Sequence record: PX393109.1
DNA: 64,000 nt
Reading direction: 5' to 3' (one strand)
Source of the DNA: a phage
Part shown: positions 1 to 64,000 of the stretch, in pieces
Layout: every line of letters begins with the position of its first letter
Position numbering within the stretch: the stretch's first letter is position 1
Translations under genes and position numbers: made by a program
The notes under the pieces: generated by a model
Seen by the model: the letters and a program-made list of their open reading frames with translations, nothing else
Told to the model about the DNA's origin: nothing
Database searches by the model: none

Positions 1-1164
1 GTTGGTGATGATCGGGAGCGGGTTCGTGAGGCTAATGCTGCTCTTCCGGAATATGAAGATCGTGAGAAGTATGCGATGTTCTACTCTAACACTATCCCAG
101 TTCAGGATAGCACGAAGCGCCTCGCAGTGGTAATGATTAAGATCCGCCGTATGTCAGAGCACGAGTCATCAGAGTTAGGTCTTCTGAGTCTTATCCAGGC
201 ATTGGTAGCTAATCATGCTGATATGAAAGCCTATATCGAAGAGTGCGAAGATCCTACAGTAATCAATAGTGGTTATACAGAGTTCAGCGACTTCTATAAC
301 ACTACGGTGCTGGTGAATCCTCCTAGCTATCGTGATGTTGGCATCAGCAATGGGGTAATGTCGTATCATCCGACTAACTTACTCTACCTGCGAATCCTGC
401 GCCATGCTATCCGTATCAGAAGTATTCGCGATACTGCCGAGGCCAGCGAAGCGTTGTTATCTCTGATTCCTCGTGAATCTATTGTAATGCAGAAGATGGT
501 TAACGGACTAATCCTGGAGGGCACTAAGGACTATCGAGGTAACTTAATTAAGCCGATGATCAATAATCTTAAAGGTAAGGGTGGTCGAATCCGTGGTAAC
601 CTGTTAGGTAAGCGCGTTGATTACTCCGGTCGTTCTGTAGTTACTTCGGCTCCGCATCTTCCGCTGGATACTCTTGGTGTACCGTTCAAGATGATGTACG
701 AATTACTTCAGCCAGACATCCTGGGTGAGCTGGAGAACTTATATGGTGGCCCGACTAACGAAGGGTACAACATGTACGACATCAGCAATAAAGTCCAGCG
801 TATGTACAAGAATAAGTCCCGAGTAGCTCTGGAAGTATGCTGGAGACTGTGTGAGAATGCCACGGTGTTCATGAACCGTGCACCATCCCTACACCGTTAC
901 TCAGTATGGGGATTTAAGGTCAGACCTCACATGGGTAAGGAGATTCAGGTTCCTCCGATGGCTATGGGTGGTCAGAACATGGACGTGGATGGTGATACCG
1001 CAGCAATTCACCGTGTACTGACTGATCGTGCTTGCTGGGAAGTACGTAGCCTGATGATGGTTAACCAGAACATCAACAGCTCTATTGACTTCGATAGTCC
1101 GGTCGTGAAGCCGTCCCACGAAATGGTGGTAGGTCTGTTCCAGGCAACTACGGTGGATATGTAA
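1..1164 (+). CDS. Multisubunit RNA polymerase beta'-like protein, N-terminal-half homolog (5' end outside window)
   Basis: Frame is open from base 1. Motifs [33 protein letters not shown] and MDVDGDTAA match bacterial beta' ([41 protein letters not shown]). Protein stops shortly after the catalytic loop, i.e. a split beta'. Confidence 0.75.
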   Translation, partial: [387 protein letters not shown]

Positions 1165-1694
1165 TGAAGAAACATGCTATCGGTGAGAAAGATGTTGGTA
1201 GAGTTATCCACTTCGAGGGTACTCCCGAACGCGGTCTGGACCCTGCGGGCTATATAACAATCTTCTCAGATGCATCGTACTGTCATAAGAGTAAGGCTGC
1301 TGGTTTCGGAGGATGGATTCGTCTTCCTGGTGAGCAGCGAGCTCATATAACTCGCGGAGGATTTACTGCTGTAGATAATAACTGGGCAGAGCTAGAAGGG
1401 ATCATGAAGACCCTATGGTTTGCCATGACTAAGACAGCATTCGATGGTGTTAGGGTAGTCGTCCAATGCGATTGCGAATGGGCATTAAAGGAATTCATAG
1501 ATAAGCATATGGAAATGCTTCGCGATCTTAACCCTAAGTCCATTAAGGTTAAGCATGTCAAAGGTCATCAGAAGTTCAATAATCCTCGCTACAAAGTAAA
1601 TAATCTCTGTGATGAGATAGCTAAGCAGGAAATGGTTAAGTATAGAAATAAACTTAAAGGATACACAGATGCTGGGATTTTTAGTGGTGCATAA
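1164..1694 (+). CDS. RNase HI-like ribonuclease
   Basis: IFSDAS, NNWAELEG, QCDCEW and KGH..N..CDEIA align with RNase HI catalytic D/E/D/D positions; start overlaps upstream stop. Confidence 0.7.
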   Translation: MKKHAIGEKDVGRVIHFEGTPERGLDPAGYITIFSDASYCHKSKAAGFGGWIRLPGEQRAHITRGGFTAVDNNWAELEGIMKTLWFAMTKTAFDGVRVVVQCDCEWALKEFIDKHMEMLRDLNPKSIKVKHVKGHQKFNNPRYKVNNLCDEIAKQEMVKYRNKLKGYTDAGIFSGA

Positions 1695-1968
1695 GGAGCA
1701 CGGTGCTCTCTGTGGAGTAAACGAGTTTTACACCTCATGGACCGGTCTCGGCTGTAATCCAGATACCACCGCAGCATTCTTCGAGACTTATGAAGAGGCT
1801 GGATTAATATCTGAACTGTTGCAAGATCCAAACGTATCAGTATTCGGACCAATCTATCAAGACTCTGAAGTAACTGATAAGATTCCTGTAAGTATTGTGG
1901 AATCGTTGGGTATCAAATGCTCCTACTATAGGCAGGAGCCCGAAAATAAACTACCATGGCCATGGTGA
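1669..1968 (+). CDS. hypothetical protein
   Basis: ORF in the + gene array; true start uncertain because it overlaps the upstream gene end. Confidence 0.4.
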   Translation: MLGFLVVHKEHGALCGVNEFYTSWTGLGCNPDTTAAFFETYEEAGLISELLQDPNVSVFGPIYQDSEVTDKIPVSIVESLGIKCSYYRQEPENKLPWPW

Positions 1969-2480
1969 TAAAAATGAATAAAGCTGAAGTAGTGTTAGGA
2001 CTTGTACAGTCCGTGGACGAGGGTTACTCCTCGGTAAAATTCTGTCCAGACTCTGATGCCTGGATAGATAATCTTAAGCAGGTTATCTCTGAAGTAGCTG
2101 ATTATGATAAGCTTAACTTCGATACCGGTCACGATAACCACTGCACCCTTATGTATGCTCCGGGGACTGGTGCTCCGGATGAGGGAACTATTGCTGATCT
2201 GGTAGGTAGCAAACTTCATCTGAAGAATCCTCGCTATGAGATCTTCGGTGAGAATGCTAACTACCTGGTGCTGGCGTTCGATAGCGATCTGCTACAATCG
2301 TTTAACTATCGACTCCGTGCATCTGGGGAGGTACCGTCTGAGATCAGTGCGGAATACTCTCCTCACATAACTCTGGCCAAGGACGTAGAGAATCTGGATA
2401 TCTCTACTCTACCAGAATTACCGACCGATCTGTATTTAAACATCACTAGCGTAACTGCTGAGGAAATCAAGAATGACTAA
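1956..2480 (+). CDS. 2H phosphoesterase family protein (LigT / cyclic phosphodiesterase-like; Acb1-like candidate)
   Basis: Two H-x-T-x motifs (HCTLMY and HITLAK) about 76 residues apart in a 174-aa protein. Confidence 0.6.
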   Translation: MAMVIKMNKAEVVLGLVQSVDEGYSSVKFCPDSDAWIDNLKQVISEVADYDKLNFDTGHDNHCTLMYAPGTGAPDEGTIADLVGSKLHLKNPRYEIFGENANYLVLAFDSDLLQSFNYRLRASGEVPSEISAEYSPHITLAKDVENLDISTLPELPTDLYLNITSVTAEEIKND

Positions 2481-2817
2481 GAAGACTACTGGTAACAAAA
2501 TTAACCTGGACATGTTTCATCTGATGTATGCTAAGCAACTGGGTATGGAACCTGCTGCTTACGCTGCTAAGGTTAATTCAGACCAGGAGTTCCGTCACCA
2601 GGTAGAGACTGCGTTCTCTGGGTATGCAGTAGCTGTAAATGCTCTTCGCCTCCAGATCATCGGTGGCTCTAAGCTGTCTATTGAAGAGATAGCTCCTGGT
2701 GTGGCTAAGATCCGTCTGGGAGTGGGTGAGTGGGAGTTAGACAATACTCCTAAGAATACAGAAGTAGCTCTGGATGATTTCCTGATCTCCAGTAACTTTC
2801 TGACTGCCGCCGTTTAA
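2473..2817 (+). CDS. hypothetical protein
   Basis: ORF with overlapping start, followed by a terminator. Confidence 0.55.
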   Translation: MTKKTTGNKINLDMFHLMYAKQLGMEPAAYAAKVNSDQEFRHQVETAFSGYAVAVNALRLQIIGGSKLSIEEIAPGVAKIRLGVGEWELDNTPKNTEVALDDFLISSNFLTAAV

Positions 2818-2825
2818 TACGGTCC

Positions 2826-2875
2826 AAAGGCTGTTAACTTGGGGAACGCCCTCGGTTAACAGCCTATTTTTATTT
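2826..2875 (+). terminator. Rho-independent terminator (stem contains AAAGGCTGTTAAC)
   Basis: aggctgttaac ... gttaacagcct inverted repeat followed by atttttattt. Confidence 0.65.
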
Positions 2876-2892
2876 ACTCGTTAAGGTACGAT

Positions 2893-3198
2893 ATGAAGTC
2901 CACTAAACCAGTCGAATTCTTTGACTTACTGACCACCATGGCCATAGCTGGTTACACATCCGATGATCCCAACATGGTGGTTAAGAATATTGCTCGTCGG
3001 AATAAGAAGTTCTTCCCATCTGCTGATCGTAAGATGCTGGATGTGGTAATTAACCATAAACACCCAGCAGCAACTGTAATTAAGGCGGTATCTAATCTGC
3101 TAGGCACTGAAGTGGACGCTAAGTACATAGCTACTGTAATCCACACTACCGGAAGATTTTATCATAAGGTGGTAGCTAATGATTCTGTATCATCGTAG
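2893..3198 (+). CDS. hypothetical protein
   Basis: ORF after terminator. Confidence 0.55.
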   Translation: MKSTKPVEFFDLLTTMAIAGYTSDDPNMVVKNIARRNKKFFPSADRKMLDVVINHKHPAATVIKAVSNLLGTEVDAKYIATVIHTTGRFYHKVVANDSVSS

Positions 3199-3529
3199 TA
3201 AGCATAAATGGGATTGGCCTAGTTATGAGCTCATCCAGACCTTATCGCAGGGATGGGGTCCGGAGTTAGGCCTATATACCTGTAATGTAGATAATCTCTA
3301 CAATAGCCATGGGACCTATCTTTACGAGATAACTCTGAAGAAGTTCATTCGTCCCAGAGTGATTACAGTTACCGAGCTTAAGCATGTGCGAGATCTTGCC
3401 GCTATGAGAGAAGTCTTTATGGAGCAAGGATGGCAGGTGCTTAAGGTAGTGGAAGATAATGGGGAGTCTGTAATCTTCGTTATCATGGATATGGACTGTA
3501 TTGATACCATCGTTCGACACGAAAAATAA
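3179..3529 (+). CDS. hypothetical protein
   Basis: ORF; overlaps upstream end. Confidence 0.5.
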   Translation: MILYHRSKHKWDWPSYELIQTLSQGWGPELGLYTCNVDNLYNSHGTYLYEITLKKFIRPRVITVTELKHVRDLAAMREVFMEQGWQVLKVVEDNGESVIFVIMDMDCIDTIVRHEK

Positions 3530-3642
3530 AACGTTTTATTTTTCAAATAAACGATTTTTGAACCGTCCTAAAGCCCGTTCTTGTGGGCGGGGGCGTCAAG
3601 GCGCTTCCCGGTTCATCAAATCGTCTAATTTGGGATAAAACT

Positions 3643-3927
3643 ATGAAAATCGCTCAACTGCTCGCTGCTCTGGCAAATGACACTCTGGTAACTGACTACA
3701 TGGGTGTTTCAGTAAACTACAATTCCAACTGGGTAAGTGCGGTTGGTGAAAAGATCATCGGTTTCAAAGCTTACACTGGTCCAGAAGTGTTTCCTGAAGA
3801 AAGTCACTTCGCTTCCGACGGTTCTGATACAGTCGAGATGCTGGACCCAGGTACCGGTGCAGTGGTGGCTAAGTGTGAGGATGGTCTGTTCGAAGCGATC
3901 TTCGAAGAAGTAGACGTCCAGTTCTGA
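3643..3927 (+). CDS. hypothetical protein
   Basis: ATG (MKIAQLL) chosen inside the longer track ORF 3583..3927. Confidence 0.5.
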   Translation: MKIAQLLAALANDTLVTDYMGVSVNYNSNWVSAVGEKIIGFKAYTGPEVFPEESHFASDGSDTVEMLDPGTGAVVAKCEDGLFEAIFEEVDVQF

Positions 3928-3936
3928 TTCCAATCT

Positions 3937-3954
3937 GGAGGACTTCGGTCCTCC
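3937..3954 (+). terminator. Stable hairpin with CUUCGG-type loop
   Basis: ggaggac-ttcg-gtcctcc; followed by a TATAAT-like hexamer and GGAG. Confidence 0.5.
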
Positions 3955-3986
3955 TAATTCTTCCCCTTTATAATTTGGAGCTAATT

Positions 3987-4361
3987 ATGACTAACCAAGA
4001 ATTCATTCAAAAGTTCGACGCTAAAACTGCTTTCGAGAACATGCTGGCAGAAGTAGAATCAATGATCAATATGTCCGATTTGGTGGCTACTCCAGAAGTC
4101 CGCGAAGTACGTGGTCAGGTTTACGTGAGTGGTTCTACCGAGGACGTTATGTGCCAGATGAACATCCCGATGTTCAAATCCATGTGGATCCATATCTCCG
4201 GAGGCCCTCTGGATGACAAGACTGGTGCATGGTTCGAAGTTGGTTACCGCTACGAGCACCACGATGGTGGTTCGAATGGCCACCGTATTGCCCAGTTCGT
4301 GGTTGATATGAGTGGCGAAATCACGGTTCGTCGTCCGACTTTCACTAAAGAAGCAAAATAA
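3987..4361 (+). CDS. hypothetical protein
   Basis: ATG preceded by GGAG. Confidence 0.55.
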   Translation: MTNQEFIQKFDAKTAFENMLAEVESMINMSDLVATPEVREVRGQVYVSGSTEDVMCQMNIPMFKSMWIHISGGPLDDKTGAWFEVGYRYEHHDGGSNGHRIAQFVVDMSGEITVRRPTFTKEAK

Positions 4362-4371
4362 GGGGATCCTC

Positions 4372-4590
4372 ATGAACAAGCTCCGCTACCGTCTTGCTGT
4401 CCAGGTCAATGGTGTCCACTCCTTCACCATCCAGGGTAATGCTCCGAGTGCTCGTAAGCTGATAGAGCAATTCCAGACGTGGTACAAATTTATGGAGCCG
4501 GAGCTTGCTTATCAGGAGATAGAGTATCTACCGATGCGTGCTGACACACGCGACGTTAAAACCGAACTTTCCGTAACTCGTATTGCATAA
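4372..4590 (+). CDS. hypothetical protein
   Basis: ATG (MNKLRY) after upstream stop. Confidence 0.5.
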   Translation: MNKLRYRLAVQVNGVHSFTIQGNAPSARKLIEQFQTWYKFMEPELAYQEIEYLPMRADTRDVKTELSVTRIA

Positions 4591-4602
4591 CTTGGTGATA
4601 AA

Positions 4603-5016
4603 ATGAAGAAATTAATTGCTGCTTCTTTGATTCTGGCATCAGTCACAGCCCATGCTGGTAAAGATCCTCGTGTAGCTTCTGCTATGGAAGCTGATGTCAT
4701 TACTGCACTGTTGGCTAAGTCGTATGTTGAAGAGTGCCCAGAGTACAGTCTTGCTGAAGTGTTGTACTCTGCTAAAGAAGCGATGGTCCTGCCTGTTATG
4801 GATCATGGGCATAAGTCAGCAATCGTCCAGTTTAATGGCATAGGGTCTGATGGTAAGCCAGCAGTGATCCGCTCCCTGATTCATCTGGATCCGGTAGAAG
4901 TAGTTACAACTTTATCCGTAGAGAAAACTGGTGCGACTAAGGAAGATCTCAGTGACGCTAATGATCTGATCCTTCCATCCCTATGCACCGTAGCTGCGAA
5001 CGAATCTTTCCGTTAA
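4603..5016 (+). CDS. secreted/periplasmic protein of unknown function
   Basis: N-terminal signal peptide MKKLIAASLILASVTAHA. Confidence 0.6.
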   Translation: MKKLIAASLILASVTAHAGKDPRVASAMEADVITALLAKSYVEECPEYSLAEVLYSAKEAMVLPVMDHGHKSAIVQFNGIGSDGKPAVIRSLIHLDPVEVVTTLSVEKTGATKEDLSDANDLILPSLCTVAANESFR

Positions 5017-5047
5017 TATAGTATAATCTAATCTGTTAGGAGTTATT

Positions 5048-5359
5048 ATGAAAAACATCGATATCGCTAAACTGTTCCTTATATCTCGTCTGTATCGTCT
5101 GTCTAATTCTTCCTCGATGATTCTGTGGTATATCTCCGGAACCGCTTCGGGAGCCACGATCAACGAGTTAACTGTCTTTGCTGATAGCAAAGCATCACTG
5201 GGTCAAATCCCTCGTACGTCCATCTATTATGTATGTAATAAGTTGGAGAAGGATGGCTGGTTGATCAAAACGACCACTGCCTCGGAAGAGGGTGGTCGTC
5301 CGTGCAATTTATACTCTCTGAGCCATCGTGCTCGTTTCTTCCTCGACCTGAATAAGTAA
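5048..5359 (+). CDS. winged helix-turn-helix DNA-binding protein (putative regulator)
   Basis: ELTVFADSKASLGQIPRTSIYYVCNKLEKDGWLIK resembles a wHTH recognition helix plus wing; SD AGGAG upstream. Confidence 0.5.
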   Translation: MKNIDIAKLFLISRLYRLSNSSSMILWYISGTASGATINELTVFADSKASLGQIPRTSIYYVCNKLEKDGWLIKTTTASEEGGRPCNLYSLSHRARFFLDLNK

Positions 5360-5368
5360 GGTGCCGCT

Positions 5369-5749
5369 ATGTCTGTATACTTCAGAGCCGTAGTTGGTGG
5401 TCACGTAGTCGATGAAGATAACGTCAAGATCGTAACGACGAGTCTTGTTGGGTTACGGGACACTATTAACAAGGATGACCTCCTCCCGATTCACTACAAC
5501 ACTATTGTAGACCAATTAATTCAGGTGGAAACCGAAGATGGTCTATGCGGAAGCTTAGCGGAGCGAGTTGCTCAACCTATAGATCTGCTGGGTCTGTCCT
5601 TAAGGACCTCAGCTCTTCTTGATGAGCAACATGAGAATATGACTGTGGATCAAATTAAGTTCCTGGTCAAATTATCGAAGATGCTTACTGCCTTAGCTGC
5701 AATCAGTCATACCTATACACTGATAACAACAAATCTAATGTGGAGCTAA
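5369..5749 (+). CDS. hypothetical protein
   Basis: ORF. Confidence 0.55.
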   Translation: MSVYFRAVVGGHVVDEDNVKIVTTSLVGLRDTINKDDLLPIHYNTIVDQLIQVETEDGLCGSLAERVAQPIDLLGLSLRTSALLDEQHENMTVDQIKFLVKLSKMLTALAAISHTYTLITTNLMWS

Positions 5750-5751
5750 CC

Positions 5752-6048
5752 ATGCCTTCCGTAATCATTAAGTCTAAGCACCGAGCCCTGCTGCGTGCGG
5801 CTCAGTCCAAGAATCTGACGGAGATCACTAATATCGATCTCCATCCGAATACTCGCTACCATGACTACTTTATCTCCACGACGTTTATCGTGCTGGATAA
5901 AGATAAGGCGAAAGTAATCAAGAGCGTGGATAACCTCTTCGTCGAAGGCGAGATCATCCCTCTCCAGGATCTGTTCTCTAAACTGTCAGATGTGGAGCAG
6001 TCTACTCCTGCTACGAAGCATCCTGTCGACGTCCATATTTCCTTCTGA
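5752..6048 (+). CDS. hypothetical protein
   Basis: ATG with GGAG SD directly after upstream stop. Confidence 0.55.
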   Translation: MPSVIIKSKHRALLRAAQSKNLTEITNIDLHPNTRYHDYFISTTFIVLDKDKAKVIKSVDNLFVEGEIIPLQDLFSKLSDVEQSTPATKHPVDVHISF

Positions 6049-6055
6049 GGTAATT

Positions 6056-6262
6056 ATGGGATATAAGCTCTTTGAAACTAAGGAGCAGGAGGAGCGCTTC
6101 CTGAAGATGATTCGGGAAGGCTCCGCCATGAATACTCCTCGCAGTCCTGACGATCCTGGGTATAGAAGTGGGTGTAAGTCTATTACCCAGGAATTCAGTT
6201 CAACAGTCTACCGCTCGCAACATCCTTACGTGAGCGGAGGCAACTTAACTAAGGTCCGCTAA
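6056..6262 (+). CDS. hypothetical protein
   Basis: ATG (MGYKLF) with SD GAGG. Confidence 0.5.
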   Translation: MGYKLFETKEQEERFLKMIREGSAMNTPRSPDDPGYRSGCKSITQEFSSTVYRSQHPYVSGGNLTKVR

Positions 6263-6423
6263 TGGAATGGGTAAGAGCATTGATGGTCATGAGTAGGCTA
6301 AAGCCTATCTGCCCAGATGACATAATCCGGACTCGTGATGGATTGGTTATGTACCGTCAGGGTCACTTATCTGACCAGGATAAATCTGAAATCGGAATCT
6401 ATAGGTTCACTGATGGCTTTTAA
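6262..6423 (+). CDS. small hypothetical protein (53 aa)
   Basis: ATG overlaps upstream TAA (TAATG); below the ORF-track size cut-off. Confidence 0.3.
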   Translation: MEWVRALMVMSRLKPICPDDIIRTRDGLVMYRQGHLSDQDKSEIGIYRFTDGF

Positions 6424-6790
6424 ATTAATGGACAGAACCAAGATCCTGCATACCGCTGTAGAGAATGGTGGTTATGAATGCCGTACAGATAATAATTCTG
6501 TGAACATGGCAAACATCTCTACCTGCCTTAAGCTGGTGAGTGAAGGATTACTCTTCCACGGAACCACTGAACAGGATGCATATGACAAGCAGGTTAAGTG
6601 GTTCCATCCGACTCTTACTGGTATCTTAGTCGATACCCAGGAGAAACTGGCTTACCTCATTAATCGGGATAAGCCTCTATCTAAGAGGAAGTCTGAGATC
6701 CTGAATGCTAAACGTATTCTGGAAGATAAGCCTAACCTCGCATCTGTATTAAACGAAGATATCTTAAAATTAATTAGGGATTATAAATAA
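6413..6790 (+). CDS. hypothetical protein
   Basis: Start chosen at MAFKLMD inside track ORF 6335..6790. Confidence 0.45.
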   Translation: MAFKLMDRTKILHTAVENGGYECRTDNNSVNMANISTCLKLVSEGLLFHGTTEQDAYDKQVKWFHPTLTGILVDTQEKLAYLINRDKPLSKRKSEILNAKRILEDKPNLASVLNEDILKLIRDYK

Positions 6791-7032
6791 TGGCCATTCT
6801 GGTATTCGCCAAAGATCAACGGCAGTATAACGACTACATCCGTGCCAAGCACCTTACTCGCTCTGATGCTGTCTACGCCAGCTGTGTTAATAAGCTACGT
6901 GGTCTATTTCCTAAGCCTACTGAGATGCACTTGCTGCCTAATTGGGATCATAGTGGACCATCCCAGATGGCTATGGAAAAGGCTAAGACTCTCTTTCCAC
7001 AAGCAGTAGAGAAGTCTATCGAGCAGTGGTAA
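6790..7032 (+). CDS. hypothetical protein
   Basis: ORF; start overlaps upstream stop. Confidence 0.55.
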   Translation: MAILVFAKDQRQYNDYIRAKHLTRSDAVYASCVNKLRGLFPKPTEMHLLPNWDHSGPSQMAMEKAKTLFPQAVEKSIEQW

Positions 7033-7059
7033 AATTATTTTTCAAATAAACGAATTATG

Positions 7060-7085
7060 AACGGGTTTAAAGCCCGTTCTTTTGG
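7060..7085 (+). terminator. Rho-independent terminator
   Basis: aacggg-tttaaag-cccgtt followed by cttttggg. Confidence 0.6.
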
Positions 7086-7146
7086 GTGGGGCGGCTCCGG
7101 CGGCTCCAGTCCACTAACTTAGTATAATCTAATTTTGGAGAAAATA

Positions 7147-7254
7147 ATGTCAACTAAACTCATCCGCTTCGTAGATCGTTACAGCTGGGCTCTGGTATTT
7201 GGTCTGAGCTTTGCATTCTGGGCTGCTGTTGTTGCTATCTTCCACTTCGCATAA
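7147..7254 (+). CDS. small hydrophobic peptide (35 aa)
   Basis: ATG after TATAAT and GGAG; one predicted TM (WALVFGLSFAFWAAVVAIFHF). Confidence 0.4.
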   Translation: MSTKLIRFVDRYSWALVFGLSFAFWAAVVAIFHFA

Positions 7255-7265
7255 GGAACTCTATC

Positions 7266-7637
7266 ATGACTAACTTAGAAAAAGACGTTACCGTTTGTCG
7301 TGTTGATTCTTACCAGCCTGGTAAGCGTACAATGCTGTCTAACTCCACTTATCTGGAGGGAAGTCACTGCCTCGCCTATTTCGTGATGGATCCTAAAGCT
7401 AACCCAGAAGTCTATGATGAGTGGAAGGCTAAAATCCACGAAGCCTCAAAAGCTAATACTGGCCTGATGGTTACATACGGTCCTCGCACTCCTAAGTGGC
7501 CAGGCATCTTCGGTTCTCCGAATCTCTGGTGTGTTGATCTTAGCGAAGGCGACACAGCTCGTTATATCAAGCTGATGTCGATGCTCCTTCCGAGCCTGGA
7601 AGGAATTGTGGGTCTAGAGCAAGTTCAGGTACGATAA
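7266..7637 (+). CDS. hypothetical protein
   Basis: ORF. Confidence 0.55.
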   Translation: MTNLEKDVTVCRVDSYQPGKRTMLSNSTYLEGSHCLAYFVMDPKANPEVYDEWKAKIHEASKANTGLMVTYGPRTPKWPGIFGSPNLWCVDLSEGDTARYIKLMSMLLPSLEGIVGLEQVQVR

Positions 7638-7638
7638 A

Positions 7639-7806
7639 ATGAAAATTCCGACTCTTGATCAATTACTCACCACAGCAATGCACACGGTGATCCGTCGTCT
7701 GGTCTGGAATATCCCTAAAAAGTATTTCTGGATGGTGGTGTTGGCCACCATCATTATCAGCGGATTCGCCACTTTTAGAACTCTGTTTTGGAGCCTGTTA
7801 GGATGA
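7639..7806 (+). CDS. small membrane protein (55 aa)
   Basis: ATG directly after upstream stop; hydrophobic segment WMVVLATIIISGFATF; below ORF-track cut-off. Confidence 0.35.
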   Translation: MKIPTLDQLLTTAMHTVIRRLVWNIPKKYFWMVVLATIIISGFATFRTLFWSLLG

Positions 7807-8561
7807 CCTTCCGTATTGATGCTGTTCGCCACCTTCGCCAAATAGCCGAGCTTAAGAAAGCCCATGGTGATTCCGTGTGGCATGTTAGGGCGTATGATCG
7901 TGCAGCCCGTTCCTTGGATGATTACCCGTATGGTGTAACTTCCCAGATGAACTTCACTACAATCCCATGGATAGGTGCTGGGATTGCTAGCGAGTTAGAA
8001 GCCTTCGCTAAGTATGGCACCATGACTCCTAAGTTCATTGAACTTATGTCTAAAGTCCCAGAAGGTCGTGTTGCTTACTCCACTGAGGTTAAGGATATCA
8101 TTGAGTCCTACCTAACGGAAGTGACCAAACTGAGTCTTGCCGAGGGTAGCTCTGGTCGTATCTCTACAGCTGGTTCGGTACGTCGTGGTAAGATGTGGAT
8201 TCGCGACGTAGACCTGCTTACTACCTTCCCTCCAGAAATAGTTCGCCATGCTTTCCGTCTTACCGGTATGGAGGAACTGTATGGTAAGGATAAAAAGATC
8301 CGATTCGTCCATACTAATACTGGTATGGAATTTGATATCAAGATCTGTCCAGAAGAATCCTGGAACGCGTGCTTACTTCACTCCACAGGATCAATGCAGA
8401 ATAACGTACACATGCGTTCGGTGGCTAAGCGTATGGGCATGACTCTTAATGAGTATGGCCTGTTTAATGTAGAGACCGGTGAACGTGTGGATACTAATTC
8501 CTCTGAGGAAGAACTGTATCAGCTGCTTGGTCTGGAATACGTAGAACCTGAGAATCGCTAA
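7803..8561 (+). CDS. DNA polymerase X family (Pol beta-like) nucleotidyltransferase
   Basis: GSVRRGK plus DVDLL nucleotidyltransferase motifs; HhH-like N-terminus; C-terminal LLHSTGS..N..MR..A...G..L.EYGLF thumb-like motif. Confidence 0.7.
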   Translation: MTFRIDAVRHLRQIAELKKAHGDSVWHVRAYDRAARSLDDYPYGVTSQMNFTTIPWIGAGIASELEAFAKYGTMTPKFIELMSKVPEGRVAYSTEVKDIIESYLTEVTKLSLAEGSSGRISTAGSVRRGKMWIRDVDLLTTFPPEIVRHAFRLTGMEELYGKDKKIRFVHTNTGMEFDIKICPEESWNACLLHSTGSMQNNVHMRSVAKRMGMTLNEYGLFNVETGERVDTNSSEEELYQLLGLEYVEPENR

Positions 8562-8563
8562 TT

Positions 8564-8599
8564 CCGCTCTTTTAGGGTGCTAAAAGGCTGTTAAAGTGT
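8564..8599 (+). promoter_or_regulatory. Conserved motif A copy (candidate phage promoter)
   Basis: ccgctcttttagggtgctaaaaggctgttaaagtgt; SD and ATG (8626) follow within 27 bp. Confidence 0.5.
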
Positions 8600-8625
8600 C
8601 AATCCAACCGTAAGGAATAACAAAG

Positions 8626-17778: not shown

Positions 17779-18322
17779 ACTTAGGTTAGCTCCTCATCTG
17801 TACAATAGAATGCTGAAAGAGTTGATGGATGCCGTAATGACTTATGGCCAGACTCAGCAGCTCCGTACACATCTGGCTAAGGTAGTGGATCAATACGTAG
17901 AGCCGGACCATCCACATACCAGACCCGCTCCTCAGTTTTATCAGGCAACATGGTCTTGGCGTAGCTGGGAAGTAAATGCCGTAATTACTGCAGAAGATTA
18001 CAAACTACTAGAATCTCGTCCGGATGTTAAGGTAGTCATGAGAGACTTCCGTGGCTATGGTAACGATGAGGAGTTCTCCTTCTCAGATTTATCGTTTACT
18101 CCCATCGATGCTGGTATGGCATCTAACTTCGCGGTAATGAGTTGCTCAGTAAACGAAGAGGTACTATTCGATCTCTTATCCGCAGTTAAGTTACAGATTC
18201 AGAGAGATGAGGTAATTGAAGAGATCGGATGCAACCGCTGCGGTGGTGCTGGTCAAGCAGTGATAGACCATGGCGAGCTCGGTATTGAGCATATGGTATG
18301 TCCTCATTGCAATAAGAAATAA
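17765..18322 (+). CDS. hypothetical protein with C-terminal CxxC...CxxC
   Basis: ATG with SD CAGGAG; GCNRCGG...CPHCNKK. Confidence 0.55.
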   Translation: MMNSKLRLAPHLYNRMLKELMDAVMTYGQTQQLRTHLAKVVDQYVEPDHPHTRPAPQFYQATWSWRSWEVNAVITAEDYKLLESRPDVKVVMRDFRGYGNDEEFSFSDLSFTPIDAGMASNFAVMSCSVNEEVLFDLLSAVKLQIQRDEVIEEIGCNRCGGAGQAVIDHGELGIEHMVCPHCNKK

Positions 18323-18332
18323 GGAAGTATCT

Positions 18333-18887
18333 ATGAGTAGTAATCGTAATGTAGTGGAAGAGACTCTGGACTTAATCAACAATCTCTTCCGCAGTAAATT
18401 AAGTGGTGATCTCAATGCTATGGAGTTCACCATGAGCCGTAAAGAAGTAGCAGACATCCTCAATCACGTGAAGATGTCTATCACGAATAACTGCGTCGCT
18501 ATTCCTGATGGTCTGCATCCTGATACTCGTGAGTTGGTTCTGGACTTCGCTGGGAAGATGGCTAAGAAGTTACATAAAGCCCAGGTTAAGTATGGATTCA
18601 CCAACGGATGGCGTCATCCTAACTGGGATACGGCTAAGGGTAATGATCAGTTCGAAGACCCTACCCAGTGCATCATCGCATTTAGCCACCATATCGATAA
18701 GGGTGATCCTGTCGACGTGGCTAACTACTGCGCATTCATGGATTGGCATGGATGGTCCGCTAAATATGTCCCTGCCCCACACACTGTCACCATCGACAAT
18801 AAGGGTATGGTAGGGTCCATTAAACCAGCAACCGAGCCTGGATATGGGACCGATTATGTTGGTAGCATAGGAGACATGCCTCAGTGA
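18333..18887 (+). CDS. hypothetical protein
   Basis: ATG (MSSNRNV) with SD AAGGAAG. Confidence 0.55.
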   Translation: MSSNRNVVEETLDLINNLFRSKLSGDLNAMEFTMSRKEVADILNHVKMSITNNCVAIPDGLHPDTRELVLDFAGKMAKKLHKAQVKYGFTNGWRHPNWDTAKGNDQFEDPTQCIIAFSHHIDKGDPVDVANYCAFMDWHGWSAKYVPAPHTVTIDNKGMVGSIKPATEPGYGTDYVGSIGDMPQ

Positions 18888-19111
18888 ATAAAATAATGAT
18901 GATGGGTATACTCGAAAATATTGTAACCCTTATCTGCATGACTGTTCTAGTATTGGGCCTTTATTATATGGGAGCATCATGGTGGTCGGCTATACCTGGG
19001 CTATTGGTATTCAATCTTAGTTCTGTTAAGTATAAGGAAACTAAGTCTGTTGGTCACCCAGAGAATACCACACCAACTGGGGAGGTTGCTGCTCCTCCTA
19101 AGGACAGATAA
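18884..19111 (+). CDS. small membrane protein
   Basis: Two hydrophobic segments. Confidence 0.5.
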   Translation: MNKIMMMGILENIVTLICMTVLVLGLYYMGASWWSAIPGLLVFNLSSVKYKETKSVGHPENTTPTGEVAAPPKDR

Positions 19112-19422
19112 TGGAACAGTTCCGCATTGAATTAAAGATATGGAGCGCAGATATCGGGGAACGCCCTCCGGAGGGGGACGTTAACTGGAGAACTGCCTAC
19201 TGCATTTTAGGTCCTGTTAATGAAGAAGACTGGACTTTAGATAAAGATAAGGCTACTTTGCTTAGTTATGACCGTCTGGATGAGCTAAATCTGTTCGGTT
19301 TAGCTGCAAGATGCCGTAATTCCCTACGTTTATCTAACTGGGAACTAGGCTCCGTGAACATAATTAAGCTGGTAGATCCTGAGCTTATCCATATCAACAT
19401 AACGATAGATAAAGAGTATTAA
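19111..19422 (+). CDS. hypothetical protein
   Basis: ORF. Confidence 0.5.
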   Translation: MEQFRIELKIWSADIGERPPEGDVNWRTAYCILGPVNEEDWTLDKDKATLLSYDRLDELNLFGLAARCRNSLRLSNWELGSVNIIKLVDPELIHINITIDKEY

Positions 19423-19432
19423 GGAGCTTAAA

Positions 19433-19666
19433 ATGGATAAAGAGTTAAATGGTGCAGAAGAAGATGTTCTGTACAAATTATTCTGGTTCGGACCAGCAGC
19501 AGACGGAGACCTACCATCTAAATCTGGAGCATCTGGCTTGGTAGATAAAGGATTAGCTGCCTGGTTTAAGGGTAATAATCTCTGCCCTAAGATTTATGAT
19601 GACCGTAACATGTGTATGCTTACTTCCCTTGGGGTAGACTTAGCCAGAAATAAGTATACTAAATAA
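19433..19666 (+). CDS. hypothetical protein
   Basis: ORF with SD AAGGAG. Confidence 0.5.
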   Translation: MDKELNGAEEDVLYKLFWFGPAADGDLPSKSGASGLVDKGLAAWFKGNNLCPKIYDDRNMCMLTSLGVDLARNKYTK

Positions 19667-19668
19667 AA

Positions 19669-19704
19669 CCGCTCTTTTGTACGGTCAAAAGGCTGTTAAA
19701 CTGT
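19669..19704 (+). promoter_or_regulatory. Conserved motif A copy (candidate phage promoter)
   Basis: ccgctcttttgtacggtcaaaaggctgttaaactgt. Confidence 0.5.
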
Positions 19705-19714
19705 AGAGGTTATT

Positions 19715-19746
19715 CCTATAGAGCATCTGATGGTGCTCTATGTGAA
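19715..19746 (+). promoter_or_regulatory. Conserved hairpin motif B copy
   Basis: cctatagagca-tctgatgg-tgctctatgtgaa, followed by tandem taggagatat x2 and ATG (19779). Confidence 0.45.
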
Positions 19747-19778
19747 TAGTCTTAGGAGATATTAGGAGATATTAAGAT

Positions 19779-20138
19779 ATGTTTGAGAAATTAAAATCTA
19801 TATTTAAAACTGTTCCAGCAATTCCCTTACTGACTAAATCGGAAGAGCGACTAGCTTATGAGAATATGATCCGTACTGGGGACCCTACCGAATTTATCAG
19901 AATGTTGGATAATGACGAAATCCGGATGATTCGTAAAGATACATGGACTTGGGTAAGCGCTAATGGTGTAATCCATGTCTATAACGATATTTACGGTCCG
20001 GAAGTTAAGCTGGGAGGAGTAAGTGCGTTAATTGACTGTAATGGTGATGCTTACGGTCTATCTTACGAAGATGGTAAGAGAGTATATAACGCAATCTGGG
20101 ACTCCTGCGACCGCTCCAGGAGGATGGCTCATGTTTAA
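19779..20138 (+). CDS. hypothetical protein
   Basis: ORF. Confidence 0.55.
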   Translation: MFEKLKSIFKTVPAIPLLTKSEERLAYENMIRTGDPTEFIRMLDNDEIRMIRKDTWTWVSANGVIHVYNDIYGPEVKLGGVSALIDCNGDAYGLSYEDGKRVYNAIWDSCDRSRRMAHV

Positions 20139-20301
20139 GTTACTTATTATAAGTAGTATTGTTGCTCGGGATGCTCCATCAGTTCACTCGGTAATTGCGG
20201 AATTTGAGACTAAAGATCAAGCAGATCGTGCCTACGACAAAATGGTGGAATCTGCCAACCCTCAGTCCTGGGTATCTAACAAAGTAGTGAAACTTTACTA
20301 A
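20131..20301 (+). CDS. hypothetical small protein
   Basis: ATG after AGGAGG inside track ORF 20032..20301. Confidence 0.35.
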   Translation: MFKLLIISSIVARDAPSVHSVIAEFETKDQADRAYDKMVESANPQSWVSNKVVKLY

Positions 20302-20830
20302 TAGCTGAGTTCTATTAAGGCACCTAACGGCCTAATAGTTGCTCTTCCGTAAAACAGATTCGATAGTCTGGGAAGAGCAGCTATATACTCTCATTAAGTA
20401 ATGCGTATACATAGGGCACGATTAAGTTACGTCTCCGGCTATGGTTGCATTACGAATAGTTAGGTAGTGTCCCTATTCAGATTGTCCGGAACTGGATAGA
20501 GGATGAAGGTATTGTCGAGACCTTAGTGGGGACTGATGCGAACTACACTAAGGTTTATACCCTCTCAACATTCTTAGGGGCATCTACGTAGTATACCTTG
20601 CGTCACGCGTAGGGTGAGCGAGTTAAAGCCCAAAGTGGCTTTAGGGAGCGAATCCCAGGGGGAGGCTCGGGTGGGCAAGGTCAGAGTCTCCGGAGGAGCT
20701 TAGTCTCGTGTACGCGGCGGCTCTGCCAGCCGCCGCTACACTCCAATTGGTTAAATTAGATAAGGGGCCGGTAGTTCCTACGTCCATTAGTTTAGGAGTT
20801 ATTATTTGATTATGTTGAGGAACACTATTA
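20302..20830. other. Long non-coding region with GC-rich hairpins (candidate ncRNA or origin)
   Basis: About 530 bp without a convincing ORF; hairpins aaagcc/ggcttt, cggcggc/gccgccg, gctcttcc/ggaagagc. Confidence 0.35.
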
Positions 20831-21064
20831 ATGATCGTAGTTACTGAAGAGTATATTACCTCCCAGTCTAAGGCTGGTGGGAAGGCTGTTGGAAGAGTAG
20901 CAATAGCTAAACTAACCAATATGGGTTATGTTCCTAAGGACACTCCTAAGCCACCAGCACCATGGATATGGGAAAAGGAGAATGGCAGGATTATGGCTAT
21001 TACCCAGTATATGGGGCCATTCAGACTCAAGATCGAATACTTAGTAGATCTGGAAGATTCGTAG
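20831..21064 (+). CDS. hypothetical protein
   Basis: ORF after the non-coding region. Confidence 0.5.
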   Translation: MIVVTEEYITSQSKAGGKAVGRVAIAKLTNMGYVPKDTPKPPAPWIWEKENGRIMAITQYMGPFRLKIEYLVDLEDS

Positions 21065-21065
21065 G

Positions 21066-21101
21066 CCGCTCTTTTTAGGTGCTGAAAGGCTGTTAAGGTG
21101 T
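21066..21101 (+). promoter_or_regulatory. Conserved motif A copy (candidate phage promoter)
   Basis: ccgctctttttaggtgctgaaaggctgttaaggtgt, then AGGAGA and ATG. Confidence 0.5.
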
Positions 21102-21124
21102 CAGAACTACTGTTAGGAGAAATT

Positions 21125-21319
21125 ATGACTACTGAAGAAAAGATGATCCATATGTACAATCAGGTTCATGGTCCTATCTCTGCTTCCTGTTACTGGGAGT
21201 ATGATGAAGAGACTAACGAATTGATCTGCATGAAAGATGGCCATGAATGCTGGCGGACATCTAGAGAAGAGATTCTGTTTGACTATATCACTAAGGATAT
21301 GACAGATGCCACAGTTTAA
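21125..21319 (+). CDS. hypothetical protein
   Basis: ATG (MTTEEK) with SD AGGAGA. Confidence 0.5.
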   Translation: MTTEEKMIHMYNQVHGPISASCYWEYDEETNELICMKDGHECWRTSREEILFDYITKDMTDATV

Positions 21320-21455
21320 GTGCTCCTGGTGTAAACAACATAAGGATGAGACTCCTATCGATATGTCGGAGTATGGTCTCGAACCAGTATGTCTTACCTG
21401 TATGCAGGTAATCGAAGAGCAGGCTATGGGAGGAGGCTCCGATGATGACGAGGAG
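21306..21455 (+). CDS. small zinc-ribbon-like protein (49 aa)
   Basis: CSWC...CLTC pattern; below ORF-track cut-off; overlaps neighbours. Confidence 0.3.
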
Positions 21456-21663
21456 TAATCCCGTACAGATTAATGCTCTCTGTCTAGATGGTGTCTGGAT
21501 GGCGAGTTGGGAATATTACAAAGCTAAGGATGCTAAGAAAGAGGCTGAGTTTACTGGAGAGCCGAAAGTAATTAAGCGTAGTAAGGCTAACGAAGATTGC
21601 TACTGCGGATCTGGCAAGAAGGTAAAGAATTACCCATGTAAACAATACGTCCTGAAAAGATAA
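21442..21663 (+). CDS. hypothetical protein
   Basis: ORF. Confidence 0.45.
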   Translation: MMTRSNPVQINALCLDGVWMASWEYYKAKDAKKEAEFTGEPKVIKRSKANEDCYCGSGKKVKNYPCKQYVLKR

Positions 21664-21672
21664 GGAATAATT

Positions 21673-21927
21673 ATGTACTTTACTGATAATATGATCGTAG
21701 GACTGATGATTGCTTATGTCATCGGTGGGATCATCGTTTATCCGATTGCTGCTTATGTTACTGGCAGATTCCGTATTAAGCATGGTGGCTACACAGTATT
21801 GGCTACGGTATTTTGGCCGTTAATCCCTTTCGTGATCGTGGCAGTTATCATAACTAAACTGGCCGAAATAGCTTGCACGAAAGGGTTCCACTACCTCCGC
21901 GATCTCGGTGAGAAACATGCCAATTAA
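21673..21927 (+). CDS. small membrane protein (2 TM)
   Basis: Hydrophobic segments MIVGLMIAYVIGGIIVYPIAAYV and VLATVFWPLIPFVIVAVII. Confidence 0.55.
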   Translation: MYFTDNMIVGLMIAYVIGGIIVYPIAAYVTGRFRIKHGGYTVLATVFWPLIPFVIVAVIITKLAEIACTKGFHYLRDLGEKHAN

Positions 21928-22486
21928 TTTCAGTATGCAGAGTCTTGAAGACTTTGTACCAGAGCATGGTAAGAGCGTAGTAGTCTTCTACCACGAGCGA
22001 TTCTATTCCCGAGTAGAAATGCTACAGATGCAAGTAGAGTTCCACTACCAGATGATAGATGGCGATGGCTGCCCAGTTCCTCAGTGGGCATGCTATGATA
22101 ATCGTGACGACATACCGTTCGATAAGCCATTCATCTGGAAAGATAAGCAGGTTAAGTTCCTTACTCTGGACGACTGTATGGAAATACATAATCGTCATCC
22201 CAAGCACCACTATCGTTACTGGTGGGTTAAGGACTGGTTCCTAACTGGCGGAGGAAATAGCCAGTTAAATAGGGAACAGCTGGCGGAGATGTCGTTAGGG
22301 ATTATGAGTGCCGAACAGTTTAGTGCTGAGCTGGATAAGGGATGTGCTGATCTGGAAGCCAAGCGTATCTTACGTGAATTAACTCGTGAATCCCGTACTG
22401 GATATTGTGAGAAGCATGGCACTCGTCAGCTGGGTAAGGACCTATGTGATGTGTGCCGTATTGAACGTGCATTTATGGAGGGATGA
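21908..22486 (+). CDS. hypothetical protein
   Basis: 192-aa ORF directly upstream of the NADAR gene. Confidence 0.55.
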   Translation: MRNMPINFSMQSLEDFVPEHGKSVVVFYHERFYSRVEMLQMQVEFHYQMIDGDGCPVPQWACYDNRDDIPFDKPFIWKDKQVKFLTLDDCMEIHNRHPKHHYRYWWVKDWFLTGGGNSQLNREQLAEMSLGIMSAEQFSAELDKGCADLEAKRILRELTRESRTGYCEKHGTRQLGKDLCDVCRIERAFMEG

Positions 22487-23142
22487 TGCGGATCTGGACC
22501 GACAAGAACTCTATTCTGGAGTTTATCGGAGAGTACCGATTCCTATCTAACTTTTATCCTGTTCCTATTGAGGATAAGAATCCTTACGGGAACGAGACTC
22601 TTCCCTCCCTTACTTACCCTAGTGTGGAGCATGCCTATCAAGCATCTAAGTCTCCATCACTAGCCCATCGTCTTATCATAGCTAGACTTCATACTCCTGG
22701 TGAGGCCAAGAGATATGGACGTAAGCTGCCCATTACTGAATCGTGGAAGGAACAGAGAGTAGATGTGATGGAACACCTACTCCGGATTAAATTCGCGAAA
22801 GGTGGGGAGCTAGCTCAAAAATTGACCGATACTTGGCCTAAGGAGCTGGTCGAAGGAAATACCCACGGAGATTCCTTCTGGGGTATGACTCGTGAGGAGT
22901 ACAAGTCCGTCCTCACTGGTATTAATATGCTCGGACGATTACTGATGAAACTTCGGGAGGAGTTAGTTATGGAACAAATGACCAAGGAGACAGGATCGTT
23001 TGCGGAGTGGCATAAACTGCTGCACCAATACGCTCAGTCTCGTGGCGGTAGCGCTGCTGATGCGGAAGCCTGGCGGGATGATTACGATGAAGGTAAGACC
23101 CCTAAGCAGGCCTACGACGATGAGTGGGGCGAAGAAGACTAA
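22483..23142 (+). CDS. NADAR (YbiA-like, DUF1768) domain protein
   Basis: FLSNFYP ... EHAYQASK ... FAKGGELAQKL ... GDSFWGM matches the NADAR signature. Confidence 0.75.
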   Translation: MMRIWTDKNSILEFIGEYRFLSNFYPVPIEDKNPYGNETLPSLTYPSVEHAYQASKSPSLAHRLIIARLHTPGEAKRYGRKLPITESWKEQRVDVMEHLLRIKFAKGGELAQKLTDTWPKELVEGNTHGDSFWGMTREEYKSVLTGINMLGRLLMKLREELVMEQMTKETGSFAEWHKLLHQYAQSRGGSAADAEAWRDDYDEGKTPKQAYDDEWGEED

Positions 23143-23150
23143 CCTATCTT

Positions 23151-23180
23151 AGCGCTCTTTAGGGAGCGCTATTTTTATTT
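23151..23180 (+). terminator. Rho-independent terminator
   Basis: agcgctc-tttagg-gagcgct followed by atttttattt. Confidence 0.75.
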
Positions 23181-23196
23181 AATGTTGGGAGTAATT

Positions 23197-23436
23197 ATGG
23201 AACAACCTATCCAAGCAGTAACTAATGCGGTTGGGAGCATGCAGATCGTGGGTTATGATACCTATGAGCAAGTAGCTCAATCAGTTAAACTCGATCCTCG
23301 CAAGAAGCGTCGTGGTCATCGTCGAGCAGCTAAGAGTCTGCTTAGTAATGGTGGGGTCTTCAATAACTACTCTGCACCAGGAACTACATTCTGGTGGGTC
23401 GCACAATGGCATCTTAAGAAGGCACGTAATGGCTGA
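23197..23436 (+). CDS. hypothetical protein
   Basis: ATG (MEQPIQ) with SD GGGAG. Confidence 0.5.
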   Translation: MEQPIQAVTNAVGSMQIVGYDTYEQVAQSVKLDPRKKRRGHRRAAKSLLSNGGVFNNYSAPGTTFWWVAQWHLKKARNG

Positions 23437-23782
23437 AGATACTGGGATTCATGACGGACGCTGGGAAGATCGATATAACTCAGTACGACAGGAATTAGAC
23501 ACTACTAAGGCTAATCTGAGTAAGGCTAGAGTAGAGAATGCTGAAAACCGAGCTATGCATCATCGTATTATTCAGATGGCTATTGATGATGGCTGGACTG
23601 GTGATCATAATAGTAATGTTGAGGATGCAGTAAAATTCCTATCGGGTAGAGAGCGTAAAGTAACTACCCCTAAAATTCATTACACAGATCATATCACAAT
23701 AGGTAAGGCATCTCCAGTATATGATGCCGTTGAAGTAGATACATTATTAACCAGTCTAGGGTATACTGTGGATAAGGATTAA
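23429..23782 (+). CDS. hypothetical protein
   Basis: Start at MAEDTG inside track ORF 23312..23782. Confidence 0.45.
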   Translation: MAEDTGIHDGRWEDRYNSVRQELDTTKANLSKARVENAENRAMHHRIIQMAIDDGWTGDHNSNVEDAVKFLSGRERKVTTPKIHYTDHITIGKASPVYDAVEVDTLLTSLGYTVDKD

Positions 23783-23784
23783 TT

Positions 23785-23820
23785 CCGCCGTTTCTTACCC
23801 TCGAAAGGCTGTTAAATTGT
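23785..23820 (+). promoter_or_regulatory. Conserved motif A copy (candidate phage promoter; variant CCGCCGTTT)
   Basis: ccgccgtttcttaccctcgaaaggctgttaaattgt, then AAGGA and ATG (23847). Confidence 0.45.
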
Positions 23821-23846
23821 TGCACCTCAACTGATAAGGATAACCG

Positions 23847-24560
23847 ATGTCTACTAAGATGATGCCACACCATCTGGCTCCGAATAAACTGTTTAACCGA
23901 TTCCTGTCATATCACGACTCCTACCACTGCGCAATTGACATCGAGACCGAGTATCTCGATTTTAAAGAGCCTGGGGTAGTTCTATCTGTAGGTATGGTGA
24001 CGGTTGGTCCTGATCACTACTCCCACGTCTACTTCACTATTGATCGAGAAGAGTCGCTGGCTCTGGGTATGAAGTCTGACCCTAACGTAGTTGAATGGCT
24101 CAACACTCTCCCGAAACCCGTCCGTGATGCTGCATATGCTAATCCAGTATCTGTTGACGAAGCTCTGGATATCATCGAAGAGTACGTAGCTAAGGTACTA
24201 CAGGATCCTGGTTGCCAGATGTTGAACTTCATCGGTAACGCACCAGAGTTCGACCAGGGATTCCTGGATTGGTACTTTAAGGCTAAAGGACGTAAGACCC
24301 CGTTCCTACACTGGATGAATCGAGATTACCGCACTCTGGCTAGTCTGCAGCTGATCTCATTCGATGATCGTCGCATGATTAAAGAAGAACTGAGTAGCCA
24401 GCACGAGTCTATGTCTGATCACCATGCATTGTTCGATGCGATGCTGGAAGCTAAGACTTGGGTTCGCACCATCAATCGTGTAAAAGAGTTACAGGATCTG
24501 GAGCACGAGGTGAATACCATGATTGCTATGCAGGGTAACTCTGTGGAAGATGGAGAGTAA
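23847..24560 (+). CDS. DEDD-type 3'-5' exonuclease (DnaQ-like)
   Basis: AIDIETE (Exo I) and HHALFDA (Exo III, DEDDh) motifs. Confidence 0.65.
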   Translation: MSTKMMPHHLAPNKLFNRFLSYHDSYHCAIDIETEYLDFKEPGVVLSVGMVTVGPDHYSHVYFTIDREESLALGMKSDPNVVEWLNTLPKPVRDAAYANPVSVDEALDIIEEYVAKVLQDPGCQMLNFIGNAPEFDQGFLDWYFKAKGRKTPFLHWMNRDYRTLASLQLISFDDRRMIKEELSSQHESMSDHHALFDAMLEAKTWVRTINRVKELQDLEHEVNTMIAMQGNSVEDGE

Positions 24561-24873
24561 GCTTTGTCGGGTGGTTAATATACGTACCAATCCTAACTAC
24601 GATTTATATGTTGGGAGAGGTACTATATTCGGGAATAAGTGGAGCCATAAAGATTTACCTAACGCTATTAACGTAGGTTCCCGAACATTAGCCATCGCGA
24701 AATACAGACTATGGTTCCACCAGCAAGTAAAAGATGGCCACATAAGCATCTCCTACTTACGGACTCTTAAGGGTAAGACTTTAGGGTGCTCCTGCTTACC
24801 GTTACCATGTCATGCTCAAGTTATAGCTGACTTCGTTAATTCATTACCTGACGAAGATTCCGCTCTTTCGTAG
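24550..24873 (+). CDS. DUF4326-like protein
   Basis: VNIRTNPNYDLYVGRG...GNKWS resembles the DUF4326 N-terminal signature; start overlaps exonuclease end. Confidence 0.45.
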   Translation: MESKLCRVVNIRTNPNYDLYVGRGTIFGNKWSHKDLPNAINVGSRTLAIAKYRLWFHQQVKDGHISISYLRTLKGKTLGCSCLPLPCHAQVIADFVNSLPDEDSALS

Positions 24874-24895
24874 CCTCCAAAGGCTGTTAAACTGT
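24860..24895 (+). promoter_or_regulatory. Conserved motif A copy (candidate phage promoter)
   Basis: ccgctctttcgtagcctccaaaggctgttaaactgt; the 5' half overlaps the stop of the upstream gene. Confidence 0.5.
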
Positions 24896-24911
24896 TGGAA
24901 AGGAAATCTCT

Positions 24912-25136
24912 ATGCAATCACGTCGTATTGGTTTGTTAAGCGGTATCGGTATGGTTCTGGCTGGATTAGGTCATATGTGGCCCACCCCAGCAGTGTCTGC
25001 TAAAGGCTATGACGGATTCCGTCGCGCCTGTACCAAGGTAAGCTGCCCTAAGACTACTACAGCATCTGCATTAAAGCGTGCGGCTAAGAAGGCTAAAGGC
25101 CGTAAGGTTAATAAGCAACGTCACAAGGGTAAATAA
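24912..25136 (+). CDS. small membrane protein with basic tail
   Basis: N-terminal hydrophobic segment; Lys/Arg-rich C-terminus. Confidence 0.5.
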   Translation: MQSRRIGLLSGIGMVLAGLGHMWPTPAVSAKGYDGFRRACTKVSCPKTTTASALKRAAKKAKGRKVNKQRHKGK

Positions 25137-25516
25137 TGTCTCATATGACCCGAGAAGAAATCGTATTGATGGTGGCTAAGGTGTGTCACGAAGCTAATCG
25201 TGCATACTGCCATTCTATCGGAGACTTCACCCAATTAAGCTGGGAAGCAACATCCGATGAAATAAAACAGTCGGCTATTGATGGAGCGTATAACTGCTTA
25301 CACAATAACCGTATCAGCCCAGAAGAGTCCCATGAATTCTGGGTTAAAACTAAAAAGGAGCAGGGCTGGAAGTATGGAGAAATCAAAGATCTCGCAGCTA
25401 AGACGCACCCGTGTATGGTTCCATATTCACGGTTGCCGGAAGAGCATCGAGTCAAAGATCACCTCTTCACCAGCATCTGCGCAGCATTCATTAAACAGTA
25501 CAAAAGGGCATCATGA
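25136..25516 (+). CDS. RyR-domain-like protein
   Basis: [20 protein letters not shown]...[20 protein letters not shown] resembles the bacterial/phage RyR-domain consensus. Confidence 0.45.
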
Positions 25517-25983
25517 TGACCGTAGTTCAAGTAAAGAAAACTATTAACTGGGACGACTCTCTGGAGTTACCGAAATACGCTAAAGCTGGTGATGCTGGTC
25601 TTGATCTTCGTGCGATGATTAAGACTGACGAAATCGATAAAATCGCTGTAAATCCTGGCGAAACTATCCTGGTCCCTACCGGTCTAGCGATCAACATCGG
25701 CGATCCGAACATCGCTTCTGTGATTCTTCCCCGCAGCGGCCTCGGCCATAAAAATGGCATCGTACTGGGTAACTTGGTTGGTCTTATCGACTCCGGCTAT
25801 CAAGGAGAACTGATGGTGTCTGTGTGGAACCGTAGTAACGAATCTTTCGTTATTAACCACGGCGACCGTATCGCTCAAATGGTGTTTCTTCCCGTTATCC
25901 ATCCAGAGCTCCAGCTTGTGGATAAATTCTCTGATGTTTCTGAACGTGGCGACGGTGGGTTTGGCCATTCCGGGATTAAGTAA
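25513..25983 (+). CDS. dut: dUTP diphosphatase (dUTPase)
   Basis: [44 protein letters not shown] and DRIAQMVF motifs. Confidence 0.9.
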
Positions 25984-26013
25984 TCCTGGGGTAGTTAGAC
26001 TACGGTAATTACT

Positions 26014-26039
26014 ATTGACCTCTTTGCGGAGAGGTCAAT
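26014..26039 (+). terminator. Hairpin / putative terminator after dut
   Basis: attgacctct-ttgcgg-agaggtcaat (10-bp stem), followed by a T-rich tract. Confidence 0.5.
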
Positions 26040-26065
26040 GTTATTCTACCATAGAACCGAGGAAT

Positions 26066-26269
26066 ATGATGGATATTGAGCAACTAACTAAGGATCTTAA
26101 TCGTAACCAGATTACGGTTATTCGTTCGGAGCACTTAGCTCCCAAGACTATGATCGTGTCTGATGATATCTGGGGCACATTCAAGAATAATAATAATAAT
26201 AATAATAATAATGCTACTGTAGAAGCTACAGATGAAGAATCTGTTAAGAACATGCTGGAGCATCCGTAA
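26066..26269 (+). CDS. hypothetical protein with poly-Asn tract
   Basis: Start MMDIEQ with SD GAGGA; contains the (AAT)9 repeat. Confidence 0.5.
   Translation: MMDIEQLTKDLNRNQITVIRSEHLAPKTMIVSDDIWGTFKNNNNNNNNNATVEATDEESVKNMLEHP
26185..26211 (+). repeat. (AAT)9 trinucleotide microsatellite
   Basis: aataataataataataataataataat, in frame, encoding N9. Confidence 0.9.
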
Positions 26270-26892
26270 TGATCCTTGGTAAATCTTATATTGAGCAGGC
26301 AATTACTCAAGGATTATGGACCTATCACAGTTATCTGGACAATCAGGAACCACGAATCGGACAGAATAGTGTAGATGTACGCTTAGCTCCGTTCTTCCTG
26401 GTTCCTCAAAAGATGCCTGATGGCCATGTAGTAGATCCCTATAAACCATGTACTCTTCCGGAGTATCGCGAGGTAGAGGCACTATACTACGATCTTAAAC
26501 CTGGGGAGTTCATCTTAGGCTCAGCATCTGAACGTATCGACTGTACTACCATGTTGCCTGAGAAGTGGTTCGAGCATTATGACCCACGATACCGTAACAG
26601 CACTGTAGACCGTGGTGTGGCATTCTGTCAGCATTACGACGGTCGCAGCACTATGGGTCGTCTGGGAATACTGAGCCATGTCAGTGCAGGTTTCGGGGAC
26701 TTTGGATTCAAGGGAGCATTTACTCTAGAGATTGTTAACCTAAGCCCTAACACTATCCGACTGCGTTCTAACATGCGCATCGGTCAGATTTACTTTACTG
26801 AGGTTGCTGGTGGTGGCTACGACCTTTACAAAGGTTACGACCAGACTGACTTTAAACCAGTCGCACCAATCATAGGTCGCGATCGTTTCTAA
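26269..26892 (+). CDS. dCTP deaminase-like protein (dUTPase-fold)
   Basis: VDVRL and DGRSTMGRLGI...LEIVN...IRL..NMRIGQIYF align with Dcd motifs. Confidence 0.6.
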   Translation: MILGKSYIEQAITQGLWTYHSYLDNQEPRIGQNSVDVRLAPFFLVPQKMPDGHVVDPYKPCTLPEYREVEALYYDLKPGEFILGSASERIDCTTMLPEKWFEHYDPRYRNSTVDRGVAFCQHYDGRSTMGRLGILSHVSAGFGDFGFKGAFTLEIVNLSPNTIRLRSNMRIGQIYFTEVAGGGYDLYKGYDQTDFKPVAPIIGRDRF

Positions 26893-26904
26893 TTAGGAGA
26901 AATT

Positions 26905-27282
26905 ATGTACAACGCATTCAACGGACCTCATCCAGAGGCTCTGCCGGTAATCGACGAAGCTAATCTGGTAAAGCGCTTCCGCGAGAGCTATGCTAGCCAG
27001 GTTGATTTAAAACAAATCATAGTTCTGGCATGTAATCAGCGTAAAGCTGCTATCCAGGATAAAATCGACCAGTTAAATAAGGCCAAAGTTCGTTTAATCG
27101 ACAGTCTGGCTGGTGAAGGTACTAAGTTGGGTGCGGCTGATATTAGCGACCAGGTCAGAGGCATGGTCGCAGATACCAATAATCTCCAATCGTTAATCAA
27201 AGAGATTGACGACTCGGTGAACATGGTATTCTCAGCTCTGGGTGGGCTACTGGAAGAGCCCACCACAGAGAAATCTCTGTAA
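26905..27282 (+). CDS. hypothetical protein
   Basis: ORF with SD AGGAGA. Confidence 0.55.
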   Translation: MYNAFNGPHPEALPVIDEANLVKRFRESYASQVDLKQIIVLACNQRKAAIQDKIDQLNKAKVRLIDSLAGEGTKLGAADISDQVRGMVADTNNLQSLIKEIDDSVNMVFSALGGLLEEPTTEKSL

Positions 27283-27313
27283 TCCGTCACGGATGATTAA
27301 TTTGGAATGAACT

Positions 27314-27676
27314 ATGACTTCTGCCGATTGCGTAGCTATGGTCGTCTACTATGAGGCCAGGGGAGAGTCGGAACGTGGGCAGTTAGCTGTAGCCCACGTG
27401 GTACTCAACCGAGCGAAGAAATACGGTATAAGCCCATGTAAGGTAGTTAAAAACAGGAATACCTTTCCGTGGTACCGTCACATCTCTTACCAGAATATGA
27501 AAGATCCTAAATCTAAGGCATCTGCTATTCATATTGCGGCAAGAGTTAAATACAGTGAAGATCCCACATTCGGGGCTACTCACTTTCATAATGTAAAGGT
27601 TAGGCCTAACTGGAAGGGCTATAGAATGACAGCCAGAATAGGCGACCACAAGTTCTATAAGAAGGTAAAGAAATGA
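27314..27676 (+). CDS. SleB/CwlJ-like cell wall hydrolase domain protein
   Basis: VAMVVYYEARGESERGQLAVAHVVLNR matches the Hydrolase_2 N-terminal signature; no signal peptide. Confidence 0.6.
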   Translation: MTSADCVAMVVYYEARGESERGQLAVAHVVLNRAKKYGISPCKVVKNRNTFPWYRHISYQNMKDPKSKASAIHIAARVKYSEDPTFGATHFHNVKVRPNWKGYRMTARIGDHKFYKKVKK

Positions 27677-28227
27677 CTTTGAGTAATATGGATATAGACA
27701 ACCTAATCGGTATGTTGGGAGGTACAGCAGTACTCGTTCTAACAGTCCGTCCTATCGACCAGGCTGAGAGCTATGATATAGTAGTCCGAGAGTCTAGCTT
27801 TGAATTCGAGCAAGCTCTTCGTCATGCTATGCACGATCTGACTATTACCAATAACGGTATTAAGCACCGTCTACTTAAAGTGTCGATAGGTATTAAATCG
27901 TCCGATGTATTCGCTAATCCTGATATCGTAAAGACCTGGGAAATCTGCGATAATCCACACACTCCTAAGATGAACGAAGCTATCGAGCGCGACCAGCAGT
28001 ATCAAGAAGTCGTTCATCAGGCGGTAGAGCTAGTATTTTTACTTAGCAACTGCCAGACTATTTATTCAGCGTATGAAGGCAAGGTCGATATGACTCAAGA
28101 GTCGGTTCGGGAGGCCGTTCGTGTATCTCTTTTCAATATCTTATCTGGTAAGTCAGAAACCAAGATGGATGCTGAAGTAGAGAAGGTAATTAAACCATTC
28201 CGGGAATTATTTGTACGGAGTATCTGA
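27673..28227 (+). CDS. hypothetical protein
   Basis: ORF. Confidence 0.55.
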   Translation: MTLSNMDIDNLIGMLGGTAVLVLTVRPIDQAESYDIVVRESSFEFEQALRHAMHDLTITNNGIKHRLLKVSIGIKSSDVFANPDIVKTWEICDNPHTPKMNEAIERDQQYQEVVHQAVELVFLLSNCQTIYSAYEGKVDMTQESVREAVRVSLFNILSGKSETKMDAEVEKVIKPFRELFVRSI

Positions 28228-28469
28228 TGGACTTGATGAAATTAAACATCAAACTAGAGGGAGTGTGTAAGGCAGGGATAGTGAAGGTATGCTATAACTG
28301 TAAAGAGCACCCCACTCTACGTCTTGACGAGAATAACCACTTACATCTGGAGTGTCCTAACTGTAAATGGGACGACCATGAAGTGGTTACTGATTTAGAT
28401 ATGGAAGATGAAGCAGTTGCTGATCGTGAGCTGGGGCTTATGGTCGAGATGTGGAATCGTCATAACTAA
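28227..28469 (+). CDS. zinc-ribbon protein
   Basis: CYNCKEH...CPNCKW. Confidence 0.5.
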   Translation: MDLMKLNIKLEGVCKAGIVKVCYNCKEHPTLRLDENNHLHLECPNCKWDDHEVVTDLDMEDEAVADRELGLMVEMWNRHN

Positions 28470-28484
28470 ATTAATCTACACAAA

Positions 28485-28519
28485 AATGGGACTCACTCTA
28501 TCACGAGTGAGTCCCATTT
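28485..28519. terminator. Bidirectional rho-independent terminator at the strand convergence point
   Basis: aaatgggactcact-ctatcacg-agtgagtcccattt (14-bp stem) flanked by A-run and T-run. Confidence 0.8.
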
Positions 28520-28521
28520 AT

Positions 28522-28854
28522 TTAGTGCTTAAAGATGCCGATGATGGCGTCGTTAAACAATCCTACCAGTACACTAATAATTGCTAACGCACCACTCCAG
28601 AATTTAATCTTGTCATTTACTTCCTTAATCTCCTTCCTTAGATCATCCTGCTCATCTTCAAGGTCAGAAATCTTCTTAGACATGAAATTCTGTGCAACGA
28701 CTAGCTCACGGATATCCGCTAATATCTCCGTCTGCTTACGAGAAGACTCCATAAGTTGATCAAGGATTACTCCCTGAAACTTCTGGTTAGATTCAAGTCT
28801 CGCTAGCCTATCGAGTTGGTGTCCACCGAACTCAGACTCTTCCCTCTCGCGCAT
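28522..28854 (-). CDS. coiled-coil protein with C-terminal TM (lysis-associated?)
   Basis: Charged helical region followed by GALAIISVLVGLFNDAIIGIF; last gene of the - strand array. Confidence 0.5.
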   Translation of the reverse strand: MREREESEFGGHQLDRLARLESNQKFQGVILDQLMESSRKQTEILADIRELVVAQNFMSKKISDLEDEQDDLRKEIKEVNDKIKFWSGALAIISVLVGLFNDAIIGIFKH

Positions 28855-28864
28855 ACAAGATTCC

Positions 28865-29074
28865 TCACTTCTGATTGCTCTCTAGGCAATCTATATAAGA
28901 TACCAATTTAGCTAATTCAGCGTTAGGAATCCTGATCCCGTCTTTTTCCGCTATCGCTGCTATCGGTGGACGGTCGCACCTTACCTTCGGCGTCTGCATC
29001 TGTACCGGTAGGCTGTTGCAGCTTACCAAACTTAGACTCCCAAGCACCAGTAGGGTCATTTTTAATTTCTTCAT
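28865..29074 (-). CDS. o-spanin-like outer-membrane lipoprotein
   Basis: Signal plus lipobox LSLVSC; short Pro/Cys-containing mature part; located after the endolysin. Confidence 0.55.
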   Translation of the reverse strand: MKKLKMTLLVLGSLSLVSCNSLPVQMQTPKVRCDRPPIAAIAEKDGIRIPNAELAKLVSYIDCLESNQK

Positions 29075-29153
29075 CTTTCTTCTCCCGAGAGCGAGTCTGC
29101 ATAGCAGATACGAGTAGGGTAATAAGCTGAAGAATAAGAGTAAGAGCTTTCAT
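28923..29153 (-). CDS. possible i-spanin-like ORF overlapping the o-spanin in another frame
   Basis: N-terminal TM ALTLILQLITLLVSAM; atypically short, no clear coiled coil. Confidence 0.25.
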   Translation of the reverse strand: MKALTLILQLITLLVSAMQTRSREKKDEEIKNDPTGAWESKFGKLQQPTGTDADAEGKVRPSTDSSDSGKRRDQDS

Positions 29154-29156
29154 ACC

Positions 29157-29573
29157 TTACTCCTTTTTACCCTCTGGATTTTTGATCAGAGACTTACCGT
29201 AATCAAGGGCATCAATAGCCTGGGTAGCCTTACTCACTAGGTGCGGATCATCCTGAGTTTGGACTACGTCGGAAAGAACCTGCTTAGCTTTATCCATGGT
29301 CTGCACTTTCTGCTCATCCTGAGCGGCAGCTTTCTTATCTACCCTGGCAGCTGATTTAGGCAAGTTCAGAGCGACGAAGTTTAAGATGGACGATGCATAA
29401 CCGAGGTATTTCTTAATTACCCCAATGTATTCGTCGTCTTTAGTATTAGGAGTGATCTTAGCGATCTTCTCCAGAGCTTGCACCAGCACTGATGCGAAGC
29501 CGATGATGGCTAGTGCAAGAGCGATGTAATCATCGATCTTGGATCCATCAAGTACATCCAGGATATTGTCCAT
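29157..29573 (-). CDS. membrane protein, holin or i-spanin candidate
   Basis: TM YIALALAIIGFASVLVQAL followed by a charged helical C-terminal domain; immediately downstream of the endolysin. Confidence 0.5.
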   Translation of the reverse strand: MDNILDVLDGSKIDDYIALALAIIGFASVLVQALEKIAKITPNTKDDEYIGVIKKYLGYASSILNFVALNLPKSAARVDKKAAAQDEQKVQTMDKAKQVLSDVVQTQDDPHLVSKATQAIDALDYGKSLIKNPEGKKE

Positions 29574-29587
29574 TATTGATCACCATA

Positions 29588-30235
29588 TTAAAGAGTTAAA
29601 GTCTGATTTGCTCTGCGTAGTACAGGCAGTCGGTCAGGTACGGTCGCAGCAGACCCATTTATCTTCTGGGTTACTTTGGTGAATGCGTCCTGATCTGCTA
29701 ATTGATTTAATTTATTTTTATCCCAGAACCACCCTGCAGTAAGCATGATCGTTTCGAAATCCGTCTCTACTAACTCTGGATCTTCTACCAAACGGTCATC
29801 GCCAAAGATACTCAAAGAGGCCTCTCGATAGTTAGCTTTGCCAGTTAGATGCATAGCTCCACGGCCAATGTACTTATACCCATCTCCGCTAGCTGGAGTT
29901 CCGTTACCCATGCGATTAGCATACACCTGATTGGCTAACTTCTCAGGGTCGCGTATGTAAGCATTAGCATTAAGCTTACCAGGTTCACCGCGAAGAGTAA
30001 ATCTACTCGGCCACACAGCTACCAGACGAGACGCAGAGGTATAATACAGGGACTCCACAAACTTAGTGTAGTCCCGAGTTTCAAAGGCAGTCTGCGCCAT
30101 AAAATAGCGCAGACGACGATTGGTATTGATACCGTAACGCTCGATAGTAGTATTAATGGCGGGTAGCAGCTTTTCCAGCACTTCCGTTGAAGTTGTCGGG
30201 AGGAACTTCTTCAGCTGGTCAAGTGTAACGCTCAT
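29588..30235 (-). CDS. endolysin, glycoside hydrolase family 19-like
   Basis: YFMAQTAFET...DGYKYIGRGAMHLTGKANY matches GH19 endolysin motifs. Confidence 0.8.
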   Translation of the reverse strand: MSVTLDQLKKFLPTTSTEVLEKLLPAINTTIERYGINTNRRLRYFMAQTAFETRDYTKFVESLYYTSASRLVAVWPSRFTLRGEPGKLNANAYIRDPEKLANQVYANRMGNGTPASGDGYKYIGRGAMHLTGKANYREASLSIFGDDRLVEDPELVETDFETIMLTAGWFWDKNKLNQLADQDAFTKVTQKINGSAATVPDRLPVLRRANQTLTL

Positions 30236-30259
30236 ATTATACCCCTACCTAGTTAAGGC

Positions 30260-30436
30260 TCACTTCTGAGCCTGTTTTCTCTGGAGAGCCACCTGTAGTG
30301 ACTCTATTTCGACCCATCCCTGGCCATCGAATCTCCATCTTTTACCCTGCAAAGACTGGAAGATTGAGTTTACCGGCGCTACTGCCGGTATTTCTGTTTC
30401 GAATCCAGTCTTGAACCATGGTTCGTTGCTAGACAT
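30260..30436 (-). CDS. small hypothetical protein (58 aa)
   Basis: ATG with SD AAGGAG between the tail fibre gene and endolysin; no TM. Confidence 0.3.
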   Translation of the reverse strand: MSSNEPWFKTGFETEIPAVAPVNSIFQSLQGKRWRFDGQGWVEIESLQVALQRKQAQK

Positions 30437-30445
30437 GTTTACTCC

Positions 30446-33400
30446 TTAACTAAAGTATGCGCGAACGTTCTTAACGAACGGACGGTTAACTGGGTTGGAT
30501 AGAGACAGGGTGATACGGATGCGGGTATTAGCCACATTTACTCCTGACAGTTTGTAAGGTACAGTGTACCACCCATCTCCCAGAGCGGTTCCGGTACTCC
30601 CTGACAAGGCTACCCATTCGCTATCCTTCTGGTACTGAACGGTTACGCTAGCACCAGATGGTACATACTGATCCAGGATGACGTTAAGAGTTACCGGAGT
30701 AATGTTACCGTTAGGGATACTGAACTGACGCTGGGTATATACCCCAGGAGTATCAGTAGTACCAGAACGGAAGATGACGCCACCGAAGACCTTCGGAGAT
30801 ACGGTAGGATCACCGGTATTAAACTCAGCCATCAGACTGAAAGTACCAGAGAAGTTCTCAGTATACGTTTCAGAGTTAACGTTGAGGTTAATGTTATCAG
30901 TACCGTTAGTGAGATAGAATCTCACGGAGGTATTTGCCGGAGTCTCAATATCAGCAGTAAGCGAAAGACTGTTGGTATTGCTAGCTACCGTTACAGAACC
31001 CAAGTTAACAGTGCGAGTAGAACTATAGTCAGCAGCATGGAGACGATACACCAAGTCTTCATCCTGAACTGGAGACCAGGTAGATTCGTTCGCAGAAGTC
31101 AGAAGAACACCCTGAGCTGGCTGATTCACTACATACTGCTGCTTATCGGGATCATATCCGTTTATCTTAGCTGTGGCTACCTTACCCTGATAGTTAGCCG
31201 TAGCAACTATGATGGCATACTCAGTACCACCAGTCACTGTTACTGGATAACGAAGATTGATCTTGTTCCACCCCAGTACACACTTATTAGCCGGAACTTC
31301 ACCGAAGCCATAAAGCTGAGTGGAGTTAGGGATACCTACCAAAGTAGGGACCAGTTTAATCTGGAGTGTGTTAGTAGGCAGCTCAGTCAGATAGATAGAT
31401 ACTGCGTTAATATCACGAGTAGCCTGGATAGTGAAGGTCTGAGCCACTGGATCGTAACCCCACGGAACAGCACCACCAGTCCAGTTCTGACCGTAGTCGA
31501 CTTTACCAGAGTTGTAGATGGTTACGGTACCGCGAGTAATAGCCTTAGTGGTCTTACCAGTAGCAACATACTGATACGTACCGTTAACCAAACCACCAGA
31601 CAGCATATGAGCATACTGTACAGCACCGTTATCATCCGCAGTCAAGGTAACCACTGGCAGGTTACGGAAAGTAAGATCAATCTGTTCGTTGGCAGCATAC
31701 CCAGATAGCTTAATCGTGATCGTAGTATCTACCGGCAGAAAGCCACCATGGAAGTACGACCAGAAGCTACGAGTATCGATCTTAGCTGGTGAAACAGAGA
31801 TCATCGCCTGAGGTACCTGACCAGACCCAGCATACGGGTTGATGCGGGTGTCCTTAGTACGGAATTCCTGAGACTGAATTACGGTATCAGTGAATGATAA
31901 CATAATACCATCAGGAGCCAGACTGGACTGCCGTGAGAAAGATGCTCCGATGAACAGCTGACCATCATCGATAATGGCGTTGTTGGTTAATCCAGCATCA
32001 CGCATGTTACCGTTAAGCAGGGAGTCAACTACTACACCTTTCTTAGTCGTAGTCGGATCGGTAGAGCGAGTTTCATCACGGAGCGAAAGCTGGGCGATGT
32101 TGTACTGCATGTCGCTTACCAGAGACATCAGATCTTTTAGCTCATTATAAGTAACCACTTCGATGCGGTCATTGTTAATGACCGGATCTTGACCCTTAGT
32201 CAGACGAACAGTTGCGATAGACAGCAACGTAGCTGAAGTACCTGGTAACTGAGCGTTTGCCAAGATTGCCGGAATACCCTTAGTGATCTGAACCGCACCA
32301 GAGGCATCGATAGATACACGGTCATAGCGAGACAGGAAGTAAGAGTAGGTTACGTAGAACGTAGACCCAGATACCAGAGCATCACTGGTGGAAATAGTTA
32401 TGGAGGTATCGTTCCAGGTCGGGATGAACTGATCAATGTACTGATACGTAACCTGGTAAGTAGAACCAGGAGATGGTTCGTTACCAGTAGGTGACCAGTC
32501 TACAGAGTCCCCGTTCTGTACATAGTCACTACCTTTAACATAGACAGTACCACCCTGCTGTACAGAAATAATCTGCAGAACAGGAGTATCCGGAAGTAAG
32601 TCAGACGAACCCGTTGCGGAACCATGAGTCACCGTACGAGTCACCTGCTTAGTACCGGATACAGCAGTTACCTGATCAATTACAGAGTAGCGCAGTTGAT
32701 AGGTGTAAGTACCTGCTGTAAACACGTATGGCTCTGAAGCTACGTTACCAGTATCGTTGATAGGGTCCAGACGCACGGTACTTTCATAGGCGAACAGTGC
32801 TTCGTTTCCGAGTACACGAGCCTTGCCCGCAGACATGTTCAACATAATCTGCTGGGTAGAGCCATCGATGCCTGCATAGGACAGAGTTAATCCGTCCAGA
32901 ACATAGTTACCGTGAGTATCAGAATCGTAGCGACCAAGAAGACCAGAGAACTGGTCGAGATCATTACGAGACTTGGTGGTCTTAACCAGTACGCCATTCT
33001 TGAAATAGAATACTGGGAAGAAGGTATCTCCTTCTGGAACATCATCGGCCAACAGCCAAGTAGTTACCTTCTGGAGACGGTCAGCACCAGCTGAACCATA
33101 GCTCGGAGAGTTCTGATACTGCATGAGGAGCTCAGGATCTTCGAGATAGGTGATTACCTTATCAGAGATAGATACACCTAAAACAGCCTCACCAGCAGTA
33201 GGAAACGATGCATCCGTAACAGCAGGTACATTCATAGCCATACCGGCATAGATTAGCGTACCTTCGGTTATAGAGATTACACCGTCTCCAAGAGCGGAAA
33301 TATCCGCCCCATCAGTAATGGCACCATCACCGACCAAGAAGCCGGACAGTGTAGAGACGTTATTGAGCTGCTGATCCTGAATTTCGTTTAGCTCCGAGCT

Positions 33401-33490
33401 CTGGAGCGGCCTGTCCGCGATAAACAGATGCTTGGCGTAGTTCTTCTTAGCCGCAAATCTGTTAAAGTAATCAGACGGTAAAGTTGCCAT
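30446..33490 (-). CDS. large tail fibre / tailspike protein (1014 aa)
   Basis: Ser/Thr/Gly-rich beta-type composition; sits in the receptor-binding-protein locus. Confidence 0.6.
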   Translation of the reverse strand: MATLPSDYFNRFAAKKNYAKHLFIADRPLQSSELNEIQDQQLNNVSTLSGFLVGDGAITDGADISALGDGVISITEGTLIYAGMAMNVPAVTDASFPTAGEAVLGVSISDKVITYLEDPELLMQYQNSPSYGSAGADRLQKVTTWLLADDVPEGDTFFPVFYFKNGVLVKTTKSRNDLDQFSGLLGRYDSDTHGNYVLDGLTLSYAGIDGSTQQIMLNMSAGKARVLGNEALFAYESTVRLDPINDTGNVASEPYVFTAGTYTYQLRYSVIDQVTAVSGTKQVTRTVTHGSATGSSDLLPDTPVLQIISVQQGGTVYVKGSDYVQNGDSVDWSPTGNEPSPGSTYQVTYQYIDQFIPTWNDTSITISTSDALVSGSTFYVTYSYFLSRYDRVSIDASGAVQITKGIPAILANAQLPGTSATLLSIATVRLTKGQDPVINNDRIEVVTYNELKDLMSLVSDMQYNIAQLSLRDETRSTDPTTTKKGVVVDSLLNGNMRDAGLTNNAIIDDGQLFIGASFSRQSSLAPDGIMLSFTDTVIQSQEFRTKDTRINPYAGSGQVPQAMISVSPAKIDTRSFWSYFHGGFLPVDTTITIKLSGYAANEQIDLTFRNLPVVTLTADDNGAVQYAHMLSGGLVNGTYQYVATGKTTKAITRGTVTIYNSGKVDYGQNWTGGAVPWGYDPVAQTFTIQATRDINAVSIYLTELPTNTLQIKLVPTLVGIPNSTQLYGFGEVPANKCVLGWNKINLRYPVTVTGGTEYAIIVATANYQGKVATAKINGYDPDKQQYVVNQPAQGVLLTSANESTWSPVQDEDLVYRLHAADYSSTRTVNLGSVTVASNTNSLSLTADIETPANTSVRFYLTNGTDNINLNVNSETYTENFSGTFSLMAEFNTGDPTVSPKVFGGVIFRSGTTDTPGVYTQRQFSIPNGNITPVTLNVILDQYVPSGASVTVQYQKDSEWVALSGSTGTALGDGWYTVPYKLSGVNVANTRIRITLSLSNPVNRPFVKNVRAYFS

Positions 33491-33501
33491 TTATTACTCC
33501 A

Positions 33502-34323
33502 TTAGAACGTGAGGATGACAGAATGACCTTCGCGGGTAGTGGACTCACGAATAATTAGGGTGTGGTTCTCGATCCCGAGCATCTCTCCCTTGTCCTTAAT
33601 CATGTCTGGGGTTAGGTAAAGAGAATTCTCATTACCACTCGTGGGTACAGTTCCGATGAAGATAGCGAACTGATAGATCATGTCATCCGCAGCATCAGTA
33701 TAGTTAAACTGAACATGCAGATACAGATGCTTAGTTGGCTTATCGGAGATAGACCACTTCCCTTCTGACGTTTCGATGGTACCGTTAGGATCCGGTTTCA
33801 CATATTCCTTGGTGAGGATCTTACGACGTCCGACTTCAGCATACAGATCAGGCAGCGTCGGGTCCGGATTAGGTGCAGGTTTAGTCCATGCAGACGGGAA
33901 TGTAGTGTTCGTCGTAGGAGGATTAACCTTGCTATCTGGAGTAGTGCTACCATTGTCAGTAAAGCTATTGGAAGTAGACTCACCAATTTTATCATAGGAG
34001 TTGGCACCCTGGCGATAGATGATGTATTTCTCAGCATTCGCAGATGCACCCCAGTTTAACTGAATAGACTGCTGAGAAGCCGAAGCAACGATAGTAGCAG
34101 TGGCTGCCATGGAGGCAGTAGTTTCACCGAATTTGTTAGCTGCAGTAACCACATAGGTATACGTGGCGGGATTTAGAGTACCCCCATCTACCGCGGAGGC
34201 AGACAGGGTTTCTGGAGCAGCTACAGCATCAGGGATGGTACCCCATGCAAAGTGCAGAGTCGCATCATGCACTGTTTTAGCTAAAGCGATGTGGCCACTT
34301 TCGGCCAATACCATAAAGGACAT
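33502..34323 (-). CDS. structural protein with FN3/Ig-like domain
   Basis: YTYVVTAANKFGETTAS...NAEKYIIYRQ resembles a fibronectin type III repeat. Confidence 0.5.
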   Translation of the reverse strand: MSFMVLAESGHIALAKTVHDATLHFAWGTIPDAVAAPETLSASAVDGGTLNPATYTYVVTAANKFGETTASMAATATIVASASQQSIQLNWGASANAEKYIIYRQGANSYDKIGESTSNSFTDNGSTTPDSKVNPPTTNTTFPSAWTKPAPNPDPTLPDLYAEVGRRKILTKEYVKPDPNGTIETSEGKWSISDKPTKHLYLHVQFNYTDAADDMIYQFAIFIGTVPTSGNENSLYLTPDMIKDKGEMLGIENHTLIIRESTTREGHSVILTF

Positions 34324-34339
34324 AGTAGTCTCCGTTTAA

Positions 34340-35794
34340 TTAACTTGCCCAGGTACCCTGAACAGTATCCATCTCCCAGTAACCGGAGATAGCACAAACT
34401 AAGCGTAACCAGGATCCCTTATCCGAGTTGGAAATAGTGGCTTTCCCATTACGGAAGAGATCTGTACCACCAGTTTTTACTGATACGCTGTAGTTGGCAC
34501 CTACAAGAACATCATAGGTCATACCAGGAACAGCGACTGGCAGGGTAACGGTAACAGCAGAAGTGGCACCATCGGTAGTGCAGATAGCACCGGTATCAGC
34601 TGCGGTAAGAGTTACATTAGCTGTAGACGTGATGATCTTCTTAAGAGCACCAGTCATTACACCATCTACTATCTTGATGGTATCCTTACCATTCTGGGTC
34701 AGGACTACTGATCCATCGCCTTTATGGGTTACCTTAGAAGTAAGAGTAGGTCCGTGATAGTAGGTATGAATGATATCATAGCCAGTATTCACTGCATCGT
34801 ATCGAAGAATATGATCCTCTGATGCTCTCTTACCGAAGTGGTAATCGACACCTTCAACTATGGTATCTCGGTTCCATGCGTGAGTCTGGGAAGAGGCTAC
34901 CACACGATAACGAGATTCAGCTCCGCGAAGAACATGCCAGTCACGGTTAGAGTCATCGCTCATACCCGATTCCCAGATCTTAGTTCCGCTTACGCTGTAA
35001 GATACCTTAGCTCTGGCTAACCCGTTATTACTGTTAAGGTTAAGGTTAGCGTTGGACGCAGACGAGATAATTAAACCATCAGTAGAATTACTGATGAATC
35101 TCACTGCAGCCGTCCATGAACTACCGTCCCATCCAGACATATCCAGAATCTGGACACCAGGCTTGATGGTTAAATTAGCGAGGGTATACTTAACACCAGG
35201 GTCGATTATAGCCAGACCAGTGGTGATAGTGGTAAGCATATCCTGAACCTGGCCAGTAGAGTCGGTGAGTTTATCAGGAACAGCACCGAATTCAGTAGCT
35301 CGAAATTCTTTGCTACGACGGACTCTTACCCAACCATTCACTACGTCTTTACTATCAGATGCTATGGAGTCGTTTTCTGTTTTAACTCTGAACTCACCAC
35401 CACCAGGGGTACCCTCCCCGAAGTAGCCTTTCACTATCACTCTGTCCCCATCTTTAGGAGTGATAGTTTTCAGATCTTCTACAGAGTTTACCTGACCAAT
35501 GTAGCGCCAGGAAGTAGAAGACCCGAACATTGAAATAATGAAGTCTACTGCATTAGTCTGGGCGAAGATCTCGTATCCAGCTTTAAGAGTAGTTTGTTCG
35601 GCATCGGCATACGGAGTTTCACCGTCGGTGGTGTGGGGGATATCCCCCACCCACTTAACCAACACCTTCTTACCATCAGTGCGCACAAATCTGAGAATGC
35701 AGTGGTTACCGTTTAGATAGATACCAGCCGCATAGTCACCTTTGTACTTAAGGCTGCTTAACTGCAGACTATCTGGCAATTGGGTGGACATCAA
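34340..35794 (-). CDS. tail fibre / tailspike protein (484 aa)
   Basis: In the receptor-binding locus; Gly/Ser/Thr-rich. Confidence 0.55.
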   Translation of the reverse strand: MMSTQLPDSLQLSSLKYKGDYAAGIYLNGNHCILRFVRTDGKKVLVKWVGDIPHTTDGETPYADAEQTTLKAGYEIFAQTNAVDFIISMFGSSTSWRYIGQVNSVEDLKTITPKDGDRVIVKGYFGEGTPGGGEFRVKTENDSIASDSKDVVNGWVRVRRSKEFRATEFGAVPDKLTDSTGQVQDMLTTITTGLAIIDPGVKYTLANLTIKPGVQILDMSGWDGSSWTAAVRFISNSTDGLIISSASNANLNLNSNNGLARAKVSYSVSGTKIWESGMSDDSNRDWHVLRGAESRYRVVASSQTHAWNRDTIVEGVDYHFGKRASEDHILRYDAVNTGYDIIHTYYHGPTLTSKVTHKGDGSVVLTQNGKDTIKIVDGVMTGALKKIITSTANVTLTAADTGAICTTDGATSAVTVTLPVAVPGMTYDVLVGANYSVSVKTGGTDLFRNGKATISNSDKGSWLRLVCAISGYWEMDTVQGTWAS

Positions 35795-35815
35795 GAATCT
35801 CCTCAGTTTAATCTA

Positions 35816-38437
35816 TTAAACTGTCTTAAAGGCTGGCGTATCTACGGAAGTTAATACTGCGCCATCAGGAACGTTAGACTGAAGTGCTGGGTACACATCA
35901 AAGTAATAATTACCACCATTGACATAACCACTGCGGACGATAGTACCGACGTAATCAGCGCCATCCGCACCACCACCTCCTGCTATTTTAACCTTACATC
36001 CGGCAGTCTTATAATACTGGCCAGTCCAGTTAAGGTTAGTCTTAGAGCGAATAGAGTTAGATCCAGAAGTAGCGGCAGCGACAGTTTCGTTGGAGTAGAA
36101 CAGAGCTCCAGGAGCAGTCACAGTAAACATAGTTCCGTCACTAGCAACAATAGTGTCGCCAGCCAGCAGAGCCATGCCATAAGGAGTACCGGTCTTGGTA
36201 TGGTAAATCACACCGTTCTGACGCCATGCTGGAGTACCACGGTAATGAGTCGCGGTAGTGGTCTTCTGAATAGGGAAGTTACAATCAGAGACCTCCAGAG
36301 TATCCACCGTGATGTTCTGGACAGTAACGTTAGCCGCACCGGTATTAGGATCAAGGCATTTCATGTTGGAGATGTTAGCAACCATCCACTTGTTACGGCG
36401 GTAGTTATCTCGAGCATCACCAGACGTGTATCGGAAGTCGAGAATGATTTTCTCAGCTGACCAGTCCGAGAGACGATACTCGGATGCCATACCCTGGAGA
36501 GATATGGTGGTAGCTTTGATATTCTTCATCTCGACAGTAGAGTTCAGAGTATCGGTAGTACATACCTCAACATGAACAGTACCAGTGATATTTACGTTAC
36601 GAATACGGATATTACGATGAGCGAAGGTATAGGCATTACTCACTGTACCCCACAGGAAGCGAATCATTTCCTCAGTACCATTAACTGGGGAGCCGATTAC
36701 GCCATCCACATCGATATCCTTACAACCGTAGGCGATAAGGCCTCCAGTATCCAGACCTACACCAGTTGACTTATTGGCATCTGGGTAAATCTCGATGTCT
36801 CGGATAGTGATGTTGCGGCATTTCTCCATATGGATACACTGCTTAGCACCCTTAACCTTAACGTTACTGATTACCACGTCTGACATATACTCGGAATCTG
36901 GAGCAGTCAGAGAGTAGTTACCAGTACCAGCCAGACCAATTGCAATACCCCAGTTGGCGTTACCAGTGCTAGTTGCGTCGACATTATCTACAGTGATGTT
37001 ATCGATTCTGGTATTGGTATCTGCTACTGCCAGGTTAATCTCAATAGGGTCGCTCTTCATGTCGAAGAACTGCAAGTTCTGCAGCAGAGTCGCAGTGAGC
37101 GGCTTGGAGGATGCAGGACTACCCTGACGGAGGTAACCATAATTACAGCGACGCATAATACCGTTAGTGACGAACAGCTGGCTATTAGCCGCTAATTGCT
37201 GACACAGCAGAGCAGCAGTCGCAGAACAGTCATTAATCTCGAACTGGTCGAGTTTAAAAATACCGTTTATGTGACGAATACCGCATTTGCTAAGGTTCAG
37301 CTTAGTTATGTCAGTATCACCATTAACCAGCAGCTGTGAACTAGCACCGGTACCAACTATGGTTAGGTTCTCGATCACTACACCGGAGATATCCACCGAT
37401 TGGTTAGCGATCTTGTAAGTACCCATACCCATAAGCTTAAGACCATAAGTCTTAGCCAGAGTAACAGCGGAGCGAAGAGCTGCTGTATCGTCCGTAGTAC
37501 CGTCGCCTTTAGCTCGAGCCATTTCTGGGGTGATGTATCGAATACCATCAGCCACCGTGCCACCATATCTCAGATAGACAATAGCAGCACCAGTAGTTTC
37601 GCCAGCAGTCATGAGCTCTGACTTAAGAGCACCAGAACCTACAGGAATCCACTTACCAGTCCCCTGTTCAGACTGAGATGGCTCCGGATCTCCATAATTA
37701 ACAACTTTAGGAAGAACACCATCCCATTTATAATACTCCCCATTTACTGAGAAGCTTACAGTCTGGACTCGGGTAGTGAGAGTCAGGCTCTGACCTTCAG
37801 ACAGATCAGTAAGTTTATAATTAACGAAACCTACTTTTTCTGAGATCTCTCTGGTAAGGCTATCGATGCGATCCTGGGTAACGCTAAGAGCATCACGAGA
37901 GTTCAGCTCGGCAGTCACCAGGACGCCCTTCGACAGCTTAATCTTAGTAAGAGTGATCTTGCGACTAATAACATCGATAGTGTAATCTTCTACGCGAGTA
38001 AGGCGGACACCACCTACGAATAGACGTACGCTGGTAAAGGAATAAGGAATATTAAACTCGAATTCCCCATCCTCCTGTACCTCGTAACTCCACTCGATAC
38101 CGCTCTGTACTCCTCCAGTCCAGTAGGATTCTTCGTAGAAGTTACCAGTAGTGGTAAACGGTACAGGACCAGTCCAGTAGTACAGCAGATTATCATATCT
38201 GACATACTGGCGGTCGTTCTCGATCACCATTCCGGAGGCATAGTTACCGAGGATATACATAGACTGACCAGCAGTCTGTTGCAACTCGTTAACGTTGCCT
38301 ATTGTTTCGGCAAGAGTCTCGTCTAATACTTTCTGCTGATTTTCTAACTCTCGAATATCGAGAGTCTGGTTATCATGCTGATAAGTATTAAGAGGAGCTC
38401 CGCCTAGTTCGCTAAATAACTTAGAACGACCGCCCAT
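35816..38437 (-). CDS. tailspike with right-handed beta-helix (pectate-lyase-like) domain
   Basis: Repetitive N/G/T-rich beta-helix-type coils; N-terminal region shares the YYWTG.P motif with other fibres. Confidence 0.6.
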   Translation of the reverse strand: MGGRSKLFSELGGAPLNTYQHDNQTLDIRELENQQKVLDETLAETIGNVNELQQTAGQSMYILGNYASGMVIENDRQYVRYDNLLYYWTGPVPFTTTGNFYEESYWTGGVQSGIEWSYEVQEDGEFEFNIPYSFTSVRLFVGGVRLTRVEDYTIDVISRKITLTKIKLSKGVLVTAELNSRDALSVTQDRIDSLTREISEKVGFVNYKLTDLSEGQSLTLTTRVQTVSFSVNGEYYKWDGVLPKVVNYGDPEPSQSEQGTGKWIPVGSGALKSELMTAGETTGAAIVYLRYGGTVADGIRYITPEMARAKGDGTTDDTAALRSAVTLAKTYGLKLMGMGTYKIANQSVDISGVVIENLTIVGTGASSQLLVNGDTDITKLNLSKCGIRHINGIFKLDQFEINDCSATAALLCQQLAANSQLFVTNGIMRRCNYGYLRQGSPASSKPLTATLLQNLQFFDMKSDPIEINLAVADTNTRIDNITVDNVDATSTGNANWGIAIGLAGTGNYSLTAPDSEYMSDVVISNVKVKGAKQCIHMEKCRNITIRDIEIYPDANKSTGVGLDTGGLIAYGCKDIDVDGVIGSPVNGTEEMIRFLWGTVSNAYTFAHRNIRIRNVNITGTVHVEVCTTDTLNSTVEMKNIKATTISLQGMASEYRLSDWSAEKIILDFRYTSGDARDNYRRNKWMVANISNMKCLDPNTGAANVTVQNITVDTLEVSDCNFPIQKTTTATHYRGTPAWRQNGVIYHTKTGTPYGMALLAGDTIVASDGTMFTVTAPGALFYSNETVAAATSGSNSIRSKTNLNWTGQYYKTAGCKVKIAGGGGADGADYVGTIVRSGYVNGGNYYFDVYPALQSNVPDGAVLTSVDTPAFKTV

Positions 38438-38561
38438 TGGTGATCTCCATAAAAATATTACATGATGTACAAATACTTAGTAACTTTAGGGTAGTGATTA
38501 GTTTAAGTTAAATCTTAAATTGAAGCCTCTCCCTTCTACTACCTACGGTAAAAGTCTTTAT

Positions 38562-41549
38562 TTACTGCTTCTTTTCAAGATCGGAAAGTCTGGCTTCGAT
38601 TCTTTCCAGTCTTCTTCTCTGGAATGCTGCCTCAGCAAAGAAAATTCCATCAGGTCTCACTCCCCACTCCTCACCCTCTTCGTGAATAACCACCTCGGTG
38701 TATACAGGCTCTTCCGTGGTAGTGACATTACCCTCCTCGTCAGTATGTTCAACGACTTCATAGTGAGAGAATACCATGTCTGTCATGCGAGGATATTTGT
38801 CGTAACACAGAACAGCATATCGGCAATCCGTGCTGTCCTCATCCATCAGACCGTGAGCAATGAATACATCACGGATCTGCTGAGCAATTACGCCAAAATG
38901 GATTCTAGCTTCATTCCCTTTTAGGTGTACAGAATCCAACCACTGGTACATAATGTAATGAACGTCTCCCCAAGCATCTAAAAAAGCATCATCAAAAACT
39001 ACCGGCTCTGTTTTCTTCTCTCCGTTAGAAGTAACAATAGGGTTGCTTCCGAGGTATGCAGTGGTGAAACGGTTGCTAGGACCACCAAGCGCAATGACGT
39101 TATCGTTATAAGGCTTAACATCAGCACTCCGAAACAGGTGCTCATCTCCGTTGTAAACTATCCTGCGAGAAGCTGTGTTACTCGCACCGTAAAGCGTAAT
39201 CTGTGCACCAGTAGAAGAACTGGTGCCGTCTCCTCCGCAAAATATGATACGCTGTCCTGCGGGGTTATTAGTCGGTACAGATTTCCCGATAAACCCATAC
39301 TCACCCTCCATTAAAACTTCAGAGCGAATGTTACTACTGGTGCTGGCTCTAATGACCACATGACCTAAACCCAAATCCCCTGTAAATTCCATTGGCGCAG
39401 GAACAGTGCGAGTTCCATTCGTATCAAAAAACACTGGAACCGCTCTGTCAGGTACAGCACCATACCTGAAATCACGAGAAACGCGATTGTCTGGACCGAT
39501 TTTCATTTTGTAACAATACAAATCTGAGGGATGACCGTCTGATTTGAATGGGTCCTTCTCTAAGTTATCTCCATACGTCCATGGGTTCAGATGGTCTTCC
39601 CCACCGAACATGTAATAGATATAACTATCTTTCACGACAACCGATCCGACACCGACTCCAGAGTTAACAATACCACCCTGATAAATCTGATCAGAGATGT
39701 TTACCCACTGAGTATTATCCAAGTTCCAGGTGTCGAGGTTCACTCGCGTGTAGAACGTTCGTGGGTAAGAACTGAAATATCGTTGATCCGGTGCGTTTGC
39801 TTCCCACTCGTTGTCTGCGCGTTCAGTACCGAAAAGAATCAGTTCGTTTCCTACCTTAGCGAATGGCAGGGTAGAGTGGTGTACGTTATTCGGAAACCTC
39901 AGCGATTGCCAGGTAATCCCCAGGTCGTTACTGCGATGAAGAGAACTACCAAGACGATCAGACCTGGTTCCACGGGTTACAACATAAAGAACACCGTCAA
40001 AATACTTAACGCAGGGTTCTGACGCATCTGGCTCATATTCAGCAGGAATACGTCGTTTCTGGTAAAGACCAGGATTGTTGAACGCATCAGGGAAATACAA
40101 CATACCTACTTCACGCGGAGCAACATCACCCTGGTGGTACCCCATCATGAATGAGTCGTTATTGATGGCGGTAAAACTATGAACCTCGGTAACCATAGGG
40201 ATCAATCCAAGACTGGTTTTACGCCATGGTGACTGATGGAACGATGTCCCCATATGCCAGCGGTTGGTAGAGTTATTTTGGTCGAATGCTTGTTGATTTG
40301 GTGTGGTAACTGTGAACGTGTTGCGGTCAATAACTGAAGTTACAGTCATATTCCCAGAAACTCCAGTCACCCCAGAGTTTGAGAAGTTAACAAAATCCCC
40401 AGCAAAAAGACCGTGTTCGGGGATGGTAATTACAGCCACAGACTGGTTGGCCGCTTTTGTTATACCACCTGTCAGATGGTAGTTACGGGACATGGGGCGA
40501 TCCCACAACTCACAGGTCACTAATGCGTTAGCTGCTAAAGTACGGGTCTCAATCATCGCAAAGAGACGATTACGCATCACTCCCATACTCATACAGTGGT
40601 AGTTAACTGTTGGGTAATTAGGGTGTAGGTCAGTTAGCCACTCCGGGGTCGTCCAGGTCTGCCCGTCATCTCCTGAGCGAACCCAGGATACATGAAGCCT
40701 GCTAACCCCGTGCCGATCGCTAGCCATGAACGGACAGTAAATAACATCGTCGTAAACGAACGCTTTATCCTGAGGCCAAGCATTGTAATAAGGGGTATCG
40801 GTTATTTTAATTAACTCGCCCTGAACAAACTCGTCAGACACATAATAAAGCGGCTGGCCAGGAATACGCTCATAAACGAAACGAGTGTTGACGAATCTGC
40901 TAATATCTGGAAGCGCGGATACTTTATAGGTTCTACCGTTACCATTAATTTTCTGACCTACTGGAGCAGCGCTTAACAGATTATTAAGAGCCACAGTATC
41001 ATCGACTAATCCATCACCTTTAGCTCCCCAACCACGAGGGTCGAAAATGTCACGCCATCGAGCAATCTGCAATTCGGGGTATTTTGTTGCACCATCCGGG
41101 TCTGATATTTGCCCTCGCAGTGCGGTATCACCAATACTAGCCCAAGCATCAGAAGAGACACCACCAGTAGTTAGCGGTGATGAGTTAGCATATACAGTTT
41201 TAGGGAACACACCACCCCACACGTAGCACTGGCCACCATCAATATGCCAGACAGCATCCTTTTTACTGTTTACTGTAGCACCTTCTTCAAAAGTGCCAAC
41301 AAGAGTTAGTCCTAAGTCACCTAGTAATAACTTCCACTGTTCTTTAGTATTATTAATTATCGATAAATTAGACTTTTTTAAAATGGAGGTTCTAGTAGCT
41401 AATTGGGTTATTGGATGATTAATATGTCCGGATACTGGTTCATCCTTAGAATTAGTAACTAGTTGACCGCCTTCTGCCCTATCCGTCTTTTCTAAGCGGC
41501 GAATAGTCTCGGGCCAAGTTGACCCTTCTACAATTGGATTATAAGACAT
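38562..41549 (-). CDS. sialidase-like (BNR/Asp-box) tailspike with C-terminal intramolecular chaperone domain
   Basis: Asp-boxes SGDDGQTW and SNDLGITW; C-terminal HFGVIAQQI and terminal coiled coil resemble an S74-type auto-processing chaperone; N-terminal CYVWGGVFPKTV motif. Confidence 0.6.
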   Translation of the reverse strand: MSYNPIVEGSTWPETIRRLEKTDRAEGGQLVTNSKDEPVSGHINHPITQLATRTSILKKSNLSIINNTKEQWKLLLGDLGLTLVGTFEEGATVNSKKDAVWHIDGGQCYVWGGVFPKTVYANSSPLTTGGVSSDAWASIGDTALRGQISDPDGATKYPELQIARWRDIFDPRGWGAKGDGLVDDTVALNNLLSAAPVGQKINGNGRTYKVSALPDISRFVNTRFVYERIPGQPLYYVSDEFVQGELIKITDTPYYNAWPQDKAFVYDDVIYCPFMASDRHGVSRLHVSWVRSGDDGQTWTTPEWLTDLHPNYPTVNYHCMSMGVMRNRLFAMIETRTLAANALVTCELWDRPMSRNYHLTGGITKAANQSVAVITIPEHGLFAGDFVNFSNSGVTGVSGNMTVTSVIDRNTFTVTTPNQQAFDQNNSTNRWHMGTSFHQSPWRKTSLGLIPMVTEVHSFTAINNDSFMMGYHQGDVAPREVGMLYFPDAFNNPGLYQKRRIPAEYEPDASEPCVKYFDGVLYVVTRGTRSDRLGSSLHRSNDLGITWQSLRFPNNVHHSTLPFAKVGNELILFGTERADNEWEANAPDQRYFSSYPRTFYTRVNLDTWNLDNTQWVNISDQIYQGGIVNSGVGVGSVVVKDSYIYYMFGGEDHLNPWTYGDNLEKDPFKSDGHPSDLYCYKMKIGPDNRVSRDFRYGAVPDRAVPVFFDTNGTRTVPAPMEFTGDLGLGHVVIRASTSSNIRSEVLMEGEYGFIGKSVPTNNPAGQRIIFCGGDGTSSSTGAQITLYGASNTASRRIVYNGDEHLFRSADVKPYNDNVIALGGPSNRFTTAYLGSNPIVTSNGEKKTEPVVFDDAFLDAWGDVHYIMYQWLDSVHLKGNEARIHFGVIAQQIRDVFIAHGLMDEDSTDCRYAVLCYDKYPRMTDMVFSHYEVVEHTDEEGNVTTTEEPVYTEVVIHEEGEEWGVRPDGIFFAEAAFQRRRLERIEARLSDLEKKQ

Positions 41550-41624
41550 TTAATCACCCTATGATATTGTCAACACTTCGTTTATCATAACCCATGTACA
41601 AGTTGCACCTGCTATTGTAGCTAT

Positions 41625-42248
41625 TTATTTAGCTCGAACGATGTACAGAAATGCTACGTTCTTTGGTACAATTTCATTGGTGCCGTTTCGTCCATATACT
41701 GAAGATGATCGTGATGCCAAGAAGTTAATTACTGTAGGATACTTAGAGGTATCGTTAATATCCATTGGAAGTCCAGCTAATCTATAATACTGACCTTTAG
41801 TATTAGTACCGTAGAGTGATCCAGAACCAAATCCTGATGCTGTGCTTTCCCAGATTGATGCATTCTCAGTATTAACAGTCCTGAACCACCCAAATATTTC
41901 TGGGGCAGAATCTGACTGACCAGTATTGATCGTTCGCCCTGCATCCATGCCTCTGCCATCATCATAACCACGGATAAATTGTGCACGTAGATCTTGTAAC
42001 TGATTAGTTGTCCATAGCTTAGCCAGTTCTGGGTATGTTTCTGGATCGAATACCTGACCATTCATCTTCAGAAATCGCATACCTTTCATTGAGGTGAATA
42101 TCTCATCAGGCATCTTGGTAGGATGGACCCATGGGAATGGTACTCCGATTAATGGAGCTCCATTACCGATACCTAGCTGGCGTAGATATGCTTCAACTTC
42201 AGCATCTGTACCTTCGTTCATTAAGTACTTAAGACGAGTGAGGCTCAT
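41625..42248 (-). CDS. stand-alone tail-fibre tip paralog (collar-like domain)
   Basis: GVPFPW..PTKMPDE...KGMRF...FIRGYDDGRGMDAGRTI is homologous to the C-terminus of the 480-aa fibre. Confidence 0.55.
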   Translation of the reverse strand: MSLTRLKYLMNEGTDAEVEAYLRQLGIGNGAPLIGVPFPWVHPTKMPDEIFTSMKGMRFLKMNGQVFDPETYPELAKLWTTNQLQDLRAQFIRGYDDGRGMDAGRTINTGQSDSAPEIFGWFRTVNTENASIWESTASGFGSGSLYGTNTKGQYYRLAGLPMDINDTSKYPTVINFLASRSSSVYGRNGTNEIVPKNVAFLYIVRAK

Positions 42249-42323
42249 AATGACACCTCACTTACAATCATGATACTATCTGGAGTCATGTAATTAATTG
42301 ACATAACTACCCCTTATTAAATA

Positions 42324-42932
42324 TTACTTGGCAGGTGCTTCTGGCCATACGATAGTATCAGGATCAGTAGTTTCAATAGCTTCTACTTCCTCTTGATAAT
42401 CTAGCCATAAATTGAACTTGACTTTATCAGCATCGCTCAGTCGACCCATTGCCAGTTTGGATGGCCACTGCTTACTATTGATATAAGCATTAGCATCTTC
42501 AATCAGTGCTACTTTCTTAGCATCAGCTGCAGCTACCTTAGATTCGTACTCGGCAACCTCATCCAGTACCCAAGCACTCGTATCTTCATCCCACTTATCA
42601 TGGATTGAAGTAGGTGCGATGATCGTATAAGTGTCATCGATAGGACCAAGCTCCTGGATAGTGACCTTAGTTTGATCATCTTTTGAGTAAACTTCTACTC
42701 CACGGTGATCTTCTACGTATTCCCACTTCTTGGTATCTTCATGATATACTCGTGCATATCCTTCACGTTCTTCAAGTACTGGAACGATGGTGGAGTGAGC
42801 TGGTACTGATACGCCTACGTAGATAAACTCTTCACGATTAAACGTGAACTCATGAGTGTTCTCATTGTAGTTATAAACCATCACCTTACCAGAAGTGGTG
42901 GCAAAACCTTGATCGTTAAATTCAATACTCAT
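42324..42932 (-). CDS. tail fibre assembly protein (Tfa-like chaperone)
   Basis: C-terminal KVKFNLWLDYQEEVEAIETTDPDTIVWPEAP is typical of the Tfa family; directly downstream of a fibre gene. Confidence 0.75.
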   Translation of the reverse strand: MSIEFNDQGFATTSGKVMVYNYNENTHEFTFNREEFIYVGVSVPAHSTIVPVLEEREGYARVYHEDTKKWEYVEDHRGVEVYSKDDQTKVTIQELGPIDDTYTIIAPTSIHDKWDEDTSAWVLDEVAEYESKVAAADAKKVALIEDANAYINSKQWPSKLAMGRLSDADKVKFNLWLDYQEEVEAIETTDPDTIVWPEAPAK

Positions 42933-44374
42933 TATAATGCCCTTACAATAATGTTGTATGCGACGTTACGTGGACGTGTCTCATTCGGAAGATTATCAAC
43001 TATGTTAGTAGTCCTCATATTCTTACTAAGATCATCCAACTCACCACGAGCTCCGGCATGTAGCGTGACATTGTAAGAATTACCTGGTAGCTGAACTGGA
43101 CTGCCATTAGTTTTGATCTGAGTATTATGAATATGTTCCTGAATAGATTGTGATTGACTACTCAAGATAGTTCTTCCTGCATCAACGTTTCTACCGTCAT
43201 CCCAACCACGTATAAATTCACCACGTAGATCAGGTAACTTATTAGTAGGATAAACAGTAGCTAACTTAGGATACAGTTCAGCATCGAAGTTATCACCACG
43301 AGCTTGGATGAAGTGCATACCTTTCAGTTCAGGATATACTTCATCCGGCATCTTATCCGATGGCCAGTAGAAGGGTACACCAATCATCGGTACACCGAAT
43401 TCATACTTGGTCTTATCCATCTTACCAGCTAATGTGACCAGTACTTGCTGCAGATCTGCCACACCAGCATTAGCGATACCTGCGAATAACTTGACTACCC
43501 AGCATCCAATAGCCGCATTAGGACGTACTTCATCAGTACCGTCACGACCATAAGATGGACTAGATACTGAAGCATCAATTCTTATATCTAGTACTCCACT
43601 ATTAGTACTAGATACAGCATTAGACATTTTACCATTATACTCAGCGATTATCGATGAGTTAGATGGTACACCTGATCCGAAGATGTTAACTATATTACTA
43701 ACTGAGCCAGTAATATTAGGTGCACCATTCTGTAGTACTTTACCGGTACGAGCTGTATCACCATTATCACCACGGATGTGCAATCCCTTTATGGAATCAC
43801 TCAGCTTACCATTTAGGTCAGGTACTCGAAAAGTAGTCGTACCATCACCAGTAGTATAACAGTGACGCTTAGTAGGATCAGCTACCCAGTCAGCTTCAGG
43901 ACATACTTGTACTAGTCCAGCATTAATTGCTGCCCAAGTATCAGGATACAAGATACGTGAGAAGATACCACCATCAGCTGCTACGAATCCACCCCATAAT
44001 GGTGACCCTAATAACTTACGAGAGGATAACCACTTAACTTCCAATAAGTTACCAGCACCCATTTGGTCGATCGACCAAGGTACCCAGTTAGAATGGGTGA
44101 TAGGTGCGTTTGCAATATCTACTGGGAAGTTACCCTTCCATGAATATGCACGCTGACGATCAAGAGATACTACTAGATCGAATCGGTTAGATAAGATACC
44201 ACCGAACTCAAAAGTAGCTGCCAGATTGTAACCACAATCGGCTAAGTCATTCGCCCACAACTCGATGATGTTATCTTGGTTGTTCTTAATCTTAGGAGTC
44301 AATTCATTACGAAGTTCACCAGCACCATCAGATGGATTGAAACCAATATAACCACCCATATTAGTTCTCCACAA
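42932..44374 (-). CDS. tail fibre protein with C-terminal collar-like domain
   Basis: GVPFYWPSDKMPDEVYPELKGMHF...LPDLRGEFIRGWDDGR; N-terminal YSWKGNFP motif. Confidence 0.65.
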   Translation of the reverse strand: MWRTNMGGYIGFNPSDGAGELRNELTPKIKNNQDNIIELWANDLADCGYNLAATFEFGGILSNRFDLVVSLDRQRAYSWKGNFPVDIANAPITHSNWVPWSIDQMGAGNLLEVKWLSSRKLLGSPLWGGFVAADGGIFSRILYPDTWAAINAGLVQVCPEADWVADPTKRHCYTTGDGTTTFRVPDLNGKLSDSIKGLHIRGDNGDTARTGKVLQNGAPNITGSVSNIVNIFGSGVPSNSSIIAEYNGKMSNAVSSTNSGVLDIRIDASVSSPSYGRDGTDEVRPNAAIGCWVVKLFAGIANAGVADLQQVLVTLAGKMDKTKYEFGVPMIGVPFYWPSDKMPDEVYPELKGMHFIQARGDNFDAELYPKLATVYPTNKLPDLRGEFIRGWDDGRNVDAGRTILSSQSQSIQEHIHNTQIKTNGSPVQLPGNSYNVTLHAGARGELDDLSKNMRTTNIVDNLPNETRPRNVAYNIIVRAL

Positions 44375-44702
44375 TGGAAAGAGTCAGGTCTACCATGTTC
44401 GAGTTATTAGAAGTATCTACAGCGGATGCTGAAGCTACTACCTGATCACCATCCATGAGAATTACCTTAGCAGAATCGATATTCAATGCCGACTTCTGAG
44501 GAAGATTAGTGTCTTTACCTAGCAGGTAGACATCATTTCCAGATGCTGGTTTAATCTTAAGCTGGAACTGAGCTGCAGCATCTGTAACACCATTATGGGC
44601 TGCCAGGATTCCAACGATTATAGCACCAGTAGCCGGAGTAGTATAAATGGTAGATTCAGATTTAGTTAGCGTAGCGCTAGCTCGTTTAAATTTAGCTGCC
44701 AT
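44361..44702 (-). CDS. small structural protein
   Basis: ORF within the fibre locus. Confidence 0.45.
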   Translation of the reverse strand: MAAKFKRASATLTKSESTIYTTPATGAIIVGILAAHNGVTDAAAQFQLKIKPASGNDVYLLGKDTNLPQKSALNIDSAKVILMDGDQVVASASAVDTSNNSNMVDLTLSIVEN

Positions 44703-44711
44703 GAGTATTCC

Positions 44712-45629
44712 TTAGAAAATTAGAGCATTTATGAAAGCTGCATTTTCTACTTCGTTTATGCGAGTAGTTAGAGCATTCTCTACACTATCTAACTGGGCAA
44801 CAGTAGCATAGCGATACAGAGCACCAGTCTTAACAGGAACCCATTTACCATCACCAATACCGTCCGCTTCAGGAGTACTGTTAGCATTTACGGTCTTCGG
44901 AAAATCGCCATCCCAGCGATACAGAACACCATCATGCATAACTATGCAGTGGTTCTGACGTAGAGTAAAGCCAGTACTGAAGTCGCCTCCAGTAAAGTAC
45001 TTATACTCTTCTAATTCGACGGCGTAAGCAGATAAGTCTACTCCACCATTGCTATGTACGAACCATCCGCCAGCTGTTAAGCTAACGATAGTTGATCCCT
45101 CTGGAATACCCATCGGCAAACGATAGGCTTCCTGGGAGGCTAAGTCATACAATACACGAAAGCCGTCGAGAGGACGACCTACTTTCATGAACTGGACTTC
45201 TTCGGTCTTAACTCGGAATGCCCGAGCAACCATGTCCACTTGACGTTGGTTTACCGGAATCACCTCAGTCCATAACCCATCAGGATTACTTTCTGGGTCG
45301 AAAATCCCACCGGTATCTTCTGGAGATGAGTTCTCGGCGACCGATTTGGGGAAGGAGCCTAGCCAGTAATACCACTTGCCAGACACCTCGTCATACACAC
45401 CATCCCCAGAGTCCTGGAGATCAAACCCTATCCCGAAAGTACCTACTGGGTTAATCCCATAGATATCCAGGAATGAATTCAATGCCAGACTACGGAGATA
45501 TGTAGTTCTGTCGGTAAGATTCTTAATGGGTACGTTATCAATACCGTCATCACCACCCGACACTTTGTCAGTACGTTCGAAGGTATAGATGTCCTCTACG
45601 TACTGATTTTTACCCTGATAAGTACCCAT
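44712..45629 (-). CDS. tail fibre protein (paralog family, internal repeat)
   Basis: N-terminus FERTDKVSGGDDGIDNVPIKNLTDRTTYLRSLA; two copies of the W.G.FPK.V...S.PE motif. Confidence 0.6.
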   Translation of the reverse strand: MGTYQGKNQYVEDIYTFERTDKVSGGDDGIDNVPIKNLTDRTTYLRSLALNSFLDIYGINPVGTFGIGFDLQDSGDGVYDEVSGKWYYWLGSFPKSVAENSSPEDTGGIFDPESNPDGLWTEVIPVNQRQVDMVARAFRVKTEEVQFMKVGRPLDGFRVLYDLASQEAYRLPMGIPEGSTIVSLTAGGWFVHSNGGVDLSAYAVELEEYKYFTGGDFSTGFTLRQNHCIVMHDGVLYRWDGDFPKTVNANSTPEADGIGDGKWVPVKTGALYRYATVAQLDSVENALTTRINEVENAAFINALIF

Positions 45630-45641
45630 TTCGATATCCTA

Positions 45642-46409
45642 TTATATAGTGTAAGAGAACGTGTATCTCAGAGACAGCTCGTCTGTACTACCCTGATTAA
45701 TCTCAAGAACAGCCACACTACTGTCCACATCGGCATAAATCTGACCAGCTACTATACCAACGCCAACTCCTGAGAGGCTTGAGTCATCTGAGAAGGTAGC
45801 GTTAATAGGTAAGCCAATTCCTATTTTCATTACTTCTCCGGCATCGGTAGCAGAAGCAGTGATCTTGCCGTTAACAGTAACCACATTCCCTAGTCGGGTA
45901 TATATGGCTTCTGCTATGTCTAGATTGGAGACATTCTCAATCTTAACGAAGGCTGGATTGTACTTACCGCTATACAGATTACCAGGAGCAGCTGCTGTAG
46001 GGATCTTAACCCCAGCACCCAGGTCTAGAACACTGAGATCAATAGCCACCCACTTACCGCTAGGATTGGTGATCGGATCATAGATACCACCAGTAGTTTC
46101 TGGCTTAGAAGACTTAACCACTACTTTAGGTAGAGATCCTGTCCACTTAAACCACTTACCGGAGATCTCGTCGAAGACCGCATACCCAGCCACGTTAATC
46201 TGGAATCCTTGTTTGAACGAGCCGAGAGGATTAAGATTGAACAGCTTAAGGAATGTAAAGTCAGCAAGAGCCTTAAGATAAAACGTACGATCCGACAGCT
46301 GGGTAAGAGGTACGTTATCAATGCCGTCCGGGCCACCTTTAACCACATCACTTTCTTCAAATTGGTACACCTGAGCATGAAAGTTAAATGCCCCAGTATA
46401 ATTGCTCAT
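45642..46409 (-). CDS. tail fibre protein (paralog family)
   Basis: N-terminus FEESDVVKGGPDGIDNVPLTQLSDRTFYLKALA, homologous to the downstream 305-aa protein. Confidence 0.6.
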   Translation of the reverse strand: MSNYTGAFNFHAQVYQFEESDVVKGGPDGIDNVPLTQLSDRTFYLKALADFTFLKLFNLNPLGSFKQGFQINVAGYAVFDEISGKWFKWTGSLPKVVVKSSKPETTGGIYDPITNPSGKWVAIDLSVLDLGAGVKIPTAAAPGNLYSGKYNPAFVKIENVSNLDIAEAIYTRLGNVVTVNGKITASATDAGEVMKIGIGLPINATFSDDSSLSGVGVGIVAGQIYADVDSSVAVLEINQGSTDELSLRYTFSYTI

Positions 46410-46417
46410 CTAATCAC

Positions 46418-47911
46418 CTATAGATTGGCATCGCGATAGTAAGTATCATCGTGACTAATAACGTCGTTGTACAGAGGTTCGAATCCGTAACGAGTTACTT
46501 TCTCACCGCGATTATAAGTTCCGTCATGGAGAATAGTCCCATCCCGTTTCTCTAAGAGTCTTTCGGTCTTATGAGTGGTTAGGAACATAGCTTCTCGGTA
46601 GCTAGACCAATGAGTATACCAATCGTATACTTTGATCTTTTTAATGAACTCCTGGTGAAGATAACGAGTACCATCCAGCAGGTAAGACCCATTAATGAAG
46701 TCCATACCTTCGAAGTGTAGCCAGTCTATTTCTGGCAATCCGTAATAAGCCGTCCCGCTACGCTGAGTTTGGCCATCACGATGAGGCTGAATTACATACA
46801 GGCTATCGTATTCGAAGCTCTGATAGTTAGTTAAATCGTAACCCTCAGCGTAATTACCACCTTCATATCCGTAGTTTACTTGCTCTACTCCCTTGGATAA
46901 GTGGTCTATCTTCCTATCCATATAATTCTCGAACCCAAACTCTGATAGGTCGATATCCAAGAACAGGAAGATCTCACGCAGCATAGAGGACTTAAACTCC
47001 AACCCAGCTACCAAGTCTGATAAGTCCAGTAAGGACTCAATCTCAGTAGTTCTGGAATCGGCGCTTAAATCTACATTAAACTTAGCCAATGAGCTATAGA
47101 GTCTGCTGTGAGCAGTGTCGGTATTCTGGAGATCTAAGTATGTACCCATATCCAGAATAAGACCATTATCTAGCTTGATAGTTCTCCTATCGAATACAGT
47201 CAGATAAGAGTTCATCAGACGATCTGAGAAGCGATCAATCAACACTTCAAGAGGTACTTCCATCTCCGACATAATATCGAGACAGAATCGCAGCCATAGA
47301 GTATCCGAAATATCTGGGACTCGTATACCTACTGAACCATCCAGGATTGATGTGTCTAGCAACCAACTGGTGTCCAAGGAGGCGCTTCCGAGAGATTCAA
47401 CGCCATCTGGAAGACAGTTAGCGATACCGGTAAGTCTTACGCATATCGGAAATACCTTACGCGACAGACGATCAATTAGCTTAATCTGCCGAGTAGACAA
47501 GATCACGTTCTTAGGAAGCAGGATGGTTGCCAGTGAGCAGCCTTCCGGAGTCTTCTGATACAAGATCTCTTCTATCTCTACATTTATCAGCTTAAAGATA
47601 AGATCAACCCCATCCTTCATACCCTTGTTATCAAGGATACTTGGGAGGAGTACAGATACTGAGTTTTGGTCTACCTCTGTAGTTATGAGATCTGCTAAGT
47701 CTGGTTGACCCAGTAGCTCCAGGATGTAAATCGGATCATAAGACGGTTTACTAGGATCATAAATCGCCGTATTTTTATCCATCTCTGGAAAGACAACAGT
47801 CTCTAGACCATGATCCAGCACCTGCGAGAAGAACTTATATAACTCGTTCCCTCTAAGGTTAGGAGAGAAGTAATCTAGAGTGTTGAACTTAGCCATACTC
47901 ATACCCCGCAT
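46418..47911 (-). CDS. baseplate protein (gpI / Mu gp48-like position)
   Basis: Synteny: immediately after the J-like gene and before the fibres. Confidence 0.45.
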   Translation of the reverse strand: MRGMSMAKFNTLDYFSPNLRGNELYKFFSQVLDHGLETVVFPEMDKNTAIYDPSKPSYDPIYILELLGQPDLADLITTEVDQNSVSVLLPSILDNKGMKDGVDLIFKLINVEIEEILYQKTPEGCSLATILLPKNVILSTRQIKLIDRLSRKVFPICVRLTGIANCLPDGVESLGSASLDTSWLLDTSILDGSVGIRVPDISDTLWLRFCLDIMSEMEVPLEVLIDRFSDRLMNSYLTVFDRRTIKLDNGLILDMGTYLDLQNTDTAHSRLYSSLAKFNVDLSADSRTTEIESLLDLSDLVAGLEFKSSMLREIFLFLDIDLSEFGFENYMDRKIDHLSKGVEQVNYGYEGGNYAEGYDLTNYQSFEYDSLYVIQPHRDGQTQRSGTAYYGLPEIDWLHFEGMDFINGSYLLDGTRYLHQEFIKKIKVYDWYTHWSSYREAMFLTTHKTERLLEKRDGTILHDGTYNRGEKVTRYGFEPLYNDVISHDDTYYRDANL

Positions 47912-49262
47912 TCTTATCTGTGCCTCCGGAATCTACCAGAGTCCGATCTTCCGTATAACTGATCTCCAGTTTGCGGAGCTTATAGTACTCATTGTACTTA
48001 GCCTGTCGGTCAAGAATAGGCTGCTTAATGTAGATACGTCTAACTCGAAGAGACTCTGGCAGAGTCATATCGTTAACCGTAAAGAATGCACCGTTAGTCA
48101 TGCACTTTTTATTGATGGTTTCACGAATCTTCTTGGTAATGGCATCCGTATCAGCTCCGGAGTCAATAACCACTCGCATCTTAACATCGACCATGATCCT
48201 TATAGGGTCTATAACATTTATGTTAGAACCCAGCATGGCGTACTGCAGCATATACTTCTCGAAATCTGCCTTCATAGCATCATTCATGGTTAATTCGTCG
48301 GCTCGTAGGTACGAGACGTTAACCGAGCAGCAAGAAGTAGTCGGAAGAGCAGCGTTAGCACTTATCACACCCTGATAAGAAGCACCTATCGAAGCGTAAT
48401 CGTCCAGAGTAACCAGACGTCTCTTGGCTGAATAATAACCAGGAGCAACAGCAACGATCTTCTCAGGACTATCAGGGTCTGACCCAGGGTATTTAACTTC
48501 AGATGAGTAACTCGTATTTTCAACGTATAACTGAATCTTGGTAGGATCCAGAGTTAACCCATCTAGTTTATCAGCTGGAGCAACGTACTCTATCTTAAGT
48601 ACCTGGTTAACAGCAGCCTTCCTGCCCAGTGACCCGTTCCCGAAGATAATGAATATTCCCGAGAAGTAAGAACGAATTAGGACATTGTCCGAATCCATAT
48701 CTTCCGCAGCTGTGGTGTAGGAGATCTTCTCTCCATCGATATACAGGTTAACCAGATTATTATCAGGCTGAATAGGTACGTTGATACCTTTAAAATCCTT
48801 AGCATCGGTGATGGTTATCTCTTGAGAGACCCAATCACCGATAGCAACTACAATAGTATTCACGCCAACTTCTATTTGGGTAGAGTTGGTGAGAACCATG
48901 GAACGACCCATGTAGTTACCGATGGGATCTTCCTTATCCCAGTAAACTTGCTCCGTAGATGTGAACGTAATCTGGAGAAGAGGAGCAGACTTACGATTAT
49001 ATACATAACCTAAGGCTGAACCAATCGACACGATGGTCGAAGTCATGTTGCCGAAATCCAGTAATGAATCTCGGCGGTTCATGTAGGCAGCATAGGCCAG
49101 GAATGCTGTAATACCAGCACCGGTATTAAGTACCGTTTCGCCAGCACCAGCCTCGTAGAAGTCCTTCCACTTAGTCTCATAATCTGGAAGAGACTTAATA
49201 TAGTTCTCTAAATCCGTTCTGATCTGGTCGAAGGATAGAGAGGAATCTTGAATTATGTTCAT
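47889..49262 (-). CDS. baseplate J-like protein
   Basis: Size and position after the W-like gene match the Mu/P2 V-W-J-I order. Confidence 0.5.
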   Translation of the reverse strand: MNIIQDSSLSFDQIRTDLENYIKSLPDYETKWKDFYEAGAGETVLNTGAGITAFLAYAAYMNRRDSLLDFGNMTSTIVSIGSALGYVYNRKSAPLLQITFTSTEQVYWDKEDPIGNYMGRSMVLTNSTQIEVGVNTIVVAIGDWVSQEITITDAKDFKGINVPIQPDNNLVNLYIDGEKISYTTAAEDMDSDNVLIRSYFSGIFIIFGNGSLGRKAAVNQVLKIEYVAPADKLDGLTLDPTKIQLYVENTSYSSEVKYPGSDPDSPEKIVAVAPGYYSAKRRLVTLDDYASIGASYQGVISANAALPTTSCCSVNVSYLRADELTMNDAMKADFEKYMLQYAMLGSNINVIDPIRIMVDVKMRVVIDSGADTDAITKKIRETINKKCMTNGAFFTVNDMTLPESLRVRRIYIKQPILDRQAKYNEYYKLRKLEISYTEDRTLVDSGGTDKNAGYEYG

Positions 49263-49630
49263 CGTTTCAGACCCACCTCGTAGTTAAATTCTTGACCATC
49301 GATTCCTTTAACAGAGAACCATAAGTCTACCCAGAATATGTGATTATCCGGATCAGGAGTAACCTTAGTTTTACCTCGGTCTAATAGGGCTCTTGGCTCC
49401 CATCTCGTAACAGCGTCGACCACCTCTGCATAAACTTGCAGGCCAGTGATATCGTCGCATGGTTCCATGATGATATCTTCGAGATTAGAACCAAACTCCA
49501 TATTAAACATTCTGGTACCTTTGCGAGTCTTCAGTACATTAACTATGGCCTGAAATACTGCATCACCATCCTTAAGAGAGTTACGCTTAAGGGTCTGGTC
49601 TATATCTCGATAAATTGGCTGAACCATCAT
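49259..49630 (-). CDS. baseplate wedge protein, gpW/gp25-like
   Basis: RKGTRMFNMEFGSNLEDIIMEP...WEPR resembles the GPW_gp25 family; start trimmed to avoid overlap with the upstream gene. Confidence 0.55.
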   Translation of the reverse strand: MMVQPIYRDIDQTLKRNSLKDGDAVFQAIVNVLKTRKGTRMFNMEFGSNLEDIIMEPCDDITGLQVYAEVVDAVTRWEPRALLDRGKTKVTPDPDNHIFWVDLWFSVKGIDGQEFNYEVGLKR

Positions 49631-49634
49631 GAAC

Positions 49635-50294
49635 CTACTGTTTAGAGTTAGGCGGAGATGTACTACCACCACTATCGCCAACATGATCGTGACCGTTGTA
49701 GATAGCGCGATCTTCCGACATCTTGCGAACCTTGTCCTTGATCTCTCCTGTTCCATCGACAAGAGGAGTATCCAGTTTGATATGCTCTTTGGCGATTATC
49801 TCCAGAGCTTTAGCGATATCGACCTTACCTCCTCCTGGGGTGGTAAGAGTAAAATTAGCTTCTTGGTCAATATCGAACTGAAATCCAGAACAGTGCTTAA
49901 AATGAACTTCCTTAGACACTTTATCTATATAGAATACAGTGCCGGTAGAATCCTTAAATCCATACCTGTTGGGATAATTCTCTTTAAACTCTTCCGGTAC
50001 TTCCTTAGAGTGCCATCTACCAGTGTAGAATGGGAAATGCTGATCTCCTGTGGGGAACGAGACAGATACCTCAGTACCTACTTCTGGTATTTCAACACGG
50101 TCAGATTCCCCATCCCCCAGGAATGCAGATGCAATAGGAATGGCCCATGGGATACCATCACCATCGAGTACCCCAGGAACCCTAACCTTTACTCTGCATT
50201 TTTGGGCAGGGTCGTTATTATCAACGACTACCCCCTTATGGATGGCCTTCAGAGGATCCTGACCATTGCGCATGAGGTCTATAATATTTATCAT
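49635..50294 (-). CDS. baseplate spike / assembly protein V-like
   Basis: GVVVDNNDPAQKCRVKVRVPGVLDGDGIPWAIP resembles the gpV OB-fold N-terminus. Confidence 0.6.
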   Translation of the reverse strand: MINIIDLMRNGQDPLKAIHKGVVVDNNDPAQKCRVKVRVPGVLDGDGIPWAIPIASAFLGDGESDRVEIPEVGTEVSVSFPTGDQHFPFYTGRWHSKEVPEEFKENYPNRYGFKDSTGTVFYIDKVSKEVHFKHCSGFQFDIDQEANFTLTTPGGGKVDIAKALEIIAKEHIKLDTPLVDGTGEIKDKVRKMSEDRAIYNGHDHVGDSGGSTSPPNSKQ

Positions 50295-50296
50295 AC

Positions 50297-51421
50297 TTAA
50301 ACCTCTCTGGAATTATTCATCCCATCTCTGCACAACGTAAGGACGGTACATAAGTCTTTATTAGTGAAGATCCTACACACCTTCTGGGTTAGCCAAAGAC
50401 CGGACGAATCCATATTGGCTTCCTTACGACGAGCATCAGAGTCTTCTTTAAGTAACACAGAATCGAGAACTCGGATATTGAAATAATACCCAGTAATCTC
50501 GACCTTGGCTTTCATCATGGATAATCGGAGGAGGTTTCGGATGTTGTAATCGAAGGACGAATGGTAGGAAGAATGTACATTCTCATTAAGGATGGATACT
50601 CCTCCCAGACGCCGTCCCGTATCCGAGACTTCCTGATTACTCGATACTGATAGGATAGGGGATCCCTGAGGAGTGGAGTAGAACGACTGATTGTCGCTCT
50701 GATTGTGAACAATCCTGGATTTGGCATAGCCACCAAGAGCATTTACTGCTCCTGAATCGCTATAGATGTTAGGTGGCTTATCGTAATAAATAGCACCAGC
50801 ATCTTTGGTCTCTAGGGAAGTTAACTTCCAGTTAGGATTATTCCTGTCCACTGCTGTAGAGATAGACCGGACCCTAAACAAACCATCAGTAGTAATACCT
50901 ACCAATGGAGTATCGGAGTTTAAATTACTGTGAAGCCATAACTGGTTAACGAAATCTCGATCGTTAATGTTATTCTGCAGCCAGTTCATCTTGTTATCAG
51001 ATGCTGGGCAGTTGAAGTCTGCCTTAAAATACTTAGAGACTATAGACTTCATCACCTCTATTGAGGTACCAGTATGACTTGCTGCCTGGGAATCTATTCT
51101 GTACGGAACAGCTCCGAAGACTCCCAGTACTCTGAGGATTTGAGACCCTACTCCGAAATTAGTTTTCTGACGTTTTAGGATGGCTAACTTAACGTTAATC
51201 ATGCTAGCTTCGTTACGACCGAAACTGGCATAAATGAAATTACCTTCCTTGAGTACTGAGACTATTTGCTCATCTCGGCACTCGAAAACTAGCTCATAAG
51301 TAGGCATAACGTTACCAGCCTCTTCGATGATCTTAAACTGGATAAGATCTCTAGGGCCGATGAAGTCTTTAAAGTCGCCAATCTTAAACATGGCAACATA
51401 TTGACCTTTTACACCTATCAT
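50297..51421 (-). CDS. baseplate hub-like protein
   Basis: Position between tape measure and the V-like gene. Confidence 0.4.
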   Translation of the reverse strand: MIGVKGQYVAMFKIGDFKDFIGPRDLIQFKIIEEAGNVMPTYELVFECRDEQIVSVLKEGNFIYASFGRNEASMINVKLAILKRQKTNFGVGSQILRVLGVFGAVPYRIDSQAASHTGTSIEVMKSIVSKYFKADFNCPASDNKMNWLQNNINDRDFVNQLWLHSNLNSDTPLVGITTDGLFRVRSISTAVDRNNPNWKLTSLETKDAGAIYYDKPPNIYSDSGAVNALGGYAKSRIVHNQSDNQSFYSTPQGSPILSVSSNQEVSDTGRRLGGVSILNENVHSSYHSSFDYNIRNLLRLSMMKAKVEITGYYFNIRVLDSVLLKEDSDARRKEANMDSSGLWLTQKVCRIFTNKDLCTVLTLCRDGMNNSREV

Positions 51422-51795
51422 GATAAGCTCTCCACTTTAGCAGTAGCGGAGACAGATGACACATCTGGAGTCAGCGAGAAGTAAATATCTTCCAGATCGT
51501 CAATCAGTGGATATCTCAGAACTAAGTTCATGGTTAAGTCCCATGGGAACCGCAACTCATTCACCATCATAAGAATCCACCAGTACTGAGTCAATCCAGC
51601 ACCATAGATTCGTTCTGAGAGTAGGTCGGGTCTACCCACTTCTGAGATCACTGTATATGTACCATACCGAGAAAGATTCTTCAGTTTGTACATAAATTCA
51701 GAATCAACAGAGTCCAAGATAGACCCATTCTCATTAGACATGAATTTAGAGATATCATACCTCTGAGCCAATTTGTCTGAGTCTATCTTGAACAT
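51418..51795 (-). CDS. tail protein, unknown role
   Basis: ORF in the tail module. Confidence 0.45.
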   Translation of the reverse strand: MFKIDSDKLAQRYDISKFMSNENGSILDSVDSEFMYKLKNLSRYGTYTVISEVGRPDLLSERIYGAGLTQYWWILMMVNELRFPWDLTMNLVLRYPLIDDLEDIYFSLTPDVSSVSATAKVESLS

Positions 51796-51802
51796 AAGTC
51801 AC

Positions 51803-52438
51803 CTATTTAATAAACCAGGATCTTACATGATCCTCATCCGGCAGATATGCTGGGGTGAAGGACAGTTGCACCTTAGCCCATAACGGCTGACCAGTAGAGC
51901 GAGCTATTTCCTTGCTGTACTGAGTCGACACGTTCACAAGTATAAGGCTAGTTGCCCTGAACCACTGGCCGATCTGCAGAGTCCATGTACCTGTTATAGC
52001 GGTATCCGGATTGAAATTACCAGTCGCCTTGGTTACAGAGTACCCATTAGGAGCTCCGAACATAAGTCCGTTCTTGGTAGTGTATGTTACCCCAGCCAGG
52101 AACTCTTTAACTATGTCCAAAGGTCTGATGGATGGATTGTATGAGATAATTGTCAGAGGCACTGGAAATACTGGTTTGGTACTTCCTCGCCACTGAGCGA
52201 TAGTTTCACGAATATTTCGTATAACCATCTGATCCATACCCACGGTATTAGCTACCGCGTTAGCACCTCGCGTTAAGGTACCAGCCATCAAGTTTTCACC
52301 AGATTCAAACAGAGACGAAATATCGAATCCGAAATCCGTCTCTATAAGACCTACAGTACGGGACTTGTTACCAGGATGGACTAAGACAATTCTAGCATCT
52401 GGATTCGCGTATAGCTTCTCGATGTCTAATACTGCCAT
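51803..52438 (-). CDS. tail protein, unknown role
   Basis: ORF immediately downstream of the tape measure gene. Confidence 0.45.
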   Translation of the reverse strand: MAVLDIEKLYANPDARIVLVHPGNKSRTVGLIETDFGFDISSLFESGENLMAGTLTRGANAVANTVGMDQMVIRNIRETIAQWRGSTKPVFPVPLTIISYNPSIRPLDIVKEFLAGVTYTTKNGLMFGAPNGYSVTKATGNFNPDTAITGTWTLQIGQWFRATSLILVNVSTQYSKEIARSTGQPLWAKVQLSFTPAYLPDEDHVRSWFIK

Positions 52439-55296
52439 TATGAGAACACCATCTTGTTGAAGAACGCCAGACCATAGTCATCAATAGTGTCACTCTTATC
52501 CGTAACCACTGAAGGTACGTTAGGAGTTATAGCAGCAGGATCCTGGTTCCTGGTGGAACCAGCAGCCATAGCGGCCAATTGATTATTCTGATCTTGACGT
52601 TGTTTATTAACATCGTCTGTAGGGGTAGGAGCCTTAGGGACCTCGAGAGGTACGTTCTGAGCAACCTGGGTAGCTCCTGACTTAGATGCCTCAGCATCAG
52701 AACCATTCTTCATCCATTCTGCAGTATATGCAGCACGGTCTGCTAACCCATTATACCCACCATTGACCGCCTTAGTTGCTACTTCAACAGTAGCTCCTTT
52801 CTTCTCCATCTGTGGTCGCACACGATCTTTCCAATATGCAACCGCTAACTTATTGGCGATTTCAGGATCTTCAGCCATCTCAGGATTATTTTCGAGATCT
52901 ATACCCAGCATCTTACCATACTTCTGGTAATTAGCCCTACCAGTAAGCTGTATCCAGCCACGACCCTTATAACGAACCCCGTCCCCAGGATTTACGTTAC
53001 CCAGGTCTTTACGACCCTCGTACGCTTTACCAGAGGCTAGTTCTTTATTATAACGGAAGTTACCAGACTCATGCTGAACCTGGCCCATGAATAGAGCCAG
53101 TTCTTTATCGTCGATTCCCTGCTGCTTAGCATACTCTGCCAGACTATTCTTACGCTCCGTCTGCTCCTTAGAGCTGGGGAGGTATCGAGAGGCATTCTGC
53201 ATAGCGGACTGTAGGATACTACCACCGGCATCAACAGCACTGTCATAACCATTGGATATTATTCCACCAACAGTTCTTGCGCCATTAACTATGGAGGCAC
53301 CTGCTCCGATAATCCCATTGGATACCGCAACAGCTCCTTTCTTAAGTCCTTTAAAGAAGTCACCGACTACCGGTAGGTCTGATAGCCAATCAAATAGGCC
53401 ACCAATACCTTCACCTATAGACTTCATAGGATCATTTATAAATTCTGTAACCAAGTTAGATAATTCACTGATTTCTCCGGTTATGGACTTGGTTACCGAG
53501 TCGTAACTATCGGAGAACCACTTAGAGGTATCGGAGACGGACTTGGAAAGCCAGTCGGATGCATTCTTATACATCCCTGAGAATGACGCCGTTAGGTTAT
53601 TTGCAATATTAACCGCACCTTCGTATGTCTTCTGTACAGTATCTACAGCAGACTTAGCGACATTCACTACATCCTCTGGAGAGGCTAACCCGAAAGTTAA
53701 CCCAGAGGCTAGTGAGGCTGCCGATGAGCCAGCCTTAGCCCAGTTATCATCGCTGCCGAATAGCTCCTTAGCCTTATCTCCATCCCATCCAGAGACAGCA
53801 TCGTAAACTCCCATACCAGCAGTTACGGCTAACCCAATTCCTGGAATGAACTTAGCTCCTCTAAGGCCAGCTCTCAGAAGCGCACCACCTCCACGAGCAG
53901 CGCCTCTCGCAAGTCCTCCGGTGGCAGCTGCGTCGACTGCTCTGCCTGCCATCCTGCCAAGTCTACCGAACCTGCTGAGTCCACGACCGAGACGAGTCCT
54001 GCCTCTTCTTCCCCTACTTCTTCTACCTCTGCGGCCACGCTCATCGCCACCGCCGATAAGATCATCAAAGATAGAATCAGCAGCACCCTGCTTCTGTTCG
54101 TTAGCGAAAGGATCAATTTCTTCATGGTTAGCTCTTCCATTAGCTCTGGTTACCGATACCAGTTGCTCATCGATATCCACCAAAGTAGACTGACCATTAA
54201 TTAACTGAGTCTGCTTACGGGACAGTTCGTCCTGGCCAGACCTAGTCTCATTAATTAACTCTCGAATGCTGTTGTTAATCTCGTCCAGCTTCTGATTCTG
54301 CTCCTCTTCTGGAGTAGGTCCGAAACTGGGTTTTGGATTTACGGTAGCATCTGGAGTAGTAATCTCGACCTTAGTCTCTTTACCGTCGACTTTAGCAGAG
54401 GCCTCAGTGGAAGATTCTCCATCGGGTTTATTTTCTGATTTAAGAATCTCTCGAGATATGGCCTTTAATTCTTCGTCAGTAGTATCCGGTTCGTCTTTCC
54501 TTTTACGGAACATGGATGATATTGCACCATCCAATTTATCAGATATACCGAATACACTATCCAGGTCCCCTAAACCTAAGGCACCTAGACCAGATGAGAG
54601 TGCTTCCTTGCGGACAGAACCTACGGAAAACTGCGATGGGGTATTAAGGAACGAATCCCTTAAATTACGGCCAGTTTGACGTATGTTAAATCTGTCAAGA
54701 GTATCCCTCTCATCCTTACTCCTGTTCGTTAAGTTAGCAACCTTTACCGTATCAGAATATTTAATCTTTACGTTCTGATTGGCTAACTCAGCTCTAGCTT
54801 GCTCAATGATGCGGTTATTCTTCCGCATATTGATAGTACTAAGTGAGGAATTGGATACGTTAAGTACTCGAAGTAACCCACTCAGTTCTCTCATAGCAGT
54901 CATACGGACGCCACGAGTAAGTCTAGAGTCATTTAATATTGACTGATAGGTGTCGAGTAAAGATTCTGCAGCGATGGCCTTTTGATCCTCGGCAGTAGCG
55001 TACATATCCGCAACCTGGCCTACTTTATCTCTTAAGGAGATCAGCTGCTCAGCTTCCTGGGTAGAGAACTTAGCCCTACCGTAAAACTTACCCATCAGTG
55101 TATTCAGGGTCTTAACTTCATCAGAGCTAAGACCGACATCTACATCGTTGCTGGAGAGTATCTTAACAGTAGAACGAATCCCGATAAGATCTTCTTCCAG
55201 TTTAGACCTGGCATGCTCGTAATCAGAGGCATCCTTAATCGGATCGGTAGCTTCTGTACGAGCAATCCCAGATATGCCTCTAACTATGCTAACCAT
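52438..55296 (-). CDS. tail tape measure protein with C-terminal GH19 lysozyme-like domain
   Basis: 952 aa; helical N-terminus; Arg/Gly-rich low-complexity block; C-terminal FMGQVQHESGNF...YKGRGWIQLTGRANY homologous to the endolysin GH19 core. Confidence 0.7.
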   Translation of the reverse strand: MVSIVRGISGIARTEATDPIKDASDYEHARSKLEEDLIGIRSTVKILSSNDVDVGLSSDEVKTLNTLMGKFYGRAKFSTQEAEQLISLRDKVGQVADMYATAEDQKAIAAESLLDTYQSILNDSRLTRGVRMTAMRELSGLLRVLNVSNSSLSTINMRKNNRIIEQARAELANQNVKIKYSDTVKVANLTNRSKDERDTLDRFNIRQTGRNLRDSFLNTPSQFSVGSVRKEALSSGLGALGLGDLDSVFGISDKLDGAISSMFRKRKDEPDTTDEELKAISREILKSENKPDGESSTEASAKVDGKETKVEITTPDATVNPKPSFGPTPEEEQNQKLDEINNSIRELINETRSGQDELSRKQTQLINGQSTLVDIDEQLVSVTRANGRANHEEIDPFANEQKQGAADSIFDDLIGGGDERGRRGRRSRGRRGRTRLGRGLSRFGRLGRMAGRAVDAAATGGLARGAARGGGALLRAGLRGAKFIPGIGLAVTAGMGVYDAVSGWDGDKAKELFGSDDNWAKAGSSAASLASGLTFGLASPEDVVNVAKSAVDTVQKTYEGAVNIANNLTASFSGMYKNASDWLSKSVSDTSKWFSDSYDSVTKSITGEISELSNLVTEFINDPMKSIGEGIGGLFDWLSDLPVVGDFFKGLKKGAVAVSNGIIGAGASIVNGARTVGGIISNGYDSAVDAGGSILQSAMQNASRYLPSSKEQTERKNSLAEYAKQQGIDDKELALFMGQVQHESGNFRYNKELASGKAYEGRKDLGNVNPGDGVRYKGRGWIQLTGRANYQKYGKMLGIDLENNPEMAEDPEIANKLAVAYWKDRVRPQMEKKGATVEVATKAVNGGYNGLADRAAYTAEWMKNGSDAEASKSGATQVAQNVPLEVPKAPTPTDDVNKQRQDQNNQLAAMAAGSTRNQDPAAITPNVPSVVTDKSDTIDDYGLAFFNKMVFS

Positions 55297-55374
55297 TATT
55301 TACTCTCCGCAGCAACTATTTCTTGATAATGGTGGAACGCCTCGGAAAAGTCCATCCTTTTCACGTGGTAAAGA

Positions 55375-56205
55375 TCAACCATGTTTCTTCTTGCCAAAAG
55401 AGATGAGATGTTTAATAGAGACTTCATCTCTACGAAACGGTTCCGCCAGTTGGCTTACCCCCTTGACCGTTACTTCGGCCTTATGTCCACACTTAGGGCA
55501 AGCACATTCAATATACTGGCGACCAAAGTCAAGAATCTCGTCGATCATCTGAAGAGCCTGAATTATATCAGAGTCTTTATTCTCGAGGATAATCTTCTTG
55601 GCTTCTTCGTAGGTCTTATTACGGACCATCTTAGGCAACTCTACTTCCGCAGAGCGCTCGGGAGAGATACGACGGCACACCATCATATCATCAACCGTAA
55701 ACGGAGTGAATTCCAGAGTATCCCCATTAGGAAGATCGAGGATAATAGGCAATTCTTCTATTTCGGTTAAGTCCTGGAAGATAATCTCGCTTAAGCTACG
55801 GCTAGAGGAGATATATTCCTGGCAACCTGGGCATGTGTAGGAAAGACGCCACTCGTTCTTAGAGAACGTGGTTAACTTACGGAGTACCATAATAAGGAGG
55901 AGATCTTCGAATACGATCTGTCCCTTAGTTATACCGCGAGTTTCGATGTTGGCGAAGGTCAGTTCGATCTTCTGCTCAAGAGTCATCTTACCGTGGGACC
56001 ATCTTTCTACTTCGCCGAAGCTGTAGGGCTTATACGAAATAGTGGTACCAGCAGGGTAAGCTAAGAACCGAGACGGAAGCTGTTCCGCGGTAATCAGAAT
56101 ACCAGTAGAGTCTGACGTAGCCGGATCGACTACGGGAGTCGCAGCAACGACTTCCTCGGAAGCCTTCTGGGACGCTAATTCTTCACGAGATACAGTTTCC
56201 ATCAT
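55375..56205 (-). CDS. tail-associated protein with Cys4 zinc-ribbon motifs
   Basis: CPGCQEY...CACPKCGHK; lies between tube and tape measure. Confidence 0.45.
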   Translation of the reverse strand: MMETVSREELASQKASEEVVAATPVVDPATSDSTGILITAEQLPSRFLAYPAGTTISYKPYSFGEVERWSHGKMTLEQKIELTFANIETRGITKGQIVFEDLLLIMVLRKLTTFSKNEWRLSYTCPGCQEYISSSRSLSEIIFQDLTEIEELPIILDLPNGDTLEFTPFTVDDMMVCRRISPERSAEVELPKMVRNKTYEEAKKIILENKDSDIIQALQMIDEILDFGRQYIECACPKCGHKAEVTVKGVSQLAEPFRRDEVSIKHLISFGKKKHG

Positions 56206-56211
56206 TGATCC

Positions 56212-56688
56212 TTAGTTCTTACCTGCTATGATGAAGTTCATTGTGAAGTTGACTTGATCCGAATTGGACGAGCCACTTCTGTTTACCGCACCGTCTGGGA
56301 ATACATAGAATGTCTCTAACAACACTCTCTGTCTTTGACGATTTAAGGTAGCTACTATAACTGGTCTAACGCACTCAGCTAAAGTAAGTACTCCGGAAGA
56401 TTCCTGGTATATTTCATCGAACCAATGCTGATACCACTCATGGAGTGTCATCTTCTCATCGTCCAATACCTGGAATGTTAAATCCGGAGATCCCTTACTC
56501 TGGGGGAACTTAAAATCTCGCATGTAAAACTGCTGAGACATAGCTAACCCAGTTACTGAGTTCAACTGATAATCCGTAGCAGGAAACCAGTCGGAGAATG
56601 GGGACGGAGCATCAGGGAATCTTACATCCCACAAGTGCATTTGTCCCCATTCGATAGACCGTACTTGTTGAACATTATTCAAAAACAC
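56212..56688 (-). CDS. tail protein (assembly chaperone position)
   Basis: Between tube and tape measure. Confidence 0.45.
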   Translation of the reverse strand: MFLNNVQQVRSIEWGQMHLWDVRFPDAPSPFSDWFPATDYQLNSVTGLAMSQQFYMRDFKFPQSKGSPDLTFQVLDDEKMTLHEWYQHWFDEIYQESSGVLTLAECVRPVIVATLNRQRQRVLLETFYVFPDGAVNRSGSSNSDQVNFTMNFIIAGKN

Positions 56689-56702
56689 GGTCTACCTCTC
56701 TA

Positions 56703-57227
56703 TTAAAGAGCTCCTTCCTTGAAGTCGTCGTAGGACAACGTCAGGACTGGTTTCAGTACGTCAGCCGAAGTAGAGCCCAGCTGGCCACCAGCATCATAAT
56801 CTTCCAGGAATACACCTTCGAGATCATAATACCAGATACCGACTTTCTGACGATTCAGGCGTTTAAGACGCAGTTTCGCCTTAACATCCTGAGTACGGCC
56901 AGCAACACCAGTACCAGTCTGGTAGCACATTTCACGCCAGTTAGCAATCTGCTGAGCGATTGCGTTATCCACAGTTTCGTTACAGGTTAGTGTAAGAGTC
57001 TGAGGAGGAGCGTAAATCCCAGGCTGTTTAACCGGCACCAGACCACGAATCTGGATAGATGTGGAAGTACCAGTCTTTTTCGGAATATCCGAAGATTCGC
57101 AACGCAGGAAGACTGCATCCGACAGATTATTCAGGCCGGAAGGTACAGTGATGAACTGTAATTCCCAGTCGACGATCGTGGCGAAGTCTCCCAGATTGCG
57201 GACTTGATCCAAAGTAATAGGCGGCAT
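56703..57227 (-). CDS. tail tube protein
   Basis: Immediately downstream of the sheath; start trimmed to MPPITLDQ. Confidence 0.55.
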   Translation of the reverse strand: MPPITLDQVRNLGDFATIVDWELQFITVPSGLNNLSDAVFLRCESSDIPKKTGTSTSIQIRGLVPVKQPGIYAPPQTLTLTCNETVDNAIAQQIANWREMCYQTGTGVAGRTQDVKAKLRLKRLNRQKVGIWYYDLEGVFLEDYDAGGQLGSTSADVLKPVLTLSYDDFKEGAL

Positions 57228-57237
57228 CCTGATCTCC

Positions 57238-59037
57238 TTACAGTGCTTCCGCGGCCAGATCGAAGTCCACACTGTTATTGGTAATACCAATAGTCAGAGG
57301 GATGTATTCGGTCGAGTTATTCGGGCAAACCAGCAGGCTTACTCGCAGGATATGGTTATCCACATCGCTTGCAGTGTTGTTGGTATCATCACAGATAGTG
57401 ACGTACTTAGTAACACCGCGACGAGCCATGATCGAATCCATATAGGTATCGACCATACCTTTAGCCAGTGCACGAGTATCCGCATCGTTGAATTCGAACA
57501 GGAAGTTCGCCAACAGTTTACGGATAGCCGGACCGATGGTAACCAGCAGGAGTCGGACGTTCAGGCGATCCAGCATGGAGCTAGCGTACTGAAGAGTCTT
57601 CTGACCCCAGATCTTGATACCTTCGCCTTCTTCGAATACGATAGGGTTAATACCCGCATCATACAGAAGATCCTGGTCAGAGTCGAGCAGGTGTACGTAC
57701 GTATCCAGCACGTTAACCACACCACGCTTGTTACCACCCACTGGGTACCAGATCTCGAAGTTAGACGCAGTATCGAAGATAGCCTTCGTCGCAACGCCGT
57801 CCGGAGATACCCACAGATTACGGTCGTTGTAACGATCGTAGATCTTAACGTGAGGTGCATACATGGCAGCATAACTGGTATCCCAGTTAGTGTCGTGCTT
57901 ACGATAGTTAACCATAGACTGGGCAGGAGATACGCCACCCTGTGCAGTCAGAGGAACCGAGGTAATACCGACGCAGTCAGCACGGGACTCTGCCAGTGCG
58001 ATGATCGCTGAACCGTATGCCTGAGAAGTACGACCACCGTTCATGATCACTTTAATAGCGAATTCACGAGGGTTGTTGAGCTTATTCAGAGCACGAATAC
58101 AGTCTCCATCGGTAACCGGAGATCCGTTAGAACCACCACCCAATGCTGCTGGGATAACGATGTCAGCCACCGGATCAGTGTTCAGAGGGTTATTAAACAC
58201 CTGAGCATAGATATTGTCGGCAGTAACATCTTCGATGTACAGAGACTTATTGTCCTGATCCTTAAGACCATTGATCTTAGAACCGATTACGTCCAGCACC
58301 GGATTAACCAGATCGTCCGCTTTAAATACCCGCAGATTGAAGGTATTGGGGATCTTGGTGTACTCCACAGCCGGAGATACGATAACTCCGGTAGCATCGG
58401 ACACGGTCAATGTAACAGGAGTAGATGCGGTAGCATTAGCTCGGCTGGTTGCCAGCTTAATACCACCAGTAGCAGGTACTGCGAAGTAAGTGGTGTAATC
58501 ATTAACTTCAGCAGGCAAGTTAGAGCCAGCCAGTTTAACCGGATAACCAGCACCCCATTTCTGGGTAGACTTAAGAATACCACCAGTTACGGCGACAGTC
58601 TCAGTAGCTTTATAGCCGAGTACCTGGAAGCGGAGTTCATCACCCCAAAGACCCTGGTTAGCTGCTGCGATCAGGAAGGACTCGTCGTCCATATCCACTG
58701 CAGACGGATCTTTAATATCACTGGCAGTAACGACGGTACCGTCTTTATTTACCAGAGCGCCTGAATAGCGAGCATCAGCAGAAGCAGCACGAACTACCAC
58801 CACGCTGGAGTATTTCTCCAACACGGTTAGCGCAGAGAAGTGCGCAGTAGACATACCGATGTCGATTTGCTCATTTGGCGTAAAGATTTTCAGGAAGTTG
58901 GGAGCATTGCCAGGCACGATCGGTTTCTCTACCGGACCTTTAACAGCATCAACTACGATAGCCGCATAAATAGTCTCAGTGGCAGGAACGTACGCACTCA
59001 GATCGCGCTCCGCATAGCTTACGCGTGGTGCAGACAT
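57238..59037 (-). CDS. contractile tail sheath protein
   Basis: 599 aa with sheath-like signatures (GINPIVFEEGEGIKIWGQKTL) and gene order. Confidence 0.8.
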   Translation of the reverse strand: MSAPRVSYAERDLSAYVPATETIYAAIVVDAVKGPVEKPIVPGNAPNFLKIFTPNEQIDIGMSTAHFSALTVLEKYSSVVVVRAASADARYSGALVNKDGTVVTASDIKDPSAVDMDDESFLIAAANQGLWGDELRFQVLGYKATETVAVTGGILKSTQKWGAGYPVKLAGSNLPAEVNDYTTYFAVPATGGIKLATSRANATASTPVTLTVSDATGVIVSPAVEYTKIPNTFNLRVFKADDLVNPVLDVIGSKINGLKDQDNKSLYIEDVTADNIYAQVFNNPLNTDPVADIVIPAALGGGSNGSPVTDGDCIRALNKLNNPREFAIKVIMNGGRTSQAYGSAIIALAESRADCVGITSVPLTAQGGVSPAQSMVNYRKHDTNWDTSYAAMYAPHVKIYDRYNDRNLWVSPDGVATKAIFDTASNFEIWYPVGGNKRGVVNVLDTYVHLLDSDQDLLYDAGINPIVFEEGEGIKIWGQKTLQYASSMLDRLNVRLLLVTIGPAIRKLLANFLFEFNDADTRALAKGMVDTYMDSIMARRGVTKYVTICDDTNNTASDVDNHILRVSLLVCPNNSTEYIPLTIGITNNSVDFDLAAEAL

Positions 59038-59047
59038 TTAAATCTCC

Positions 59048-59239
59048 TTATTTCATCTTAACGCCAGCAGGAAGTTTGACATCTTCCAGCCACTCTTTAG
59101 GAACATCCTTCAGGATACCCTTAGGAGGAACGAGGATAGTTTGACCACCTTTAATGGTGATCTCGACGTCATAATCCACAATAGAGAACAGGCGAACCTT
59201 TTCGCTAACTGGGGCGTCGGTTTTATTTTGTTCAGACAT
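59048..59239 (-). CDS. small virion-associated protein
   Basis: Start MSEQNK chosen inside track ORF 59048..59377. Confidence 0.4.
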   Translation of the reverse strand: MSEQNKTDAPVSEKVRLFSIVDYDVEITIKGGQTILVPPKGILKDVPKEWLEDVKLPAGVKMK

Positions 59240-59240
59240 C

Positions 59241-59906
59241 TTAATCTCCGAGATCTGTAATTGTAAACTTATCCGGAAGTACTCCGCCATTACAGGACTG
59301 GAGTTGGAACTCAACCACCTCGATAAGGTTATTGAGGTCATCCTCACCCAGTTCCGTGGCTGATATAACCGGTCCACTAATCTCCGCAGAGCCAGTTAAG
59401 GCTTTGTAGTAATTAGTCTCCAGATTAAAGGTTATATCTTCCAGAGACATGCCCCAGTTTAAGGCGAAGGTAAATTCACCTAGCGACTGCCCCATGTTCA
59501 CTGTAGCATTCGTAATCCCGTTTAACCCACGCTGCGTTAACCAGTCAACCTCAAACTGCTCAACATCTTTCATATTCGTGGCGAAGAATACGAATCTGTA
59601 GTCCATCTTCATCATGGCTACAGTTACGTTGTACCATTTACCATCGGCGCCTTTCATCTTCTGAGATATGGTTTTACCCATATCCCCTCTGCGGAAGGGC
59701 GTCCGGTTCCACGACAGAATCGGCATCGTGGATTTAGCCTCACGATAGTTATTCAATTGAATACTCGTGGCTCTGACATTCTCTATGGATGTTTCATAAC
59801 CAGCCATAGGATCAAACACGATACTCTTAACAGTCTTATAGTTAGTAGCTAACCACTTATTAAGAGCAGCAATTACATCAGCAGGAGTGATCGCCAAACT
59901 AGCCAT
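59241..59906 (-). CDS. neck / tail completion protein
   Basis: Position between head and sheath genes. Confidence 0.45.
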   Translation of the reverse strand: MASLAITPADVIAALNKWLATNYKTVKSIVFDPMAGYETSIENVRATSIQLNNYREAKSTMPILSWNRTPFRRGDMGKTISQKMKGADGKWYNVTVAMMKMDYRFVFFATNMKDVEQFEVDWLTQRGLNGITNATVNMGQSLGEFTFALNWGMSLEDITFNLETNYYKALTGSAEISGPVISATELGEDDLNNLIEVVEFQLQSCNGGVLPDKFTITDLGD

Positions 59907-59907
59907 A

Positions 59908-60471
59908 TCAATCCCCTATGTTTGATAATTGGAATCTGGTAACGATATCCACTTTTCGACCAAGAGATACCGGCTTAATTACTCGGAATCTCGCGAGAGC
60001 TCCGTCTTTCCTGTCGAACTCTACGACATCACCTGTCTTTAAGTCCTTGGAGGTAAGAGCAAAAGCATACCCGCTATCCTCGAGGAAGCCTCCCTCATAG
60101 CCCGCTACTATTCGCCATTGAGATGCGGTAAGCAGTACTCGGAACTCGTCTTCTACTTCGTAACCCGAAGAGACGTCGATTTCGTTCTGAGCTAGCGCAC
60201 CGTCCTCTAAAGTACCCAAGCTGGATAAGTCCAGCGACGAACCTGATGCCGATGCAACTGCATTATCCATGCCAGAATACACCGAGTTCGCTGTAATGGG
60301 GATTAGTTCGTCGACTCCTCCGTAATTGCCGTAGACCTCATCACGTAGGTCGTTGACTTTACGATACAACCGACAATATATACCAGCAGTTTTCACTGCT
60401 AAAGGTATTTGAACTAATGCGAACTTGCGGGAAGCCTCCTCCAGTCTATCCTGGTGAGTTCTCTTCTCCAT
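59908..60471 (-). CDS. neck / head-tail joining protein
   Basis: Position. Confidence 0.45.
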   Translation of the reverse strand: MEKRTHQDRLEEASRKFALVQIPLAVKTAGIYCRLYRKVNDLRDEVYGNYGGVDELIPITANSVYSGMDNAVASASGSSLDLSSLGTLEDGALAQNEIDVSSGYEVEDEFRVLLTASQWRIVAGYEGGFLEDSGYAFALTSKDLKTGDVVEFDRKDGALARFRVIKPVSLGRKVDIVTRFQLSNIGD

Positions 60472-60480
60472 AAAAGCCTC

Positions 60481-61110
60481 TTACATAGAAGCCAACATGT
60501 AATCGCTCTGGGTTTTAAGATCTTCCATAGCCTGATCATACATCTGTTGGCCGTCCGCTATTAGTGCATCACCATCCATCAGTATAGGACTATCACTGAT
60601 CTGGAAGGCTCGTCGGGACCTGCCTAAGACTTGCATCATCTTACCATGAACCATGCTCATGAACGTAGTTGCTGTTAAGTCTAAGGAGTCGATTGACTTA
60701 GTTTCTTTATTATAGGTGTGCGCTACTGCATACTCACACAAGTACTGCCCATCTTCCATATACATATTGAACACTCCGTTATCGAAGCGCCAGTAGTTCT
60801 GGGAGATGGTACCGAATCTATTGTTGGTGATTAAGCGAGTAAAACCACCATTAACGAATAGTCGGTGAATTACGATAGGGATGGGCTCAGGATTACCGTG
60901 CTCATCCTTACCAGTAAATCTTCGGTTATTCCAGAGATTCAAAGCTCCAGTAACCAGATTAGGTTTATATCTGGAGTAGGTGGCCAGCTCTTTAGCTATG
61001 ATAAGCTCCACTCGGTCCTGCGTAAGAGCAGTATCATCCAGACTATCCAGAATAAATTGCCCTGATTCTAACAGGAACGATTCAACGAGTTCATCATAGC
61101 TCAGACTCAT
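60481..61110 (-). CDS. head completion / neck protein
   Basis: Position. Confidence 0.45.
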   Translation of the reverse strand: MSLSYDELVESFLLESGQFILDSLDDTALTQDRVELIIAKELATYSRYKPNLVTGALNLWNNRRFTGKDEHGNPEPIPIVIHRLFVNGGFTRLITNNRFGTISQNYWRFDNGVFNMYMEDGQYLCEYAVAHTYNKETKSIDSLDLTATTFMSMVHGKMMQVLGRSRRAFQISDSPILMDGDALIADGQQMYDQAMEDLKTQSDYMLASM

Positions 61111-61394
61111 AACCCCATAGCCTCTCTGCGACGAATTGATTTAGCGCGTTTCAGCTTAACCGTGGCCTTACGCTGTACCTTACGGACAGCTTTAGAACGC
61201 TTACGGTGCTCAGTAGCTGTCATCTTCTCGATGTTGCCAGTCTGAGGATTACGCTTAAATCCTGGCTTAGGTGCCGGACCAGCGTACTGACGCTTCTGAC
61301 GAATCACCAGACGACCGTCACGAATCTGTTTGATGCGCTTGATCGTATAAGTGGCTTCGTCAACAGACGAAAGAACTTCTGCTGCAGTTACCAT
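61107..61394 (-). CDS. small basic protein
   Basis: Lys/Arg-rich C-terminus KRSKAVRKVQRKATVKLKRAKSIRRR. Confidence 0.45.
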   Translation of the reverse strand: MVTAAEVLSSVDEATYTIKRIKQIRDGRLVIRQKRQYAGPAPKPGFKRNPQTGNIEKMTATEHRKRSKAVRKVQRKATVKLKRAKSIRRREAMGL

Positions 61395-61930
61395 TATATA
61401 CTCCTAGTTGGTCTTGATAAGTACTCTTGTACCTGAGAATCAGGCTGGAGAACTCCCATAGAAAACAGATTCTTCACGAGAGCCAGAGCATGTTTACACA
61501 TTCCTGGTACGTTGCCTGGGTTTCTAGGAGGACGATCCGTTGTTTTACGTACATACGGCTTAAATCTACCCAGGAGAGCACCCTTAGACTTATTAGGGTA
61601 CTGCCACATGAAATAATCGTCCTTACAAGAACATCTGATCTGGACAGTATTCCGAGTGGTAGGCTTCTGAAGATAAATCTTCCCGTTAGGAGAATTGTAC
61701 GTCAGAGGGAAATCAGGAGACGGAACATCAGAATAACCTACTCCAGAGAATACAATCTGGGACTGATATGCCGAATACGATTCACCACTGGAAGGGCGTG
61801 CCTGAGATTTAACGATGAGCTGTTTATTTCTCATAACATAGTTAAAATCGAACGAGCCTACTTTACCAGTAGGATATTGATTCTTCCTGAGAGTATCTGT
61901 TCCCTGGAGAACTAAACTGCGAATATCCAT
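61394..61930 (-). CDS. structural protein
   Basis: Position. Confidence 0.45.
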   Translation of the reverse strand: MDIRSLVLQGTDTLRKNQYPTGKVGSFDFNYVMRNKQLIVKSQARPSSGESYSAYQSQIVFSGVGYSDVPSPDFPLTYNSPNGKIYLQKPTTRNTVQIRCSCKDDYFMWQYPNKSKGALLGRFKPYVRKTTDRPPRNPGNVPGMCKHALALVKNLFSMGVLQPDSQVQEYLSRPTRSI

Positions 61931-61963
61931 ACTATGCTCCGTAGGCTCGTTGAATTTTAGCTA

Positions 61964-62674
61964 TTACTTGGTTACTTTAGCATCCAGAATAGCGGTGATC
62001 GCTTCACCTTTGTTGGTGTAATCAATACCGTTAGATTCCGCGATGCTCTTAACGGTGGCCCAGTGAGTAGATTCCAGCTCTTCGCGAGTGTACTGCTCAC
62101 CTTCGCCATCTTCTTCAGATTTGGTGGGTTCTTCACCGGTAAACTGACGGATGCCAGAGTCGGATTTATCTGCAGAAGCATCTTCCGCATTACCAGCACC
62201 CTGATCTTCACCACCAGCAGCAGCGCCAGCGTTATTTAATTCTGCGTCGGTCACTTCTTTAGGAGCGACGTTAGACTCGCCACCAGTTTTAGGTGCAGCA
62301 GCATCCTGGTTAGCGCCAACTACCGCAGTATCGGGCACTTTGTCATTGATCTTATGATCAGAGCGCTCAGCAGCAGTGTTAATTTCTTCTTTGGTCAGAG
62401 CAGTACCCTGGATAACAGTACCTGGCTCTTTGTCCAGAGAGTTCGGATGTTCAGGCTCAGCTGCGACCACTTCGTCTTTATCGGTCTGATCGCCAGACGC
62501 ATCACCACTTACTTCCGTATAGGAAAGCAGGTTAGATACGCGACCGATCTCTTTAACGAAATCGCGAGACGGGTTACGAATGGTCAGACTCTCTTTAGGA
62601 GCGATGCTTACCGGACCGTCTGCGGACAGGTTAGCTTGAACAGTGTACTCGGACTTATTAGTTACCTTATACAT
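61964..62674 (-). CDS. acidic head-associated protein (decoration or scaffold-like), Rho-N/SAP-like C-terminus
   Basis: Highly acidic low-complexity middle; C-terminal ELESTHWATVKSIAESNGIDYT; directly downstream of the capsid-type gene. Confidence 0.45.
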   Translation of the reverse strand: MYKVTNKSEYTVQANLSADGPVSIAPKESLTIRNPSRDFVKEIGRVSNLLSYTEVSGDASGDQTDKDEVVAAEPEHPNSLDKEPGTVIQGTALTKEEINTAAERSDHKINDKVPDTAVVGANQDAAAPKTGGESNVAPKEVTDAELNNAGAAAGGEDQGAGNAEDASADKSDSGIRQFTGEEPTKSEEDGEGEQYTREELESTHWATVKSIAESNGIDYTNKGEAITAILDAKVTK

Positions 62675-62759
62675 ATCTACCTCTTTGGTTGGTGGTTAGT
62701 GCTAGTGTGTCGTCCTGACTAAATTTAGTTTGACTAATCGAGATATGTCAAAGTAAATT

Positions 62760-62797
62760 AAAACAAGAAAAACTACGGCCTCAATAAGAGGCCGTAG
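62760..62797 (-). terminator. Rho-independent terminator downstream of the capsid-type gene
   Basis: - strand reads gctacggcctc-ttatt-gaggccgtag followed by tttttcttgtttt. Confidence 0.75.
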
Positions 62798-62823
62798 CTA
62801 ATGCCAACTTAACGCATCAAATC

Positions 62824-64000
62824 TTAGCTACCAGAGAAGTTAGCCAGTTTGAAGGTCAGTTTGGTTACCAGGTTCGGGTTCAGCTGGGTCATACCAGCCC
62901 AAACGCCAGCAGCTTTAGTACCGCGGAACGGGTTGTTCGGGTTCTGGATGGTATCGGTAACGATCAGCGGCATGAACGGAGAGTATGCCAGCGGGCAGTT
63001 GAAATAACCGTCCGGGTTGCAGATCAGATAAGCAGCGTTATCTTCGATAACACCAGTTGCACGAATTACCGGCACGCCGTCGTAGAAGCCATACAGAGAT
63101 ACGGAAGTACCGACAGACTGACCTGCTGGGGTGAACTCAGGCATACCACGGAATACCGCAGCAGCAGAGCGACCGCAGATGATACGGTTCACCGAGCCTA
63201 CACCAGCGTTGTTGTGCAACACGGATTCAGCACGAGCGAAGGTATCAACCAGAGTCAGTTTGTGTTCCGCATAGGAAACACCAGCAGGAGGAGTCTGATC
63301 CCAGATAGTTTCGCCGATAGCCATCGCAGCGATCTGTTTGATAGCACGAACGTTCAGAACGTTAGTGATTTCGTTGGACAGATCGGATGCGACTTCATCT
63401 TCTGCAGAACGACCGAAGCGGTTCTGGAAGGCGAAGTTAGCGAAGGTACCGATATCAGCAGCCAGGGTCCAGATTTCCGCACGGATATCTTTGGAGATCA
63501 GGCCAGCCTGGATTTTATCCAGGTTATCCAGCAGATCAACATCAACGTCGAAGCGAACAGCAACCTGAGCAGTGTTAGGAACAGCTGCTTTAGCTGCGAT
63601 AGTGATCGCGCCAGTTTTGTAGTTGATGGTACCATCGAAGCCGAAGCCCAGGATCTTACCGTTACCGTCGTCCTGACCGTTACCAACACCAGGGATGTTG
63701 ACGAAGACCATGTTCGGACGAACCGGATACAGTTCCAGAGTAGCGGCGAAGTTAGTTTCGCTGCCGTTACCGGTACCAATTACCTGCTGACGACGCTGGG
63801 CACCCAGGGTACCTTCACCAGGATTATCACGAGACAGCGGATCACGGATCACGTCGCCTGCAGTGTAACCGCCGGAGGTCTGGGATGCTTTAATCTGGCG
63901 ATAGTAAACAATACCATGCTCTTCAGGGATCGGCTGGATAGAGCAGACCAGAGGCAGGATAGAGTTACCGACAGATGCGGTGATAACATCCAGAGCGATT
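62824..64000 (-). CDS. major capsid-type structural protein (N-terminus outside window)
   Basis: Frame stays open on the - strand to base 64000; followed by a strong terminator; position ahead of neck and tail genes. Confidence 0.5.
   Translation of the reverse strand, partial: IALDVITASVGNSILPLVCSIQPIPEEHGIVYYRQIKASQTSGGYTAGDVIRDPLSRDNPGEGTLGAQRRQQVIGTGNGSETNFAATLELYPVRPNMVFVNIPGVGNGQDDGNGKILGFGFDGTINYKTGAITIAAKAAVPNTAQVAVRFDVDVDLLDNLDKIQAGLISKDIRAEIWTLAADIGTFANFAFQNRFGRSAEDEVASDLSNEITNVLNVRAIKQIAAMAIGETIWDQTPPAGVSYAEHKLTLVDTFARAESVLHNNAGVGSVNRIICGRSAAAVFRGMPEFTPAGQSVGTSVSLYGFYDGVPVIRATGVIEDNAAYLICNPDGYFNCPLAYSPFMPLIVTDTIQNPNNPFRGTKAAGVWAGMTQLNPNLVTKLTFKLANFSGS

What the first reader, a model, noticed from the sequence alone, without database searches (positions are those of the whole stretch)
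41625..44374. Orphan fibre-tip paralog downstream of the Tfa chaperone gene
The 207-aa ORF (41625-42248) is homologous to the C-terminal collar-like domain of the 480-aa fibre (42932-44374) but has a different distal end. It lies just after the Tfa gene on the same strand. This looks like a duplicated or alternative receptor-binding tip cassette, a substrate for host-range switching by recombination, unlike the invertible arrangement in Mu.
Basis: seen in the sequence. Interest (0 to 1): 0.5.

Follow-up and report, generated by a model that had tools for sequence, protein, structure and literature searches.

The report
Stand-alone mini tail-fibre tip gene
The 207-codon ORF after the tail-fibre chaperone gene is an intact, selected gene for a very short receptor-binding "mini-fibre"; its variable head belongs to a pool swapped over evolutionary time with long fibres and prophage fibre cassettes, which is interesting but fits known phage tail-fibre modularity.

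Summary
The 207-aa ORF (41625-42248, minus strand) is 40% identical over 177 aa to the C-terminal domain of the long fibre, but its head differs. It follows the Tfa gene on the same strand.

It is not an orphan remnant. It has a strong Shine-Dalgarno site, dN/dS of 0.13 against its IME392 orthologue, and an N-terminal 30 aa conserved across paralogues while synonymous sites are saturated. It belongs to a rare family: 12 clusters among 5.8 billion proteins, all from ~112-116 kb E. coli phage contigs or short metagenomic contigs. Relatives carry one to three such genes in tandem after fibreB-tfaB.

Each protein reads as helix hairpin, T4 gp37/gp12-type collar, hypervariable head, then a closing strand. 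Heads are shared between short genes, long-fibre distal domains and invertible prophage cassettes, so cassette exchange is real on an evolutionary scale.

Within this genome the paralogues share at most 12 identical bases, and there is no invertase and no flanking repeat. Programmed or frequent switching is therefore unlikely.

My reading is an accessory receptor-binding protein served by the shared Tfa. Virion attachment is inferred, not shown.

Each short gene also has a translationally coupled leader ORF. The window's long fibre is itself a fibreA::fibreB deletion hybrid.

The parts
41625..42248 (-). Gene for the 207-aa stand-alone mini-fibre (short tip protein)
   Evidence: ORF. 96% identical orthologue in phage IME392, annotated 'putative tail fibers protein'. 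dN/dS 0.13 against IME392. Profile match to the T4 gp37 tip 2XGF, E=1e-17.
42159..42248 (-). Codons 1-30: conserved N-terminal peptide (MSLTRLKYLMNEGTDAEVEAYLRQLGIGNG), predicted helix-turn-helix; putative neck or docking element
   Evidence: M1-L6, L9, M10, E12-D15, Y21, L22, L25 and G26 are invariant in 11 family members. dN/dS is 0.02-0.15 with saturated dS. AF2 helices at 3-12 and 15-25, pLDDT 77-85. Homologous to the last shaft segment of prophage long fibres.
41919..42158 (-). Codons 31-110: collar core (..IGVPFPW..NGQxFD..YPELA..LQDLRAQFIRGYDDGRGMDAGR)
   Evidence: 40% identical to the long fibre's distal collar. AF2 pLDDT 70-92. Foldseek best hit 2XGF, E=3e-5. Pfam Collar scores 16.9 bits, below the 24-bit cut-off.
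41679..41918 (-). Codons ~111-190: hypervariable head, the presumed receptor-binding insertion
   Evidence: Replaced by unrelated sequence in L002 s205 and L088 s192, although their flanks are 91-97% identical in DNA. Clusters with the first-domain ('APNITG'-type) heads of the long fibres. AF2 pLDDT below 50.
41625..41678 (-). Codons 191-207 plus stop: conserved closing strand (..EIVPKNVAFLYIVRAK) that returns to the collar
   Evidence: P195, N197 and R205 are invariant. Aligns with the C-terminal strand of T4 gp37 and gp12. AF2 strand 201-205, pLDDT 88.
42254..42261 (-). Shine-Dalgarno GTGAGGTG, 5 nt before the ATG
   Evidence: Sequence. An equivalent Shine-Dalgarno precedes all 12 related short genes.
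42245..42304 (-). Leader uORF of 19 codons (MSINYMTPDSIMIVSEVSL*) with its own Shine-Dalgarno (AAGGGG); its TGA overlaps the ATG of the 207-aa gene
   Evidence: The same arrangement occurs before short genes with unrelated spacers; joint shuffle probability ~8e-5, or ~3e-8 when a Shine-Dalgarno is required.
42324..42932 (-). Tfa chaperone (TfaB type, 202 aa); start overlaps the fibre stop (TAATG)
   Evidence: PF02413, E=1.7e-18. 90-98% identical across six genomes despite unrelated heads. 35% identical to the Tfa paired with a collar-type cassette in prophage L022. Overlap shown.
42932..44359 (-). Long fibre (475 aa from ATG 44359): a fibreA::fibreB hybrid with two collar-type domains in series
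43545..43580 (-). Recombination junction of the hybrid fibre: fibreA-like upstream, fibreB-like downstream, in the 'DASxxSxSYGR' motif
   Evidence: blastn boundaries and four-way DNA alignment.
42980..43138 (-). Distal head of the long fibre (HxH type, ..SIQEHIHNTQIKTNGSP..), orthologous to the head of a short gene in L003
   Evidence: 82.7% DNA identity to L003 10210-10526. 85% protein identity over the whole head. 68% over 153 aa for P0008 against the fibre.
44361..44702 (-). 113-aa gene that marks the upstream edge of the horizontally mobile fibre module
   Evidence: High-identity DNA shared with L003 begins exactly here, and outside the module only a 68% dUTPase-region match is shared. No Pfam family.

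Best explanation
The 207-aa ORF encodes a functional, independently translated accessory receptor-binding protein, a 'mini-fibre'.

Anatomy. A 30-residue helix hairpin (the last shaft segment of a P2/Mu/lambda-type fibre) is followed by a T4 gp37/gp12-type collar, an inserted hypervariable head that would contact the receptor, and a C-terminal strand that closes the collar.

Expression and folding. It is transcribed with the fibre-tfa genes. It is translated from its own Shine-Dalgarno, coupled to a short leader ORF. It is probably folded by the upstream Tfa, which tracks the collar class of tip rather than any one head.

Attachment. The invariant N-terminal peptide most likely trimerises the protein and docks it onto another component of the same fibre module. 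That would give the virion an extra specificity beside the long fibre and the two tailspikes.

Evolution. New specificities arise when a head is replaced by recombination in the conserved collar and closing-strand flanks. The donors are other phages and prophage fibre cassettes. This is an evolutionary process, not a programmed switch.

Shown: gene integrity, selection, family membership, domain homology, head exchange, absence of an invertase. Inferred: virion incorporation, docking role of the peptide, Tfa dependence, receptor binding.
For: - Homology to the fibre tip, E=2e-32. Profile hits to the T4 gp37 tip 2XGF (E=1e-17), the phiTE short tail fibre 9CUY (E=3e-16) and T4 gp12. Foldseek best hit 2XGF.
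- AF2 gives confident N-terminal helices, collar and closing strand, with a low-confidence head.
- Shine-Dalgarno plus ATG are present before all 12 family genes.
- Against IME392 there are 21 synonymous and 10 non-synonymous changes, dN/dS 0.13. The N-terminal 30 codons have dN/dS 0.02-0.15 with saturated dS across paralogues.
- The family has only 12 clusters at 90% identity among 5.8 billion proteins. Among 1.84 billion 50%-identity representatives, four match the profile from residue 1, and P0003 only lacks its first codons in the gene call.
- Relatives carry 1-3 tandem copies after fibreB-tfaB.
- Three different heads sit on 91-97% identical flanks. Heads are shared with long-fibre distal domains and with a prophage invertible cassette.
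- Tfa is 90-98% conserved despite at least four unrelated distal heads. It is the type paired with collar tips in a prophage.
- L003 has a very different baseplate (24% identity) and no tailspike genes at the corresponding position in the stretch fetched. It shares only the fibre module, short genes included, so any partner is probably inside the module.
- There is experimental precedent for a ~29-aa conserved N-terminal docking peptide on secondary receptor-binding proteins (PMC13352976).
Against: - There is no direct evidence that the protein is in the virion. No proteomics exists for this phage group; only two papers mention IME392, both in passing.
- No docking partner was identified. The N-terminal peptide has no counterpart elsewhere in the window.
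- That peptide is homologous to an internal shaft segment of ordinary long fibres. Its conservation might reflect folding or trimerisation only.
- The fibreB N-terminal domain is weakly similar to N-terminal domains of a Klebsiella depolymerase and is one possible dock. It has been deleted from this window's phage.
- The head could not be modelled, and no receptor can be named.
- One relative (L087) has a frameshifted orthologue. That may be an assembly error or real decay.
Confidence: 0.55

Rival explanations
1. Recombination reservoir. The ORF serves mainly as a spare tip cassette that is recombined into the long fibre to switch host range, and its own product is not a virion component.
For: Heads are shared between short genes and long-fibre distal domains in related genomes. 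Conserved flanks bracket the variable head. The window's fibre is itself a recombinant.
Against: - A reservoir needs no Shine-Dalgarno, no ATG and no conserved 30-aa N-terminal peptide. All three are maintained, with dN/dS 0.02-0.15.
- Paralogues in one genome share at most 12-17 identical bases. This looks like avoidance of intragenomic recombination rather than use of it.
- Recombination between direct repeats deletes the intervening genes, here including tfa.
- There is no site-specific recombinase.
Confidence: 0.12
2. Stranded gene. In relatives the mini-fibres dock on the N-terminal domain of fibreB. In this phage the fibreA::fibreB deletion removed that domain, so the 207-aa protein is still made but can no longer be mounted. 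The gene would then be intact but functionally orphaned.
For: The window lacks the fibreB N-terminus, tfaA and the fibreA distal domain that are present in IME392, L003, L005 and L086. The fibreB N-terminus resembles tandem N-terminal domains of a Klebsiella capsule depolymerase (9K4A, E=1.2e-5). Such domains serve as branching sites in other phages (PMC13352976).
Against: The 9K4A match is weak (per-domain E 0.15 and 2.9). The gene shows no decay, with only 10 non-synonymous differences from IME392 and all motifs intact. The dock is unknown and could equally be the 113-aa protein, the fibreA part or the retained fibreB linker.
Confidence: 0.15
3. Soluble, non-virion protein. A free trimeric tip released at lysis binds receptors on debris or neighbouring cells, acting as a decoy or as superinfection control.
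For: There is no recognisable virion-attachment domain, only ~30 residues before the collar. It is translated separately through a leader ORF that could set a distinct expression level.
Against: No precedent is known to me for collar-type tips acting this way. The gene sits inside the structural fibre module and moves with it between phage backbones. The invariant extreme N-terminus suggests a specific protein contact.
Confidence: 0.1
4. Degraded duplicate or pseudogene, or a chance ORF.
For: It is short and lacks the N-terminal two-thirds of a normal fibre. Pfam Collar scores below its cut-off (16.9 against 24 bits).
Against: There is a full-length orthologue with dN/dS 0.13, a conserved start and Shine-Dalgarno, 12 family clusters of the same architecture, and strong profile matches to solved fibre tips.
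Confidence: 0.02

Closest known systems
T4 gp37 long-tail-fibre tip (PDB 2XGF) and T4 gp12 short tail fibre: collar domain with inserted needle/head
   Same: The collar core and the C-terminal closing strand align (E=1e-17 to 2XGF, weak to 1OCY). Foldseek's best hits are 2XGF and gp12 in 5IV5. The topology is the same: conserved collar, inserted variable part, return strand.
   Different: gp37 and gp12 are long proteins anchored by large N-terminal parts, whereas this protein has only ~30 residues before the collar. The 207-aa head lacks the HxH metal-binding motif; the window's long fibre has one (EHIHN). The T4 tips use gp38/gp57A, not a lambda-type Tfa (from my own knowledge).
Invertible tail-fibre cassettes of Mu (G segment), P1 (C segment), e14 (P region) and the p15B Min multiple-inversion system
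   Same: The tip domains are homologous. Prophage cassettes beginning at '..NLGLGEG' match residues ~24-206. One such cassette carries the same head as a short gene of this phage clade (60% identity). The cassettes pair with the same Tfa type.
   Different: Here there is no invertase, the gene is on the same strand, it has its own ATG and Shine-Dalgarno plus ~25 extra N-terminal residues, there is one shared Tfa rather than one per cassette, and there are no crossover-site repeats.
Branched receptor-binding-protein systems with a conserved N-terminal docking peptide (KP32 gp38, K1-5, G7C gp63.1, CBA120 TSPs)
   Same: A short N-terminal peptide is conserved across proteins whose receptor-binding parts differ. 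The genome is rich in TSP1/Gp66-type N-terminal domains: the 255-aa and 305-aa proteins and both tailspikes. A 29-aa peptide is experimentally sufficient for mounting in KP32 (PMC13352976).
   Different: There is no sequence similarity to those peptides, and the partner is unidentified. The cargo is a fibre tip rather than a depolymerase tailspike. The peptide derives from a fibre shaft segment.
Mosaic tail-fibre evolution by recombination at conserved motifs (P2 H, lambda Stf, T-even gp37/gp38 loci)
   Same: Head replacement occurs between conserved flanks and sequences are shared across unrelated phages. HK97 Stf and P2 H tips match at 35-43%.
   Different: The exchange pool here includes stand-alone short genes in tandem arrays. 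A whole fibre module, short genes included, moves between phage backbones.

Membership tests
Collar-type tail-fibre tip (Pfam PF07484 Collar; T4 gp37/gp12 type) | Significant match to the collar domain model or to solved collar domains | tested here: met
   Pfam Collar alone is below its cut-off (16.9 against 24 bits). A family profile hits 2XGF at E=1e-17 and 9CUY at E=3e-16. Foldseek gives 2XGF at E=3e-5. PHROG tail-fibre families match down to E=7e-37.
Collar-type tail-fibre tip (Pfam PF07484 Collar; T4 gp37/gp12 type) | Core motif LPDLRGxFxRGxDxGR and C-terminal closing strand RPxNxAxxYIxR | tested here: met
   LQDLRAQFIRGYDDGRGMDAGR and EIVPKNVAFLYIVRAK are present. R88, F91, R93, D96, G98, P195, N197 and R205 are invariant.
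Collar-type tail-fibre tip (Pfam PF07484 Collar; T4 gp37/gp12 type) | Homotrimeric assembly | not testable with these tools
   Only monomer prediction was available.
Invertible fibre cassette (Mu G / P1 C / e14 P / p15B Min) | Adjacent Gin/Cin/Pin/Min serine invertase | tested here: not met
   tblastn of a prophage invertase against the 64-kb window gave no hit better than E=7.
Invertible fibre cassette (Mu G / P1 C / e14 P / p15B Min) | Alternative cassette in inverted orientation, bounded by inverted crossover sites | tested here: not met
   The gene is on the same strand. Only short, imperfect inverted repeats were found.
Invertible fibre cassette (Mu G / P1 C / e14 P / p15B Min) | Cassette has no start codon of its own and is read only after fusion to the constant part | tested here: not met
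   It has its own ATG, Shine-Dalgarno and a conserved extra N-terminus. Prophage cassettes start at NLGLGEG without real starts.
Secondary RBP with docking peptide (branched RBP systems) | Short N-terminal peptide conserved among RBPs with different receptor-binding parts | tested here: met
   Invariant residues are listed. dN/dS is 0.02-0.15 over codons 2-30.
Secondary RBP with docking peptide (branched RBP systems) | Partner protein with a T4gp10-like/XD branching domain encoded in the same genome | tested here: inconclusive
   TSP1/Gp66 N-terminal domains occur in the 255-aa and 305-aa proteins and in both spikes. However, L003 has short genes without those proteins. The fibreB N-terminus is weakly like the 9K4A N-terminal domains but is absent from the window.
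Secondary RBP with docking peptide (branched RBP systems) | Physical binding to the partner and presence in the virion | not testable with these tools
   This needs proteomics, pull-down or cryo-EM.
Tfa-dependent fibre tip (lambda Stf/Tfa, P2 H/G) | Adjacent PF02413 chaperone gene | tested here: met
   The Tfa lies immediately upstream (E=1.7e-18). It follows the long fibre, and no separate Tfa follows the 207-aa gene.
Tfa-dependent fibre tip (lambda Stf/Tfa, P2 H/G) | Folding of the tip requires that chaperone | not testable with these tools
   Inferred only, from Tfa conservation across unrelated heads and from the type pairing in a prophage.
Diversity-generating retroelement target | Template repeat near-identical to the variable region, plus a reverse transcriptase | tested here: not met
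   blastn of the ORF against the whole window finds only the 74.5% collar paralogue. Heads differ wholesale, not at scattered positions.

The most novel reading that the evidence does not exclude
The short genes form a small combinatorial repertoire of mini-fibres. All would plug through the same invariant N-terminal hairpin into one site of a self-contained, horizontally mobile fibre module, giving a branched, multi-headed fibre served by a single Tfa.

Expression of each head would be gated by its translationally coupled leader ORF. In some relatives that ORF carries a G8-G10 tract that makes or breaks its reading frame. Which heads a virion displays would then be phase-variable.
Probability: 0.12. 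Interest if true: 0.7.

Novelty: new variant of a known kind. Interest (0 to 1): 0.4.

Why it matters
If the mini-fibres are mounted on the virion, this is a very compact way for a phage to add receptor specificities. It needs a ~200-aa protein with a 30-aa handle, one shared chaperone, and heads drawn from a pool that also feeds long fibres and prophage invertible cassettes.

Such a handle-collar-head unit would be a convenient scaffold for engineering host range.

The data also give a clean natural example of head swapping at defined collar flanks, and of a deletion hybrid formed between two tandem fibre genes.

If instead the protein is not mounted, the strong selection on it would point to an unknown non-structural role for a fibre tip.

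Tried and rejected
- AF2 with the 14-sequence alignment failed (pLDDT 37.7). A 39-sequence alignment gave a usable collar and N-terminus but no head.
- A degenerate DNA pattern for the N-terminal motif found nothing in IMG/VR or JGI metagenomes.
- The IMG/VR protein-guided scan returned only prophage long fibres and invertible cassettes, not the short family.
- The promoter/terminator scan was no better than shuffles.
- Rfam found nothing in 35000-47000.
- No flanking direct repeats and no long shared words were found.
- An invertase was sought and not found.
- A DGR was considered and rejected.
- The N-terminal peptide has no second copy in the window.
- Literature on IME392 gave only passing mentions.
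- The PDB code 9K4A could not be traced to a paper.
- A pseudogene or chance ORF is rejected on selection and conservation.
Full report
**1. The observation**

All genes in this region lie on the minus strand. In order they are:
- a 113-aa gene (44702..44361)
- the long fibre (44374 or 44359..42932)
- a Tfa chaperone (42932..42324; PF02413, E=1.7e-18)
- the 207-aa ORF (42248..41625)
- an endosialidase tailspike (41549..38562)
- a second tailspike (38437..35816), which IME392 annotates as a 'putative colanic acid-degrading protein'

The 207-aa product aligns with residues 327-479 of the fibre at 40% identity (E=2e-32). It aligns weakly with the fibre's first collar-like domain. The middle 'head' parts of the two proteins are unrelated.

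One detail differs. The fibre most likely starts at the ATG at 44359, behind a GGAG, giving 475 aa rather than 480 aa from the TTG.

**2. It is a real gene, not an orphan fragment**

- GTGAGGTG lies 5 nt before the ATG.
- The only close phage in INPHARED is E. coli phage vB_EcoM_IME392 (95% DNA identity). It has the same ORF at 96% protein identity.
- Between the two there are 21 synonymous and 10 non-synonymous changes, dN/dS 0.13.
- A search of 5.8 billion proteins finds 12 clusters with the same full-length architecture, 176-211 aa.
- Among 1.84 billion 50%-identity representatives, four match the profile from residue 1. A fifth, P0003, is a gene call that lacks the first codons; its full ORF in L088 begins MSLTRL.
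- The collar-tip domain itself has over 11,000 hits in that search.
- Family members come from ~112-116 kb phage contigs and a few short metagenomic contigs.
- In those genomes the order is 113-aa gene, fibreA, (tfaA), fibreB, tfaB, then one to three short genes in tandem, all on one strand.
- Residues 1-30 (MSLTRLKYLMNEGTD.E...YL..LG.G.G) are nearly invariant. Their dN/dS is 0.02-0.15 while synonymous sites are saturated.

A silent cassette or a pseudogene would not keep a start codon, a ribosome-binding site and a private N-terminal peptide under such selection.

**3. Anatomy**

- A family profile matches the T4 gp37 receptor-binding tip (2XGF, E=1e-17). It also matches the short tail fibre of phage phiTE (9CUY, E=3e-16; PMC11972413) and, weakly, T4 gp12.
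- The match covers the N-terminal collar part and the very last strand. The structures' own long insertions fall in between.
- AF2 with 39 sequences gives two N-terminal helices (3-12, 15-25; pLDDT 77-85). It also gives a confident collar (31-100) and last strand (201-205), but no confident head (105-195).
- Foldseek's best hits are 2XGF and then T4 gp12.

The protein therefore reads as helix hairpin, collar, inserted head, closing strand.

The hairpin is homologous to the last shaft segment of ordinary prophage fibres. For example, '..DIPEPALFVKNLGLGEGSA' in P0010 aligns with 'TDAEVEAYLRQLGIGNGAP'.

The 207-aa head lacks an HxH motif. It groups with the first-domain ('APNITG'-type) heads of the long fibres. 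The long fibre's distal head is of the HxH type.

**4. Evidence for cassette exchange**

- The window's long-fibre distal head (about 43138-42980) is 82.7% identical in DNA to the head of the short gene s183 of L003. L003's own fibreB matches the window only up to the collar. At protein level the heads are 85% identical.
- The distal head of fibreB in L086 is homologous to the head of short gene s189 in L087 (48% identity).
- Three different heads sit on flanks that are 91-97% identical in DNA to those of the 207-aa gene: the window/IME392 head, L002 s205 and L088 s192.
- The head of L002 s202 (P0006) is shared with P0059 (60% identity overall). P0059 begins with the same 'MPVSRYLCIFINVGLGEG' as the invertible-segment ORFs next to the invertase in prophage L022.

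Heads therefore circulate among short genes, long-fibre distal domains and prophage invertible cassettes. Breakpoints fall in the conserved collar and closing strand.

**5. Exchange is not programmed or frequent within this genome**

- The 207-aa gene and the fibre share at most a 12-nt identical word and 63% DNA identity in the collar core.
- There are no flanking direct repeats, no invertase and no DGR-type repeat.
- In all six related genomes, paralogues share no identical word longer than 17 nt. This holds even where the encoded peptides are identical.
- Because the copies are direct repeats, recombination between them deletes what lies between, and the window shows such an event. Its long fibre equals fibreA of L005 up to ~43545 (91%). 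From ~43576 it equals fibreB (88-89%), with the junction in the 'DASxxSxSYGR' motif.
- Compared with IME392, L003 and L005, the window has lost the distal gp53-like domain of fibreA, tfaA and the N-terminal half of fibreB.

**6. The chaperone**

TfaB is 90-98% identical across six genomes, although their fibreB distal heads fall into at least four unrelated types. It is 35% identical to the Tfa that accompanies a collar-type cassette in prophage L022. TfaA resembles the Tfa that accompanies the gp53-like tip there.

The chaperone thus tracks the class of tip rather than the head. That makes it plausible, though unproven, that TfaB also serves the short proteins.

**7. Where the protein might attach**

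L003 shares with the window only the fibre module, from the first base of the 113-aa gene through the short genes. Its baseplate protein is 24% identical to the window's, and tailspike genes are absent from the corresponding positions in the 20.5-kb stretch fetched.

The module therefore moves horizontally as a unit. Any partner of the short proteins is most simply sought inside it: the 113-aa protein, fibreA or fibreB.

The N-terminus of fibreB is absent from the window. It is weakly similar to tandem N-terminal domains of a Klebsiella capsule depolymerase (9K4A, E=1.2e-5; per-domain values are weak).

[quoted passage not shown] Deleting the 29-aa peptide of KP32 gp38 abolishes mounting (PMC13352976).

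The resemblance is functional only. No sequence similarity or partner was shown here. The peptide's conservation could also reflect trimerisation or folding alone.

**8. Leader ORFs**

The 207-aa gene is preceded by a 19-codon ORF (42304..42245) with its own Shine-Dalgarno. Its TGA overlaps the ATG of the 207-aa gene.

The same arrangement precedes the short genes of relatives, including ones whose spacers are unrelated in sequence. In shuffles the joint probability for four spacer types is about 8e-5, or 3e-8 if a Shine-Dalgarno is required. Two of the spacer types may be distantly related, so these figures are optimistic.

In L003, L005, L087 and L002 the first spacer carries a run of G. It is G8 in frame in L003 and G10 out of frame in L005. 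The window and IME392 lack this insert.

This suggests translational coupling and, in relatives, possibly phase variation. Assembly error in homopolymers cannot be excluded.

**9. Verdict**

The ORF is a functional member of a rare family of stand-alone collar-head tip proteins. It is most likely an accessory receptor-binding protein of the virion (confidence about 0.55 for the whole model). Confidence is much higher for the parts that were shown directly.

It is wrong as a description of the gene's present status.

The closest known systems are three:
- T4 gp37/gp12-type tips, for structure
- Mu/P1/e14/p15B invertible cassettes, for homologous tips under a different control logic (three defining features tested and not met)
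- branched receptor-binding-protein systems with docking peptides, for a possible mode of attachment

I rate it a new variant of a known kind, of moderate interest.

Noticed in passing
window 42245-42304 (minus strand); L003 9211-9300; L005 ~9260-9350; L002 1-50: Every short tip gene has a 19-29-codon leader ORF with its own Shine-Dalgarno whose stop overlaps the tip gene's ATG (ATGA). In relatives the first leader contains a G8-G10 tract that keeps the frame (L003) or breaks it (L005, L087). The window and IME392 lack that ~30-nt insert.
   Followed up: partly
window 42932-44359, junction ~43545-43580: The long fibre is a fibreA::fibreB deletion hybrid. Relative to IME392, L003 and L005 it has lost fibreA's gp53-like distal domain, tfaA and fibreB's N-terminal half. 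Its first head matches L005 fibreA and its distal head matches a short gene of L003.
   Followed up: yes
window 41625-44703 against L003 4957-10552: The fibre module, from the 113-aa gene to the short genes, is the only high-identity DNA shared with L003. L003 has a very different baseplate and no tailspike genes in the stretch fetched. The module therefore appears to be horizontally mobile between phage backbones.
   Followed up: partly
window 44357-44374: The fibre ORF as listed starts at TTG 44374. An ATG at 44359, preceded by GGAG and used by the gene calls in relatives, is the more likely start (475 aa). The fibre stop and the tfa start overlap (TAATG at ~42932).
   Followed up: yes
L005 10634-10707: A third tip gene begins by ATGA overlap with the stop of s211. 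It encodes MKNVGLGEGSALPVGVPVPWPLATP..., typical of E. coli prophage fibre cassettes and lacking the family's N-terminal hairpin. The contig ends 71 nt later.
   Followed up: no
L087 1143-1678: An orthologue of the window's 207-aa gene sits in second position behind another short gene and is interrupted by a frameshift. This could be an assembly error or real decay.
   Followed up: no
window 41550-41624 and 38438-38561 (minus strand): The spacers before both tailspike genes share the word TTGTACAT (..CAACTTGTACATGGG.. and ..TATTTGTACATCATG..). This may be a phage promoter element. It is absent before the 207-aa gene, which is probably co-transcribed with fibre-tfa.
   Followed up: no
L086 435-3238: In this relative fibreA (gp53-like tip variant) is followed directly by fibreB with no tfaA gene between them.
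   Followed up: no
L017, L018, L020, L028, L031, L076, L082 (IMG/VR prophage contigs): These contigs carry three to eight start-less copies of the homologous tip on both strands. That is the pattern expected of multiple-inversion (Min/shufflon-like) fibre systems. L022 shows a duplicated invertase and cassette, probably an assembly of two inversion states.
   Followed up: partly
window 25513-25984; whole phage group: IME392 is listed among phages with a YerA41-like DNA polymerase that were examined for 5-hmdU (thymidine hypermodification) genes (PMC12686479). The window has a dCTP-deaminase/dUTPase-like gene here that is 68% identical in DNA to the one in L003.
   Followed up: no
window 44361-44702: The conserved 113-aa protein at the head of the fibre module has no Pfam family and only a weak PHROG hit of unknown function. 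It is a candidate adaptor for the module.
   Followed up: no

What the first reader, a model, noticed from the sequence alone, without database searches (positions are those of the whole stretch)
52438..55296. Tape measure protein with Arg/Gly-rich low-complexity block and GH19 domain
The middle of the protein contains a run (GRRGRRSRGRRGRTRLGRGLSRFGRLGR...) unusual for tape measure proteins. It is followed by a hydrophobic Gly/Ala segment and a C-terminal GH19-type muramidase domain, suggesting a tape measure that also acts as the wall-penetrating lysin.
Basis: partly seen in the sequence, partly recalled or inferred. Interest (0 to 1): 0.4.

Follow-up and report, generated by a model that had tools for sequence, protein, structure and literature searches.

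The report
Tail tape measure carrying a lysozyme
This is the long protein inside the tail of an E. coli myovirus, carrying a built-in cell-wall-cutting enzyme and a positively charged stretch; this is a known kind of phage entry protein, and the charged stretch proves typical of its family.

Summary
Window 52438-55296 (minus strand) is one 952-aa ORF. It has an Arg/Gly block (aa 416-482, 19 Arg, net +17), then Gly/Ala-rich weakly hydrophobic segments, then a GH19 domain (aa 716-865). An 87-aa tail follows the domain.

The window is about 98% identical to Escherichia phage vB_EcoM_IME392, where the gene is annotated only as "putative glycoside hydrolase".

The gene sits between the sheath/tube genes and the baseplate/spike genes. 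No other long candidate lies there. Its middle part hits 11 tape-measure PHROGs and matches the annotated tape measure of Bacillus phage AR9.

All GH19 catalytic and core residues are present and conserved. A separate GH19 endolysin sits in a lysis cassette 22 kb away, so this copy is best read as an entry enzyme carried in the virion.

The Arg/Gly block is not an oddity. A basic, Gly-rich tract precedes a conserved 74-aa motif (KFIPGxGL…SGLTFGL) in 67 distant homologues. These carry at least nine interchangeable wall-hydrolase domain types. Only the Arg density is extreme here.

Verdict: a new member of a known kind (tape measure with embedded lysin). Interest is low to moderate.

The parts
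52438..55296 (-). Whole gene, 952 aa: tail tape-measure-like protein with an embedded GH19 lysin
   Evidence: ORF. It is 99% identical to IME392 AXY86112 'putative glycoside hydrolase'.
54442..55296 (-). aa 1-285: N-terminal helical region. It is shared with a subset of homologues (P0006, P0008, P0010 and others).
   Evidence: Hits over aa 17-275 and my phmmer run. A low-confidence AF2 model gives 76% helix.
54313..54441 (-). aa 286-328: variable acidic/polar linker with insertions and deletions among relatives
   Evidence: Alignment A1. No predicted secondary structure.
54133..54312 (-). aa 329-388: one long predicted helix
   Evidence: low-confidence model.
53851..54051 (-). aa 416-482: Arg/Gly-rich basic tract. 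It has an RGR/RRG polycationic run (aa 420-433), a cationic amphipathic stretch (aa 435-452) and an Ala/Gly/Arg stretch (aa 453-482).
   Evidence: Composition and net charge +17. It holds the highest helical hydrophobic moment of the protein, 0.81 against a mean of 0.28 (sd 0.145), with Arg spaced 3-4-3-3-4. Composition is conserved, with indels, in 5 relatives. A basic tract is a family-wide trait.
53653..53874 (-). aa 475-548: conserved 74-aa motif [KR]-F-I-P-G-x-G-L-x2-T-A-G-M-x2-Y-D … S-G-L-T-F-G-L. It includes the most hydrophobic segment (aa 483-501). No Pfam family covers it.
   Evidence: Most of the 85 hits in 1.84 billion representatives cover only this region. Alignment A6. phrog_26249 (AR9/PBS1 tape measure).
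53152..53652 (-). aa 549-715: helical region with a second Gly/Ala-rich hydrophobic, small-xxx-small zipper segment (aa 655-690)
   Evidence: The fragment aa 481-715, scanned alone, hits 11 PHROG families named 'tail length tape measure protein'; the best is phrog_1535 at E 6e-6. Zipper motifs and hydropathy.
52702..53151 (-). aa 716-865: GH19 (endolysin-type) muramidase domain. Catalytic codons: E743 at 53068-53070, E752 at 53041-53043, T785 at 52942-52944.
   Evidence: Residue mapping to the GH19 Engineering Database core. The AF2 domain model has pLDDT 64, and its top 47 Foldseek PDB hits are all GH19.
52438..52701 (-). aa 866-952 plus stop: low-complexity linker and conserved C-terminal motif DTIDDYGLAFFNKMVFS. 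This is the likely anchor to the baseplate hub.
   Evidence: The last ~20 residues are invariant in relatives. The same D-x-I-D-D-x-G-L-x2-F-x-K-x-V ending is in Acinetobacter phage Ab1-TPeters.
57238..59037 (-). Tail sheath gene (upstream context)
   Evidence: Pfam Phage_sheath_1; phrog_23 at E 2e-62.
56703..57290 (-). Tail tube gene (upstream context)
   Evidence: phrog_4542 tail tube at E 2.5e-5. The syntenic gene is annotated tail tube in Ab1-TPeters.
55375..56205 (-). 276-aa zinc-ribbon protein like T4 gp26/gp51 (baseplate hub), immediately upstream. It is paired with the motif-bearing protein even in distant phages.
   Evidence: Pfam T4_baseplate at 23.5 bits, just below the gathering score of 24.5. 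phrog_150 baseplate hub at E 3.8e-6. Adjacency in L007, L016 and L033.
49635..52438 (-). Downstream baseplate genes: 211 aa (PmgG-like), 125 aa, 374 aa and a 219-aa gpV-type spike that has no lysozyme domain
   Evidence: Same order in Ab1-TPeters and six IMG/VR loci.
29588..30235 (-). Separate 215-aa GH19 endolysin at the head of a lysis cassette, followed by a holin candidate and spanin-like genes (28522-29573)
   Evidence: Pfam GH19 at 33.8 bits. Annotated endolysin in EP_H11. Only 33% identical over 106 aa to the tape-measure GH19 domain.

Best explanation
The gene encodes the tail-lumen tape-measure protein of an IME392-like E. coli myovirus. The protein also delivers a peptidoglycan hydrolase into the host.

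Inferred sequence of events:
1. During assembly, the conserved C-terminal end docks in the baseplate hub. The mostly helical body fills the tube lumen.
2. On sheath contraction, the gpV-type spike breaches the outer membrane. This spike has no lysozyme domain of its own.
3. The protein is expelled C-terminus first.
4. The GH19 domain cuts the MurNAc-GlcNAc bonds of the murein locally.
5. The conserved Gly-rich hydrophobic motif and the cationic, partly amphipathic Arg/Gly tract just before it then engage the anionic inner membrane. This helps open the path for the DNA.

Shown by computation: the domain content, the intact catalytic residues, the gene position, and the conservation of each module. 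Inferred: presence in the virion, length measuring, order of exit, and the membrane role of the Arg/Gly tract.
For: **Position and synteny.**
- Gene order is sheath, tube, 158 aa, hub-like 276 aa, this gene, then baseplate genes and the spike.
- The same order is found in Acinetobacter phage Ab1-TPeters and in six IMG/VR loci.
- The gene's stop overlaps the start of the next baseplate gene.
- No other long ORF lies in that stretch.

**Tape-measure likeness.**
- aa 481-715, scanned alone, hits 11 tape-measure PHROGs, best E 6e-6.
- aa 450-543 is 50% identical to the 1924-aa AR9/PBS1 protein, which is annotated 'tail tape measure protein' in AR9.
- One homologue carries Tape_meas_lam_C.
- The model predicts about 71% helix over aa 1-715.

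**Lysin.**
- GH19 scores above the Pfam gathering score.
- The core residues H742, E743, S744, E752, Y759, GRG778-780, Q783, T785 and N789 match the endolysin core of the GH19 Engineering Database (PMC8547705).
- They are invariant in close relatives and conserved in the distant GH19-bearing homologues P0006, P0008, P0012 and P0019, with one H742-to-Q change in P0018.
- A related GH19 enzyme is a proven muramidase that loses activity on E60Q (PMC12329726).

**Entry role rather than lysis role.**
- A separate GH19 endolysin with a holin candidate and spanin-like genes lies at 28.5-30.2 kb. It is only 33% identical to this domain.
- No internal ribosome-binding site would allow a free GH19 product.

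**Modularity.** At the same place, homologues carry VgrG3-like_C (12), GH19 (8), VanY (5), Phage_lysozyme (2), Phage_lysozyme2 (2), Glucosaminidase, NlpC/P60, SLT or Amidase_2.

**Arg/Gly tract.** A basic Gly-rich tract is conserved upstream of the motif in 67 homologues. The tract holds the strongest amphipathic signal of the protein.
Against: - There is no significant full-length match to any curated tape-measure family in Pfam or NCBIfam. The PHROG tape-measure hits come from a Gly/Ala/Ser-rich fragment and could be partly compositional.
- There is no detectable similarity to T4 gp29.
- Homologues in otherwise syntenic tail modules vary from 697 to about 1070 aa. That fits a ruler only if tail lengths differ, which is unknown.
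- The hydrophobic segments fall below the usual transmembrane threshold.
- The amphipathic signal is only modestly above shuffles (P about 0.02 for aa 431-448).
- The full-length structure model is unreliable, with pLDDT 38.5.
- No virion proteomics or tail measurements for IME392 or EP_H11 were found.
Confidence: 0.72

Rival explanations
1. It is a hub or needle-associated structural lysin that does not set tail length. This is how phiKZ gp181 has been described, as part of the cell-puncturing device. Tail length would then be set by something else.
For: No curated tape-measure family matches the full protein. Length varies from 697 to about 1070 aa among phages with very similar sheath and tube genes. 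Reviews place phiKZ gp181 in a needle-like puncturing device (PMC5380687). The adjacent conserved partner is a T4 gp26/gp51-like hub protein.
Against: No other long helical ORF lies in the tail module to act as a ruler. Tape-measure PHROGs hit aa 481-715. The AR9 homologue is annotated as the tape measure. The length variation lies mostly in the N-terminal helical part, where a ruler would vary (motif start at aa 258 in Ab1-TPeters against 482 here).
Confidence: 0.15
2. The Arg/Gly tract works inside the virion rather than at the membrane. It would stick the protein electrostatically to the acidic inner wall of the tail tube, or it would hold the end of the DNA as an RGG-type nucleic-acid-binding stretch.
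For: The first half (RGRRGRRSRGRRGR, aa 420-433) is not amphipathic (moment 0.23-0.40) and looks like an RGG/RG box. Tail-tube lumens are known to be electronegative (my own knowledge of T4, R-pyocin and T5 tube structures). A contact between tape measure and DNA has been seen in the 80alpha neck (bioRxiv 10.1101/2024.12.10.627806, listed).
Against: The tract always sits directly before the hydrophobic motif, at mid-protein (median relative position 0.46), not at the N-terminal, head-proximal end. In most homologues it is a Lys/Gly/Leu amphipathic repeat resembling antimicrobial peptides, such as GKFLGKGLG.
Confidence: 0.3
3. It is simply the phage's endolysin, or a soluble glycoside hydrolase, as the database records annotate it.
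For: GenBank names are 'putative glycoside hydrolase' (IME392), 'membrane-bound lytic murein transglycosylase D precursor' (EP_H11) and 'endolysin' (Ab1-TPeters). Most viral GH19 genes lie beside lysis cassettes (bioRxiv 10.1101/2024.12.20.629349).
Against: It is 952 aa long, and only 150 aa are the enzyme. It is embedded in the tail module and translationally coupled to a baseplate gene. A canonical 215-aa GH19 endolysin with a holin candidate and spanin-like genes exists elsewhere in the window.
Confidence: 0.03

Closest known systems
Phage T5 Pb2 (tape measure with fusogenic and muralytic activities; Boulanger et al. 2008, cited in PMC6116005)
   Same: It is a long helical tail-lumen protein with hydrophobic segments and a wall-degrading domain near the C-terminal end. 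It is expelled at infection to cross the envelope.
   Different: T5 is a siphovirus. Its enzyme is a peptidase-type domain, not GH19. No sequence similarity was detected here.
Bacillus jumbo phage AR9/PBS1 1924-aa tape measure (phrog_26249)
   Same: It shares the conserved KFIPGxGL…SGLTFGL motif (50% identity over query aa 450-543). It has a Gly-rich tract before the motif and a wall-hydrolase domain after it. The host phage is a myovirus.
   Different: It is twice as long. Its lysin is VgrG3-like (phrog_34863 / PF21277), not GH19. The upstream tract is barely charged (net +2). The rest of the protein is unrelated.
Pseudomonas phage phiKZ gp181 (structural peptidoglycan hydrolase; Briers et al. 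2008, cited in PMC5380687)
   Same: It is a very long tail-associated protein of a myovirus with a C-terminal glycosidase domain used at entry.
   Different: The enzyme is a lysozyme or lytic transglycosylase type. It is described as part of the puncturing device. It was not compared by sequence here.
Mycobacteriophage TM4 and Staphylococcus phage phiIPLA35 tape measures with lysin motifs (cited in PMC6116005)
   Same: Each has a wall-hydrolase motif embedded in a tape measure. In TM4 it improves infection of stationary-phase cells.
   Different: Both are siphoviruses of Gram-positive or mycolate hosts, and the enzyme families differ.
GH19 phage endolysins (SPN1S 4ok7, PWe2 9ms7, PaGH19Lys, D29 LysA GH19 domain)
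   Same: Same fold and same catalytic Glu-x8-Glu…Thr set.
   Different: Those are free 180-220-aa lysis enzymes or modules of endolysins. This one is a domain inside a 952-aa tail protein.
T4 gp29 (baseplate hub subunit and tail length determinator)
   Same: Same functional slot: it lies next to gp26/gp51-like hub genes, in a contractile tail.
   Different: No significant sequence similarity (pairwise E 0.017 on a compositional stretch). gp29 has no lysin; in T4 the lysozyme is on gp5.

Membership tests
Glycoside hydrolase family 19, endolysin subfamily (Pfam PF00182) | Profile match above the curated threshold | tested here: met
   37.2 bits against a gathering score of 25.5, aa 730-826. PDB GH19 endolysins match down to E 4e-21.
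Glycoside hydrolase family 19, endolysin subfamily (Pfam PF00182) | Catalytic acid Glu, catalytic base Glu nine positions later, and a water-coordinating Thr, plus the conserved core (H, S, Y, GRG, Q, N) | tested here: met
   H742, E743, S744, E752, Y759, G778-R-G780, Q783, T785 and N789 match SPN1S positions 48, 49, 50, 58, 106, 123-125, 128 and 130; N789 matches the conserved Asn that follows in the same table (PMC8547705). They are invariant in 6 close sequences and conserved in the distant tape-measure GH19 homologues, apart from H742-to-Q in P0018.
Glycoside hydrolase family 19, endolysin subfamily (Pfam PF00182) | GH19 alpha-helical two-lobe fold | tested here: met
   The AF2 domain model has pLDDT 64 and pTM 0.66. 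The top 47 Foldseek PDB hits are all GH19, with TM 0.5-0.6. Model quality is only moderate.
Glycoside hydrolase family 19, endolysin subfamily (Pfam PF00182) | Muramidase activity on peptidoglycan | not testable with these tools
   This needs an enzyme assay.
Tail tape measure protein | Gene lies between the tail tube (and assembly) genes and the baseplate hub/spike genes, and is the longest ORF there | tested here: met
   Synteny in Ab1-TPeters and six IMG/VR loci.
Tail tape measure protein | Sequence membership in a described tape-measure family | tested here: inconclusive
   No Pfam or NCBIfam tape-measure hit. The fragment aa 481-715 hits 11 PHROG tape-measure families at E from 6e-6 to 0.04. 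A motif is shared with the annotated AR9 tape measure.
Tail tape measure protein | Long, predominantly alpha-helical body | tested here: met
   About 71% helix over aa 1-715 in the AF2 model, but the model's confidence is low (pLDDT 38.5).
Tail tape measure protein | Protein length sets tail length | not testable with these tools
   No tail measurements were found for IME392 or EP_H11. This needs deletion mutants and electron microscopy.
Virion-associated lysin | Wall-hydrolase domain inside a structural tail protein, with a separate endolysin for lysis | tested here: met
   The GH19 domain is inside the tail-module ORF. A separate GH19 endolysin and lysis cassette lie at 28522-30235.
Virion-associated lysin | Physical presence in the virion and lytic activity from outside | not testable with these tools
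   This needs virion proteomics and a zymogram.
T4 gp29 family | Detectable sequence similarity to T4 gp29 | tested here: not met
   The best BLASTP pairwise E is 0.017, on a compositional stretch that is not the motif.

The most novel reading that the evidence does not exclude
The basic Gly-rich tract plus the 74-aa KFIPGxGL…SGLTFGL motif could be an undescribed, widely shared envelope-crossing module of tail-lumen proteins in contractile-tail phages. No Pfam family covers it.

It occurs in IME392-like phages, T4-like contigs and AR9/PBS1 jumbo phages. It sits upstream of interchangeable wall-hydrolase domains and is often paired with a gp26/gp51-like zinc-ribbon hub protein.

If it is the element that inserts into the inner membrane, it would give a testable handle on how myoviruses pass DNA across that membrane.
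Probability: 0.3. Interest if true: 0.55.

Novelty: new member of a known kind. Interest (0 to 1): 0.3.

Why it matters
**Annotation.** Three public records name this gene 'glycoside hydrolase', 'MltD precursor' or 'endolysin'. All three miss its likely role as the tape measure and entry lysin of a poorly studied group of roughly 110-116 kb myoviruses of Escherichia and Acinetobacter.

**Engineering.** The GH19 domain is a natural 'from outside' lysin for a Gram-negative host. It lies in the same protein as a cationic amphipathic tract, a combination that enzybiotic engineers build artificially.

**Biology.** The swapping of at least nine hydrolase types behind one conserved motif shows how freely phages exchange entry enzymes. 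It also points to a conserved, uncharacterised motif worth testing for membrane insertion.

Tried and rejected
- **Full-length AF2 model.** From a 5-sequence alignment it reached only pLDDT 38.5. I used it for secondary structure only and did not fold-search it.
- **Curated tape-measure families.** NCBIfam gave nothing for the protein. PHROG scans of the N-terminal 420 aa and the C-terminal 87 aa gave nothing significant.
- **T4 comparisons.** T4 gp29 showed no similarity. Pairwise BLAST of the 276-aa neighbour against T4 gp51 and gp26 was uninformative.
- **DNA-level origin of the block.** Tandem Repeats Finder found no DNA repeat under the Arg/Gly block, so repeat slippage is not an evident origin. 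The block is purine-rich, using AGA/AGG codons.
- **Separate GH19 product.** I looked for an internal start with a Shine-Dalgarno site that would yield a free GH19 protein. None was found.
- **Cultured-phage relatives.** tblastn of aa 1-700 against 50,697 phage records found only IME392, EP_H11 and Ab1-TPeters. The word-indexed 5.8-billion-protein search found only 5 proteins.
- **Related loci.** The search for related loci failed with the 28-sequence motif alignment and worked with a 5-sequence one.
- **Literature.** Paper searches for IME392 and EP_H11 gave no virion morphology or proteomics. Searches pairing tape measure with GH19 found no description of this architecture.
- **Antisense ORF.** The ORF at 53846-54193 (+) is a Pro/Leu-rich shadow of the Arg/Gly block and was rejected as a gene.


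Full report
**1. What is in the sequence.**

Window 52438-55296 on the minus strand is one uninterrupted ORF of 952 codons, starting MVSIVRGISG. The quoted run is at aa 421-448.

The basic tract spans aa 416-482.
- It holds 19 Arg, 19 Gly and 11 Ala in 67 residues, with net charge +17.
- The other 885 residues are net acidic.
- Against the Arg frequency of the rest of the protein (4.7%), 19 Arg in 67 residues has a binomial probability of 1.9e-10 per window.
- There is no DNA tandem repeat beneath it.

The block has two halves.
- A polycationic RGR/RRG run at aa 420-433 is not amphipathic.
- A stretch at aa 435-452 (RLGRGLSRFGRLGRMAGR) has Arg spaced 3-4-3-3-4. It carries the highest helical hydrophobic moment in the protein: 0.81, against a protein mean of 0.28 with sd 0.145. 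A shuffle test on aa 431-448 gives P about 0.02.

The 'hydrophobic Gly/Ala segment' exists but is mild. The maximum 19-residue hydropathy is 1.41 at aa 483-501 and 1.31 at aa 655-673, below the usual 1.6 cut-off. Several small-xxx-small zipper patterns are present.

The GH19 domain is real.
- Pfam PF00182 scores 37.2 bits against a gathering score of 25.5.
- PHROG endolysin families reach E 3.5e-39.
- Solved GH19 endolysins reach E 4e-21.

The domain spans about aa 716-865. An 87-residue tail follows it.

**2. Where the window comes from.**

The gene is 98.2% identical in DNA to Escherichia phage vB_EcoM_IME392 (116 kb) and 91.7% identical to Escherichia phage EP_H11 (111 kb). Those records call it 'putative glycoside hydrolase' and 'membrane-bound lytic murein transglycosylase D precursor'.

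The family is rare.
- A word-indexed search of 5.8 billion proteins found only four close relatives (72-99% identity) and one distant one.
- tblastn of aa 1-700 against 50,697 phage genomes found only IME392, EP_H11 and Acinetobacter phage Ab1-TPeters.

**3. Is it the tape measure?**

Gene order on the minus strand is:
- sheath (57238-59037)
- tube (56703-57290)
- a 158-aa ORF
- a 276-aa zinc-ribbon protein resembling T4 baseplate hub proteins gp26/gp51
- this gene
- a 211-aa PmgG-like protein, then 125-aa and 374-aa proteins
- a gpV-type spike with an OB domain but no lysozyme

The gene's stop overlaps the next gene's start. No other long ORF lies in this stretch.

The same order is found in Ab1-TPeters, where the homologue is 697 aa and labelled 'endolysin'. 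It is also found in six IMG/VR loci. Sheath similarity there reaches E 4e-180, while only the middle of the tape-measure-like protein remains recognisable.

Several further results point the same way.
- The fragment aa 481-715, scanned alone, hits 11 PHROG families named 'tail length tape measure protein' (best E 6e-6).
- aa 450-543 is 50% identical to part of a 1924-aa protein. That protein is the AR9/PBS1 jumbo-phage protein, annotated 'tail tape measure protein' in AR9.
- One distant homologue carries the lambda tape-measure C-terminal domain.
- A low-confidence AF2 model (pLDDT 38.5) predicts about 71% helix over aa 1-715.

Against this reading:
- Pfam and NCBIfam have no tape-measure hit.
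- T4 gp29 shows no similarity.
- Lengths in syntenic modules range from 697 to about 1070 aa.

I conclude it is the tape-measure equivalent. This rests on position, partial homology and the lack of any alternative. Length measuring itself is untested.

**4. Is the GH19 domain competent, and what is it for?**

The GH19 Engineering Database defines the endolysin core in SPN1S numbering: H48, E49 (proton donor), S50, E58 (base), Y106, G123-R-G125, Q128 and T130 (water coordination), with a conserved Asn a few positions later (PMC8547705).

The protein has H742, E743, S744, E752, Y759, G778-R-G780, Q783, T785 and N789, with the same 9-residue Glu-Glu spacing.
- All are invariant in the six close sequences.
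- They are conserved in the distant GH19-bearing homologues P0006, P0008, P0012 and P0019. P0018 differs only at H742, which is Gln.

A related GH19 enzyme, PaGH19Lys, is an experimentally shown muramidase that loses activity on E60Q (PMC12329726). An AF2 model of aa 701-870 (pLDDT 64) retrieves only GH19 structures as its top 47 Foldseek hits.

The phage does not need this domain for lysis. A 215-aa GH19 endolysin lies at 29588-30235. It is followed by a membrane protein (holin candidate), a lipobox protein with an overlapping partner (spanin-like), and a further membrane protein. EP_H11 annotates that gene as endolysin. It is only 33% identical over 106 aa to the tape-measure domain, so the two copies are old and separate.

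No internal ribosome-binding site precedes the domain. The spike lacks a lysozyme domain. The domain is therefore best read as the virion-borne entry lysin.

**5. The Arg/Gly block in context.**

An exhaustive HMMER search with aa 1-700 against 1.84 billion cluster representatives gave 85 hits. Most cover only aa 440-560. Aligned, they define a 74-residue motif: [KR]-F-I-P-G-x-G-L-x2-T-A-G-M-x2-Y-D … S-G-L-T-F-G-L. No Pfam family covers it.

In 67 homologues with at least 60 residues upstream of the motif:
- The upstream window has a median net charge of +9, against a protein-wide mean of +1.4.
- It has a median of 12 Gly and 1 acidic residue.
- In 60% of proteins it lies in the top tenth of that protein's own most positive windows.
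- Most use Lys. Examples are GKFLGKGLG-type repeats resembling antimicrobial peptides, or KKRKKKRGKKGK. Only 15 of the 67 use more Arg than Lys.

The window protein has the densest Arg run of all, 14 in 30 residues. In the five close relatives the block keeps its composition (13-17 Arg in the 60 residues before the motif) while its length and sequence drift.

So the block is a conserved compositional feature of this family, not an oddity of this gene.

**6. Interchangeable lysins.**

Pfam scans of the 84 distant representatives found these domains, downstream of the motif wherever positions were reported:

| Domain | Proteins |
|---|---|
| VgrG3-like_C | 12 |
| GH19 | 8 |
| VanY | 5 |
| Phage_lysozyme | 2 |
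| Phage_lysozyme2 | 2 |
| Glucosaminidase | 1 |
| NlpC/P60 | 1 |
| SLT | 1 |
| Amidase_2 | 1 |

In the closest syntenic IMG/VR module (L009), the GH19 domain is replaced by VgrG3-like_C at the equivalent place. Ab1-TPeters has yet another, phrog_873-type domain. The family-wide plan is: helical body, basic tract, motif, hydrolase, C-terminal anchor.

The pairing with a gp26/gp51-like zinc-ribbon gene persists even in T4-like contigs (L007, L016, L033).

**7. Mechanism and rivals.**

The best-supported reading is a tail-lumen tape measure that is expelled after contraction.
- The GH19 domain opens the murein locally.
- The Gly-rich motif with its cationic, partly amphipathic lead-in engages the anionic inner membrane.

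This parallels phage T5 Pb2 and other tape measures with lysin motifs (PMC6116005) and phiKZ gp181 (PMC5380687).

The membrane role of the Arg/Gly tract is inference only. It could instead bind the acidic tube lumen or the DNA end. A hub-lysin that does not measure length remains possible, at about 0.15. The 'plain endolysin' reading is effectively excluded.

**8. Novelty and score.**

A tape measure with an embedded lysin is a known kind. The GH19 version in an E. coli myovirus is a new, misannotated member. I found no paper describing it.

The conserved motif with its basic lead-in and swappable hydrolases is the more interesting by-product. It rests on computation alone. Interest is 0.3.

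Noticed in passing
window 28522-30235 (-): A complete-looking lysis cassette. It holds a 215-aa GH19 endolysin (29588-30235), a 138-aa membrane protein as holin candidate (29157-29573), overlapping 76-aa and lipobox 69-aa ORFs that look like i-/o-spanins (28865-29153), and a 110-aa coiled-coil protein with a C-terminal hydrophobic end (28522-28854).
   Followed up: partly
window 27314-27676 (+): A 120-aa SleB/CwlJ-type cell wall hydrolase (Pfam Hydrolase_2, E 2.5e-20). It is the third wall hydrolase in this window, it lies on the opposite strand, and its role is unknown.
   Followed up: no
window 30446-33490 (-): A 1014-aa protein whose first 570 residues match DUF4815 (E 7e-131). It lies at the end of the tail-fibre module, just before the lysis cassette.
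   Followed up: no
L009:8729-11929, L006:7224-9317, L036:8963-11422: In tail modules syntenic or related to this one, the hydrolase domain at the same position differs. It is VgrG3-like_C (a type VI secretion effector domain) in L009, a phrog_873-type domain in Acinetobacter phage Ab1-TPeters, and VanY in L036. This is domain swapping between phage tail-lumen proteins and T6SS spike effectors.
   Followed up: partly
window 55375-56205 (-); L007:9078-9914, L016:6632-7483, L033:2745-3539: A zinc-ribbon protein like T4 gp26/gp51 sits next to the motif-bearing protein in IME392-like phages and also in T4-like contigs. This suggests a conserved assembly partnership.
   Followed up: partly
whole phage lineage (IME392 / EP_H11): IME392 is listed among phages whose DNA polymerase resembles that of YerA41, in a study of thymidine-hypermodified genomes (PMC12686479). 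EP_H11 appears in a preprint on phage A-family polymerases fused to uracil-DNA glycosylase (10.1101/2025.03.26.645540). The genome may carry modified bases.
   Followed up: no
window 53846-54193 (+): A 115-aa Pro/Leu/Ala-rich ORF lies antisense to the Arg/Gly block. It is a shadow of the low-complexity coding sequence, not a gene.
   Followed up: yes
window 1-64000: ARAGORN found no tRNA genes in the 64-kb window.
   Followed up: yes
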